Assembly (NCBI GenBank): GCA_016929435.1
Contig: JAFGIV010000007.1
Coordinates: 1 to 52,061, forward strand
Length of the DNA: 52,061 nucleotides
From: Candidatus Uhrbacteria bacterium
Lineage (GTDB): Bacteria; Patescibacteriota; Patescibacteriia; SG8-24
Reading direction: 5' to 3'
Made by a program: the position numbers and the translations under genes. Below, piece after piece: positions 1 through 52,061 of this stretch. Each line of letters begins with the position of its first letter. Within the stretch, counting starts at the first letter, position 1. The notes under the pieces are model-generated. The model was not told the DNA's origin. It made no database searches and was given only the letters and a program-made list of their open reading frames with translations.

Positions 1-76
<76 letters not shown>

Positions 77-113
77 AAGTTAAGCGTCCGTAATCCGTAA
101 GCCGTTTTGTCGC

Positions 114-458
114 CTACCGCCGATGTGGCTTCTTCTTCCCTTCGAGCCTCTCAATCTCGGCCTTCAAACTTTTGACCTCTCTATCCCACACGAAGGGATT
201 GACCCGGGGCAACCCGGCCATTTCGGCCTTCAGGGCCGCAATTTTTTTTGCCTTTTCCGCCTCGGCGGCGGCTGCAGCTTCCTGGCGCTTGGCCGCAGCT
301 TCCCGCCGGGCCTTTCGCTGCTCGTAGTCCGCCTTCGAGGCAACCCTTTCCTCTTTGGCCCTCTTCTGCCTGCAAGCGGAGCACTCTTCGACACAGGCCG
401 CAATCACGCAGCCGCAGCCGCACATCTTCGTTCCAATACTCTTACTATTATTACCCAT
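114..458 (-). CDS. Hypothetical protein, Cys-rich N-terminus (CGCGC..CxxxCxxC) plus Ala/Lys/Glu coiled coil
   Basis: ATG at 458 with AGGAG ~10 nt upstream; has its own promoter and terminator. Confidence 0.7.
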   Translation of the reverse strand: MGNNSKSIGTKMCGCGCVIAACVEECSACRQKRAKEERVASKADYEQRKARREAAAKRQEAAAAAEAEKAKKIAALKAEMAGLPRVNPFVWDREVKSLKAEIERLEGKKKPHRR

Positions 459-529
459 CTTTCTTTTCTCCTGTTTTTTTGGCCCCGTTGCCGTTTCGGC
501 AATGGGAACGTTTTTAAACCACTGTGAAA

Positions 530-558
530 ATAATATCACAAAAAAACGGTTTTGTCAA
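530..558 (-). promoter_or_regulatory. Sigma70 promoter TTGACA-N17-TATTAT (extended -10)
   Basis: Minus strand TTGACA AAACCGTTTTTTTGTGA TATTAT. Confidence 0.75.
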
Positions 559-730
559 GGGTGTTGGGGGAGGGCGAAAAAATATTTAAGCCGGGAACTT
601 TAAGCCGGGGACTGTCCCCTGCCTTATTCCCCGCGGACTTTCGCTAAAATTGAGCCTATTTGGCGTCGCAAAACGCCTCAAGAAGGGCCTTTTGGTGGGA
701 AAACGAGGGACAGGTTTGAGCTTAAAATAT

Positions 731-756
731 AAAAAAGAGGGGACCTTGGCCCCCTC
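731..756 (-). terminator. Orphan intrinsic-terminator-like hairpin
   Basis: Minus strand GAGGGG(G)CCAAGGTCCCCTC-TTTTTT; no obvious upstream gene on that strand. Confidence 0.45.
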
Positions 757-791
757 CTGACTCTCCGTTCCGTTAGCTTACTTTTAGCCCC

Positions 792-809
792 TGAAAAATC
801 CCCTTGACA
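792..809 (+). repeat. 18-bp direct repeat copy 1 (TGAAAAATCCCCTTGACA), contains a -35 hexamer
   Basis: Exact match to 2903-2920. Confidence 0.85.
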
Positions 810-895
810 TTTTTTTTTATTAAATGATATTTAATACTATGGGTATAGTAGTTCCTTCAACAACTCAAGGAAAGGATAAAATCGTGAAGGAAAGA

Positions 896-1060
896 ATGGA
901 AAAGAGGTTCAATTATTGGCGCAAGAAGGAAGAAAAAATCGGTTGTGCCGCACCGCATTCTGTTCGGCAGGCAAAGGAGCATAGGCCCGGTGAGGCTTTT
1001 GCCTCCAGCGATTGTCAGGCCGACCCGTGCTCCTGTACGGGTTGCTCCGCATGGGATTAG
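896..1060 (+). CDS. Putative RiPP precursor peptide, Cys-rich C-terminal core (..SSDCQADPCSCTGCSAWD); alternative GTG start at 884
   Basis: 54-58 aa ORF directly upstream of a radical SAM/SPASM gene; purine-rich RBS; followed by a hairpin. Confidence 0.7.
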   Translation: MEKRFNYWRKKEEKIGCAAPHSVRQAKEHRPGEAFASSDCQADPCSCTGCSAWD

Positions 1061-1081
1061 GTGGTTGAGACGGATTTGCTT

Positions 1082-1114
1082 GCGACGAGACGGAACGGCC
1101 TCGTCGCCTTTTTT
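1082..1114 (+). terminator. Intercistronic terminator/attenuator between precursor and maturase
   Basis: GCGACGAG-N10-CTCGTCGC followed by CTTTTTT. Confidence 0.7.
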
Positions 1115-1129
1115 AAGGAGATTGTTGAG

Positions 1130-2158
1130 ATGAGTAAGGCGATATTGTCCCTTCAGTGGCATCTGACCACAAAATGCGAGCAGCGCTGCAGGCACTGCTA
1201 CCTGTATACATCACCTGACGCCAAAAACGAGATTGAGGGGGAGAGAATGATGAATTACGCTTCCCTTATGTCCATTGTCGACAACCTAGTGTCCACCTGT
1301 CGCCGTATCGGCGCCGCCCCGCGTGTTTCGCTGACCGGTGGAAATCCGATACTGCACGGTCATTTCTGGAACCTTCTGTCCTATCTTCTCCAACAGGGAG
1401 TAATGGTGAGTATTCTCGGCAATCCGTTTGGTTTGACCGATGAAGTGGCGGCCAAGCTCTACTCTCTGGGAATACGGAAGTTTCAACTCTCTCTTGACGG
1501 AATGGAGGAGACCCATGATCGATTCAGGAAACCCGGTTCGTTTTCCGCAACAGTCGAGGCATGCGATGTTCTTCGCCGCAACAATATCGACGTAGCGATC
1601 ATGTCGACCGTATCAAGGGCCAATGCCTCCGACATACCCGCCTTGATCGATAAGGTTGTGGATCTCGGGGTTCGGGCATATGCCTTTGCCCGGCATTGCC
1701 CAGGCGACGGGAATGCAAGCAATAGCTTCACCCCATCGGAATACAGGGAATTTCTTGCGACGGTTTGGGAGTCGTTCGGGCGCCGGGCCAATTCCGGGAC
1801 CGAATTTATCCTAAAGGACCATCTTTGGAACCTGTTCCTGATGGAGCGTAAACTGTTCATTCCGCAGGATACGGACGGTGTTGTTGTTGACGGGTGCGGA
1901 TTGGGCATCTCCCATATGACTGTCCTGGCTGATGGGAACGTTTACGCCTGTCGTCGGTTCAAGAGTCCGATCGGAAAGGTTCCGGAACAGAGCCTGTATG
2001 ATATCTTCTTCGGGGAGGCTCTCGATCGTTACCGTGATTTTGACCGTTTGGAGAAATGTCGCGAATGTCCGTTGTTAAATTACTGCCGCGGGTGCATGGC
2101 CGTCACCCATTCCACGACCGGAAGGTGGGAGGCGGCCGATCCACAATGCTGGAGGTGA
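1130..2158 (+). CDS. Radical SAM/SPASM peptide maturase resembling the ACGX-system family
   Basis: QWHLT..CEQRCRHC (CxxxCxxC), TGGNP, GNPF, QLSLDGMEETHD.FRKPGSF, AFAR.CP, KDHLW, SPASM Cys set (GCGLG, YACRR, CRECPLLNYCRGC, DPQCW); TAAGGAG RBS before ATG 1130. Confidence 0.85.
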   Translation: MSKAILSLQWHLTTKCEQRCRHCYLYTSPDAKNEIEGERMMNYASLMSIVDNLVSTCRRIGAAPRVSLTGGNPILHGHFWNLLSYLLQQGVMVSILGNPFGLTDEVAAKLYSLGIRKFQLSLDGMEETHDRFRKPGSFSATVEACDVLRRNNIDVAIMSTVSRANASDIPALIDKVVDLGVRAYAFARHCPGDGNASNSFTPSEYREFLATVWESFGRRANSGTEFILKDHLWNLFLMERKLFIPQDTDGVVVDGCGLGISHMTVLADGNVYACRRFKSPIGKVPEQSLYDIFFGEALDRYRDFDRLEKCRECPLLNYCRGCMAVTHSTTGRWEAADPQCWR

Positions 2159-2180
2159 TGGTCTAGTCCATCAATTAAAT

Positions 2181-2210
2181 AGGCGACCCAACAACAGGAT
2201 CGCCTTCTTT
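2181..2210 (+). terminator. Probable terminator between convergent rSAM and methyltransferase genes
   Basis: AGGCGA...TCGCCT stem followed by TCTTTT. Confidence 0.5.
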
Positions 2211-2213
2211 TGT

Positions 2214-2831
2214 CTATTGGGTCGCCAGGAACGTGACCGTGTCGCCCCGCTCTCCGAAGTAGTCGTGGTGGAACTCCTCGACCCGTCCGAACGTTTCCTC
2301 CAGCAGGGAACGGAATTCGGCGTAGGAGACGGCGATGCTGGGCTTGTCCTCCGGCCGGTACTCAACCCCGTCGTAAAGAACCGGCGTGATGACGCAGAGT
2401 ACCGATCCCGCGTTCATCATCTCCTTGACGGTCTTCAGAAACCTGGACCTGTCCCGGACGAAAGCGACGGTCAGCTTGCAGAGGATCAGGTCGTACCGAC
2501 CCTCGGCCAGTTCGGACCGGTCCAGACCGTCCAGGTCTCCCCGCGACAGCCGGTCCGAATCGATGGCCTTGTCGGCCATCTCCAAGGCGACGGAGGAGCA
2601 GTCCATCCCCCTGACGTCGGTGATCCCCGCAGCCGCCAGCTTGGCCAGGGAATCGCCGGTGCCGCACCCCAGGTCCAAGACCGTGGCCGGACGCCGTCCG
2701 GTCAAGGCCTCGATTCGTTCCAGCAGGCGGTTTAGGAACACCAAATTCAGCGGCTTGTAGGCCGCACCGCCTGTGTATAGCCCGTCCCACTTCTGGGATG
2801 GGGTTAGGTCGTTCGTCGGTAAGGTAGTCAT
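2214..2831 (-). CDS. Class I SAM-dependent methyltransferase
   Basis: VLDLGCGTG motif I, GMDCS, YDLILC. Confidence 0.85.
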   Translation of the reverse strand: MTTLPTNDLTPSQKWDGLYTGGAAYKPLNLVFLNRLLERIEALTGRRPATVLDLGCGTGDSLAKLAAAGITDVRGMDCSSVALEMADKAIDSDRLSRGDLDGLDRSELAEGRYDLILCKLTVAFVRDRSRFLKTVKEMMNAGSVLCVITPVLYDGVEYRPEDKPSIAVSYAEFRSLLEETFGRVEEFHHDYFGERGDTVTFLATQ

Positions 2832-2902
2832 AAATCAATGGCGTATACAGTAATTTGCCTTATTGAGTGCAGACTATCATAAACGCCCCGTGAAGTCATC
2901 TT

Positions 2903-2943
2903 TGAAAAATCCCCTTGACAGCCAAAACAATACCTGCTATAGT
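2903..2943 (+). promoter_or_regulatory. Strong sigma70 promoter TTGACA-N17-TATAGT (extended -10); includes 18-bp repeat copy 2
   Basis: TTGACA 2915-2920, TGc-TATAGT 2938-2943. Confidence 0.8.
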
Positions 2944-2983
2944 GGTATCTTGTGCCAGACGGACAAAGAGATCGAGGTTGACG

Positions 2984-3131
2984 ACAGGATCCAGTAACGC
3001 GGTTATTTAGCCTGATAACGGACCTTGAAACCCTCATTGCGATGCCTGGAGAGATGCTCCCGAACGGAAGAGATGCGCAAGACGAAGCGGAAACAGGATC
3101 CAGTAACGCGGTTATTTAGCCTGATAACGGA
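2984..3131 (+). repeat. Two exact 39-bp direct repeats ACAGGATCCAGTAACGCGGTTATTTAGCCTGATAACGGA separated by 70 bp
   Basis: Read directly at 2984-3022 and 3093-3131. Confidence 0.95.
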
Positions 3132-3134
3132 ACT

Positions 3135-3347
3135 TCATTCTCTCGAATAAAAAGACAGCCCTGGCCTTCGGACCGGGGCTGTTTTGTCTGTCCGTCTAGA
3201 GAAGACCGTCCAGGTATCTGTCCGGTAGACGCCCCAGTGGGCGATAATGGCATGTCCGCAGATACCCTGAAGTTTATCGTGCATCGACAGCTTGGCGATC
3301 AATTTCCTTGCTTTCCCTATTTCTTCGTCCAACTCCTGACCTTTCAT
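3135..3347 (-). CDS. Small hypothetical protein (70 aa), possibly a truncated remnant
   Basis: AAGGAG RBS 7 nt before ATG; 3' end runs through the terminator at 3149-3186. Confidence 0.45.
   Translation of the reverse strand: MKGQELDEEIGKARKLIAKLSMHDKLQGICGHAIIAHWGVYRTDTWTVFSRRTDKTAPVRRPGLSFYSRE
3149..3186. terminator. Bidirectional intrinsic terminator
   Basis: AAAAAG-ACAGCCCTGGCC-TTCG-GACCGGGGCTGT-TTT. Confidence 0.8.
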
Positions 3348-3364
3348 CCTTTTTCTCCTTGTTT

Positions 3365-3399
3365 AAAAAACGCCTTCAGTTCGGACATGAAGGCGTTTT
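3365..3399 (-). terminator. Intrinsic terminator after the cytidylyltransferase gene
   Basis: AAAACGCCTTCA-N9-TGAAGGCGTTTT perfect stem, T-run on minus strand. Confidence 0.8.
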
Positions 3400-3434
3400 A
3401 ACCCACCGGGACAGGAAATCAATCGCCGCCCCGA

Positions 3435-3908
3435 TCACGAACCATTCCGCAACACCTCGGAATATCCCTTCAGCAGCTCGGAACTGGAACGGACCTTCCC
3501 GCCGGTCCCGACATTGAAGACCATCCGGCAGCCGATTTCGTTGCATACCGCCACCTCGGGAATGTTGTCCTGAAACCGGTCGCCGCCGTTGGCAAAAACG
3601 TCCGGCCTGACCTTTCTCAAGGCGCTGCAGATGCTCATGTCCTCCGTACCCGGTTCATGGTCGCTGATGACCACCTCATCAACCCACCTGATCGATTCGA
3701 TGATTTCCTTCCTGTCCTCCTGCGGCATGAAGGGGTCCGTCCCCTTCTTGAGACGGATCCAATTGTCGTTGTTGACGATAACGACCAACCGGTCTCCGAG
3801 GGCCTTGGCCTCCCGGAACATCCGGACATGGCCGATGTGTATCGGGTCAAACCCGCCGCTGACCGCCACCGTAACCCCGTTCCCGTTCCCGTTTTTTTGA
3901 GTTTGCAT
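3435..3908 (-). CDS. Cytidylyltransferase-like (HIGH) nucleotidyltransferase, TagD/RibL/RfaE-like
   Basis: VAVSGGFDPIHIGH, KG..PFMPQEDR, FANGGDR, KVRSSS. Confidence 0.85.
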   Translation of the reverse strand: MQTQKNGNGNGVTVAVSGGFDPIHIGHVRMFREAKALGDRLVVIVNNDNWIRLKKGTDPFMPQEDRKEIIESIRWVDEVVISDHEPGTEDMSICSALRKVRPDVFANGGDRFQDNIPEVAVCNEIGCRMVFNVGTGGKVRSSSELLKGYSEVLRNGS

Positions 3909-3920
3909 AAGACCGTAACG

Positions 3921-4580
3921 TTAAGACTTTGATTTTCTGCGCGTTACCCCCCTTTTTTTCGTCTCCTTTCCTGACCACTTCCGGTCCCTCTCGTTCCGGT
4001 CAACGAACCAGGCGTCACCCACCATAGACCACCAGGAATCCGGGCTGGTCTTCAGCATGAACCCCACCAACCTCTTTGCCGGAACGGTCTTGAGCCGTTT
4101 CACGGCAATCCCGATCCATTCCCTGGCCTTGGTGTTTCCCTTCTCCTCCTCACCCCGCAGGGTGGCGATCCATTCCAGGGTGTCGGCGTCCTTCACCAAC
4201 CGGGCCTCCGGGGTTTTCCGTTCGTGTTCCTCCTCGTAAAGATCGAGGATTTCCGGACCGAACGGGACGCTCCTGGAGATGTCGGTCACAGCCTCGGTTT
4301 CGTTCAGCCGCCCATAGCGTTGGTGCACATAGTTGTGGTCGGATGTCCGCCCCTCGCCGATGTCGTGAAAAAGCGCCATCAGGACCACCTTCATCCTGTC
4401 GACCCGCGGTTCCAGATGCGCCAGGGCATAGGCGATCATGGCCGTATGGAAAAGGTGTTCGGCCACCGACTGACGGCCGCTTCCCAAAAACCAAAGGCCG
4501 GACCGGGGGGTTTGGCTGTGGATGCCGGTCTCGTATATGAAATCGACGATTTGCCGGTAGGTATCGTTGTTTTTGGTCAT
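3921..4580 (-). CDS. HD-domain phosphohydrolase (YfbR/HDDC2-like)
   Basis: PRSG, QSVAEH, MALFHDIGE, EARLVKDADTLE. Confidence 0.85.
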   Translation of the reverse strand: MTKNNDTYRQIVDFIYETGIHSQTPRSGLWFLGSGRQSVAEHLFHTAMIAYALAHLEPRVDRMKVVLMALFHDIGEGRTSDHNYVHQRYGRLNETEAVTDISRSVPFGPEILDLYEEEHERKTPEARLVKDADTLEWIATLRGEEEKGNTKAREWIGIAVKRLKTVPAKRLVGFMLKTSPDSWWSMVGDAWFVDRNERDRKWSGKETKKRGVTRRKSKS

Positions 4581-4667
4581 ATTGCCCTAAAGATTATCCC
4601 TCACGCCATTCGTTAGGTACGTTAACCATACTATAACGGGCCTGTTTTCCAAAACGGGAGGCAGGCG

Positions 4668-5177
4668 CTAAACCCCCTCTTCCAGGATCTGCGGGTAGCT
4701 TTTTACTGTTGATCTCCCGAAATCAAGCCCCAGAATTCCGGCCAATTCATCGATCTTCGGCTCATCCCCCTCAATTTCAACGAACGCCATCCCGTTCAGG
4801 GTATCCATTTCGATTGCCATGCCGTCCAGCTCCCAATGCTCCCGATTCTTGACGTATCGGAAAGACTCTCCGAACCCCAGGTTCTCCAGGATCGCCGTAA
4901 CCGTCGGGATGTCGTCGACCGCCGTCTCGTATTCGTCCCGCAACTTATACCTGGCGTCCTCGGACGGTTTGGCCTTTACCGTCAGGCGGTTTCCCGAGCT
5001 TCCCTGCCGTTTCAGGCGCAGGGTACGGCCACTGGCCTTCAGCCTCCGGTCTGACGTGTCGAAAAACCAGTTCTCCTCCTCCCCTTTCCATGCCAGAACC
5101 GCCCCCAACCCGATCAGTTTGGACCGCACCGGTTCCAGATCGTCAACCGCAAATTTAAGCTCAAGTTCCCGGGACAT
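4668..5177 (-). CDS. CYTH domain protein (class IV adenylate cyclase-like)
   Basis: ELELKF (ExExK), LRLK, RDEYET, FVEIEG, KSY. Confidence 0.85.
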   Translation of the reverse strand: MSRELELKFAVDDLEPVRSKLIGLGAVLAWKGEEENWFFDTSDRRLKASGRTLRLKRQGSSGNRLTVKAKPSEDARYKLRDEYETAVDDIPTVTAILENLGFGESFRYVKNREHWELDGMAIEMDTLNGMAFVEIEGDEPKIDELAGILGLDFGRSTVKSYPQILEEGV

Positions 5178-5320
5178 GTTGTGTCGGTTATCCTTTACCC
5201 AATAACCGTAATCTTAAACCAATGCCGGACATGACGCAAAACGGCCCTTGACTTAAAACCTGTTCGTGAAATAAGATGTCCCTAAATACGGAAACCGAAA
5301 AAAACGGAGGAGACCAAAAA

Positions 5321-5560
5321 ATGAATGGCATAATAAAGGTAAAAATGGTTCTTTGTCATGATGACCCGCCCTGTTCCGCCCCGTTGGCCAAAAAAGATAG
5401 CGGACGGTACTGCAAAAAATGCGGCCTGTATCCGGATACCCAAAGCGTCTGTCTCCGGGCATACTGCCCGGACTGTGACTGTCCGCTTCAAACCGACCAT
5501 CGGCAAAGACTTCACTGTCCCCGATGCGGAAAAATTGCGGTAAAAGAATCCGACAAGTAA
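5321..5560 (+). CDS. Small zinc-ribbon protein
   Basis: GGAGG RBS; CxxxxxC, CKKC, CPDC, CPRC pairs; TTGACT-N18-TAAGAT upstream. Confidence 0.7.
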   Translation: MNGIIKVKMVLCHDDPPCSAPLAKKDSGRYCKKCGLYPDTQSVCLRAYCPDCDCPLQTDHRQRLHCPRCGKIAVKESDK

Positions 5561-5582
5561 AAACGCCGAATATCTGGCTTAT

Positions 5583-5613
5583 AAAAACCGCCCCGTTCCG
5601 GGAGCGGTTTTTT
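5583..5613. terminator. Bidirectional terminator
   Basis: AAAAACCGCCCCG-TTC-CGGGAGCGGTTTTTT between convergent genes. Confidence 0.75.
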
Positions 5614-5637
5614 GCGGATTGGAACCCCCGACACCGG

Positions 5638-6147
5638 TCATTCAGCCGGCCTGTCCAGGAAACGGGCGGCCCTCTCCTGAAGGTCGGCTATGGTTTCGGC
5701 ATCGACGGAGGTAATCGTTATTTGGACCCCATCCGTGATGTTGTCCACCCGGACATCCACGTTTTCGTTCCGTGGCCCGATCATGCCGCCCAACGGCCCC
5801 ATGCCTTTCCCCTCACCGAAACGATCCGTGCCGCCAGAACGTCCCTGACCCCCCAATCGACCGGCCTTCATTTCCCCCATCTTGGCCTGTCTCTCCTCAA
5901 CGGTCATGTCTTTCCAGGCCTCCATTTCCGCCTGCCGTGCGGCCCGGCATTCCTCTGTCTTGGCGTTCCACTCGTCCGTCCCCCTCTCCAGACCGTCCAG
6001 ATCGCACCCTGCCTTAGACCCGCCGTGCGGACCGCGGAACCCTTCGGTCCCGAAGGCCCCGGCCGGCAAGGCGTTCAGGGCATATCCGCCAAGGCCGAAC
6101 GAGACGACGGCAGCGGAAATAAGGCCAATTTTAGCTTTGGTGAACAT
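5638..6147 (-). CDS. Secreted Gly-rich hypothetical protein
   Basis: N-terminal signal peptide (MFTKAKIGLISAAVVSFGLGG..A), helical charged middle, Gly-rich segment. Confidence 0.7.
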   Translation of the reverse strand: MFTKAKIGLISAAVVSFGLGGYALNALPAGAFGTEGFRGPHGGSKAGCDLDGLERGTDEWNAKTEECRAARQAEMEAWKDMTVEERQAKMGEMKAGRLGGQGRSGGTDRFGEGKGMGPLGGMIGPRNENVDVRVDNITDGVQITITSVDAETIADLQERAARFLDRPAE

Positions 6148-6282
6148 AGATGTCTGTTAGTTATTTATGAACCATGGTTCCGGTGCCGCCCGTGTCCGGC
6201 AACACCTGTAATCAATACGAAAAAAGGGTGACCGCAGGTGCATCCGACGATCCTCCCAACGGAAATCGGATTGCCCATAGGG

Positions 6283-6786
6283 CTATCCCTCCCACGGCTC
6301 GTAAGACAGACGGTTGTATTCGCCAGTCTCGAACTCTGCGATCCCCTCCTCCTGCCAAAGCAGAAAATGGCTGAGTCCCAGATCCAGTGCCAGACGACTG
6401 CAGACCGTGCAGAAAGGACGGCCGGACTTCAGGATATCCCCATGGTCGTCGACCCTGGTGAAATACAGCTTAGCCCCGACGATCCGGTCCGAATGGTGCC
6501 ATAGGGCATCGAGTGCGGCCCGCCACTCGGCGTGCATGCAGCAGGTCCGGTCGTATTTCGGCTTGCCCTCCCCGACCTGGGAATCGCACATCCGGTGCTT
6601 TTCCGAATCCAAAGGCGGGGCGTTATATCCTGCCCCGATGATTTCCTCGTCCTTCACGACCACGGCGCCGCACTTGGCCGAACGGCAGAGGGCCCTGCAC
6701 GCCATGTCTGCCGCCGCATGCATCCAATGCTTAGCCTCATCTTCCCGCTCTCCAGTTAGGTATTCCATAGTGTGGTCAATCGTCAT
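6283..6786 (-). CDS. Zn-dependent cytidine/dCMP deaminase family protein
   Basis: CGAVVVK..IIGAGYN, CMHAE, PFCTVC. Confidence 0.85.
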   Translation of the reverse strand: MTIDHTMEYLTGEREDEAKHWMHAAADMACRALCRSAKCGAVVVKDEEIIGAGYNAPPLDSEKHRMCDSQVGEGKPKYDRTCCMHAEWRAALDALWHHSDRIVGAKLYFTRVDDHGDILKSGRPFCTVCSRLALDLGLSHFLLWQEEGIAEFETGEYNRLSYEPWEG

Positions 6787-7463
6787 CGGATTCGTCCAAT
6801 CAGCTTCGGACAGACATCCTCAATCCGCTGTCCGTTACGGAAGGCCTCGCCGAAATCCGATGTCCAGGATCCGACAATCGGGTAGACTCCGTCGCAATTG
6901 CAAAACATGATTTCGCCGCTCGGTCTCATGGTCAGGCGCATCGGACCGAGATAACCCAGACAGCGCTGTCCGCAGTCCCAGTCGGCCCGACCGGCGCGAC
7001 CCATCGGGATAATGACGTCATCACCTTTTAGAGAATAGCCGTGCTCTTCAGCGATCCGGTTCATGCGCTCCTGATTTTGATACGGTCGATGAAAGACGGT
7101 CTGGCTGATGAAGACATTCAGGCAATTCCGTTCGGCAAAGTCGACGAAAGCTTCGGTCTCCGCCTGCGTCCGTGACCAGGATCCGTTGGTTATGGTGAAA
7201 CGAGGTATAGATGGCGTCGTCAAGTCGATGATCTTCTGATACCGATCATAATCGGCGGATATCTCCCCGCCGTAGAAGCCGAAGGAATTGATCCGGTTCA
7301 GGTCGATAGTGGCGACGAATTCCTTGGCCCGATTGAAATCCAGGACCGACTCATTTTCCGGAGCGGCCTCGTACATGCAGTGGGCGCAGGACAAGTTGCA
7401 CTTCAGGCTAGGCATGAAGCTGAAATCCACGGCCTTTTCCGATTCTGTCTTGATTACGACCAT
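6783..7463 (-). CDS. Short radical SAM protein (TNGxW / SxxxFH type)
   Basis: CNLSCAHC, YGGE, TNGSW, ISQTVFH, PMGRA and a C-terminal Cys cluster; ATGA overlap with the deaminase. Confidence 0.8.
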   Translation of the reverse strand: MVVIKTESEKAVDFSFMPSLKCNLSCAHCMYEAAPENESVLDFNRAKEFVATIDLNRINSFGFYGGEISADYDRYQKIIDLTTPSIPRFTITNGSWSRTQAETEAFVDFAERNCLNVFISQTVFHRPYQNQERMNRIAEEHGYSLKGDDVIIPMGRAGRADWDCGQRCLGYLGPMRLTMRPSGEIMFCNCDGVYPIVGSWTSDFGEAFRNGQRIEDVCPKLIGRIR

Positions 7464-7473
7464 ATGCTCTTGG

Positions 7474-7602
7474 CTATTCCATCACCTCCGCATGTTTACG
7501 GTGATTGACCAGCAAGGTCTTCTTCCCTTCCGGCGTCTCCGCAATCAGAAAAACGGTGGCCGCCAGATGTTTGTCTCCTTCCCTGACTTCAGGATTGCCC
7601 AT
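7474..7602 (-). pseudogene. N-terminal remnant resembling a NUDIX hydrolase (42 aa)
   Basis: Hand-translated MGNPEVREGDKHLAATVFLIAETPEGKKTLLVNHRKHAEVME*; stops before any Nudix box. Confidence 0.45.
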
Positions 7603-7673
7603 AGTCTAAAGCAAGAAATGTCTTTGGTAATGTTTAAAATATATTCTACCGAATTGACGATGATTTGGCAAAC

Positions 7674-7859
7674 TCACGACATGACGATCGTTTTTATGTC
7701 CCTGACCGTCAGCCAAGCGGCAGCGTTGCCAAATCCCCTCTTGTCTATCCAAAACGGCTTTGCGACGGCTTTCGGCGAACGGAGTCGGAGAAGAACGCAA
7801 TACTTCGGTTGCCTGCTCCATGTTTTCGGATCCCTATTCACAGGGCAAATCTCCTTGCC
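7674..7859 (-). pseudogene. C-terminal remnant resembling a CPR ASCH-like protein
   Basis: Hand-translated GKEICPVNRDPKTWSRQPKYCVLLRLRSPKAVAKPFWIDKRGFGNAAAWLTVRDIKTIVMS*; N-terminal half absent. Confidence 0.4.
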
Positions 7860-7916
7860 GTCCCCCTTCGCTGCCGCTGCGGGGGACTCTCCGCTCTCGC
7901 CCTGCCTGATTGCGGT

Positions 7917-10694
7917 TTATTTGCCATGACAATGCTTGTACTTAACCGGTGTCCCGTCCTGTTTCTTCGCTCCGCACGGGCAGGGGTCGTTGCGGCCGAC
8001 CTTGGGATCGGCTGGCCGGACGGAAACCTTGGCCTCACCGCCCTTGGACGGGGCGGAGTAGGTGACGTTCTGCCGCTCGATCATCGACGGCGCCGCCTGC
8101 GGCCGCTTCTGTACCCCAAGCTTGAGTACCGCATAGGCCACCCGCTGGCCGATGGCCTGGATCAGCTCGTGAAACATCCTGAAGGCCTCCTTCTTGTATT
8201 CGATGAGCGGATCGCGCTGGCCGTAGGAACGGAGCCCAATGCCGGTCCGCAGGTGCTCCATGGCGTCCAGGTGATCGATCCACAGGCTGTCGATCGAGCG
8301 GAGCATCAGCACCCGCACCCCTTCGGCATACGCCCCGGGACGGTTAAGGGCCTGGTCGACATCGGCCGCCAGCTCATCGTAGGCCCGGCCGGCATACTCC
8401 ATGAGATAGGTCAGTATGTCGCCGCGGGACTGGGCATCGGCCCGGGCATCACCGGCCTCATGCCGGATTGCCTTCAGCTTTTCCAAGGAATCGGCCGGCA
8501 GCGGAACGATCGTCTTGGCCACCTCCCATATCTCCCGCATGTTCCAGGCTGCCTCGTCCTCCGAAGCGGTATGGAAACGGACCACCCGCTCCAGCTCGGC
8601 CTCGATCGTCTCCAGGACCTTCTCCCGAACCGATTCCGGACGGTCCGGAGGGATATCGACGATCTCGTTCCGCCTGCGGTAAACGACCTGCCGGTGCTTG
8701 TTGAGGACATCGTCATACTCCAGGACGTGCTTGCGCATGTCGAAATGGTCACCCTCCACCTTCCTTTGGGCGGAAGCGATCGACTTGCTGACCATCTTGC
8801 TCTCGATCGGCATGTCTTCCGGGATCTTGAACGTCTCCATCATCCCCTTCATCCGATCCGAACCGAATATCCGCATCAGGTCATCCTCCACGGACAGGAA
8901 GAAACGGGTCAGGCCGGGATCCCCCTGCCGTCCGCAGCGTCCGCGCAGCTGGTTGTCTATGCGGCGGGACTCGTGCCTCTCCGTTCCGATCACCATCAGC
9001 CCGCCCAGATTCCTGACCCTCTCGGCATCTCCCGGAACCGGGGGGTTACCGCCCAGCTTGATGTCCACGCCGCGACCGGCCATGTTGGTGGCGACCGTCA
9101 CCGCACCCAACCTTCCGGCCTGGGCTATGGTCTCCCCCTCACCCTCATGGTTCTTGGCGTTCAGTAGCTTGAAGGGCACCCCCTCCCGCCTAAGCAACTC
9201 GCCCAGTATCTCGTTCTGCTCGATGGAGATGGTGCCGACCAGGACCGGCTGTCCGGTCTCGTGCCGATCCCTGATCTCCCGAACCACGGCCTGATACTTG
9301 CCGTTGACGGTCCTATAGACCAGGTCCGGCAGGTCGGTCCGTTTCGGATCCCGGTTGGTCGGGATGACCGTGACATCCATGTCGTATATCTTGGAGAACT
9401 CCTCGGCCTCGGTGGCGGCCGTTCCGGTCATGCCGGCCAGTTTCGCGTACATCCGGAAATAGTTCTGGAAGGTAATGGTGGCGAGCGTCCGGCTTTCCCG
9501 CTGTATCTTCACGCCCTCCTTCGCCTCGATGGCCTGGTGAAGCCCCTCGGAATAGCGGCGGCCGTGCATCAGCCGACCGGTAAACTCGTCCACAATGATC
9601 ACCTCACCGTCGCGCACGACATAGTTGCGGTCCCGCCGGTAAAGCTCCCTGGCCTTCAGGGCGGACTCGATGTGGTGGACGGTCGTGACTCCGGCCTCCT
9701 CATAGATGTTGCCGACGTTCAGCATCCCCTCCAGTTTGGAGATCCCCGCCTCGGTCAGGGAAACGGCGTGCATCTTCTCGTCGATGTTGTAGTCCTCGTC
9801 CACCACCAATTTCCCCACCATCTCCGCGAAACGATAGTAGGAATCCGCGGCCTCCTCGGCCGGAGCGGAAATTATGAGTGGGGTCCGGGCCTCATCGATC
9901 AGGATGGAATCCACCTCATCGATAATGGCGTAGTTCAGCGGCCGCTGGGACCGCTGGTCCGGATGCATCACCATGTTGTCGCGCAGGTAGTCGAACCCGA
10001 ACTCGTTGTTCGTGCCGTAGGTGATGTCCGCGGCATAGGCATCCCGCCTTTCCACCGGACGCAAAAAGTCGTTCTGAACCTTGAAGGAACCGGTCTCGTC
10101 CCGCTCCCGATCGGTCTCCCCGCCCTCTTCCTTGGCGCTGGCCGCCGCCAGATCGCCGACGGTCAGCTCTGCCGTATTCTCCGGCACCTGCCAGGTCGGG
10201 TCATAGACGAAAGCCGTCATGTGGTTGATGCAGGCCGTGGTGAGTCCCAAGGCGTGATAGACCTGTCCCATCCAGGCGGCGTCGCGGCGGGAGAGGTAAT
10301 CGTTGACCGTCACCACATGGACCCCCTTTCCCTCCAGGCCGTTCAGGTAAACCGCCAGGGTGGAGGTCAGGGTCTTGCCCTCACCGGTCCGCATTTCGGC
10401 GATCTGACCGCGGTGCAGGGCAATGCCGCCCATCAGCTGGACGTCAAAATGCCGCTGTCCCAAAGTCCGCTTGGCCGCCTCCCGGCACAGAGCGAACGCC
10501 TCGGGCAGGACCTGATCCAGTGTGGCCTCCCCGGCCCGAACCCGATCGCGCAGCCCAAGGCTGACTTCCCGAATTTCCGGATCGGACAGCTTTTCGTATT
10601 TCTTTTCCAGGACGTTAATGTCCTCCACGATCGGCTGCATGCCTTTCAGGACGCGCTCGTTCGGATCGCCGAAAATTTTGGTGAGTACGGACAT
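7917..10694 (-). CDS. secA: Preprotein translocase ATPase SecA
   Basis: AEMRTGEGKT, VTVNDYL, DEVDSILIDEARTPLIIS, TNMAGRGVDI, GRNDPCPCG..YKHCHGK. Confidence 0.98.
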   Translation of the reverse strand: MSVLTKIFGDPNERVLKGMQPIVEDINVLEKKYEKLSDPEIREVSLGLRDRVRAGEATLDQVLPEAFALCREAAKRTLGQRHFDVQLMGGIALHRGQIAEMRTGEGKTLTSTLAVYLNGLEGKGVHVVTVNDYLSRRDAAWMGQVYHALGLTTACINHMTAFVYDPTWQVPENTAELTVGDLAAASAKEEGGETDRERDETGSFKVQNDFLRPVERRDAYAADITYGTNNEFGFDYLRDNMVMHPDQRSQRPLNYAIIDEVDSILIDEARTPLIISAPAEEAADSYYRFAEMVGKLVVDEDYNIDEKMHAVSLTEAGISKLEGMLNVGNIYEEAGVTTVHHIESALKARELYRRDRNYVVRDGEVIIVDEFTGRLMHGRRYSEGLHQAIEAKEGVKIQRESRTLATITFQNYFRMYAKLAGMTGTAATEAEEFSKIYDMDVTVIPTNRDPKRTDLPDLVYRTVNGKYQAVVREIRDRHETGQPVLVGTISIEQNEILGELLRREGVPFKLLNAKNHEGEGETIAQAGRLGAVTVATNMAGRGVDIKLGGNPPVPGDAERVRNLGGLMVIGTERHESRRIDNQLRGRCGRQGDPGLTRFFLSVEDDLMRIFGSDRMKGMMETFKIPEDMPIESKMVSKSIASAQRKVEGDHFDMRKHVLEYDDVLNKHRQVVYRRRNEIVDIPPDRPESVREKVLETIEAELERVVRFHTASEDEAAWNMREIWEVAKTIVPLPADSLEKLKAIRHEAGDARADAQSRGDILTYLMEYAGRAYDELAADVDQALNRPGAYAEGVRVLMLRSIDSLWIDHLDAMEHLRTGIGLRSYGQRDPLIEYKKEAFRMFHELIQAIGQRVAYAVLKLGVQKRPQAAPSMIERQNVTYSAPSKGGEAKVSVRPADPKVGRNDPCPCGAKKQDGTPVKYKHCHGK

Positions 10695-10791
10695 AGGAAT
10701 TCTGTCATCCCCGCATAAACGAGGCCTTAAAATCAAAGATTATTATAGTGGTTTTGCCGGGCAAAGGCCAACAGGGGTTTTCCACCGTTGG

Positions 10792-11014
10792 GCCCCTAAA
10801 TCCCGACGGCCGTTTGATTCCTAAATCACTCCTCCGCCATCATCCTCGCTTCGCCCAGACTCCGAAGTACACCGCCCCCTATGGGGGACTTAAGAGGAAA
10901 AACATTAATTTTAAAACTATCCTATACATAATCATCTAAATTAATAAGATTATTCTAGGATAGATTTACGATTGACCAGAATCAAAATAAGTCCCCCACA
11001 GGGGGTTTAGGGGC
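10792..11014. mobile_element. Palindromic MITE/REP-like element with nested inverted repeats; left arm interrupted
   Basis: CCCCCTATGGGGGACTT (10875-10891) vs AAGTCCCCCACAGGGGG (10989-11005); outer GCCCCTAAA/TTTAGGGGC; inner CTATCCTA..ATAATC/GATTAT..TAGGATAG. Confidence 0.6.
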
Positions 11015-11024
11015 TTTACCCAAC

Positions 11025-11050
11025 AAAAACCGCCGAATAATCTCCGGCGG
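11025..11050 (-). terminator. Intrinsic terminator
   Basis: Minus strand CCGCCGGAGATTATTCGGCGG-TTTTT. Confidence 0.7.
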
Positions 11051-11079
11051 CCGAAAAGGTGCGCAACAATATTTTAAAA

Positions 11080-11475
11080 TCAGTCATTAAGACGGAAAGA
11101 GTACGGCTTCACCAGACCTAGTTTGATCATGCTATCCAGACACCAATCGACATCACAGATATCCAATCCTGTATCGTTTTGCAGTTCCTGAATTGTTCTG
11201 GTCGGATTCGCCTTAAAGGCAGCGTAGACAAGGCTCTCTTTATCGTTCAGACCGTCGTCTTTCCCAATGCGTAAAATAATCTTACCGTCTTTTTCATAGA
11301 CGATACGAGACTTCAAGGCGTAATTAAGCGCTCTTTCAGTCTCCCATCGCTCGGCTTCAAACCGAATGCACATCGTATTCAACAGTTCCTCACGATCCGC
11401 CGAAAAGGTCCCGTCACTATCAAGAGATCCCAATTGGGAGGCGACGCCCGCCAGACCAATACCTCTCTTTGCCAT
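11080..11475 (-). CDS. Hypothetical protein with C-terminal winged-helix-like domain
   Basis: AAGGAGG RBS; LNDKESLVY..TIQELQNDTGL..V..CL..M.KLGLV; promoter TTGACG-N17-TATGCT at 11508-11536. Confidence 0.7.
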   Translation of the reverse strand: MAKRGIGLAGVASQLGSLDSDGTFSADREELLNTMCIRFEAERWETERALNYALKSRIVYEKDGKIILRIGKDDGLNDKESLVYAAFKANPTRTIQELQNDTGLDICDVDWCLDSMIKLGLVKPYSFRLND

Positions 11476-11565
11476 GCTTTCCTCCTTGGTAAAGTTCTAT
11501 AATTAAAAGCATACCTTAACTAAAAACGTCCGTCAAATCATGCCGATTCGACTAAACGTCAAACC

Positions 11566-11593
11566 AAAACCCGCCGGGTTTTCCGGCGGGTTT
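11566..11593 (-). terminator. Intrinsic terminator after hpf
   Basis: AAACCCGCCGG-N-CCGGCGGGTTT. Confidence 0.75.
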
Positions 11594-11626
11594 GGCCCAT
11601 AACGACGGTTTTGGCCAACCCATGGC

Positions 11627-11953
11627 CTAATCACGGCGGCGACCGTCGAAACTCTCCTTATATTCCACTATCTCCCGATCCGCCTTGTCCCGGGCATTGA
11701 CGATCGCCTGATACAGGTCATCCTGGACATCATCGACCTGAATCGTCTTTCCGGGCAAGATCACATGAATCTCGCAACGGAAGACATCACCCTTATTGTG
11801 GTGATTCGTGGTCTTGCCGACCTCCACCTCCAGGCTGGCGGCCTCACCGAAACGCTCCAGCTTCGGTTCCAGCTTGGACAGCTTGGATTCGACATAATTG
11901 CGGATGGCCTCGGTCATCTCCATGTTGGTTCCCTGAATCTTGGTGATTTTCAT
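11627..11953 (-). CDS. raiA: Ribosome hibernation factor HPF/RaiA (short form)
   Basis: IQGTNMEMTEAIRNYVESKL, VEVGKTTNHHNKGDVFRCE, DLYQAI. Confidence 0.9.
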   Translation of the reverse strand: MKITKIQGTNMEMTEAIRNYVESKLSKLEPKLERFGEAASLEVEVGKTTNHHNKGDVFRCEIHVILPGKTIQVDDVQDDLYQAIVNARDKADREIVEYKESFDGRRRD

Positions 11954-12018
11954 ATTTTTATTCGGGCGGGCCGACAATTCGGTCCATGTGCCGTTTAATT
12001 ATTTGATTGATGCTTGTG

Positions 12019-12151
12019 CGCCGCATCGCGGGCGGGCACGGGGCGCACCGGACCGTCGCGGGCCGTCGCCGCATCGCGGGCGGGCACGGGGCGCACCGGA
12101 CCGTCGCGGGCCGTCGCCGCATTGCGGGCGGGCACGGGGGCCCACCCCTAT
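12019..12151. repeat. 48-bp GC-rich tandem repeat (~2.5 copies), REP-like end
   Basis: Unit CGCCGCATCGCGGGCGGGCACGGGGCGCACCGGACCGTCGCGGGCCGT at 12019, 12067, partial at 12115; ends GGGCGGGCACGGGGGCCCACCCCTAT. Confidence 0.9.
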
Positions 12152-12175
12152 CATGTTAAGTATATGTCAAAATTA

Positions 12176-13168
12176 TCAAAACCCGACGTATTCGATCTCG
12201 TCCTCCAATAATATTATACCATGGGTCATGTCCCGGACCCTCATCCTGACGGCCGCGGTCAGGGCAATGACATCCGAGGCGGTGCCGGTCCCATCGTTGA
12301 CGATGAAATTCCCGTGTTTCTCCGAAACGAATCCCCCGCCGATTCTCATTCCCTTGAGCTGCGCCCGATCGATGATCCATCCGGTCGGCACGGCCCCGGT
12401 CGGCGTTCTGGGAACGGCCTCTTCAGGAGCAAGACCCAACCCCTCCCTGACAATTACTATTTCCCCCTCGTTTTTTGGAAGCCAATTCTTGAAGGCGCAT
12501 CCGGCGGTCAGCCCGGAAACCGGCTGGGCCGTAGTCTTTTTCTCCAGAAACCCCCGCATTTTCTTCCGACAGGCTTCGGCCTCCCCGATCGTCAGCCGAA
12601 ATTTGGCTGACAATATGACCGTTCCCGGCAATCGCTTAAAGGCACTGTCCCGGTATCCGAACAGGCAATCGCGGTTTTCCATGATCCTCGCTTCCCCCCC
12701 TGGGGTCAACACCGAAACCGACTCCAGGCTGTCCTTCACCTCACTGCCGAACATCCCGGCATTGCCGCGAATGGCGCCGCCGACGGTCCCCGGCAAGCCG
12801 ATCATCCACTCCAGGCCGGAAAGGCCGGCCTCCGCCGTCTCCCTGGCCAGGCGACCGCTTGGCGTTCCGGCTCCCGCCGTCACCACCGGACCGTCAACCG
12901 ACACCGACGAGTTCACCATCCGAATCGTCAGCCCCCTGATGCCGTCGTCGCTGACGAGCAGGTTGGAACCGCCGCCAAGGACATGGTACGGCAACCCCAA
13001 GTCCCGACAGGCGGCGATCGCCCTAACCGCCTCCTCGTCCGTCTTGGCCTCAAAATAATATTCGGCCGGACCGCCAATCCGAAAGGTGGTGAAAGGCGCC
13101 AACGGCACCCCTTCCCGCATCTCCGGCGCTATCGCCTTTCGCAGTTCGTCTATCAATGGCATAGGCAT
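12176..13168 (-). CDS. murB: UDP-N-acetylenolpyruvoylglucosamine reductase
   Basis: TTFRIGGPA, LGGGSNLL, GLPGTVGGAIRGNAG, FGYRDS, AGCAFKN, SEKHGNFIVN. Confidence 0.97.
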   Translation of the reverse strand: MPMPLIDELRKAIAPEMREGVPLAPFTTFRIGGPAEYYFEAKTDEEAVRAIAACRDLGLPYHVLGGGSNLLVSDDGIRGLTIRMVNSSVSVDGPVVTAGAGTPSGRLARETAEAGLSGLEWMIGLPGTVGGAIRGNAGMFGSEVKDSLESVSVLTPGGEARIMENRDCLFGYRDSAFKRLPGTVILSAKFRLTIGEAEACRKKMRGFLEKKTTAQPVSGLTAGCAFKNWLPKNEGEIVIVREGLGLAPEEAVPRTPTGAVPTGWIIDRAQLKGMRIGGGFVSEKHGNFIVNDGTGTASDVIALTAAVRMRVRDMTHGIILLEDEIEYVGF

Positions 13169-13180
13169 TCGTCTGACCGA

Positions 13181-14578
13181 TTAGGGTCTTACCAGATTTT
13201 CGGCAATCTTGTATATATCCCCGGCCCCCATGACAATGACGACATCCCCCGGCCGTATCCGCTCCCGAAGCGCCGATTCGGCCGCCGGAAGGTCGGGAAC
13301 GAAAATGAACATGCCTGCGGCTTCGGAAGGCACGGCGCAGGGGCGACTTAACAGCGCCCCCAACAAATCGGCGGAGCTGATCCTGACTCCAGGCTCCTCC
13401 CGCCCGGCGACATCGAAAATCTCCACCAGGACCAACTCGTCCGGTTGGGTCAGGGACATGACGAAATCATTGAACAGCGACCTTGTACGGTTGCGGTGAT
13501 GGGGCTGGAAACAGAGCAACACCCTCTGGCCGGGAAAGAACTCCCGGGCTGCCCGGACCGTTTCCCTGACGGCCGTAGGGGTATGGCCGTAGTCGGAGAC
13601 GATTTCCGACCCGTTGAACTTCCCCAGACGCTGGAAACGGCGCCAAACCCCCGTAAAACCGGCTAAAGTACGGCGCAGGTCATCGGGAGAGGCACCCGAT
13701 TCCAAAGCCGCCGCCAACGCAGCCAGGGCATTCATGGCATTATAGCGGCCGGGAATCCTAACCACGAACGTTCCCAAGCTCTCCCCCCGTCTGTTCAGGG
13801 AAAAACTCTGGGAACCGGCCTTAGTAGTCAAATCAACCGCCCGGTAATCGGCCGGCTTCTCGATTCCGTAGGTGACGGTGTTGGCCGGCAGCCGCAAACC
13901 GGCGACGTTCGGGTCATCGGCATTGACGATGGCCTGCCCGTCTTGGGGCAACCGATCCAGGTATTTCTGGAAAGTTTCCCTGATGTGATCCAAGTCGCGG
14001 TAGAAATCCAGGTGATCCTCCTCGATATTGGTGAGGACGATCGTCTGGGGCGCCATCTTCAGCATGTTGGCCCGATATTCGCAGGCCTCGGCCACCAGCA
14101 GGTCACCTTTCCCCAAGCGGAGATTCCCGTCCTCAAAGGAAGACAGGCGCGAGCCGACCACGACCGTCGGATCCATTCCCGCCTCGGCCAGCATCAGGCC
14201 CAGAAGGGCAGTGGTGGTGCTTTTTCCGTTGGTGCCGGAAACGGCTATTGTCCGGTATTCACGGCTCAACTGCCCCAAAAAATCGAAATAGCTAAGCTCG
14301 ACCAATCCCCTTTTCCGGGCCTCGACCCGTTCAGGATTGTCCTTTGGCACGGCCGAGGAAAAAATCACCGCCTCGGCTTCAGGAGGCAGATTCCCTGCCC
14401 CCTGGCCGATGGCGACCTTCACGCCCAAAGCCCCCAGTTCGGCCGTCGCCTCGTTCGCCGCCAGATCCGATCCGGTCACGGTCTTTCCCCGGTGGACAAG
14501 GAGCTTGGCCGCGGCCGAAAGCCCGATCCCCCCGGCCCCGACGACGTGGATGTTTTTCAGATTCTTGAGCGGTTGCAT
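13181..14578 (-). CDS. murC: UDP-N-acetylmuramate--L-alanine ligase
   Basis: GAGGIGLS, SGTNGKSTTT, EACEY, TNIEEDHLD, GVWRRFQ, DYGHTP, FQPH, MGAGDI. Confidence 0.95.
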   Translation of the reverse strand: MQPLKNLKNIHVVGAGGIGLSAAAKLLVHRGKTVTGSDLAANEATAELGALGVKVAIGQGAGNLPPEAEAVIFSSAVPKDNPERVEARKRGLVELSYFDFLGQLSREYRTIAVSGTNGKSTTTALLGLMLAEAGMDPTVVVGSRLSSFEDGNLRLGKGDLLVAEACEYRANMLKMAPQTIVLTNIEEDHLDFYRDLDHIRETFQKYLDRLPQDGQAIVNADDPNVAGLRLPANTVTYGIEKPADYRAVDLTTKAGSQSFSLNRRGESLGTFVVRIPGRYNAMNALAALAAALESGASPDDLRRTLAGFTGVWRRFQRLGKFNGSEIVSDYGHTPTAVRETVRAAREFFPGQRVLLCFQPHHRNRTRSLFNDFVMSLTQPDELVLVEIFDVAGREEPGVRISSADLLGALLSRPCAVPSEAAGMFIFVPDLPAAESALRERIRPGDVVIVMGAGDIYKIAENLVRP

Positions 14579-14677
14579 AACGGTTTGATTTTAGCATTAA
14601 AAACCGTTTCTGTCATCCAAAAAAGGTACGAAAAATAGGCCGAAAACACAAAAACGACCAAAAATACCCCTATTCCA

Positions 14678-15271
14678 TCACCACATTCTCACCATCAGGA
14701 ATGCCGCCAAGACGGAAAAAAGGACGGCTCCAACCGACCCGGAATCCTTCCTGACGACCTTGGCCACAAACGGTTGGGCCGTCAGGACCAGCGCCAGTGA
14801 CAGGCCCAACAGGCCGGTATCCGGGGACACCATCGGTATCTCGCAAATGACGGCAACGGCAAGCGCATCCAACAAAAGGATCGTCAGGGCAATGCACGTT
14901 CCGCCGATAACGGCAGCCAGCAACCGACCGGGGCCATGATCCAACCAACGGCCACGAGCCCTGACGAAAGCGTGTGCGGCAAAAACAATCGCCAACGGCA
15001 AAATGACGGCGAAAACCCTTGGGCTGAACAGGAACGACGGCACCAAAACGATCGCCAACAGGGCCATGACATGTGCGCCCTTGATCTCAGGGAACCTTGC
15101 CTTACGACACCGCAGACCGAAAACAACGACGGAAGAGAATAAAACGGCCAACCACAATCCCGGGGAGGGCCGATGCCTAAGGAGAATCGGGCCAACAAAA
15201 AAAGCGGCGGCCACGATCAGCGGGATATCGACACCTCCTTGACCGGGGTCAATTTTATTGTTGTCGGGCAT
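14678..15271 (-). CDS. Multi-pass membrane hypothetical protein
   Basis: ~6-7 hydrophobic segments. Confidence 0.65.
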   Translation of the reverse strand: MPDNNKIDPGQGGVDIPLIVAAAFFVGPILLRHRPSPGLWLAVLFSSVVVFGLRCRKARFPEIKGAHVMALLAIVLVPSFLFSPRVFAVILPLAIVFAAHAFVRARGRWLDHGPGRLLAAVIGGTCIALTILLLDALAVAVICEIPMVSPDTGLLGLSLALVLTAQPFVAKVVRKDSGSVGAVLFSVLAAFLMVRMW

Positions 15272-15388
15272 ATGTAATTACCAAGACACTATAATGCAAC
15301 TCCATTTGATAAAAAAGCTCTCCCGATGAAGATACCCGGAGACCAAAATAGCTCGAGATGGCTACGGATTGACCCATCCCCCACCGGC

Positions 15389-15949
15389 TCATTTCGTCAT
15401 CAAGACCGTCGATTTAACTATCTTATCAATCAGCCGACGATCATCACCCTCATAGACATCCGAAGAGTAGATGTAGGACTTTCCGGACGCACTAATGACA
15501 AACCAAACGGAATTGAGGTCACCCATGGTGGTTCCCTCGCATCTTACTGCCTCAAGATGTCCGGCTATCCTTATTCTTCCCGTCTCCTTGCGCTCGCCAC
15601 ACGATTCGCCGTCGGCGATACCGTCACTGACCACCAACCTTAACCACACGGGAACGCCTCCGGAACCGGAAATGCCGTCGGTAGATGCGAGAGATTGGAG
15701 ATATTCCTGTTTCCCGATATCATAGACGAAAAAATCGCCCTGAAAGTCAGAATGCCCCGCATGAGATTCCACAGCAAAGCCATTAGGGTATCTAAAACCA
15801 ACGTTACGATCATTATCTTGATACACGCTGTCCAAAACGAAAAAGTCTCTCGCCAAAATCAAAATTCCATACGAAACGACGCAGGCGAAAACGACGACAA
15901 ACAACGAAACTGTCCGACGAGATGATTTTTTGGAAATATTTTTTTTCAT
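15389..15949 (-). CDS. Single-TM anchored extracytoplasmic protein (PsbP/Mog1-like fold suspected)
   Basis: Basic N-terminus plus TM helix, GFRYPNGF, C-terminal ..DKIVKSTV. Confidence 0.6.
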   Translation of the reverse strand: MKKNISKKSSRRTVSLFVVVFACVVSYGILILARDFFVLDSVYQDNDRNVGFRYPNGFAVESHAGHSDFQGDFFVYDIGKQEYLQSLASTDGISGSGGVPVWLRLVVSDGIADGESCGERKETGRIRIAGHLEAVRCEGTTMGDLNSVWFVISASGKSYIYSSDVYEGDDRRLIDKIVKSTVLMTK

Positions 15950-16032
15950 ATAGTTACAAAACGGTATTAAATTGGGGTCACCCATAGACAGGCGACCCCA
16001 TAAATTATACATCTTCCGAATTTCGAGTCATG

Positions 16033-17601
16033 TCACAAAGAGCAAGACGATACTGTGGAACTGGTGTCATGGTAGCCGCAGCTCCCCGCACCTAACCCAA
16101 CAGGTAAGTCCGAAAAGCTGCCTGACACGGAAGCGGCTCCCCTTACGCCGGAATTCTGCCATTGGAAATGCAGGTGATCGCCGCAACCATTCTTGCTCCC
16201 GGAGCTGTTCCCGGTTGCCCCCTCATCGGCCAACCAACACCCTTGCGCAACAGGATTGCATCCGGTCACCCTATAATTGGTATTTTCGAGATGAGCATAG
16301 AAAGTGTAACGTCCGTCGCTATGATAAATCATCACGTAATTTCCCCAGCCGCCGTTACATGAGCACGGGTTGGCATAAATTGAACATCCAACGGTATCAA
16401 TCGCATTGCACGACACAGAAGACGATCCGCTAGATATGGTACCGCTGGCCGAAGCCACGATTTCATCGTATCCGGAGCGATACACCTGAAAATCAACGGC
16501 ATACTGCATTGAACCGCCAAGGGAATGAGAAGATACCTGACAACCGCCTCCATAAGCCGCACCCACCTGGGTTATTGAGGTGTCTTCATAGGCATGCATC
16601 GGCATCTTGTAGGATACGGCGCTCCTAGAGCTGACCTCAACAGGGGTAGTTATCCCATTGCTGACGAACAATCTCATTTTATCAGAATCGAAATTGACGA
16701 ACCCCACGCCGTTGCGACTCATGTGACGAATCTGATCGGCCCTGAAGTGGCTGATACCCGAGTGTTCTGCTGACTTACCGTACATACCCACAACACCGCC
16801 AAGCAGTCCCTTAGGAAATCGAATGAATGTGCCGTTTTTTAGCCTAACGGAGAATTCCTTTTTTCCTTCGGTCAGGAAAAAATTACTGGACAGGAAGAAT
16901 GTGGCCGGGAGAGACAACCCCGATGGGGAAATCGGTACATGCCTAAAGCTGCATGTACCATCCCCCATGTCTGCGGCATCCAACACACAAGCCTCCACCC
17001 CAAGTCCGTCATCGCTCCATATGAAGTTATCCGGTACAAGACCATCGACAGAAAAAATGATCTCCGACGCTTTTTCCCTAACATTGTATAAAGTCAGTCC
17101 AGATCCCCCTAAACCAGTAAAGCCAAAAACGATGACTTCGGGATCAACAGGGCTCCATACAGCATTGATGATCACGCAACCTGGCTGATATACGGTCACC
17201 AATTCGCCTCTCACATTTTCAATCACCAACAAACCAGACGGCGATAACTCGTCAATGTTTTTCCCTAAGGAGTCCTCCAGCGTGATGCTGGCGTTTCCGC
17301 CGCCATAATTTAAGGCAAGAGGCGTATAGGCAATCAATGTCCTATCGGAGTTTGTTCCCGAAAAAGACAGCACCGGCATTTTCGTCTCAATTTCGTTGAC
17401 AATGGCACTGCCTCTATCGTCAAACGATATTTGGTATGCCAAACGGTCAAAACCAATTGGGATAGAATTCTCAACAATTGCGAAAGTACCCCGATCCGTC
17501 TCATGATTCGAGAGGTCTTCTTCGCACCCAATGTAGAAAGTCGAACACAGTACCAAAACAACCACGGCCGATACGGCCCCTCTTTCCGCTGTCTTTCCCA
17601 T
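16033..17601 (-). CDS. Putative lipoprotein with beta-propeller-like N-terminus and C-terminal M23 metallopeptidase domain
   Basis: Signal plus FYIG-C; SH..YAVDF (H/D ligands), IVASASG, GWGNYVMIYH, FYAHL, GATGNS, HLHFQ. Confidence 0.8.
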   Translation of the reverse strand: MGKTAERGAVSAVVVLVLCSTFYIGCEEDLSNHETDRGTFAIVENSIPIGFDRLAYQISFDDRGSAIVNEIETKMPVLSFSGTNSDRTLIAYTPLALNYGGGNASITLEDSLGKNIDELSPSGLLVIENVRGELVTVYQPGCVIINAVWSPVDPEVIVFGFTGLGGSGLTLYNVREKASEIIFSVDGLVPDNFIWSDDGLGVEACVLDAADMGDGTCSFRHVPISPSGLSLPATFFLSSNFFLTEGKKEFSVRLKNGTFIRFPKGLLGGVVGMYGKSAEHSGISHFRADQIRHMSRNGVGFVNFDSDKMRLFVSNGITTPVEVSSRSAVSYKMPMHAYEDTSITQVGAAYGGGCQVSSHSLGGSMQYAVDFQVYRSGYDEIVASASGTISSGSSSVSCNAIDTVGCSIYANPCSCNGGWGNYVMIYHSDGRYTFYAHLENTNYRVTGCNPVAQGCWLADEGATGNSSGSKNGCGDHLHFQWQNSGVRGAASVSGSFSDLPVGLGAGSCGYHDTSSTVSSCSL

Positions 17602-17728
17602 GACAGTCCCCTTCCGGTTCCCTGGCTATTGTCGGATAATTCCGCACTTGTTTTCAAGGAACCACCGGAACCGTACCATGGGGGGGGTAAAATGCGTCAA
17701 GTTTTTGTCAAAATATGTTATTTTCCCC

Positions 17729-18454
17729 TCAAATCACCGGCTTCCTCCCTACCGTCACCAGGTTTCCGTCCCCCTGCCGGCGGCGTTCGCCGGAACGGCG
17801 GTTCTCCACGACGTCGAAACCGGTTTGGCGGCAGAGGCGGGACAGTTCGCCGAGGGTAAAGGCATGATAGAATCGGTTGGCCCTAACCTGGCCGCTGCGG
17901 GTCCAGGGCATCATGACGTCGGTCCAATCCAAATCGGACCGCCCAATGGCCTTCAGGATGATGTTGCGGGCAACGAAACGGAGGCGGCGGTCAATGCGCC
18001 ACAGGTCCCAGTTGGTCATGAGCAGCCAACCGCCCGGTTTCAGGACCCGACGGATCTCCCCCATCGCCTGAAGGCGATAGCGGACCGAGGGGATGTGATG
18101 GAGGGAGGCAATCGCCAAAACCGCATCGAAAGAACCGTCTTCATACGGCAAAGTCAACATGGAACCGACCCTAAAATTGACCAGTGGGTCGGGGTATTCC
18201 TTCCTGGCTCGGGCAATCAAACCCTCGGAAACGTCCAGACCCTCATAATCAACGGCCAGATCGACAAAAAGCCTCAGGGCCCGACCGCTGCCGCACCCCA
18301 AATCCAGCACCCGATCCCCGTTCCTGATACGCCGAATGAAGGGCTCGATTTCCGGCCACCAGATACGGTCACGGGTAGCGCCAAACTCGGCGGCAATGGT
18401 ATTGTATCCGTCGTGGACCGATTCCAGTATTTTATCGGCTATGGACTCTTTCAT
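17729..18454 (-). CDS. Trm9/ALKBH8-like class I SAM methyltransferase (candidate tRNA cm5U methyltransferase)
   Basis: VHDGYNTIAAEFGATR..WP, VLDLGCGSGR, AIASLHHIPS...R..RVLKPGG, DVMMPW, RFYHAFTLGEL. Confidence 0.75.
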   Translation of the reverse strand: MKESIADKILESVHDGYNTIAAEFGATRDRIWWPEIEPFIRRIRNGDRVLDLGCGSGRALRLFVDLAVDYEGLDVSEGLIARARKEYPDPLVNFRVGSMLTLPYEDGSFDAVLAIASLHHIPSVRYRLQAMGEIRRVLKPGGWLLMTNWDLWRIDRRLRFVARNIILKAIGRSDLDWTDVMMPWTRSGQVRANRFYHAFTLGELSRLCRQTGFDVVENRRSGERRRQGDGNLVTVGRKPVI

Positions 18455-18485
18455 GATTTTGACTTGCCGGTTTCCGCCGTCCCGA

Positions 18486-18625
18486 CCCCCAAACCCCCTC
18501 CCTCCGGGATACTTACGCCTGAAGGGGGCTTATGCGGAAGGAATAATTTATGAAATATCGTCACGGCTTGCCTGCCATAAACAAACCCCTTCCTCATAAG
18601 TCCCCCTGCCAGGGGGATTTGGGGG
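18486..18625. mobile_element. Palindromic MITE/REP-like element (same family as 10792-11014) overlapping the elp3 start
   Basis: CCCCCAAACCCCCT..AAGGGGGCTTATGCGGAAGG / CCTTCCTCATAAGTCCCCCTGCCAGGGGGATTTGGGGG. Confidence 0.65.
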
Positions 18626-20280
18626 GGCGGCCAGGCATTGCCACCCGCATAATTGAAGCATTTATTGACGAAGGCGTCCAAACCCGGGACGGACTTTTTG
18701 CCGTAGCCCGACGGCTGTCCAGGGGACAGTCCCGTTTGCCCAACATCGCCGATTTACGCGCCGCTTACCTGAAAAGAGTTGACGAGAAACCGGACACGGC
18801 AAACCCTATCCTGGACCGGATGCTCCGCCGCCGCGATGTCCGCTCCCTTTCCGGCGTGGCCATCGTGACGGTCCTGACCAAGCCCTGGCCCTGTCCGGGA
18901 CAGTGCGCCTACTGCCCGAACGAGGTCAAGATGCCGAAAAGCTACCTGTCCAACGAGCCGGCGGCCATGCGCGCCCTGTCCCTGAAATTCGACCCGTGGC
19001 TTCAGGTCACCCGCCGGCTGGAGGCCCTGACCATGAACGGCCATCCGAACGACAAGATCGAGCTGATCGTGAAGGGCGGCACCTGGTCCTCCTACCGAAC
19101 CGGATACCAGGACTGGTTCATCAGGCGCTGTTTCGATGCGGCCAACGATTTTGGCCGAAAACGCCGACAGGCCGCCCGAACCCTGAAACAGTCGCAGGGG
19201 GCAAACGAGACCGCCGGACACCGGATAATCGGCCTGACGCTGGAGACCAGGCCGGATTGCGTCACCCCAAAGGAAATCCGACGGCTGCGACACCTGGGAT
19301 GCACCCGGGTGGAAATGGGGGTACAGTCGCTGGATGACGACATCCTGAAATCCTGCCGCCGCGGACACGGCCAATCCGAAACCGCCCGGGCCACCAAACT
19401 GCTGAAAGAATCCGGGTTCAAGGTCGATTACCACCTGATGCCCCAACTCCCCGGCGCTTCCCCGGCCTCTGACCTCGATTCGATGCATCAGGTCTTCTCT
19501 GATCCGAGGTTCAGGCCGGACATGGTCAAGATCTATCCCTGTGTCGTAATCAAAAACACCGCCCTCTACGACTGGTGGGAATCGGGGGAATACCGGCCCT
19601 ATCCGACCGGTCGGCTGGTCGATGTCCTGATCCGGTTCAAGTCCGAAATCCCCCGCTATTGCCGCATCTCCCGCCTGGCACGGGACATCCCCTCCACCTC
19701 AATCATTGCCGGAAACGCCGTCACCAACCTCCGCCAGGTCATAGGGGAGGAAATGAAGCGGCGGAAAATGACCTGCCGCTGTCTCCGTTGCCGGGAAATC
19801 GGCCATGTCTCAAAAGACAATCCCCGCCTGGCCGACCTGAAACCGAAACTGTTCGTCGACCGCTACGAGTCCTCCGGCGGACAGGAGCTGTTCTTGAGCT
19901 TCGAGGACTCCAAGCGCCGGGCCGTCTTCGCCTTCTGCCGCCTGCGCCTGCCGAACAATAATCCTGATCAGGATGTGGGGGAAATCAGGAAACTTCTGCC
20001 GGAAATAAAAAACGCCGCATTTGTCCGTGAACTCCACACTTACGGCAATTTGGTGTCCATCGGAACGAAAAACAGGCAGGCCAGCCAACATAAGGGTTTA
20101 GGGGCGAAACTGATGGCCGAGGCCGAACGGCAGGCCAAGAGGGCCGGATTCCGGAAACTGGCCGTCATCTCCGGCATTGGCGTCCGGGACTACTACCGCA
20201 AGCTCGGATACCGGCTGAATGGGACCTACATGACGAAATCCCTGCAACATCCGGTTCCCGCAAAAAACGAAACGCAGTAA
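18550..20280 (+). CDS. elp3: tRNA uridine(34) acetyltransferase Elp3 (radical SAM + GNAT/KAT)
   Basis: RSLSGVAIV, CPGQCAYCP, PKSYLSNEPAAMRA, KIELIVKGGTW, IGLTLETRPD, KIYPC, RDIP, CRCLRCRE, RELHTYG, QHKGLG, ISGIGVRDYYRKLGY. Confidence 0.95.
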   Translation: MKYRHGLPAINKPLPHKSPCQGDLGGRPGIATRIIEAFIDEGVQTRDGLFAVARRLSRGQSRLPNIADLRAAYLKRVDEKPDTANPILDRMLRRRDVRSLSGVAIVTVLTKPWPCPGQCAYCPNEVKMPKSYLSNEPAAMRALSLKFDPWLQVTRRLEALTMNGHPNDKIELIVKGGTWSSYRTGYQDWFIRRCFDAANDFGRKRRQAARTLKQSQGANETAGHRIIGLTLETRPDCVTPKEIRRLRHLGCTRVEMGVQSLDDDILKSCRRGHGQSETARATKLLKESGFKVDYHLMPQLPGASPASDLDSMHQVFSDPRFRPDMVKIYPCVVIKNTALYDWWESGEYRPYPTGRLVDVLIRFKSEIPRYCRISRLARDIPSTSIIAGNAVTNLRQVIGEEMKRRKMTCRCLRCREIGHVSKDNPRLADLKPKLFVDRYESSGGQELFLSFEDSKRRAVFAFCRLRLPNNNPDQDVGEIRKLLPEIKNAAFVRELHTYGNLVSIGTKNRQASQHKGLGAKLMAEAERQAKRAGFRKLAVISGIGVRDYYRKLGYRLNGTYMTKSLQHPVPAKNETQ

Positions 20281-20352
20281 CGGGACAGGCGCTCGGGTAT
20301 GGTGTAGAATTACGGCAGAACCTTTAGCCGCCAACCGGGGCAGGAGGAAAAC

Positions 20353-20982
20353 GTGCCGGAAAACCCCAACGGAAAAACCGGACCGAGACGGTCGGTCCTG
20401 ATCGCCAACGGCTTCTTCCCGATTCCCCCGTTCGGATTGCCGAGCGGGAAATGCCTTGAGGCCTACCGCCGGTCGGGATTCAACACGCATAAGATGGCCT
20501 GGAGTTTCTCCGGCATGACGGATGTTACGGCCTATGCCCAGAGGATATCCGACCGGGCAAAAGAGATATGCCGCCGGACGAACCGACCGGAAGAGAGGAT
20601 CGTTCTTGTCGGATGGAGCCTGGGCGGCATCGCCGCCTTCTATGCCCTCAAACGACTGGGGCTGAACCGTTTCGCAAACCGTTTCGTTTCCTTCGGTGCG
20701 CCGTTCGGGGGCAGCGACCTGGCCTATACCGGCCTGCCGACGGTCATCTACTCGCTGGTGGGAAGTCAGATTCGCCCGAACGGTCCATTCCTGACCGACC
20801 TTATTTCCGGCGGCCTGCCGAACGGGGTGCGTTGCCTTTCGATCGGCGGCCGAAACGACGCGATCTGTCCGGCGGACTCGGCCCAGCTGCCGGGGGCGGA
20901 AAACATCACGGCGGATTTCAGCCACTCCAGCTTCCTTTTCAACCGTCGGCTCCATGCCCTGATCGCCGAAAACCTGCCGTAG
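20353..20982 (+). CDS. Alpha/beta hydrolase (lipase/esterase-like)
   Basis: GWSLGG nucleophile elbow, GAPFGGS, ND..CP, FSH; AGGAGG RBS before GTG. Confidence 0.85.
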   Translation: MPENPNGKTGPRRSVLIANGFFPIPPFGLPSGKCLEAYRRSGFNTHKMAWSFSGMTDVTAYAQRISDRAKEICRRTNRPEERIVLVGWSLGGIAAFYALKRLGLNRFANRFVSFGAPFGGSDLAYTGLPTVIYSLVGSQIRPNGPFLTDLISGGLPNGVRCLSIGGRNDAICPADSAQLPGAENITADFSHSSFLFNRRLHALIAENLP

Positions 20983-21033
20983 CGAGGGCCCCTTCTTGGC
21001 CGCACCATCATCCGTGCGGCCTTTTCTTGACCC

Positions 21034-21065
21034 AAAAAACCGGTCGCCGAGAAAGGCGACCGGTT
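21034..21065 (-). terminator. Terminator between convergent hydrolase and nadE
   Basis: AACCGGTCGCC-N6-GGCGACCGGTT with a T-run on the minus strand. Confidence 0.75.
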
Positions 21066-21081
21066 CTATAAAAATCCCTAC

Positions 21082-21942
21082 TTAGGTCAACTTGACCAAT
21101 AAACGACCGTAATTGATCCTGGATGGGGCGTGACGCTTACCCATCACCCTACCCGCCCGACGCAAAACGTCGTCGTAATCTTTCGGGTCAACGCCGTATC
21201 GGCCGACAATATCCGATTTGTTCAGTCCTAACTCGAAACAACACAGGATCATGTCGATGACGGCATAAGAAACCCCGATCTCCCCCTCATCGGTCTGACC
21301 TGACCAAAGTTCAGCGGAAGGGGCCCGATCCAAAACGCTGTCCGGCAACCCCAGATGTGCGGCAATCTGGAAGACCTCCGTTTTCCAAAGGCTCTGAATC
21401 GGTTCGACGTTGGATATGTTATCCCCGCCGATGGTGAAGTAGGCCATGACCTGTTCGGTCCGGTTTTCCGTACCGACCGCCAGGGCCCCAAGGCTCGTTC
21501 CGGCATCCATCAGGACGGACATCCTGATCCGGGCCGCCAGGTTACCGATCCGCAGGCCCTTCTCCCTGTCGTCCCTTACCGGAAAAGCCGGCTCCATTCC
21601 CGTCCAGGCCTTCTCCACCGCCCGGGTGACATCTACGGTCTTCAGGTTGGAATCCGGCAAGCCGACGGAATCAGCGACTTCAGACGCAACCCCCATACTC
21701 TCGGCATTGAGGTCACGGAAAGGCATCCGAATGGCAACGACTTTTTCCGGTCCAAGGGCCCTGACCGCCAAGGCCAGGGAAACGGCCGAATCCAAGCCGC
21801 CGGATAGGGCCACAACCGCAGTTCCGTAACCGGACTGGCGGAAGAACTCCTCCAGACTCCCGGCTAGGGTGTCGGCCATCTGACCCAATTCGTCCGGGTC
21901 GTGCCGCAAAAACTCCGGTAATTTTCCAATTTCAATGTACAT
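21082..21942 (-). CDS. nadE: NH3-dependent NAD+ synthetase
   Basis: ALSGGLDSAV, GNLAARIRM, GTENRTE, YFTIGGD, LWKTEV, PSAELWSGQTDEGEIG. Confidence 0.93.
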   Translation of the reverse strand: MYIEIGKLPEFLRHDPDELGQMADTLAGSLEEFFRQSGYGTAVVALSGGLDSAVSLALAVRALGPEKVVAIRMPFRDLNAESMGVASEVADSVGLPDSNLKTVDVTRAVEKAWTGMEPAFPVRDDREKGLRIGNLAARIRMSVLMDAGTSLGALAVGTENRTEQVMAYFTIGGDNISNVEPIQSLWKTEVFQIAAHLGLPDSVLDRAPSAELWSGQTDEGEIGVSYAVIDMILCCFELGLNKSDIVGRYGVDPKDYDDVLRRAGRVMGKRHAPSRINYGRLLVKLT

Positions 21943-22125
21943 GTCTCACCTTCCCTTTCTTTTGCTGGAAATTAACCATGTTTTGCCCCTTCCGTCAATT
22001 TCCGACGGATCCAAACCTAAATTTTGCGGATAAGCTGGGTATCTTCTGAAGACAGGACCGGATTGCCGTAAAGGCGGGTTTCGGCTAACATTAACTGGCC
22101 GACGAATCCCGTCGCGAATTTCCCT

Positions 22126-23547
22126 ATGGATCAGCCGAAAATACCGCCAAACAGCGTTGAGACCGAACAGTGCCTGCTCGGATCCATTCTCATAGAGAAG
22201 GATTCGATCCTTAGGGTAGCCGACCTGATCCATGCCGACGACTTCTACCGCCAGGCCAACGGGGACATCTTCCAGGCCATGCTCGACCTTTTTGCCAAGC
22301 GCGAACCGATTGACATCACCACGCTCTCCAACCGCCTGCTGGAAAAAGAACAACTGGAGGCGGTCGGCGGACGGTCCTACCTGATCTCCCTGACAAGCCT
22401 CGTGCCGACTGCGGCGCACATCGTAAGCTACGCCACCACGGTCCAAAAAAAGGCCACCCTCCGCCGGCTGCTTTCCGCTGCCTCGGAAATCACTGCCCTG
22501 GGGTATGAGGAGGCCGATGAGGTCACGGAAATCCTGGATCGGGCCGAACAGAAACTTTTCGGAGTTTCCCAGAAATACCTGACCAAGAACTTCACCCCCA
22601 TCAAGGATGCCCTTGACGATGCCTTTGACCGTATCGACCGCCTGCATCAGGAGAGGGGCAAGCTGCGGGGAATCCCCACCGGCTATCCGGACCTGGACGA
22701 CCGGCTTGGGGGACTGCAGCGCTCGGACCTGGTCATCCTGGCCGCCCGTCCGTCGGTCGGAAAGACCTCCCTGGCCCTGGATATCGCCCGACAGAGTGCG
22801 GTCAAGCACAAGATCACGGTCGGGATATTTTCCCTGGAAATGAGCAAGGATCAGCTGGTGGACCGCATGATATGTGCCGAGGCAGGCGTTGACCTGTGGC
22901 GGATGCGGACCGGTCGGCTTTCGGACAAGGGCGATAACGGGGACTTTGCCCGAATCGGCCATGCCTTGGGCCAGCTCTCGGAGGCCCCCATCTTCATAGA
23001 CGACACGGCCAACATGAACATAACCGAGATCCGCACCAAGGCCAGGCGCCTGCAGATGGACCATGGCCTGGGTCTCCTGATCATCGACTATCTCCAGCTG
23101 ATGGAATCCCGTCAGGGAAACCGCCGCTCGGATAACCGCGTCCAGGAAGTGGCGGAAATCACCAGGGCCCTGAAGGGCCTGGCCCGCGAGCTGAACATAC
23201 CGGTCATGGCCCTGTCCCAGCTTTCCCGAACTACGGAAAACGAGAAACCGGCCATCCCGAAACTATCCCACCTGAGGGAATCCGGTTCGATCGAGCAGGA
23301 TGCCGATGTGGTAATGTTCATCTACCGGAAGGCCGCTGACCGAAACTACCGGTTGGACGACATTTCCATGGAGGAAAGGCACCGGGCGGAGATCCACATC
23401 GCCAAGCACCGCAACGGCCCGACCGGACAGGTCAACATGTTCTTCGACGAGCAGCGGGCCTGTTTCCGAAGCCTGGACAAGGGCAGCGGCCGGTCCGCAG
23501 CCGCCCAAGAACCGGCCATGGCCATGACGGCCCAAAAAACGCCATAA
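22126..23547 (+). CDS. dnaB: Replicative DNA helicase
   Basis: PPNSVETEQ, LAARPSVGKT, FSLEMS, IIDYLQLM, LSQLSR, LRESGSIEQDAD, KHRNGPTG. Confidence 0.98.
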   Translation: MDQPKIPPNSVETEQCLLGSILIEKDSILRVADLIHADDFYRQANGDIFQAMLDLFAKREPIDITTLSNRLLEKEQLEAVGGRSYLISLTSLVPTAAHIVSYATTVQKKATLRRLLSAASEITALGYEEADEVTEILDRAEQKLFGVSQKYLTKNFTPIKDALDDAFDRIDRLHQERGKLRGIPTGYPDLDDRLGGLQRSDLVILAARPSVGKTSLALDIARQSAVKHKITVGIFSLEMSKDQLVDRMICAEAGVDLWRMRTGRLSDKGDNGDFARIGHALGQLSEAPIFIDDTANMNITEIRTKARRLQMDHGLGLLIIDYLQLMESRQGNRRSDNRVQEVAEITRALKGLARELNIPVMALSQLSRTTENEKPAIPKLSHLRESGSIEQDADVVMFIYRKAADRNYRLDDISMEERHRAEIHIAKHRNGPTGQVNMFFDEQRACFRSLDKGSGRSAAAQEPAMAMTAQKTP

Positions 23548-23569
23548 ACCACGATTAAGGACAAGAAAT

Positions 23570-23872
23570 ATGTTCAATAAGCTCAAACAGTATAAAGACC
23601 TCCGGGACAAGGCAAAAAGCCTGCAGTCGGTCCTGGCCGCCGAGACATTCGAGGGAACCGGCGCCTGGGGAAAGGTAAAAATCACCGTTGACGGAAACCA
23701 AAAAGTCCAGAAGGTGGAAATCGACCCCGGTCTCCTCTCCCCTTCGGAAAAAACCAGGTTGGAGGACGGGGTAAAGGATGCCCTGGCTGATGCCACCAAA
23801 AAGGCCCAGAAGACGATCGTCGAAAAGATGCGGGAGAGCGGCGACTTCAAGATTCCCGGCCTGACGGACTGA
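23570..23872 (+). CDS. ybaB: YbaB/EbfC nucleoid-associated protein
   Basis: FEGTGAWGKVKITVDGNQKV..VEIDP; directly upstream of recR. Confidence 0.9.
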   Translation: MFNKLKQYKDLRDKAKSLQSVLAAETFEGTGAWGKVKITVDGNQKVQKVEIDPGLLSPSEKTRLEDGVKDALADATKKAQKTIVEKMRESGDFKIPGLTD

Positions 23873-23927
23873 TGAATCGGAAGGCTGGGGGAGGCCGCCG
23901 TTCGGCTGGCCTTTCGCCGACTTACAT

Positions 23928-24551
23928 ATGCCGAAATTTCCCGAACCAATAGAGCGGCTGATGGCCGAATTGGGGCGATTGCCCGGCGTGGGCCCGAAAA
24001 CGGCCGAACGCTACGCCTTTACGCTTCTCAAGCGGACGCCGAACGAACGGGACCGCCTGGCCAAGGCGATCGTCGAGGCCGGCAACACCCTGCTTACCTG
24101 CTCCACCTGCCGCAACTGGACCGTTTCCGATCCCTGCCCCATCTGTTCCGATCCGCACCGAAACCGCCAGACCGTCTGCGTGGTGGCATCCGAGCCCGAC
24201 CTGTTGGCGATCGAGCACACCGGAGAATATCACGGCCTTTACCACATTCTAGGCGGAACCCTTTCCGCAGCCGACGGCGTTTCCCCGAACGACCTGACCG
24301 TCAATGACCTTCTGGCCAGGATCAGGAAGGACCCGCCACGGGAAATCATCCTGGCCATTGACCACACGGTGGAGGGGGAAACCACCATCCTCTACCTGGC
24401 TAGGCTGCTCTTGCCGACCGGTATCCGCATCACCCGCCTGGCCCGCGGGCTGCCGATCGGCAGCGAGATCGGATATGCCGACGAGATCACCCTGACCGAT
24501 GCCCTACGGGGACGAAGGGAGACGCCCACGCCGAACACCGCGGAAAAATAG
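23928..24551 (+). CDS. recR: Recombination mediator RecR
   Basis: LPGVGPKTAER, CSTC..CPIC, YHILGG, EGETT, ITRLARGLPIG. Confidence 0.97.
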   Translation: MPKFPEPIERLMAELGRLPGVGPKTAERYAFTLLKRTPNERDRLAKAIVEAGNTLLTCSTCRNWTVSDPCPICSDPHRNRQTVCVVASEPDLLAIEHTGEYHGLYHILGGTLSAADGVSPNDLTVNDLLARIRKDPPREIILAIDHTVEGETTILYLARLLLPTGIRITRLARGLPIGSEIGYADEITLTDALRGRRETPTPNTAEK

Positions 24552-24553
24552 GG

Positions 24554-24583
24554 ACAGGACGGGCCGATAGGCCCGTTTCTGTT
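24554..24583 (+). terminator. Terminator after recR
   Basis: ACGGGCC-GATA-GGCCCGT followed by TTCTGTT. Confidence 0.55.
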
Positions 24584-24596
24584 GCCGCCCGATCAA

Positions 24597-25751
24597 TCAA
24601 GACAGCAGCCCGCCGAGATAGTCCCAGGTCTCCACAACGGCCCCGATCCCCAACACCAAAATCGTTATATACGCAAAGACTGCCGGAACCCGCAGCGGTT
24701 TCCCGGACACCAGGCCCTGTCGCCTTATTTTCAGGTACATTAGACCCACCAGAACGGACAGGATACCGCCGAAAACCGCCCCGGAGAGGCCTATCATGAC
24801 CAGAAAGTCACGGCCCCCGAACAGGAAAATCGCCATCGGCGGGGAAACCGCCAAAAGCCAGGCCACAGTCGGGGAAAGGCGGAAGTCAAAATGAAACGAA
24901 TCCCTGACATTGACGGCCGTGGCGAGATACGAGGTGGCAACCGCCAAAAAGCCGGCGACCGCAACCGGAACGGCAATTCCGGCCCCCAAGACATCGTTCA
25001 GTCCGCTAACCGCATCCTTGGCCACCCGGTGGCCGACAACTCCCCAAACCACGAAACCGAACGCCATGGTGACGGCGGCGGCAATGGCAGTGCCGACCAC
25101 TACGGCCCAACGGTAATCACCGACACGGCCTTTCACCATACCCTTCATCTCCGGGATGACCGAAAGGCCGATAAGGGAAAACAGGATGACCCCGTAAGGC
25201 ACCACCGGATCAATGAGGTTCCAGGCCGGCATGTTGGCGACCCGGACATGGGGGACGGCTACGGCCAAGATCCCAACCAGCGTCAAAATCAGGGCCACGG
25301 TCCCGACCGTCTCCAGCCGGGTAAAAACCCTCATGCCAAAACGAACGATCAGGGCTCCGACGATTCCCCAAACCAAGGAATAGAACGGGTCGCCGCCTCC
25401 AAAAACGGGCCGAAGAATAATCGCCAAAAAGGTTCCGCCGACCGCAACATAGGCCGTAAGCGAGGCCCAATACCCCAAAATCAGGGCCACCCCGCCGATA
25501 CGCCCGGCCGCCGATCCAAGGTGTACCCTGGCCAATCCCGGCAAACCGTGGATATCCGGACAGGCTATGGCCGCTTCGGCAAAAAACAGGTGCAGTAGGG
25601 TCTGGACACCGCCCAACACCAGGAAATACACGAGGGCCGGAATGGCCCCAACCTGACCGATGACATACGGGATTCCGAATATCCCTACCCCAATGATGGT
25701 TCCGGCCAGGGAAATCGTTGCCGCCGAGAGCTGACGGTGCCGTTCATTCAT
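24597..25751 (-). CDS. Aromatic amino acid (Trp/Tyr) permease family transporter
   Basis: GTIIGVGIFGIPY, PYGVILFS..G..VIPE, TSYL; ~11 TM. Confidence 0.85.
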   Translation of the reverse strand: MNERHRQLSAATISLAGTIIGVGIFGIPYVIGQVGAIPALVYFLVLGGVQTLLHLFFAEAAIACPDIHGLPGLARVHLGSAAGRIGGVALILGYWASLTAYVAVGGTFLAIILRPVFGGGDPFYSLVWGIVGALIVRFGMRVFTRLETVGTVALILTLVGILAVAVPHVRVANMPAWNLIDPVVPYGVILFSLIGLSVIPEMKGMVKGRVGDYRWAVVVGTAIAAAVTMAFGFVVWGVVGHRVAKDAVSGLNDVLGAGIAVPVAVAGFLAVATSYLATAVNVRDSFHFDFRLSPTVAWLLAVSPPMAIFLFGGRDFLVMIGLSGAVFGGILSVLVGLMYLKIRRQGLVSGKPLRVPAVFAYITILVLGIGAVVETWDYLGGLLS

Positions 25752-26227
25752 ATTCCGACCGGCTGGCGCAAAAACATGATTCCGATAGCCAGCAGGAAAA
25801 TCACGTAGGCATACCCCAGATTCCTGGTCACGACCTTTGGCCAGGGATTCTTTGCCTTGCGGTCGGCCATCACCAGGAGAACCAGGCAGGCGCCCAAAAT
25901 ACCGGATTCCCTTACGGTCGTACCGTCAACTCCCCGAAGGAAAGTTCCGGCAATGATCCAGACGGAGGCCAGTCCCGGAAGAAGCCTCCCGTACCTCCCG
26001 TCAAGAAGACCGGCCCCCAACAGAAACTCAAATACGCCGGACACCATGACCAGAACGGCCGGCGGAACGAGAAACAGCAGCCATGGCCAATCCGGAACCA
26101 GACCCGACCAATCGGCCACGTGGATCAGCCTATCCAAGCCAAACCACAGAAAGACCGATCCGACCCCAAACCGAAGCGTAACCAGAACCAGGTCAGTCTC
26201 GGGCTTTGGACGGCGAAACGGGAACAT
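25748..26227 (-). CDS. DoxX-like membrane protein
   Basis: LRFGVGSVFLWFG, GVFEFLLG..LL, RESGILG. Confidence 0.7.
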   Translation of the reverse strand: MFPFRRPKPETDLVLVTLRFGVGSVFLWFGLDRLIHVADWSGLVPDWPWLLFLVPPAVLVMVSGVFEFLLGAGLLDGRYGRLLPGLASVWIIAGTFLRGVDGTTVRESGILGACLVLLVMADRKAKNPWPKVVTRNLGYAYVIFLLAIGIMFLRQPVGI

Positions 26228-26232
26228 GGCGA

Positions 26233-26994
26233 TCAGGCCCTTTTACGATTGCCTTTCCTGAGCAGCAACCACAGGCACGACAATGCGATGGGAACGGAAA
26301 AAACCTGTGTCGGGGTCAGGAAAAACCAGCGTGTTTCGGCCAGGGGCGTCTCCCAATCCCGAAGAAAATCGAGCCCGAACCTCCCCAACCCGTAGATCAG
26401 GAAAAAAATGAGGAAATAGGGCAAGTCAACGTTTCTGTTCCTTGCCCTGACGGCAACGAAGAGCAGCCCCACGGAAAGTCCGAAAATCGCGTGAATCAGG
26501 CCAAGGTCAAGCCGCGGTCCACCCGGAAAATTGACGGCCAAGAAAGATCCGGACGCCAGTCCCACATGGTCATGTATGAGGAAACAGCCGATCCGTCCGA
26601 CCGCATAACCCCACGGCAATCCGAAAGCCGCCGCATTAAGGTACCCCACGGCTGCCTGTCGCTGTTTGCGGAAAAACAGCGTGAAGGCCAATCCCGCACC
26701 CAAAAAACCGCCTAAGGCGGACATTCCGCCGTCCCAAATCCTGATTATCGACAGCGGTGACGCAAGGATATCGGGCCGATAGGCCAGGACGAAAAACAGC
26801 CTGGACAGGACAATGGCCAAAAACACGGACCAGGCCGACACGTCCAGAAAGGCATTTCCGTCCAATCCGTTCCGAACGGCCTGCCGATACCCGACCCAAA
26901 GCCCCAGGGAAATCCCCAAGGCCACGAACAGTCCCCAAACCTGGATATCGACCGGTCCGACCGATATTGTCTGCCACCCGAAATAGGGAATCAT
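26233..26994 (-). CDS. lgt: Prolipoprotein diacylglyceryl transferase
   Basis: WGLFVALG, SRLFFV, RIWDGGMSALGG, GRIGCF, RFGLDFLR, TPTQ. Confidence 0.9.
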   Translation of the reverse strand: MIPYFGWQTISVGPVDIQVWGLFVALGISLGLWVGYRQAVRNGLDGNAFLDVSAWSVFLAIVLSRLFFVLAYRPDILASPLSIIRIWDGGMSALGGFLGAGLAFTLFFRKQRQAAVGYLNAAAFGLPWGYAVGRIGCFLIHDHVGLASGSFLAVNFPGGPRLDLGLIHAIFGLSVGLLFVAVRARNRNVDLPYFLIFFLIYGLGRFGLDFLRDWETPLAETRWFFLTPTQVFSVPIALSCLWLLLRKGNRKRA

Positions 26995-27449
26995 AGCACC
27001 CCCATTAGCCTCAGGGCGGACCGATAGGACCGCAGGGCCCTTGCGGCCACGGACCGATCCAGATGGAAGGACGATTCGTGGGCCAATTGGTTCCGGATCT
27101 TGTGGGCCCACCATACCTGGCACATTTCCGGCCAGCGGTAGCATGCCACCTTCAGCCGTTCCCCCAGGGTGTTTCCGGCGAACATCATGGTCTTAAGGGC
27201 CGAATCCAACAGCTTATCGGCCTCCATGATCGCCATCTTCCGCCCCATCTCCCCGGGCTGGCGGCTAAGCGACTCTATCTCTTCCCAACGGCGGCGCATT
27301 GAAGCCAGGTCTTTGGCGTCGAACTTTCGCGAGGCGATCCACCGCCTCACCCTCCCCCACCCCATGACCAGGATGGCGATCATCAGGCCGGCGAAAACCA
27401 AAATCACCAGGCCGAACCCGAGATTGGCGATGTCAACGGTAACCGTCAT
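26991..27449 (-). CDS. Conserved hypothetical membrane-anchored protein (CPR-type)
   Basis: N-terminal TM; AIMEADKLLD..L...GNTLGERLK...WWAHKIRNQLAHE. Confidence 0.75.
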   Translation of the reverse strand: MTVTVDIANLGFGLVILVFAGLMIAILVMGWGRVRRWIASRKFDAKDLASMRRRWEEIESLSRQPGEMGRKMAIMEADKLLDSALKTMMFAGNTLGERLKVACYRWPEMCQVWWAHKIRNQLAHESSFHLDRSVAARALRSYRSALRLMGVL

Positions 27450-27458
27450 GACAAAAGG

Positions 27459-27863
27459 CTACCTGACCCGCCAATTGACCCGAACCGGGGCATCGGCATC
27501 GGTGTAGGTAACGGTCAGCCGGCCGCCCTTCCGGGACCGATGCAGGCGGCGGCCCAAACTGACCGCCAGGTTGGCGTCATTTGACTGAACCGTCACCTTC
27601 CCTCCCGAACCGACCTGAACCGAGGTTTCCGAGTTTGGCTTGCGCCGAACCAGGCCGTTAATGACGCTCTCCAAAAGGGCCAGGAACGTTTCCCGTTCCC
27701 CCTTACCCACCCCCTCAATCACCAACTCGCCCCTATACGACTCCCTTTCGGAACTGTCGGGACGGACCATCTCCTCCCGCCGCGCCTTCTGGTGATGGCT
27801 TCCCTGAACGGTCGTGCGGGTATTTACGTTCCTCCTATCCGGGGATTTTTTGATCGTGGACAT
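27459..27863 (-). CDS. Hypothetical protein resembling the C-terminal domain of the BCAM0308/NMD3-like family
   Basis: GELVIEG, LAVSLGRRLHRSRKGGRL..Y....VRVNW. Confidence 0.55.
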   Translation of the reverse strand: MSTIKKSPDRRNVNTRTTVQGSHHQKARREEMVRPDSSERESYRGELVIEGVGKGERETFLALLESVINGLVRRKPNSETSVQVGSGGKVTVQSNDANLAVSLGRRLHRSRKGGRLTVTYTDADAPVRVNWRVR

Positions 27864-27904
27864 AACAGTCAAAAAAAATGATTAAAAAACCACAAACGAA
27901 CAAA

Positions 27905-29365
27905 TTATCCTTCCAACGGCGGCGGGAACCCGAACGGTCCGCGAGCCTGCTCGTAGGCATGGGCTGCCGCAAGGACATTGCCGTCCGAGAAGTGCGGGCC
28001 CAGGATCTGCAGACCGACCGGCAGGCCGTTGGACAGTCCGCACGGCAGGCTTATTCCCGGCAGGCCGGCAACATTGGCCGAAACCGTGAAGATATCCGCC
28101 AAATACATGGACATGGAATCGGCCTTCCCCCCAAGCTTCCAGGCTACGGAGGGGGCAGTCGGGGAAAGGATCAGGTCGCACTTTCCGAAAGCCAGCCGGA
28201 AATCCCCCACGATCAGCCGCCTTACCTGCTGGGCCTTCCTGTAGTAGTCCCCGTAATATCCGGAAGACAGTACGTAGTTCCCGACCATGATCCGCCGGCG
28301 CACCTCGACCCCGAAACCCTGTCCCCTAGTCCGGCGGTAAGTGCCGACCAAATCGTCCGCCTCGGCCCGATTTCCGTAGCGAACACCGTCGAAACGGGCC
28401 AAATTGGCGCTGACTTCCGCTGGCATCAGGACATAATAGACCGATAGGGCGTATTTGGCGTGGGGAAGGTCAATTTCCGTCAGTTCCGCACCCATCCCCT
28501 CCATCTTGGCGGCGGCCGCCATGACCAAGCCCCTGATGTCCGGATCCAATTCAGATGAAAAATACTCTTTAGGCAAACCGATCCGAACGCCCTTCAGGCC
28601 ATCCGTCCACCTTTCCGGAACGGCCCATTCCGGTTTCAGGCGGACGGAATTGGAATCCGCCCCGTCCCAACCCTCAATGGCCTTCAGGATAATGGCCGCA
28701 TCCCCGACCGTCCGGGTCAGGGGACCGATCTGGTCCAGGCTTGAGGCCATTGCGATCAGCCCGTAACGGGAAACCCGTCCGTAGGTCGGTTTCAGGCCGA
28801 CCGCGCCGCACATGGCCGCCGGCTGGCGAATGCTGCCGCCGGTATCGGAACCCAAGGCCGCCGGCACCGAACCCTCGGCCACGGCCGCCGCCGAACCCCC
28901 GGATGACCCTCCGGGTACCCGTTCCGTATCCCAAGGGTTGCGGGTCGGTCCGTGGATTGAAGTCTCGGTCGATGATCCCATGGCGAACTCGTCCATGTTG
29001 GTCCGTCCCAAAAACACGGCTCCCGCCTCCCGTAACCGCCTGACGGCCGTGGCGTCGTAGGCCGAAACATACCCCCTAAGAATCGCCGAAGCGGCTTCAG
29101 CCCTCTTTCCGGCCAGCAGGAGGTTGTCCTTCAGGGCCACCGGAACGCCGTCCAGATCCGAAAGCGCCTTCCCCTGCCTTCTCCTTTCGTCGCTGGCCCG
29201 AGCCTCCTCCAGGGCCGACTGTCCGTATATCTCCACGAACGATCCGGTCTTGGCGCTGCGGATCTCCGCCAGGCGCAAAAATTCCCTGACCGTTTCCTCG
29301 GACCCAAACTCCCCGGCCTTCAAACCCCGGCTTATCCTTTCAACTGTCAGTTCCGAGAGACCCAT
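27905..29365 (-). CDS. gatA: Asp/Glu-tRNA amidotransferase subunit A
   Basis: GRTNMDEFAMGSSTE, PGGSSGGSAAAV, GSDTGGSIRQPA, NLARFDGVRYG. Confidence 0.98.
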   Translation of the reverse strand: MGLSELTVERISRGLKAGEFGSEETVREFLRLAEIRSAKTGSFVEIYGQSALEEARASDERRRQGKALSDLDGVPVALKDNLLLAGKRAEAASAILRGYVSAYDATAVRRLREAGAVFLGRTNMDEFAMGSSTETSIHGPTRNPWDTERVPGGSSGGSAAAVAEGSVPAALGSDTGGSIRQPAAMCGAVGLKPTYGRVSRYGLIAMASSLDQIGPLTRTVGDAAIILKAIEGWDGADSNSVRLKPEWAVPERWTDGLKGVRIGLPKEYFSSELDPDIRGLVMAAAAKMEGMGAELTEIDLPHAKYALSVYYVLMPAEVSANLARFDGVRYGNRAEADDLVGTYRRTRGQGFGVEVRRRIMVGNYVLSSGYYGDYYRKAQQVRRLIVGDFRLAFGKCDLILSPTAPSVAWKLGGKADSMSMYLADIFTVSANVAGLPGISLPCGLSNGLPVGLQILGPHFSDGNVLAAAHAYEQARGPFGFPPPLEG

Positions 29366-29371
29366 AACAGC

Positions 29372-29665
29372 CTACGAGAAAACGGCCCTGACCTTAAGCA
29401 AGTCCCCTTCCCTTTCAGGAAACGATTCGACCAGCCGACGGACGATTTCCTCACCAACCGGAACCGACTCGTCCGACCGCCAGGCATTTTCCGAGGCAAT
29501 GGCCTGGGCCATGGGTTCCACCCCATCTGTCTGGCACTCCGAAAGTTGGCCGACATACTCAATGACGGCCGATACCCTTTCCCGAAACTGATCCTCCTCT
29601 TCCGGAACCAACTCCAGGCGAGAAAGGGCGGCAATGTGCCGAATCTGCTCCAAGGACAACTTCAT
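29372..29665 (-). CDS. gatC: Asp/Glu-tRNA amidotransferase subunit C
   Basis: IRHIAALSRLEL, T.GVEPM, FPE..G.LLKV; adjacent to gatA. Confidence 0.93.
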   Translation of the reverse strand: MKLSLEQIRHIAALSRLELVPEEEDQFRERVSAVIEYVGQLSECQTDGVEPMAQAIASENAWRSDESVPVGEEIVRRLVESFPEREGDLLKVRAVFS

Positions 29666-29667
29666 AG

Positions 29668-32678
<3,011 letters not shown>

Positions 32679-32679
32679 A

Positions 32680-33300
32680 TCAGCGGCGGAAATTACGGGT
32701 ACCGACCGTGGTCTGCAGGTAGACCAGGGACCGTTCGCGCGGATCAGCCGAAATGTTCTCGGTCCCCAGGACTATGGTTACCGCCGGCTGGCTGGAGGCG
32801 CCGTAAAGACCGGTGACGGCATCAAAACCGTACGGGTCGGCAACCGGACGGATGAAGAACGAGGCCCGAAACACGTTGATGCCGGTCGGGGTCAGGACCT
32901 GCGTGGCACCGCCGTTAATGGACACCAGGAGGCAGGATCGCACCGCCTCTGACCCTGACCCGCATTCCGAATCCTCCCTGTTCCGAAAGAAACGTATCCT
33001 GTCACCCTGTCCGTCGATGAGGGCCAGGGTATCGACGGCGTTCGCACCGTCCAGCGGCAGGTTCTCCCCATACCACGCGTAATCGACGGCCCCGGAACGG
33101 ATCTCCCGCACCATGGCCTCCATGGTATAGCGGGCATCCGACTGGACCCGCTCCATGCTGACGGTCTTGCGTTGGGCCCGATTGGACATCAGGAAAATGT
33201 CGGCCGCGGTCGTCAGCACGACCGAAAACAGGCCGAGGACAATCAGCGTCTCCATTAGCGTAAACCCGCCCTTTCCTTTCCTGTCCCTATCGCCAGTCAT
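32680..33300 (-). CDS. Minor pilin (PilW/PulJ-like)
   Basis: G|FTLMETLIV class III signal, MEAMVREIR. Confidence 0.85.
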   Translation of the reverse strand: MTGDRDRKGKGGFTLMETLIVLGLFSVVLTTAADIFLMSNRAQRKTVSMERVQSDARYTMEAMVREIRSGAVDYAWYGENLPLDGANAVDTLALIDGQGDRIRFFRNREDSECGSGSEAVRSCLLVSINGGATQVLTPTGINVFRASFFIRPVADPYGFDAVTGLYGASSQPAVTIVLGTENISADPRERSLVYLQTTVGTRNFRR

Positions 33301-33898
33301 AGATCGTTTCCGTCACGGCCACGTCACGGGGACGCTTGCCGCCGCCCCAGGCGACCAGGGATTCTATGCGGATGCCGACCTGCGGATCGGCCATGTCACA
33401 GGCCGAACCGGATTCCCTAACCTCCTGGCTTCGGCAAACCGGATTGAGGACCAGAAGCCGCCTGAAGGGAGTCCGAAAGCTGTCCGCCGGCCGGACGGTG
33501 TCTTGGGTATGGATTCCCAGGTGTTCGGAAGTCAGGCGCCAGACTTCCGTCCCCTCCCCGGACAGGGAGTCGGGAGCGAAGTCCAGGGACCAATCCCCGG
33601 AAACCGGGTCGAAAACGGCAATGGCCGTATAGTCCAGGCTTTCCCCCACAAGACCGTCGTCCCATCTCCGTTCCGCCAGCCAGTTGGAATCCCTGATGTT
33701 CCTGGCCACCTCCACCCCTTCCCGGGCCAGGTTGACGGCCACCATCATGTCCTCATTGGACTTTTGGGCGTTAAGTGACGATCCGGTCAGGGTCAGGGCC
33801 GCCACCACGGCCGTTGAAATGACCGCCAGGGCGACGATCACTTCAACGATCGACTGGCCGGACCGATTAACCCTTTCATTGCCGAAAAAAACAGGCAT
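33287..33898 (-). CDS. Minor pilin (PilV/PulI-like)
   Basis: G|QSIVEVIVA, NLAREGVEVARNIRDSNW. Confidence 0.85.
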   Translation of the reverse strand: MPVFFGNERVNRSGQSIVEVIVALAVISTAVVAALTLTGSSLNAQKSNEDMMVAVNLAREGVEVARNIRDSNWLAERRWDDGLVGESLDYTAIAVFDPVSGDWSLDFAPDSLSGEGTEVWRLTSEHLGIHTQDTVRPADSFRTPFRRLLVLNPVCRSQEVRESGSACDMADPQVGIRIESLVAWGGGKRPRDVAVTETIYDWR

Positions 33899-33902
33899 AG
33901 GA

Positions 33903-34538
33903 CTACTCGACGCTGACCTGTCCGGAAATCCCGTTGATTCGGACGGTCCTGACCTGACCGGTCTTGGCGTGGGTCAGGGTAACGGTGGCGATCGGGCTGT
34001 CGTTCCGTCCGTTGAACCAGGCCGTCGGACGGGGGGCCGAAAAGCTGATGTCCAGGAAACCTCCGCCGTCCGGATCGACTGCCGAAACGGAAACGTTGCG
34101 GCCGGCGGCGGCGAACTCCAGGCGCCTCAGCAGCTCGTATTCCTGGTAGGAGTGGTCCGAGTCGCCGCTCCTGTCCTCATCCCCGGTATCGGCAAAGAAA
34201 AGGGCCGTCCGCCCCCCGGTTCCGTAATCGATCCTCACCCCGTATCCGCCGCGGGGGGTATCCAGGATGCAGCGCCCGGATTCGCCGCACCCGCCGCCCT
34301 CACCGGCCGTGCAGAGGCTGCCGTTCATGTCCCCGGCTTCCCGACACTGGTATATGGACTGGGAAACCAGGGCAAAGGTCTGGGCCCGCCGGATCTCCGC
34401 AGCCAGGTTGGAGGCCGCATAGCGCAGCTCGTCGCCGTATTCGGAAACCCGAAAGTTGGCGACGGCCATGGTGGTCATGATCGCCATGATGCTCATCGTC
34501 ACGAGCAGTTCAACCAGCGTGAATCCCCGCCTGTCCAT
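33903..34538 (-). CDS. Minor pilin (FimT/GspH-like)
   Basis: G|FTLVELLVT, LAAEIRRAQTFAL, VRINGISGQV. Confidence 0.85.
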   Translation of the reverse strand: MDRRGFTLVELLVTMSIMAIMTTMAVANFRVSEYGDELRYAASNLAAEIRRAQTFALVSQSIYQCREAGDMNGSLCTAGEGGGCGESGRCILDTPRGGYGVRIDYGTGGRTALFFADTGDEDRSGDSDHSYQEYELLRRLEFAAAGRNVSVSAVDPDGGGFLDISFSAPRPTAWFNGRNDSPIATVTLTHAKTGQVRTVRINGISGQVSVE

Positions 34539-34542
34539 ACCG

Positions 34543-35325
34543 TCAGAACACCAGCCCCCAATACCAGTCCAAAAGGGCATCCCCGAAAAGCAGGACCGTC
34601 ACCGCAGCCGCGGACAGGAACGTCCCGAAGGCCAACTGCTGGCCGAGCCTCTCCCGTCCGGTGATCAACATGACCGTGGCAACTGTCGCCCCTCCCACAT
34701 AGGCCAAGAACAGGGCCAGGAGGGTCTTCTGCCAGCCGAGCGCCGCCCCCATGAACATCCCGAGCCAGGCATCCCCGCCGCCGATCCAACGCCCCCGGGA
34801 AACCAGGAACTGGATGCGGAAAAAACCCCCGGCGATCACGGCCCCCAGGACCGGGGAAAACCACCCGTCACCCAGGGCCAAATGGGCCAACAGCACGGCA
34901 ACCGTCGCCGGACCGATCACCTCCGGCAGGATCATCAGGTATTTCAGGTCAAAAACGAAGGCAAAAACGAAAACCGATACCAGGAACCAGTGGAACAGCA
35001 GGCGCGGCAGGTCCGTCATGGCCGCCGTTTCCCCGGCCGGAACCGTGGCCATCAGGGCCAGGACGAACAGCAGGCCGGTTACGGTCTCCACGATCGGGTA
35101 ATGCGGGCTGATGGGTTTTCGGCAGTAGCGGCATTTTCCCCCAAGGAAAAGGTAGCTGAATACCGGCACCAGGTCCCTGGCCGCCAACCCGTGCCGGCAA
35201 TGGATGCATTTCGATCTCCCCCGGACAAAACTCTGTCCGACATGCAGCCGCCAGATGACGGCGTTCAGGAAACTGCCGATGATTGCCCCAAAGGCAAAAA
35301 CGAAGGTTTGGATGACGACATTCAT
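34543..35325 (-). CDS. pilD: Prepilin peptidase (A24)
   Basis: GSFLNAVIWR, RSKCIHC, GKCRYC, FDLKY, IGGGD, FGTFL. Confidence 0.95.
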   Translation of the reverse strand: MNVVIQTFVFAFGAIIGSFLNAVIWRLHVGQSFVRGRSKCIHCRHGLAARDLVPVFSYLFLGGKCRYCRKPISPHYPIVETVTGLLFVLALMATVPAGETAAMTDLPRLLFHWFLVSVFVFAFVFDLKYLMILPEVIGPATVAVLLAHLALGDGWFSPVLGAVIAGGFFRIQFLVSRGRWIGGGDAWLGMFMGAALGWQKTLLALFLAYVGGATVATVMLITGRERLGQQLAFGTFLSAAAVTVLLFGDALLDWYWGLVF

Positions 35326-35372
35326 GGGGTAATTGTAGCATAACCGGACGAAAAATCCCTCCCGTCCCGCAG

Positions 35373-35441
35373 CAGAAACCCCTGCCTTTCGGCAGGGGTT
35401 TCTGGTTTACCGAATTCGGTAACCAAACGTGCGACGTTTGG
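35373..35441 (-). terminator. Three back-to-back hairpins downstream of the major pilin gene
   Basis: CAGAAACCCCTGCC-TTTC-GGCAGGGGTTTCTG; TTACCGAATTCGGTAA; CCAAACGT-GCG-ACGTTTGG. Confidence 0.7.
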
Positions 35442-35457
35442 CACGCAATGAACTAAA

Positions 35458-35943
35458 CTACTCGGCCGGGGGGGTATAGTTGTATATACCGGTCGGATCA
35501 GCCTTCACGTCACCGCCGGACAGGTCACCGACGCTACCGCCTATGCAGAACGTAATCTCATAGGTGGAACCGTCAGCGCTGACATAGCTGTAAGGGTTGT
35601 TCGTAGCGTCACAGTCACCGTCTTCCGGTGTTGGGGCAGACGGAACCAGGCCCATGTAGGTGGAACCGGTAGCCGTACCGGCGAAACCGTCGCTGGAAAG
35701 CGAACTGGCTGTAGCCGATCCCAAAACAATGGCGGTGGCCTCCGTCGGATAGCTGTTCTCATCGGAGAAGTAGAGCTCCAGGGCGGTCTGGACCTGCTTG
35801 ACGTCAGCGACGCGCTTGGAGTCACGGGACTTCTGGCGGGCGCTGTTCAGGGCGACCACGGCCAAGGTGGACAGAAGTCCGATAATGGCAATGACGACCA
35901 GCAGTTCAATGAGGGTAAAACCCTTCTTGTTGGATTTGATCAT
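35458..35943 (-). CDS. Major type IV pilin
   Basis: KKG|FTLIELLVVIAIIGLL, ARQKSRDSKRVAD, ALELY; GGAGGTG RBS; own extended -10 (TGG-TATCAT, 36063-36071). Confidence 0.92.
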   Translation of the reverse strand: MIKSNKKGFTLIELLVVIAIIGLLSTLAVVALNSARQKSRDSKRVADVKQVQTALELYFSDENSYPTEATAIVLGSATASSLSSDGFAGTATGSTYMGLVPSAPTPEDGDCDATNNPYSYVSADGSTYEITFCIGGSVGDLSGGDVKADPTGIYNYTPPAE

Positions 35944-36038
35944 ATTGACACCTCCCTTCACCAAATGGATTATTTCCGAATCTTTCATCGGCCCGGAAAC
36001 GCCGTTACGGAAAGGCCCGGACCCGAAACGGGATGGGC

Positions 36039-36047
36039 TTATCCACA
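36039..36047 (+). promoter_or_regulatory. Perfect DnaA-box 9-mer in the pilin leader
   Basis: TTATCCACA. Confidence 0.35.
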
Positions 36048-36100
36048 ACAGAACGTATGTTCATGATACCACATTGCGTCCGAAAACGACACGGCAGGCG

Positions 36101-37312
36101 CTACATGCTGGTGGCCATGTTGTACATCGGCAGCATGATGGCGGCCACCATGATCCCGACCGCCCCACCCATCACCAGCATGATGATAGGTTCAATGGCC
36201 GAAACCAGGTTGTCCACCAGGTTGGACAGCTCCCGGGAATAGAATACCGTCAGCTTGTCCATGACGTCGGCCAGACGGCCGGTCTCCTCCCCCACGGCCA
36301 TCATCTGCGGGACCATCTTCGGCATGGATCCGTCCTTCCCGAACACGCCGGATATGGAATGCCCGTCCATCACCTCTTTCCTGGTCTGGACGATCAGCTC
36401 CCGGTACTTCTCGTTCCCCACCACATCGGCGCAGACCTCCAGGCTGGCCGGGATGTCCACCCCGCCCTCCACCAGGGTCCCGAAACTCCGGGTAAAACGG
36501 ACCAGGTATATCCGCTGCAGCAGCATCCCGAACACCGGCAGGCGCAGGATGGCCCCGTCAATGAACCGCTTCCCGTTCGGGGTCCGGTTCCAGAGGCCCA
36601 AACCAACGGCAGCGGCCACGATCCCGACGACGATCTGGATGACGTAATCCCTCATGAACTCGGACGTGACGATCAGCAGCCTGGTGGTCCACGGAAGGGC
36701 AGTCCCGGATTCGGTCAGGACCGCCGTCATCTTCGGCACCACGAAGGTCATCATGACGAACCCCACGATAACCAGGGCGATGATGACGACGATCGGATAG
36801 GTCATGGCCCCCTTGATCTTGGTCATCAGGTCATAGTCCCTTTCCATCTGGTCCGCCAGGTAGTCCATGACATCCTCCAGGCGGCCGGTCGTCTCACCGG
36901 AACGGATCATGTTCACGTAGAACTGGGAAAAGGCGTTCGGGTGCTTGGCCATGGCCACGGACAGGGCCAGGCCGGATTCTGACTCGTCGGCGATATCCAG
37001 GACAATGGCCTTCAGGCGCCGGTTTTCCGTCTGGGAAGCGACGGTCCTCAGGGCCCGGATTACCGGCACCTTCGCCCCCATCAGGACGGCGAATTGGCGG
37101 GAAAAGATGACCAGGTCCCGAATCTTCACCCGATCGAAAAACGGCAGGTTGATCTCTATCTCACCGCCCCCTTTCCGGTGTTCGGACAGGGAAATTACGG
37201 TAAGGTTCCGATCCTTCAGGGTATCGGCCGCCAATTCCAGGTTGTCCGACTCCACCAGACCGGCGACGGTCGCTCCGCTACGGTCGGTCGCCCGGTATTC
37301 GTATTTCGGCAT
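36101..37312 (-). CDS. pilC: Type IV pilus platform protein PilC (T2SS F family)
   Basis: FSRQFAVL, GETTGRL, GAMTYP, QMMAVGEETG, IEPIIM. Confidence 0.95.
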   Translation of the reverse strand: MPKYEYRATDRSGATVAGLVESDNLELAADTLKDRNLTVISLSEHRKGGGEIEINLPFFDRVKIRDLVIFSRQFAVLMGAKVPVIRALRTVASQTENRRLKAIVLDIADESESGLALSVAMAKHPNAFSQFYVNMIRSGETTGRLEDVMDYLADQMERDYDLMTKIKGAMTYPIVVIIALVIVGFVMMTFVVPKMTAVLTESGTALPWTTRLLIVTSEFMRDYVIQIVVGIVAAAVGLGLWNRTPNGKRFIDGAILRLPVFGMLLQRIYLVRFTRSFGTLVEGGVDIPASLEVCADVVGNEKYRELIVQTRKEVMDGHSISGVFGKDGSMPKMVPQMMAVGEETGRLADVMDKLTVFYSRELSNLVDNLVSAIEPIIMLVMGGAVGIMVAAIMLPMYNMATSM

Positions 37313-37325
37313 TGTTTTTTTACGG

Positions 37326-37724
37326 CTATTTCTTCATCCCCAAGACCTCCTTGATCTTAGCCACGGCCTCGGCCGGCACGAAATGGGCCTTGATGAGGTA
37401 ATCGGCGGCCCCCTCACCCATCCCCTTTTCTATATCCTCCTTCTGGCCCAGGTTCGTCAGCATGATAACCGGGATATCCTTGGTTGCCGGATCCCCCTTC
37501 AGCCGCTTAAGGACCTCAAAACCGTCCAGTTTCGGCATCAGCACGTCCAGAAGGATCAGGTCCGGCAGCTCCTTGGCGGCTGCCTTCAGCCCCTCATCCC
37601 CGTCACGGGCGGACAGGACGGAAAAACCGTCCATCTCCAGCTTGGTGGCATAGATGCCGGAAAGGAAGGAGTCGTCGTCCACGATCAGGATTCTGGTCCG
37701 GCCGTTCTTGTTGTCTTCGGTCAT
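37326..37724 (-). CDS. Single-domain response regulator (receiver only)
   Basis: ILIVDDD, PDLILLDVLMPKLDG, IPVIMLT, ADYLIKA. Confidence 0.92.
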   Translation of the reverse strand: MTEDNKNGRTRILIVDDDSFLSGIYATKLEMDGFSVLSARDGDEGLKAAAKELPDLILLDVLMPKLDGFEVLKRLKGDPATKDIPVIMLTNLGQKEDIEKGMGEGAADYLIKAHFVPAEAVAKIKEVLGMKK

Positions 37725-37773
37725 ATCGTCTTGGTTATGGCATCGTTATGGCTAATTCGTTCTTCCCCATTCC

Positions 37774-39513
37774 CTATTCCTTGGTGATCCGCATGATCTC
37801 CTCCATGGTCGTCAGGCCCTCCAGCACCTTTATCAGCCCGTCCTCCTTCATGCTTATCATCCCGTTCTTCCTGTTGGCTTCCTGGACCTTCGGTATGGGG
37901 AATCCGCTGTTTATCAGTTCCCTCATTCCGGCGTCAAAGGGCATCAGTTCGGCCACGGCCACCCGGCCGCTGTATCCGGTATCGTTGCACCGCAGGCATC
38001 CCCTTCCCCGATAGACCTTCAGTTTCGGCCCGCTCATGTCTATGTGGGAAAGGTAGCTTTTCGGAACCGCCTCCAGGCCCTTCCTGATCTGGGCCTCCAC
38101 TTCGGGCGGCAGCTCCTGCTCGGCCTTGCACCGTTCGCATATCTTCCGGGCCAGCCGCTGGGCAATGGCCAGGTTCATGGTGGCGGAAAGCAGGAACGGC
38201 TCGACATGCATGTCGATGAGGCGCGGCACCACGCCCAAGGCATCGTTGGTATGCAGGGTGGAGAAGATCAGGTGACCGGTGAGCGCCGCATGGACTGCCA
38301 GCTCCCCGGTCTCGGTGTCGCGAATCTCCCCGACCATGATGATGTTTGGGTCCTGGCGAAGAAGGGACCGCAGGCCGGCGGCAAAGGTAAACCCGACTTC
38401 AGGCCGCACCTGGGACTGGTTAACCCCCCGGATCTGGTATTCCACGGGATCCTCCAGGGTTGAGATGTTGACCCTCTCCTCGTTCCTCATGTTCAGGATG
38501 GTGAACAGGGTGGTGGATTTTCCGGAACCGGTAGGGCCGGTAATGAGGAACATCCCGTGCGGCTTCTGGATCTCCTGCTGGATGATCTCCACGTACTGCC
38601 GCCGGAAACCGAGCTGCTCAAGCAGGGGAACGCCCTTGGTGGTGTCCAGGATACGCATCACGACCTTCTCCTCCTCGGTCATCGGCAGGGTGGAGACGCG
38701 AAAATCTATCTGCTTGTCCCCGAAGGTCTCCCGGATCCTTCCGTCCTGCGGCACCCGCGTCTCGTCCAGCTTCAGGTTGGCCAGGACCTTGATGCGGGCC
38801 ACTAGGGAATTGTGGACGTATTTCGGGACCTTCAGGGACGTCCGGAGCACGCCATCGACGCGGTAGCGGACCCGGGTCTCTTCCCCGAAAGGCTCGATGT
38901 GGATGTCCGAGGCCCCACCCTCCACGGCATGGCGCATGACAACGGAAACGATCCTGGAAACCGGCGCACCCTTTATGACATCGCTCAGGTCAATTTCGCC
39001 CTCCTTTTCCGCCTTGGGCTTTTCGACCAGCTTGTCCTTGGCCACCTCTAGGGCCTTGGCGACCTCCTTTCCGATTTCCTCGTACTTCTTCAGGGCATGA
39101 CGGAAGGAAGCCTGGGAGATTATGTGGTATTTCGGGCGGAAGCCGCTGGCTTGAGACAAAAAATCAATCGCCTGGACAGCGGTCATGTCCCGCGGGTCGA
39201 TCATGCCTACGCTGACGGAATCCCCTTCCCTGGCAAAGGCGATGGACCGGGTGTTCTCGGCCACAGGCTTGGATATCAGCTTGATGACCTCCGGATCAAT
39301 CTCGTGACCGACCAGATCGGTGTAGGGAACGTTAAGCAGGGTGGCCTGCCCCTTCACCAGCAGCTCGTCGTCAACGATCCGGCTCTTGCGGAGCGTCTCG
39401 TCCGCCGTTTCCCCGGCCTGAGCGGCCTTTTCCCCAATTTGTCTGAACTGCTCGTCGGTGACGTGCCCGGATTCGAGCATTATCTCCAGCAGTTCGTTTC
39501 CGGTTCTGTTCAT
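37774..39513 (-). CDS. pilB: Type IV pilus assembly ATPase PilB (GspE/PulE)
   Basis: ASDIHIEP, PQDGR, TGPTGSGKSTT, EDPVEY, LRQDPN, GHLIFSTLHTND, CERC/CLRC. Confidence 0.96.
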   Translation of the reverse strand: MNRTGNELLEIMLESGHVTDEQFRQIGEKAAQAGETADETLRKSRIVDDELLVKGQATLLNVPYTDLVGHEIDPEVIKLISKPVAENTRSIAFAREGDSVSVGMIDPRDMTAVQAIDFLSQASGFRPKYHIISQASFRHALKKYEEIGKEVAKALEVAKDKLVEKPKAEKEGEIDLSDVIKGAPVSRIVSVVMRHAVEGGASDIHIEPFGEETRVRYRVDGVLRTSLKVPKYVHNSLVARIKVLANLKLDETRVPQDGRIRETFGDKQIDFRVSTLPMTEEEKVVMRILDTTKGVPLLEQLGFRRQYVEIIQQEIQKPHGMFLITGPTGSGKSTTLFTILNMRNEERVNISTLEDPVEYQIRGVNQSQVRPEVGFTFAAGLRSLLRQDPNIIMVGEIRDTETGELAVHAALTGHLIFSTLHTNDALGVVPRLIDMHVEPFLLSATMNLAIAQRLARKICERCKAEQELPPEVEAQIRKGLEAVPKSYLSHIDMSGPKLKVYRGRGCLRCNDTGYSGRVAVAELMPFDAGMRELINSGFPIPKVQEANRKNGMISMKEDGLIKVLEGLTTMEEIMRITKE

Positions 39514-39526
39514 GTCTTTGTGTCCC

Positions 39527-39826
39527 TTATTCCTCCACTTCCATCTTCGGGGACGGACGTCGGTAGTCCTCCCCCGCCGTATCCGGTACGGTCACCCCGT
39601 AATCCGGTCCGTAATGCCGAAGCGACTTGAAATCCGTGCGCTGAAAGATCCGGCCGTCGATCGAAACAGGATCGCTGGGACGGGCACCGACAGCGGCACG
39701 GCCGACCGCCTGATCCGGTTTGGGCAACAGCCGATCCCGGTAACTGAAGGTCAAAACCGCCAGCAGGACGATGATGATCGCCCCGATGACCCCCAACTGT
39801 ATTCGATCCTTCCTTGACATGGCCAT
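39527..39826 (-). CDS. Small single-TM protein in the pilus operon (PilP position)
   Basis: One N-terminal TM helix; lies between pilO-like and pilB. Confidence 0.65.
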   Translation of the reverse strand: MAMSRKDRIQLGVIGAIIIVLLAVLTFSYRDRLLPKPDQAVGRAAVGARPSDPVSIDGRIFQRTDFKSLRHYGPDYGVTVPDTAGEDYRRPSPKMEVEE

Positions 39827-39848
39827 AGTCCGTGCTCGGTTCGTGGGG

Positions 39849-40460
39849 CTATTTGACGGTTCCCCCAACGGTCTTTCCGGAAACCATCCGGTATGCCTTC
39901 ATGGTGAACTGGTAGCGGCCGTTATCCGGCGAATGGCCGGTCTGGACGATATCCAACAGCCGCTCCAGGTTCTGAAGGTCACCCATCAGGTTCTTGAAAT
40001 CCAGGTAGTTGCCGCCGGAAAACGATACCGTAACCCGCAGGGCCTGAAGCCCGTCGGCGGCCGGTTCACCGACGGACATGTCCACGACCTCCATGGACAC
40101 GGCGTTCCTTTCGGCGATCTCCTCCAGCTGGACCACCAGTTCGGGAAAATCAAGGCCTTCAGGCACCATGTGCCTGACCCGGTCACGGTATTCCTCCGGC
40201 ACCGCCTGATAGGCCTTCAATCCGGCTTCAACCCGCTCGATATAGGCCTGGTCTTCGGCAATGCGGCCCTTCAGGGCAGTGAAGTCGTAGCTGCCTCCCG
40301 GCATCAGCGGGGCAATCTTCGGGGAAAAAACCAGGAACCAGGCTCCGGCCACATAGGCCACGACCAGGAATGCGGCAATCGCCGGAAGCCAGGCCGCCAA
40401 TACCCTCCTGATCCGTTCCCCTTTCGGCACCGCTATCTTTTTTCCTTTGTCTTCCGGCAT
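39849..40460 (-). CDS. pilO: PilO-like protein
   Basis: TM, coiled coil, PELVVQLE.IA, GGNYLDFK..LQNLERLLDI. Confidence 0.75.
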   Translation of the reverse strand: MPEDKGKKIAVPKGERIRRVLAAWLPAIAAFLVVAYVAGAWFLVFSPKIAPLMPGGSYDFTALKGRIAEDQAYIERVEAGLKAYQAVPEEYRDRVRHMVPEGLDFPELVVQLEEIAERNAVSMEVVDMSVGEPAADGLQALRVTVSFSGGNYLDFKNLMGDLQNLERLLDIVQTGHSPDNGRYQFTMKAYRMVSGKTVGGTVK

Positions 40461-40461
40461 A

Positions 40462-41145
40462 TCATTCCCCTTTCGTTTCCCGAACGGACGGGTGTCCTGT
40501 CCAGACCTTCGGATCCACGGTCAGTATGACGGTCGCATAAACTCCGGACATCAGGCCGTCCTTGTTCACGTCACCGGCCACTGAGGTGTTCCTCATCTGA
40601 AGGACCTCGTTCAGGCCGCTGAAATGGATCAGCTGCTGGGCCATGGCCCGATACTTCGGGGCCCTGACGTCCAGGGAAACCAACCCGCTGTCCGTGTCAA
40701 CCGTCATCCGGTCATACCTTATTCCGCCAAGGGTATTGGACTCCAGGAACTCGATCAGCTCGGTCGGGTAGCGGTGGCGGTCCAAGACCTTGGCGGCCAG
40801 TCCCAACTGACGGCTGAAGCGCATGGCCTCCCCCATCTCCAGCTCCTTGGCCTCGGCCTCTGATGCCACGGCTTCCTGCTGCCGCTCCAACTGGACCTTT
40901 TCCCCTGACTTGGCCTCCAGGCGGCGATTCAGCACGTAATATCCGACCAGGATGCCGACTGTCACGACGACTAGGGCCATGACCGTCCCCAACAGCCTGA
41001 GCCTGAAATCCGGCCCTTCCTGACCAAGAAGGTCCTTTGGAACCAGGGAAACCCGCAAGCCGGAAAAGGCCTCGGAAATCCCCGATTTCCTGACCGTCGA
41101 TTCCTGGCTTCCGCCCTTTATTTCGGTGGTTAAGTCTTCCGTCAT
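40462..41145 (-). CDS. pilN: PilN-like protein
   Basis: VSLVP, TM, coiled coil, LDRH.Y...EFLE..T; between pilM and pilO. Confidence 0.7.
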   Translation of the reverse strand: MTEDLTTEIKGGSQESTVRKSGISEAFSGLRVSLVPKDLLGQEGPDFRLRLLGTVMALVVVTVGILVGYYVLNRRLEAKSGEKVQLERQQEAVASEAEAKELEMGEAMRFSRQLGLAAKVLDRHRYPTELIEFLESNTLGGIRYDRMTVDTDSGLVSLDVRAPKYRAMAQQLIHFSGLNEVLQMRNTSVAGDVNKDGLMSGVYATVILTVDPKVWTGHPSVRETKGE

Positions 41146-41151
41146 AGGACG

Positions 41152-42255
41152 TCAGTCGATGTCACGCATCGCCAAGCCGACACTGACGGCATAGCGGTAT
41201 CCGATCTCGTCGAGTACGGGCCGAAGGCCCTCCGGATAGACTATCCTGGCCCACGGGTCGCCGACATAGACCTTGGTCGAAAGCTTCCCCTCCAGGTGGG
41301 AGATGAGCGACGGGAGGGCCGAGGCGCCGCCGGTGACGATTACCCGTTCCACCGTTTTCACGGACTGGCCCTCTCCCTGTTCGGCATACAGGCCCATGGA
41401 ATACTGGAGTTCCGTCAGCATCGGCATGACCGTATCGGCAAAAATCTTCGGCAGCTCTTCCCCGGGGTACAGGCTGGAAACGCCCTTGATGTCGCACTTC
41501 ATCCTTTCCGCCTCCTGCAGCTCGATGCTTAGGCTCTGGCTCATGGCCCGGGTAAAGGAGTTGCCGCCCATGTCCAGGCTCCGGGCCACGTACGGAATGC
41601 CGTTCTCGACAATGACTATGTTCGTCCGGACCGAACCGATGTCAACGATCATGGTAATGGAACGGTCCTTCCCGATCAGGGACCTTATCAGGGGGAAGGT
41701 TTCGGTCTCCAGACTGACCATCTCCAGGCCGGCCGCCCGAAAAATGCCGACATACCTCTGGACCAGGCTGCGGGAGGCGCCGGTAATAAGGACCTGGTTG
41801 GATATTTTCGGCTTCTGCCCCGTCTCCTCCTCTTTCTTGGCGGCCACCGGCCTAACGGCGGCAACCTGGGGGATTACCTTGAAGTCCAACACCATGTCCT
41901 CCAGCGGCAGGGGGATCAGTTTCCTGGCCTGGGCCGTAACGGTTTCCCGGAAATCCTTGTCCTCCGGCGACTTCTGAACCGTCACCACGGAACTGAATAC
42001 GGAAGATATGGGCAGGCTGGCCACGGCCTTGGTGGTGGTGGTCCGTGCCTGACGGCATATCTCCTTCAGCAGCTTGGCGGATTCCTTCTCATCGGTCATG
42101 GGCGGAAACGGGTCGTTTCCCGGGTGGTTTTCGCTGAAACCGTAGGTCACCAACCGGGCCCTTCCCTTCTCATTGCACAATTCGACGATCTTGGTGCCGC
42201 CCATCCCGATATCCACGCCAATGAAATTGTTCTTTCCCTTTCCGAACAGACCCAT
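41152..42255 (-). CDS. pilM: Type IV pilus assembly protein PilM
   Basis: IGVDIG..KIVEL, IPLPLE, IVDIGS..TN, VTGGAS, YAVSVGLAMR. Confidence 0.93.
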   Translation of the reverse strand: MGLFGKGKNNFIGVDIGMGGTKIVELCNEKGRARLVTYGFSENHPGNDPFPPMTDEKESAKLLKEICRQARTTTTKAVASLPISSVFSSVVTVQKSPEDKDFRETVTAQARKLIPLPLEDMVLDFKVIPQVAAVRPVAAKKEEETGQKPKISNQVLITGASRSLVQRYVGIFRAAGLEMVSLETETFPLIRSLIGKDRSITMIVDIGSVRTNIVIVENGIPYVARSLDMGGNSFTRAMSQSLSIELQEAERMKCDIKGVSSLYPGEELPKIFADTVMPMLTELQYSMGLYAEQGEGQSVKTVERVIVTGGASALPSLISHLEGKLSTKVYVGDPWARIVYPEGLRPVLDEIGYRYAVSVGLAMRDID

Positions 42256-42331
42256 AGTTTTTTCTGGTGCTCTAGTGACTTTTCTTTATTATACAGGCTA
42301 AACCGCCGGAGGCATAGGGACAGCCTGCGGA

Positions 42332-45300
42332 TTACGGTAACGGGGGGGCCGCCCCGTATACCGGCAGGGATTTCGAAAGGTCACCGAATCCCGGCGGCGG
42401 GTTAAGTATGGCCCGTCCGTCATATTCGAACCGCTCCGAACCCCGCTCCTCGCTCCGGTAGGACCGGCTCAAGTGGAACTGCCTGGCCAAAAGGAGGCCC
42501 TTGACCGTCAGCGGTTCGGGGCTGTCGGTAGCCGGCGGCGCCACGGTATAGAAACCGCCCTGACCGGCCGAAAAGAAGGCCCCGGCCAGATCGGTAACGT
42601 CCTCATCCACGTAGATGTTGCCGCCGGACCGGTCTTCCCGGTCAATCGCCATCCAGCCGACCGAAGCGACCTGCCGGACTGACTGCAAACCCACGAAATG
42701 GACGGGCTGGTATTCCACGTTCCCGCGGAAGGTGATCGATCCGCCCCTGACGACGACCGTACCGCTGGCGTCCACGGTGTCGGAAACCGAATCCGGAACC
42801 GTAACGTCGGAAAGGACCTCAAGATCCTCCCCCTCGATGAGATATACCTTCCCTCCCAGCGGCTGCCCGCTGAACGCCGGAAAAACGCCGCCGAAATCCG
42901 CGGCCCGAACCCGCACCACTTCCCCATACCTTCCGTCCAGCAGCCCCGCCATGTCTATCCGGCCCAAAGCCGTGCTGAAGTGGTTGATGCTACCGGGCCG
43001 TTCCAGGACCGTCAAGCGGTCCAGTTCGGTGTCAATATCCGTTTTCGGGCAGAGTTCGGTCCGGAAGGTCGGCTGGCCGTTGGTTGTCTCGATCAGCCCC
43101 TTGGCCGTGATGCAGAAGGTGGCGTTAAACCGGTTTTCCGGCGGAACCTCCCGGAAACGGATATGGCTGCCGGAACGGACATTCCCGCGGGGTGCCTCCA
43201 CCCAGGGGAATATGAGGCTGATGCACCTTTCGGCCCCCGCACAGATGTCCCCGAAACCCTCCACGCAATCCGCGTCAACATGGCAGGCATCGATCAGCAT
43301 GTCCCCGTCCCGGTCCTGCGGCTGGCCGGCGGAATCGAAACACTGACCCTCAATCGGGCAGTCCGGATCGCCGAAACAGACGAACCCGGTAACCTCACAC
43401 AGACCCCAATCCGTCCGACAGGACTGTTGGGACCAGGAATCGCCTGACTCGTCGGTTGCCCATGTCGGGGCCGGACAGCAGGTCGGGTCGTTCTCGTCCA
43501 GGCAACAGCCGCTTTCGGCGGAAAGGGCACAGCTGTCGGGCGTCACCGGATCGTCCGGGACATACCCGTAGGAGTACCAGCTGCAGGCATAGTCCCGGTC
43601 CTTATCGCAACGGCCCAACTGGGTGCAGCTGTCACCGATGCCGTCAAGGTTCCAGTCCTCCTGCCCGGGATTCTCCAGGCCGACACAGTTGTCGCACGGG
43701 CGGTAGGCGGGTCCGTATTCGGTCGAACCCGCGTAAAGGTCGGTGTAATACCCCTCCGTAGCCCTGTCGCCGTCAAAATCCGCCCAATGGCAGGGGTTAT
43801 ACCCCTCACCCTCGTCCGGTGTCGGCAGGGTCCGACAGATGTAGAACTCCCGCCGTTCTGACGCCACCGAATTCCCGTCCGCATCGCTGATGCCGACCTG
43901 CACGAAATAGTGGGTATCCGGGTTGTGGTTCTGGTCCGACAGGGACACTGACGAAAGGTCAATGCTGTCCTGGCATATCGCCAGGTTTCCGGCTCCGGTA
44001 TCCGGGAAAGAGGCGGATCCGATCAGGGATCCGGCGCTGTCGGTGATTTCCACCCGACAGGGATTGCCTATGAAACCGACGTTGTTTGCGGCCGTAAAGC
44101 TGACGCTTAGGCCCATCTCCCGGTAGGCGGAACGGCCGGGATCGAAAAACGGCGACTGGTCGGAACCCAAACTTTCCGGCCGGGAAACCTTTAGCGGACC
44201 GTTAGCGATCGGCGTTACCGTAACCGGCACGGACAGGGGGGACGAATCGGCCCCGATGTTGTCCGCACCGTCCTCGGCCCCGGCGGTCAGGACCATCGTT
44301 CCCCTATTCCGGAACCGCATGGTCACGCCGTCGACTATGGGATCGATCACGCATTTTCCGCTGTCGGAAACGAAATTCCTGGTTCCGCCGTAATCCATGC
44401 CAAGACGGCAGCGGCAGATGCCGGAAGAGTCCAGCGGGTCGGGCTGGAAGGGGTCGGACGGCACTATCCGAATCTGCCGCTGCGCACCGTAGGGGACGGT
44501 CAGGCTGACCCCGTCCCAACCCTCCACCTCAATCCCATTCACGACCGGCGGGTTTTCCTCATAAACCCGGTTCCGGAAAATCCTCTCCCCGTATTCCGGC
44601 AGGCCGCTTCCCTTCGTGGCCGACAGGGAAACCGTAAACTCACGGGACGAGGTCGGTGACGCGGGAAGGTCGCAGGTGATGTCCAGGGACGGGTCGGTAA
44701 CCGGGGCAACGGCGTAGACCATCAGGGCCTTGCCCGGAACAACGGTCATGTTGAAAACGGACGGATTGCTGACCGTACAGGAAACATCGGCATAGGGATA
44801 GGCAAACTCGGTTCCGGAAGCCGTGCCGACAAAAACCGCAAAATCCGGGTAAGATCCTGTCCCCCGAATGGCGATCGTATGTTTTTGTCCGACCCTGGAG
44901 GCAGTCATGACATTGGCGCTGACCGAGGGGTCGGTTTCCGCGATCCAGACCGGGCCGCTGTAGTCCGGCACGGATTGGCAGGCGGAAACCTGCCAATCCA
45001 TCGGAGCGCAGGAAGCCTGCCCCCAACACCCCTCATCCAGGCAGTCGATTCCTCCCGCCGGCAGAAGGTCATCGCCGTCGTTGTCTGCCTGGTCAAAACA
45101 GGCTCCGCCGGTCTCCCCTCCTGACTGGCAGACATACCCGCCAGCGGTCGTGACTCCCTCACAATCCGGATCGCGGCAGTCGATCAGTCCGTCAGCGTCG
45201 TTATCCAAACCGTCCGAACACTGGCGGGACGGATCCCCGGAAGATTCGGTTGCCCGGCAATAGGCAGCACCGGACAGCTGGCCGGGCCTGTTCAGGCAAT

Positions 45301-46846
45301 CCGGATCGCGACAGTCCGCCCCCTCCCCGGTATCGTTGTCCAAACCGTCCGCACAGGCGTCGAAGCGGTAATCCTCGTGGTCCGGGCACCATTGGCAATG
45401 CCCGAATTTCCGCCGACAGTCGCTGTCGTCGCAATCCATGGGACCGTCCGCGTCGTTATCCGTAACGTCAGCGCAGAGGTTGATGCCCTGACCGAGGTCA
45501 AACTCCCGATCCGAACAGAAAACGTTGGGGTTGGAGGGGTTCTCCACCCCAATGCAGTCCGGATCGGCACAGTCGATCAGGTGATCCAGGTCATTGTCAA
45601 TCCCGTCGAAACACTGCCCAGGGGCATCCGATCCGTCGGCGGCCCGGTGCTCTACCGATGGGCAGGCCGGATCCCCGGCGCAGTCGTAGTCAAGGCAGTC
45701 CCGCCCGGTCGAATCGATCGCGTCATACTCGTCGTCCCCGAAGCTGGTGTCAACATCGTTGTCCCGGTCATCGGCACAAAGCCCGACCTCGCCCACCGGA
45801 CAGCCGTATTCAGGGTGCCGCCAGCATATCCGGGAACCCGGACTGTCCTGGACATCGAGCAGGAAACGGAAAACCGTCTCCGTGCCGTCCAGGAACTCCC
45901 GGTTGTCCCGGCAATCGGTCCGACCGTCCCCGTCGTTGTCGAAACCGTCACCGCAGGGATCCTGGCCGTTGAGGATGCCGGGCGGACCGTACTCGTTTCC
46001 GTATTGGCAATAGCCGGTGCAGGCCGTGCCGGAAAGGTTCAGCCGTCCGCAGCGCAGGTTGCAGTCGGGATCAAGACAGTCGGCCAAACCGTCCCCGTCG
46101 TTGTCGAAACCGTCGTGGCAGGTGGTTTCCGGAATCTCGCAGAGCAGGCCGGCATCCAGCGGGTGCCCCTGTTTCCCCACGCAACGGATGTCGGCGCAGT
46201 TCGGGTAATAGTCAAGGTCATTGTCGACGGGGTTGCCGCCGGACAGGTCAGCGCAGGTCAGTCCGGTATCGCCGATCGGCAAAAGCGATTCCGTCTCATC
46301 CCCGTTTCCCGGCGCACTGCCGTCAACGTAAAAACGCAGCCCGCTCCTGCTCCCGCTCGCTCCCAACTGGAAAACGTAAAGGCTGAAATCGTATGCCCCT
46401 TCCGACAGGCCGGCATAGTCCACGGACATCGCGAAATCAACATCGCACCCCCCCGGACAACCGGCTGAGGAGCGGCGCTCGTAGCCGTTCCTTCCGGAGG
46501 TGATGTCCGACTCCGGGGGAAGGAAATGGGTGCCGTTGGGGTTGGCGTAGGCCGAGGCCGAAACGAACGGCGGGACATCGAAAAGTATGAAGGAGAGCAT
46601 TTCGGTCGTCGGGCCGTAACTGCCGCCGTCGAACCGAATCCGGAATTTCCCGTCCGGATTGACGTGTTGGGTGTATTCGTAACGTATCGGCTGGCCGCCA
46701 ACGGTCAGGGAACCGGAGCAGACGTTTCCGTCGCAGGTCAGGGGCGCGACTATTGCCCTGGAGGAAGGGACGGAAAACGTAACCGACGCCAACAGGAGCG
46801 TGGCGAACGAGGCGACGGCGACCGTAAAAAACCCGGGATTCCTCAT
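42332..46846 (-). CDS. Giant secreted Cys/Asp-repeat protein (1504 aa), probable adhesin
   Basis: Signal peptide; ~9 CxDGxDNDxDGxxDCxDxDC repeats; TSP3-like CDNC..NPGQEDWNLDGIGDSC; C-terminal beta-solenoid-like region ending YDGR..NPPPGF. Confidence 0.85.
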   Translation of the reverse strand: MRNPGFFTVAVASFATLLLASVTFSVPSSRAIVAPLTCDGNVCSGSLTVGGQPIRYEYTQHVNPDGKFRIRFDGGSYGPTTEMLSFILFDVPPFVSASAYANPNGTHFLPPESDITSGRNGYERRSSAGCPGGCDVDFAMSVDYAGLSEGAYDFSLYVFQLGASGSRSGLRFYVDGSAPGNGDETESLLPIGDTGLTCADLSGGNPVDNDLDYYPNCADIRCVGKQGHPLDAGLLCEIPETTCHDGFDNDGDGLADCLDPDCNLRCGRLNLSGTACTGYCQYGNEYGPPGILNGQDPCGDGFDNDGDGRTDCRDNREFLDGTETVFRFLLDVQDSPGSRICWRHPEYGCPVGEVGLCADDRDNDVDTSFGDDEYDAIDSTGRDCLDYDCAGDPACPSVEHRAADGSDAPGQCFDGIDNDLDHLIDCADPDCIGVENPSNPNVFCSDREFDLGQGINLCADVTDNDADGPMDCDDSDCRRKFGHCQWCPDHEDYRFDACADGLDNDTGEGADCRDPDCLNRPGQLSGAAYCRATESSGDPSRQCSDGLDNDADGLIDCRDPDCEGVTTAGGYVCQSGGETGGACFDQADNDGDDLLPAGGIDCLDEGCWGQASCAPMDWQVSACQSVPDYSGPVWIAETDPSVSANVMTASRVGQKHTIAIRGTGSYPDFAVFVGTASGTEFAYPYADVSCTVSNPSVFNMTVVPGKALMVYAVAPVTDPSLDITCDLPASPTSSREFTVSLSATKGSGLPEYGERIFRNRVYEENPPVVNGIEVEGWDGVSLTVPYGAQRQIRIVPSDPFQPDPLDSSGICRCRLGMDYGGTRNFVSDSGKCVIDPIVDGVTMRFRNRGTMVLTAGAEDGADNIGADSSPLSVPVTVTPIANGPLKVSRPESLGSDQSPFFDPGRSAYREMGLSVSFTAANNVGFIGNPCRVEITDSAGSLIGSASFPDTGAGNLAICQDSIDLSSVSLSDQNHNPDTHYFVQVGISDADGNSVASERREFYICRTLPTPDEGEGYNPCHWADFDGDRATEGYYTDLYAGSTEYGPAYRPCDNCVGLENPGQEDWNLDGIGDSCTQLGRCDKDRDYACSWYSYGYVPDDPVTPDSCALSAESGCCLDENDPTCCPAPTWATDESGDSWSQQSCRTDWGLCEVTGFVCFGDPDCPIEGQCFDSAGQPQDRDGDMLIDACHVDADCVEGFGDICAGAERCISLIFPWVEAPRGNVRSGSHIRFREVPPENRFNATFCITAKGLIETTNGQPTFRTELCPKTDIDTELDRLTVLERPGSINHFSTALGRIDMAGLLDGRYGEVVRVRAADFGGVFPAFSGQPLGGKVYLIEGEDLEVLSDVTVPDSVSDTVDASGTVVVRGGSITFRGNVEYQPVHFVGLQSVRQVASVGWMAIDREDRSGGNIYVDEDVTDLAGAFFSAGQGGFYTVAPPATDSPEPLTVKGLLLARQFHLSRSYRSEERGSERFEYDGRAILNPPPGFGDLSKSLPVYGAAPPLP

Positions 46847-48504
46847 GGCTGGTTCACCCTAATTACCCGATTGCGCCCGGTGCAGCACAGGTCACCGGGG
46901 GTATAGGCGGGATCGTCACAGTCGTAATATCCGTCGTTATCCGACCCGTACAGGCATTCCATTCCGCCTACGACCCGATTCTGCCTGGTGCAGCAGATGT
47001 CCCCCACCTCATATCCCGGCGAATCGCAGCGGCCAATGGTCGATTCCGCCTCCTGCCAATCGCAATTCAGGGCCGGATGCTCGATGCAGTCCACCGACAG
47101 GCTGCGGCAAAACGGATCCAGGCAATCGGTCAGGCCGTTGCCGTCGTCATCGATGCCGTTGACGCATTCCCGCTCGATCGGAATTGCCTTGTTCATGGCC
47201 ATGCTGAAGGTGGCGTTTCCCGCGAAATCGCACCGGGCCGAATTTTGAAAAAACTCCCCCTCGAACTGGGCGTAGCACTTCACCGCCCGATAGAAATCCT
47301 CGCTGGGCCCGAACAGGGTCCATTCGTTGTGGTGCGCATAGAACGGCAGGCGGCCGGTATCCAGGACAATGTCCCGGCAGAAACCGGATCCGCCCGGAAT
47401 GCCGAAATCGCAGACCTGACCGGAATCGCAGGCCGAATCCCCCGTACAGGCGGCCGGGGTCGGTTCCCCCGCCAGGTAACAGCCATCCACGAACCAAAGG
47501 GTATTGCCCTGGATCGGATCGGTACCGGGCTGGGCCGGGTTCCTGATGCCGTCCGCCTCGGATACCGAACCGTAAAAGACCGCGTCCGAACCGTTGGCCG
47601 GTTCGGTCTGGAATGTCCGCCCCAAAACCACCGTGTCCCCGTTCGGTTTAAGGAGGTCACACCGCAGCATGTATCCGATCGGGGCGAACACGTCCTCCAC
47701 GGTAACGGAATAGTCCGAGGGGTGGACTCCGGGAACCGGGGAATTGGCCGGCTCGAATATCCCCTGCGGACGCCTGACCTCCCCGACGAACGGCGGGGTC
47801 CAGTCGGTCTCCGCAAGGCTCCAGTCGATCCACCCCAAACCGGTACCGTCGTCATTGCCGCTCCAGGCCCAGTGGCCGGGATAGGCCGCGGCCGGAGCCG
47901 GCGGGTCGTCACATTCGTCCGGATCGCAAAAGGATCCGGTTTCCGGATCAAGGGCAACATAGAAAAACCGGCCGGTTCCCGCTTCCGGATCGCAGGCCTT
48001 CACCGACGGGTCACCGTTGTCGCAATTAAGGGAAATCCAGCCGCCTTCAGCCTCCCCGACGACGCGGGCCCAACCGTAAAGCCTGCCGTAGGGTGAATCC
48101 GGATCGGCCTGGACCCATTCGGCGTAATTGCCGGCCATGCCCTCGGGGTTGGGGATCGGGTTGCCGGACTTGTCCGTCAGCCCGTCGCAGGCCTTGCCGA
48201 AACATATCCAGCCGAAATTGTTCGACCAGGCAAAGCCGCTGATCGGCGCCCGCATGTAGGTCTGGCCGTCAGCCGGATCGAACAGGAAGACCGGGGAACC
48301 TATTTCCACGCCGTAATCCGAAGCGGCACAGGTGCCGCCGTTCTCGCAGTTCATGGAGATCCAACCGGCCACGGATGACCAAAGGTATCCGCGGATGGCG
48401 CTTCCGGCCAGGGCCGGTTCCGATCCGAAAAAAAACAAGCAGATGGCGACTGCGGAAAAAATCGCCAGGAACCTGATTTTCACGGCAGGGATGACGGTAG
48501 GCAT
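46843..48504 (-). CDS. Secreted Cys-rich protein with GxAWS..GWIS repeats
   Basis: Signal peptide; GYLWSSVAGWISMNC, GFAWSNNFGWICF, GWAR..GGWISLNC, WAWS..GWIDW; one CVNGIDDDGNGLTDCLDPFC; ATGA overlap with the next gene. Confidence 0.85.
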   Translation of the reverse strand: MPTVIPAVKIRFLAIFSAVAICLFFFGSEPALAGSAIRGYLWSSVAGWISMNCENGGTCAASDYGVEIGSPVFLFDPADGQTYMRAPISGFAWSNNFGWICFGKACDGLTDKSGNPIPNPEGMAGNYAEWVQADPDSPYGRLYGWARVVGEAEGGWISLNCDNGDPSVKACDPEAGTGRFFYVALDPETGSFCDPDECDDPPAPAAAYPGHWAWSGNDDGTGLGWIDWSLAETDWTPPFVGEVRRPQGIFEPANSPVPGVHPSDYSVTVEDVFAPIGYMLRCDLLKPNGDTVVLGRTFQTEPANGSDAVFYGSVSEADGIRNPAQPGTDPIQGNTLWFVDGCYLAGEPTPAACTGDSACDSGQVCDFGIPGGSGFCRDIVLDTGRLPFYAHHNEWTLFGPSEDFYRAVKCYAQFEGEFFQNSARCDFAGNATFSMAMNKAIPIERECVNGIDDDGNGLTDCLDPFCRSLSVDCIEHPALNCDWQEAESTIGRCDSPGYEVGDICCTRQNRVVGGMECLYGSDNDGYYDCDDPAYTPGDLCCTGRNRVIRVNQP

Positions 48505-48572
48505 ATCACCGTTTCATTATATAGCAAAACGGGGGCAACACGAAATGGGGCGTCTCCCTCCCGCAACCCAAG

Positions 48573-48606
48573 AAAAAAAACCGGTCAGGACCCTTGTCCT
48601 GACCGG
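48573..48606 (-). terminator. Intrinsic terminator after the metalloprotease
   Basis: CCGGTCAGGAC-CCTT-GTCCTGACCGG with T8 on the minus strand. Confidence 0.85.
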
Positions 48607-48631
48607 AAGGAAAAAACCTACCTCCTCTATC

Positions 48632-49363
48632 TTAGAGACATTCATGCCTTTCACAGACATGACGTCCGTCTGCTTCTGTAAAATCCAGAAGGCTCCTGTC
48701 CAGAAAGGCGTTCATGACCGCCCCATCCCCCTCCACATGCCCGAGACCAAGCATGTGCCCAATTTCGTGCATGACAACCGTCCGGAAATTACCCGGGCAA
48801 GGATCCCCCTCCTCAAGGGGGATGTCCTCTGGCCATTCGGACGGAATCGGACATGCACTCCCCCCATACCGGGGCATGCTGTCTGAGAAGATAAAAATGT
48901 CCCCACTGGAGGACGCCCTTCCTAACCTTCCCGAAAGATCCGTTTGGGAGAAAACCTCCATCAGCTCCCAATTGTACTCGTGCGCACAAATGAGAGTGTT
49001 TTTCCCGTCATTTAATCTCTTAGGGGTTAAACCCCTAAAATCCGGGTAATACTCCCCCAAGACCTCCACCCAACTTCCTTTTCCGGTTTTTTCGAGGAAA
49101 AAACCGTTGACCTTATCAACCCCCTGATACACTGCCTCTCTCTCAAGAGGCGTGCAGTTCCGATCTATCCAGAAGCTATAAACACCGTCCGTATCGGCGT
49201 CAGCATCGGCGTCCGCATCGTCCGTATCGCCATCCTCCCCCTCATCACCCACATCGTCCGTATCGCCGTTCCATTCCCCGTCACACGTCTCTTCCGTCTC
49301 TTCACAGGCGGCAGCGCCAATCAGGCCAAAAAGAACCGTCACCGTCATTATTATTTTTTCCAT
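48632..49363 (-). CDS. Matrixin (M10/metzincin) metalloprotease lipoprotein
   Basis: Signal plus AAA-C lipobox; acidic DTD/DADADAD linker; HEIGHMLGLGH and AVM Met-turn. Confidence 0.85.
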   Translation of the reverse strand: MEKIIMTVTVLFGLIGAAACEETEETCDGEWNGDTDDVGDEGEDGDTDDADADADADTDGVYSFWIDRNCTPLEREAVYQGVDKVNGFFLEKTGKGSWVEVLGEYYPDFRGLTPKRLNDGKNTLICAHEYNWELMEVFSQTDLSGRLGRASSSGDIFIFSDSMPRYGGSACPIPSEWPEDIPLEEGDPCPGNFRTVVMHEIGHMLGLGHVEGDGAVMNAFLDRSLLDFTEADGRHVCERHECL

Positions 49364-49419
49364 TCTTGCTCCCCTTTTCTAATCGCCCTCAAGGCGATGT
49401 TTTTCAAACGACTACTGAA

Positions 49420-49448
49420 ATCATAGCACAAAAAGGGGGTTTTGTCAA
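49420..49448 (-). promoter_or_regulatory. Sigma70 promoter TTGACA-N17-TATGAT (extended -10)
   Basis: Minus strand TTGACA AAACCCCCTTTTTGTGC TATGAT. Confidence 0.8.
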
Positions 49449-49500
49449 TGGTAAAACCTGTCCGGCGACGTCCCGCGCCGCCGGGTGCGGCAAGACCCGG

Positions 49501-49902
49501 TCAGCCCCTGTCGATCGCCATGTTCACCAGCCGGTCGGCTTCCTTGTTGTATTCCCGCCGGACGTGGGTAAACGACACTTTCTTGAAATTCGGCAAACGG
49601 TTCCAGACCTGCACGAAAAGCTGGGCCAACCCCGGATCCTTGACCCGGTATTCCCTCCTAAGCTGCCTGACCACCAGTTCGGAATCCAGGTAGAAATCCA
49701 GTTCGGTTCCACCCAACTCCCTGGCCTTGTCCAAGGCGACGACCACGGCCTGATACTCGGCCTGGTTGTTGGTTTTCCTCCCCAGATATTCGCCGTATTC
49801 CAGCAGCACGTTGCCCCTGTCGTCGGTAACGTAAACCCCGATCCCGGACGGTCCGGGATTGCCGCGGGCCCCGCCGTCGGTATGGATGATCAGTTTGGAC
49901 AT
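49501..49902 (-). CDS. rnhA: Ribonuclease HI
   Basis: TDGGARGNPGPSG, TNNQAEY, DSELVV.Q, HVRRE.NKEAD. Confidence 0.95.
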   Translation of the reverse strand: MSKLIIHTDGGARGNPGPSGIGVYVTDDRGNVLLEYGEYLGRKTNNQAEYQAVVVALDKARELGGTELDFYLDSELVVRQLRREYRVKDPGLAQLFVQVWNRLPNFKKVSFTHVRREYNKEADRLVNMAIDRG

Positions 49903-49907
49903 ATTTT

Positions 49908-51722
49908 TTATCTTACCAAGCCGCTACCGGCGGCCTTACCGGCGGCATAGGCCGATTCCCGAACGTTCCCTTGTTCGGCAGCCGGACGGATATCGATCAG
50001 TTGAACCTGTATCTCCTTCCTTCCGTTCCACTCGTTTATTCCCAACTCCACTACGGAATCGATCCGGCTGCCGGGCGGAAAGGCCACGGCCGCCTCGGCC
50101 AACCCGAACCCGATAGTCTTCATCTCCCGCGGCGAATCCCCCCGCACTCCCATCCGTACATGGCGGCTGTCCTTCCCGATGCAGGCCAACGAAACCACCT
50201 GCAGCCCGGCCATCAGGAAGCGCGGCTTGGGGTTCCCTTCCCCGAACGGCTCCATCTTCCCCAGGCATTCAACCAACCGCCAATCGACCTGGCTGGCGCT
50301 GATTTCGGCATCAATATCGATCGCCGGGCGGAGATCGATGCCTTCCAGGATTTTTCCGGCCCGCTCCTCCATCTTTCCTCTGAAACGTTCGAAATTGTCC
50401 TGTCCCACGATCGTCATGCCGCAGGCCTGGGGATGGCCGCCGTACCGGAACAGGCAGTCCCTGACGTCATCCAGGGCGGCCATGACATCGAACTCCGGAA
50501 CGCTCCGTCCTGAACCGACGAAACGGTCCCCCTCCCGTCCGAAAACGAAACTGGGACGGCCGGTCTCGTTGGTCATCCTTCCGGCGATGATGCCGACCAC
50601 GCCGGCCGACCAGCCGTCGCCGGAAATGACGTGAATCGGACGATCCCGATTCTCCGCGGCTTGGGCCAAGGCGACTCGGGACATCTGTTCGGTGAGACGC
50701 TGCCGTTCCAGGTTGATCTGGTTCAGCCGTTCGGCCAGGGTGGCCGCCGATTCCCCGCTTTCCGCCATCAGGCACTCAAACGCGACCGAGGCGTGATCCA
50801 TCCGGGAGGCGGCATTGATCCGGGGACCGATCCCGAAACCGATCGATCGGGTATCAACCGAACCCGAATCCAGGCCGGCCGCCTCCATCAGCTTGGCCAA
50901 CCCCAACCGCCGGGTCTTGTTCAGGACAATCAGGCCGAACCTCTCCAGCACCCGGTTCTCCCCCAGAAGCGGGACAACGTCCGTCACCGTGGCGATGGCC
51001 ACCAGGTCAAGCATCCACTTCTCGTATCCGGCCGGAAAATCGATCCCCCGTTCCCTGGAAAACGCCGCCAATCCGCAGGCCAGCTTGAAGGCCACGCCCA
51101 CGGCCGCCAGGTTCCGGAACGGGTAGGTCTCCCCCGGAGCCGAGGGGTGGATGGTGAGGCAATCCGGTACGGTTTCCGGAACCTGGTGGTGATCGACGAC
51201 GATCGCCTTGGCGCCGCCGGCCTGGGCCGCGGATATCTCCCTGGCCGATCCGATCCCGCAATCAACGGAAACGAGGAGTCTCATTCCCCCGGCCAAAAGC
51301 CTTTCAACGGCTTCGGTCTGGATGCCATAGCCTTCCCGTTCCCGGTGCGGGATATAGCTGGAAACCAATCCCGGATCCTGCCCCATCCTCCGGGCCAAAT
51401 CCCGAAAAACCGATACCAAAACGACGCTCCCGGTTACCCCATCGGCGTCATAGTCCCCGTAGACCACGATCGGTTCGCCCTGCTGTAGGGTATCCCAAAC
51501 CAACTGGCAGGCGGACCGCATGTCCCGGAACAGGAACGGGTCATGGGTATCCCTTTCCCAATCCGGTTCCAGGAAACGGGTAACGGCTTCCCGTTCCCTC
51601 AAGCCGCGGTTCCACAGGAGCCGCACTGCGGCTTCGGGAAATTCCTGAAGGTTCCGGATCGCCTCACGGTCCGGTTGGGGGGTCAAACGCCACCGTTTCC
51701 CCTTTTGATCGGTGCGACCCAT
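49908..51722 (-). CDS. recJ: ssDNA exonuclease RecJ
   Basis: YGDYDADG, PHREREGYG, VDCG, VDHH, ATVTDVVPL.GENR, GPRINAASR, GSGRS, GGHPQACG, PFGEGNP. Confidence 0.97.
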   Translation of the reverse strand: MGRTDQKGKRWRLTPQPDREAIRNLQEFPEAAVRLLWNRGLREREAVTRFLEPDWERDTHDPFLFRDMRSACQLVWDTLQQGEPIVVYGDYDADGVTGSVVLVSVFRDLARRMGQDPGLVSSYIPHREREGYGIQTEAVERLLAGGMRLLVSVDCGIGSAREISAAQAGGAKAIVVDHHQVPETVPDCLTIHPSAPGETYPFRNLAAVGVAFKLACGLAAFSRERGIDFPAGYEKWMLDLVAIATVTDVVPLLGENRVLERFGLIVLNKTRRLGLAKLMEAAGLDSGSVDTRSIGFGIGPRINAASRMDHASVAFECLMAESGESAATLAERLNQINLERQRLTEQMSRVALAQAAENRDRPIHVISGDGWSAGVVGIIAGRMTNETGRPSFVFGREGDRFVGSGRSVPEFDVMAALDDVRDCLFRYGGHPQACGMTIVGQDNFERFRGKMEERAGKILEGIDLRPAIDIDAEISASQVDWRLVECLGKMEPFGEGNPKPRFLMAGLQVVSLACIGKDSRHVRMGVRGDSPREMKTIGFGLAEAAVAFPPGSRIDSVVELGINEWNGRKEIQVQLIDIRPAAEQGNVRESAYAAGKAAGSGLVR

Positions 51723-51727
51723 CGGAT

Positions 51728-51850
51728 TCACCCCGTAAACGCCGGGGCGACCATTGCCCCGACCATGGCCAGGGTCGCCACGGCCGTAATCGCTATCCAA
51801 ACCGTCTTGCGCAAATGTCGCCGACGAATTCGTTTCCCGTTTATTCTCAT
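51728..51850 (-). CDS. Small membrane peptide (40 aa), below the ORF-track cutoff
   Basis: MRINGKRIRRRHLRKTVWIAITAVATLAMVGAMVAPAFTG*: basic N-terminus plus one TM; ends 5 nt before the recJ start. Confidence 0.6.
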   Translation of the reverse strand: MRINGKRIRRRHLRKTVWIAITAVATLAMVGAMVAPAFTG

Positions 51851-51955
51851 AATTTTTTATCGTTATTTGTTGGATTAAATCGGTCCGATGGGCTCCGGGC
51901 AGCCGAACGGCAACCCGCACGCGGCCGCCCCAACGGTCCGCCCCGGCGCCCGCAA

Positions 51956-52060
51956 TCAATCCTTCTTCCTCAAGACCTGCAGGAAGGCGTCCGGCGGAAT
52001 CTCCACCTTCCCGGACCGGACCATCCGCTTCTTCCCCTTTTTCTGCTTCTCCAGCAGCTT
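51956..52060 (-). CDS. lepA: Elongation factor 4 (LepA), C-terminal fragment at window edge
   Basis: [30 protein letters not shown]. Confidence 0.92.
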
Positions 52061-52061
52061 C

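Follow-up and report, generated by a model that had tools for sequence, protein, structure and literature searches.

A head-to-head Elp3 and Trm9-like methyltransferase gene pair in a Patescibacteria genome: a candidate two-gene route to mcm5U34 in Bacteria

The window analysed here, meaning the whole stretch of 52,061 nucleotides from Candidatus Uhrbacteria bacterium, carries a gene for a full-length Elp3 placed head to head with a gene for a predicted methyltransferase of the Trm9 family. We think it likely that these two genes form a minimal U34 module of the archaeal/eukaryotic type, in which Elp3 and a Trm9 orthologue would yield mcm5U34 and, together with MnmA, mcm5s2U34, probably without Trm112. 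Modification of the wobble uridine is nearly universal, and the textbook division assigns it to MnmE/MnmG in bacteria and organelles and to Elp3/Elongator with Trm9-Trm112 in archaea and eukaryotes, whose Trm9 requires Trm112 as an activator. To our knowledge mcm5U34 and mcm5s2U34 have so far been documented only in eukaryotes and archaea. The features of the locus are as follows.

17729..18454, minus strand: methyltransferase ORF, 241 aa, Trm9-family class I SAM-dependent enzyme, predicted tRNA (carboxymethyluridine34-5-O)-methyltransferase
18020..18307, minus strand: SAM-binding Rossmann core of the methyltransferase, residues 50-145 (PF08241), including D51 in LDLGCG and H119/H120
18455..18549, no strand: intergenic spacer between the divergent genes, 95 bp
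18550..20280, plus strand: Elp3 ORF, 576 aa, radical-SAM and GNAT/KAT enzyme, predicted cm5U34 synthase
18892..19761, plus strand: radical-SAM and Radical_SAM_C part of Elp3, residues 115-404, with the CxxxCxxC cluster motif near residue 114-121
20077..20217, plus strand: GNAT/KAT acetyl-CoA-binding core of Elp3, residues 510-556, with the QHKGLGAKLM motif and matches to PF00583, PF13673 and PF13508

A sequence-only reading of this DNA had described the pair, and its observation as a whole was confirmed, both ORFs being found head to head at exactly these coordinates. The divergent genes are separated by the 95-bp gap, in which both promoters presumably lie and which, as one short common spacer, would allow co-regulation of two consecutive enzymes. 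A ribosome-binding-like GGAAGGA is present in the spacer 8 nt before the ATG of Elp3. A scan for the sigma-70 consensus gave 0 sites in the spacer and 2 elsewhere (1.0 expected), and no promoter is assigned on this basis. A search of sequencing runs turned up one DNA data set, possibly the source, and no RNA data set. The host genome comprises 1.10 Mb and is 99.86% complete, and its closest named relatives are labelled Patescibacteria, which fits the description of the source as a CPR bacterium.

The description of the first protein as a full Elp3 with radical-SAM and KAT parts holds. Against TIGR01211 (NCBIfam) it scores 567.1 bits at a cutoff of 350, with residues 35-565 aligned to model positions 3-522, and Pfam places PF04055 (Radical_SAM) at residues 115-302, PF16199 (Radical_SAM_C) at 323-404 and a GNAT domain at 510-556. 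The protein is full length relative to the solved archaeal and bacterial Elp3 structures, as seen in its PDB matches to MinElp3 (6iaz, E 1.3e-134) and DmcElp3 (5l7j, E 3.3e-124), and the Cys triad of the Fe-S cluster, the Cys-rich Zn linker and the acetyl-CoA motif all align with those of MinElp3. Formation of cm5U is established for Elp3 of all three domains, and judging from family membership the protein would form cm5U34 on tRNA, a radical-SAM reaction with acetyl-CoA attaching a carboxymethyl group to C5 of U34. The Cys-rich linker is conserved in bacterial and archaeal Elp3 (PMC6367351).

Regarding the methyltransferase, Pfam assigns the protein to generic families only (PF08241 Methyltransf_11, residues 50-145, E 1.9e-24, and PF13649). 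A profile of its family (A1, 29 sequences) was run against 177,635 PDB sequences, and Trm9 of Yarrowia lipolytica (5cm2_Z) ranked first with E 1.9e-25 and 92.6 bits, profile positions 25-222 covering chain residues 2-187 and thereby nearly the full length. This lead is modest, the runner-up reaching 83.3 bits over the core only, and 5cm2_Z is one of just two top-row matches aligned through the C-terminal half. When the PDB was searched with the single sequence, Trm9 came 7th yet had the longest aligned span. By a modest margin, and with the parts beyond the SAM core taken into account, the sequence appears nearer to Trm9 than to other methyltransferases. All motifs that had been named as following the Trm9 pattern, SVHDGYNTIAAEFGATRDRIWWPE, IASLHH...RRVLKPGG, DVMMPW and RFYHAFTLGEL, occur in the translation, and this Trm9-like pattern is supported both by the first rank of 5cm2_Z and by conservation of the residues essential in Trm9.

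In ScTrm9, Ala mutants of R29, H116, W145, W168, R241, Y243 and N271 lose all or most activity, and R29, H115/H116, W145, R241 and N271 have been proposed to hold the carboxylate of cm5U and the uracil ring in place (PMC4678810). Residues were mapped with the Sc and Yl numbering of that paper, the chain index being the Yl number minus 35, an offset that fits six landmark residues. The equivalents in the bacterial protein are R28 (ScR29), D51 (ScD72), H119/H120 (ScH115/H116), W149 (ScW145), W184 (ScW168), R194 (ScR241) and Y196 (ScY243, with the Yl number of this match taken from the offset), to which N231 (ScN271) is added from the VIA-align ranges only (model 31-241 against chain 42-232), not from a residue alignment. 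Among 65 family sequences Y17, R28 and H120 are each kept in all 65, W149 in 64, D51 in 63, H119 in 62 and R194 in 60, while W184 is kept in 55, with another aromatic residue in 6 more. Position 196 is Y in just 32 of the 65, and position 231 is N in 39 of the 39 aligned sequences, the other 26 having gaps. D51 and H120 are invariant in the A1 sequences, and the methyltransferase has the acidic SAM-binding residue (ScD72) as well as the class I fold. As a Trm9 orthologue it would use SAM to esterify the carboxyl group of cm5U and so produce mcm5U34.

The comparison with Trm9 that had been suggested at the level of both profile and structure favoured Trm9 in its profile part, whereas the fold part did not single Trm9 out. 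The AF2 model of the methyltransferase (pLDDT 93.3) shows a Rossmann-like strand order. Foldseek put Trm9 at rank 2 (TM 0.82 by target) behind an uncharacterised Methanosarcina methyltransferase, and VIA-align at rank 28 (Z 20.7), with METTL6 in the top rows (Z 24.4) and about 50 class I methyltransferases at Z 20-24. Since dozens of class I methyltransferases match the model about equally well, fold rank was dropped as a discriminator for Trm9. Structure 6F5Z, which had been considered as support from a Trm9-Trm112 complex, was set aside as well, being Hvo_0019-Trm112.

Linkage to Elp3 was followed in a sample of 401 genomes of the phylum, with relatives of the methyltransferase collected by a single-sequence query (E<=1e-25). 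Elp3 is present in 151 of these genomes, and all 73 genomes with a methyltransferase match carry it as well (73/73); 68 of the 73 have both genes on a single contig in divergent orientation, 64 of them with a gap below 1 kb, so this arrangement is far from chance. In 77 further genomes the 3 kb on either side of Elp3 were also searched with the profile, which added 29 divergent methyltransferase neighbours. Both searches together place the methyltransferase divergently adjacent at 97 of 150 Elp3 loci, in many families of the phylum, and the synteny with elp3 across Patescibacteria that had been put forward as a check is thus strong. The pair was also found in a MAG labelled Anaerolineales, i.e. 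Chloroflexota (L037), and a MAG labelled Saccharibacteria (L009/G401) carries it too. No Trm9-like gene lies within 3 kb of Elp3 at 44 or more of the 150 loci, so Elp3 is not always in need of the methyltransferase. One exception lies outside the 401-genome sample: L013, scoring 226 bits to the profile, is encoded in a MAG (G404) of uncertain completeness and binning, with MnmG and no detectable Elp3, where it adjoins a RecQ-like fragment.

These counts bear on whether the protein could be a generic small-molecule or lipid methyltransferase of the UbiE/MenG kind, its adjacency to elp3 being functionally meaningless. Such an identity would agree with the generic Pfam matches, with the automatic naming of many homologues as 'ubiquinone/menaquinone biosynthesis C-methylase UbiE' and with the natural-product methyltransferases among the best fold matches of Foldseek and VIA-align. 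However, the scores against the NCBIfam models for UbiE/MenG quinone C-methyltransferases all fall far under their cutoffs (TIGR01934 49.4 against 158.35 bits, NF001241 51.3 against 327, NF001244 44.1 against 216). The divergent adjacency recurs at the 97 loci and in the Chloroflexota-labelled MAG, while the genes flanking the pair in the window are unrelated, and the single-sequence query never found the family without Elp3 in the phylum sample. We regard a generic methyltransferase, already disfavoured, as very improbable. The model of the DVU_1556 family of methyltransferases (NF045667) likewise gave a score under its cutoff (71.9 bits, cutoff 155).

Linkage to Elp3 indicates functional coupling, not chemistry, and the methyltransferase might work with Elp3 without performing the Trm9 reaction, by methylating another atom of the Elp3-derived side chain of U34, by accepting just the 2-thiolated form or by making another xm5U derivative, with a product that is not mcm5U. 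The variation of the substrate-contacting position Y196 within the family would agree with this, as would the unidentified species known in archaeal U34 chemistry (PMC6144793). The equivalents of R29, H115/H116, W145, R241 and N271, by contrast, are nearly invariant, and near-invariant substrate-positioning residues argue for the same substrate geometry as in Trm9; we consider a different chemistry quite unlikely. HVO_0574, predicted to be Trm9 from similarity, proved inactive (PMC6144793), which calls for caution in the assignment of Trm9. The preferred reading of the protein remains that of a probable Trm9 orthologue.

Neither MnmE nor MnmG was found in the 99.86%-complete host genome, in which MnmG gave no hit and the MnmE matches comprise GTPase domains only, under the cutoff. 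The two-gene module would occupy the place of this bacterial route, as the sequence-only reading had suggested; the absence of both enzymes agrees with that suggestion, but other readings exist besides replacement, since MnmG and Elp3 are both missing from 239 of the 401 genomes sampled. In 11 of the 401 MnmG is present, and all 11 lack Elp3. MnmA, encoded elsewhere in the host genome (392 bits, cutoff 237), would probably add the 2-thio group on tRNA-Lys, tRNA-Glu and tRNA-Gln to give mcm5s2U, and the genome contains tRNAs Lys-UUU, Glu-UUC, Gln-UUG, Arg-UCU, Leu-UAA and Gly-UCC.

An obligate heterodimer with Trm112 is a trait of Trm9, and no Trm112 was found here. The six-frame search of the host genome with PF03966 gave a best E of 0.095, inside a 673-aa frame, and 70 of the 73 methyltransferase-positive genomes have no match at E<=0.001, the matches in the other 3 lying inside frames of >300 aa. 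From this lack of Trm112 matches, which agrees with the suggestion that the pair may do without it, the methyltransferase probably acts without the activator. A realistic though unlikely alternative is that the pair makes mcm5U and does need an activator, either a Trm112 so divergent that PF03966 misses it or some small protein of unrelated origin, in which case the module would seem Trm112-free through an artefact of detection. With its 40 positions, the PF03966 model searched in six frames gave a match (E<=0.001) in just 7 of 14 control genomes and might overlook a zinc-ribbon partner that has diverged; proteins of CPR bacteria are frequently highly divergent. Against a hidden activator stand the lack of any host-genome match at E<=0.09, the rarity of matches across the methyltransferase-positive genomes, and the ORF list of the window, which contains no conserved small ORF alongside the pair. 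A prediction of a two-copy complex, in which a homodimer would substitute for Trm112, returned a score of 0.00 and a mark of 0.42, the predictor giving no answer. The interpretation of the pair as an Elp3 and Trm9-type module converting cm5U to mcm5U is supported by the profile, by the synteny and by the absence of mnmE/mnmG and Trm112, and it is from these sequence comparisons that we infer both the cm5U to mcm5U enzymology and its independence of Trm112 at this locus.

The eukaryotic Trm9-Trm112 of S. cerevisiae and Y. lipolytica (5CM2) and the methyltransferase domain of ALKBH8 with TRMT112 resemble the bacterial protein in being class I SAM methyltransferases, with Trm9 as the top PDB profile match, in having equivalents of R29, D72, H116, W145, W168, R241 and Y243, and in the predicted step after Elp3. 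In contrast to them, the protein described here comes from a bacterium, its gene lies head to head with that of Elp3, and its sequence identity is about 24-28%; neither Trm112, nor an AlkB or RRM domain, nor long relatives with such fusions were found, although the search for AlkB-type fusions among longer homologues covered just 5 proteins (E<=1e-20, two with PF03808) and is weak evidence. The archaeal system of Haloferax volcanii (HVO_1032) is similar in combining a stand-alone Elp3, without Elp1/2/4-6, with a Trm9 orthologue. There the HvoTrm9-Trm112 complex makes mcm5U from cm5U, mcm5U has been shown in the organism, and Trm9 and Trm112 are both needed in vivo (PMC6144793), whereas Trm112 was not found here and thiolation would be of the bacterial MnmA type instead of the Ncs6/Tuc1 type. 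Compared with MnmE/MnmG, which act with MnmC and MnmA to give cmnm5/mnm5(s2)U34, the target nucleotide and the tRNA set are alike and MnmA is kept, but the enzymes and their chemistry are unrelated and MnmG and Elp3 co-occur in 0 of 401 genomes. DmcElp3 of Dehalococcoides mccartyi (5L7J) is likewise a bacterial stand-alone Elp3, called 'a rare example of bacterial Elp3s' and lacking the extended basic N-terminus (PMC6367351). The Elp3 described here differs in having about 90 extra N-terminal residues and in belonging to a phylum with Elp3 in 151 of 401 genomes. The available part of PMC6367351 makes no mention of a bacterial Trm9 partner for DmcElp3.

The pairing is less new than the sequence-only reading had implied, since Elp3 and Trm9 genes are known to cluster in Sulfolobus solfataricus (PMC2584109) and some homologues already bear automatic JGI labels 'TRM9' or 'alkB family protein 8'. 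In the portions of the literature available to us no bacterial Trm9 beside a bacterial Elp3 was found described, and in one paper that mentions both Patescibacteria and elp3 the gene appears only in connection with Thorarchaeia. We found no literature on Elp3 in the Candidate Phyla Radiation, Saccharibacteria or Parcubacteria; supplementary gene tables of CPR genomes could already list the pair. The pair most likely represents a bacterial route from Elp3 to Trm9, and as such a variation on a known pathway.

Such a route would mean that a major radiation of small-genome bacteria uses the 'other' pathway in its most stripped-down form, as a pair of adjacent genes that dispenses with both Trm112 and the accessory subunits of Elongator, and would bring mcm5(s2)U into the bacterial domain. 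A Trm9 that naturally works without Trm112 would then be at hand for studies of the activator requirement of its eukaryotic counterpart, and the two genes would make a small, transferable cassette with which mcm5U could be introduced into heterologous hosts. For the wider reading, that a large part of Patescibacteria and at least some Chloroflexota make mcm5U34/mcm5s2U34 by a two-gene Elp3-Trm9 system plus MnmA, with a Trm9 whose dependence on Trm112 was lost or never existed, we see the balance as even; if it were true, a major bacterial radiation would rely mainly on this xm5U route, which would then be more than a curiosity of Dehalococcoides. The evolutionary history of Elp3, called rare in bacteria yet present in 151 of the 401 sampled genomes, would be affected too. 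A claim that genes passed from archaea to CPR bacteria, or the other way round, was considered and dropped.

On the level of annotation, assignment to Trm9 would correct many of the automatic 'UbiE' names in CPR genomes. In the ESM Atlas the nearest clusters come from CPR phyla, Chloroflexota and archaeal phyla; they bear no functional names and are taken as leads only.

The gene pair consists of two divergently transcribed ORFs separated by a 95-bp spacer, with an M23-peptidase gene next to it:

16033-17601, minus strand, M23-peptidase protein, 522 aa, M23 domain solely at residues 409-485
17729-18454, minus strand, methyltransferase ORF, 241 aa
18550-20280, plus strand, Elp3 ORF, 576 aa

A sequence-only reading had proposed a full Elp3 and a Trm9-like methyltransferase forming an mcm5U34 pathway. 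Re-reading the ORFs from the window confirmed its coordinates and description of both, and all four motif blocks quoted there were found in the translated minus-strand ORF. The pair's neighbors in the window (M23 peptidase, alpha/beta-hydrolase-like protein, NAD synthase) are unrelated to it, and thus the pair itself is the conserved unit. No Pfam family was assigned to the first ~400 residues of the M23-peptidase protein or to the nearby window ORFs 14678-15271 and 15389-16012 (both minus strand).

The plus-strand protein is indeed a complete Elp3 with Radical_SAM, Radical_SAM_C and GNAT domains, scoring 567 bits against NCBIfam TIGR01211 (cutoff 350) and matching the structures of archaeal MinElp3 (6iaz, E 1.3e-134) and bacterial DmcElp3 (5l7j, E 3.3e-124), the latter termed 'a rare example of bacterial Elp3s' in an excerpt of PMC6367351. 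The Fe-S Cys triad, the Cys-rich linker and the acetyl-CoA motif all align with those of solved Elp3s.

Matches of the minus-strand protein were confined to generic class I methyltransferase families, and it scored far under every curated NCBIfam cutoff (UbiE/MenG 44-51 bits, cutoffs 158-327). We asked whether this METHYLTRANSFERASE represents Trm9. A single-sequence PDB search ranked 5cm2_Z, according to Foldseek the Trm9 of Y. lipolytica (Yl), only 7th, and this chain alone among the hits aligned through residue 218. When 29 homologues were aligned into a profile (A1), 5cm2_Z came first (E 1.9e-25, 92.6 bits, profile 25-222 against chain 2-187), followed by hits of at most 83.3 bits, mostly to the SAM core alone. 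The AF2 model is confident (pLDDT 93.3); with it Foldseek placed Trm9 second, after an uncharacterised Methanosarcina protein, and VIA-align placed it at rank 28 (Z 20.7) in a list headed by METTL6, where ~50 entries score Z 20-24. Of the HMM and structure comparison that the sequence-only reading had put forward, the profile part therefore favors Trm9 while ranking by the predicted fold does not discriminate it, so that it is the active-site residues and the profile match that carry the assignment, not the fold.

In the excerpts of PMC4678810, activity is lost or strongly reduced in the S. cerevisiae (Sc) Trm9 variants R29A, D72A, H116A, W145A, W168A, R241A, Y243A and N271A, and the Yl equivalents are R40, H126/H127, W156, W179, R192 and N222. 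The chain index in the A1 alignment to 5cm2_Z equals the Yl number minus 35 for 6/6 of these landmarks. Conservation was counted over 65 family sequences (A1, 29 new Elp3 neighbors and 7 from named genomes).

Window residues, Sc equivalents (profile alignment and Yl offset, after the excerpts of PMC4678810) and conservation
Y17, ScY18, 65/65
R28, ScR29, 65/65
D51, ScD72, 63/65
H119, ScH115, 62/65
H120, ScH116, 65/65
W149, ScW145, 64/65
W184, ScW168, W in 55/65 and another aromatic in 6
R194, ScR241, 60/65
Y196, ScY243 (Yl number inferred by offset), just 32/65
N231, probably ScN271, N in 39/39 aligned sequences, 26 gaps

N231 lies where the HMM alignment ends; its probable equivalence comes from the aligned ranges of VIA-align (model 31-241 with chain residues 42-232), consistent with a constant offset of 9. 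Some homologues already carry the automatic labels 'TRM9' or 'alkB family protein 8' (JGI), and two longer metagenomic relatives (P0121 and P0122, 494 and 520 aa) have in addition a PF03808 (WecG/TagA-type glycosyltransferase) domain.

In a phylum sample of 401 genomes (the window's genome and 400 drawn evenly) Elp3 was matched in 151, 148 over cutoff, and the methyltransferase query (E<=1e-25) in 73, all 73 of which carry Elp3. The two genes are divergent on one contig in 68 of these genomes, 64 with match-to-match gaps of 17-892 bp; in the exceptions they lie 446 kb apart (one genome) or on different contigs (four). Because a single query is insensitive, the ±3 kb neighborhoods of Elp3 were searched with A1 in 77 of the 78 remaining Elp3-positive genomes, one having no listed coordinates, and a Trm9-like ORF (>=75 bits) divergently adjoins Elp3 in 29. 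A divergent partner is hence present at 97 of 150 Elp3 loci, in line with the linkage expected from the sequence-only reading. This linkage speaks against a generic methyltransferase lying beside Elp3 by chance, which we disfavor for that reason. No such neighbor was seen at 48 of the 77 loci, 4 of them with <1.2 kb of upstream sequence; by the A1 profile at least 44 of the 150 loci (among L088-L164, the fetched loci) are clearly without a Trm9-like gene within 3 kb. Judged by eye, many belong to a few sample families, such as f32; in them the pathway may end at cm5U, or another enzyme may act downstream. Whereas most Elp3 matches fall in open frames of ~520-580 aa, some have frames of 700-742 aa (G077:C19:8403-9923, G147:C4:31556-32665, G035:C34:19220-20566) and could be extended or fused forms.

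Among named genomes, seven loci encode full-length methyltransferase relatives, five with a divergently adjacent Elp3 (L008, L010, L011, L012 and the Anaerolineales-labelled L037); L009 is interrupted by a contig end, and Elp3 begins another contig of the same genome. Of five named genomes tested, four gave no MnmG, including the 4.6-Mb Chloroflexota-labelled Anaerolineales MAG with L037 (no match at E<=1e-20). Since this large genome carries the divergent pair, the module is not restricted to reduced CPR genomes. The sole family member seen without Elp3 is a strong one (L013, 226 bits) downstream of a RecQ-like fragment in an Omnitrophota-labelled MAG, where MnmG scores 852 bits and no Elp3 was detected.

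The genome of the window (1.10 Mb, 99.86% complete) yielded no MnmG, only sub-cutoff MnmE matches confined to the GTPase domains of other proteins, and no credible Trm112 (PF03966) match, a pattern that the sequence-only reading had raised as a possibility. MnmA is present (392 bits, cutoff 237), and ARAGORN found the usual xm5U substrate tRNAs Lys-UUU, Glu-UUC, Gln-UUG, Arg-UCU, Leu-UAA and Gly-UCC. Across the sample MnmG occurs in 11/401 genomes, none of them with Elp3, and 239 have neither. Trm112 was matched in 23/401 genomes (15 over cutoff) and in any form in only 3 of the 73 methyltransferase-positive ones. Nearly all these matches fall within frames of ~300 aa, most of them of ~300-360 aa (e.g. 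G095:C4:186969-187112, G299:C15:8945-9049, G294:C4:61889-61978), one genome alone (G367) having a 64-aa frame; the zinc ribbons that resemble Trm112 may thus be parts of larger fusion proteins.

The overall interpretation is supported by the profile match, the active-site residues, the linkage and the unsuccessful searches for MnmE, MnmG and Trm112. Elp3 would make cm5U34, the methyltransferase would esterify it to mcm5U34 with no need for Trm112, and MnmA would add s2. Alternatively, the enzyme might place a different methylation on the Elp3-derived side chain, or depend on an undetected activator. To our knowledge mcm5U is documented only in eukaryotes and archaea (for archaea, PMC6144793). 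Excerpts of that paper describe H. volcanii Trm9-Trm112 converting cm5U to mcm5U, with both proteins needed in vivo, whereas the window system apparently lacks Trm112; in S. solfataricus, an excerpt of PMC2584109 states, the Elp3 and Trm9 genes cluster. The literature search, which covered main texts, found nothing tying Elp3 to CPR, Patescibacteria, Saccharibacteria or Parcubacteria and nothing on bacterial Trm9. The pair is apparently a new bacterial form, without Trm112, of a known pathway.

Whether or not introns were allowed, ARAGORN found no tRNA-Trp or tRNA-Tyr and only tRNA-Thr(CGU) for Thr in the window's genome; the missing tRNAs may have fallen into gaps of the 28-contig assembly or be of unusual structure. 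Outside the window the genome has a tRNA-Ile(UAU) gene (C20:45421-45496) and only two CAU tRNAs (C17:31187-31261 and 31390-31466), and TilS (TIGR02432) was not found in it; a U34 tRNA-Ile therefore probably reads AUA codons, a mode of decoding that is rare in bacteria.
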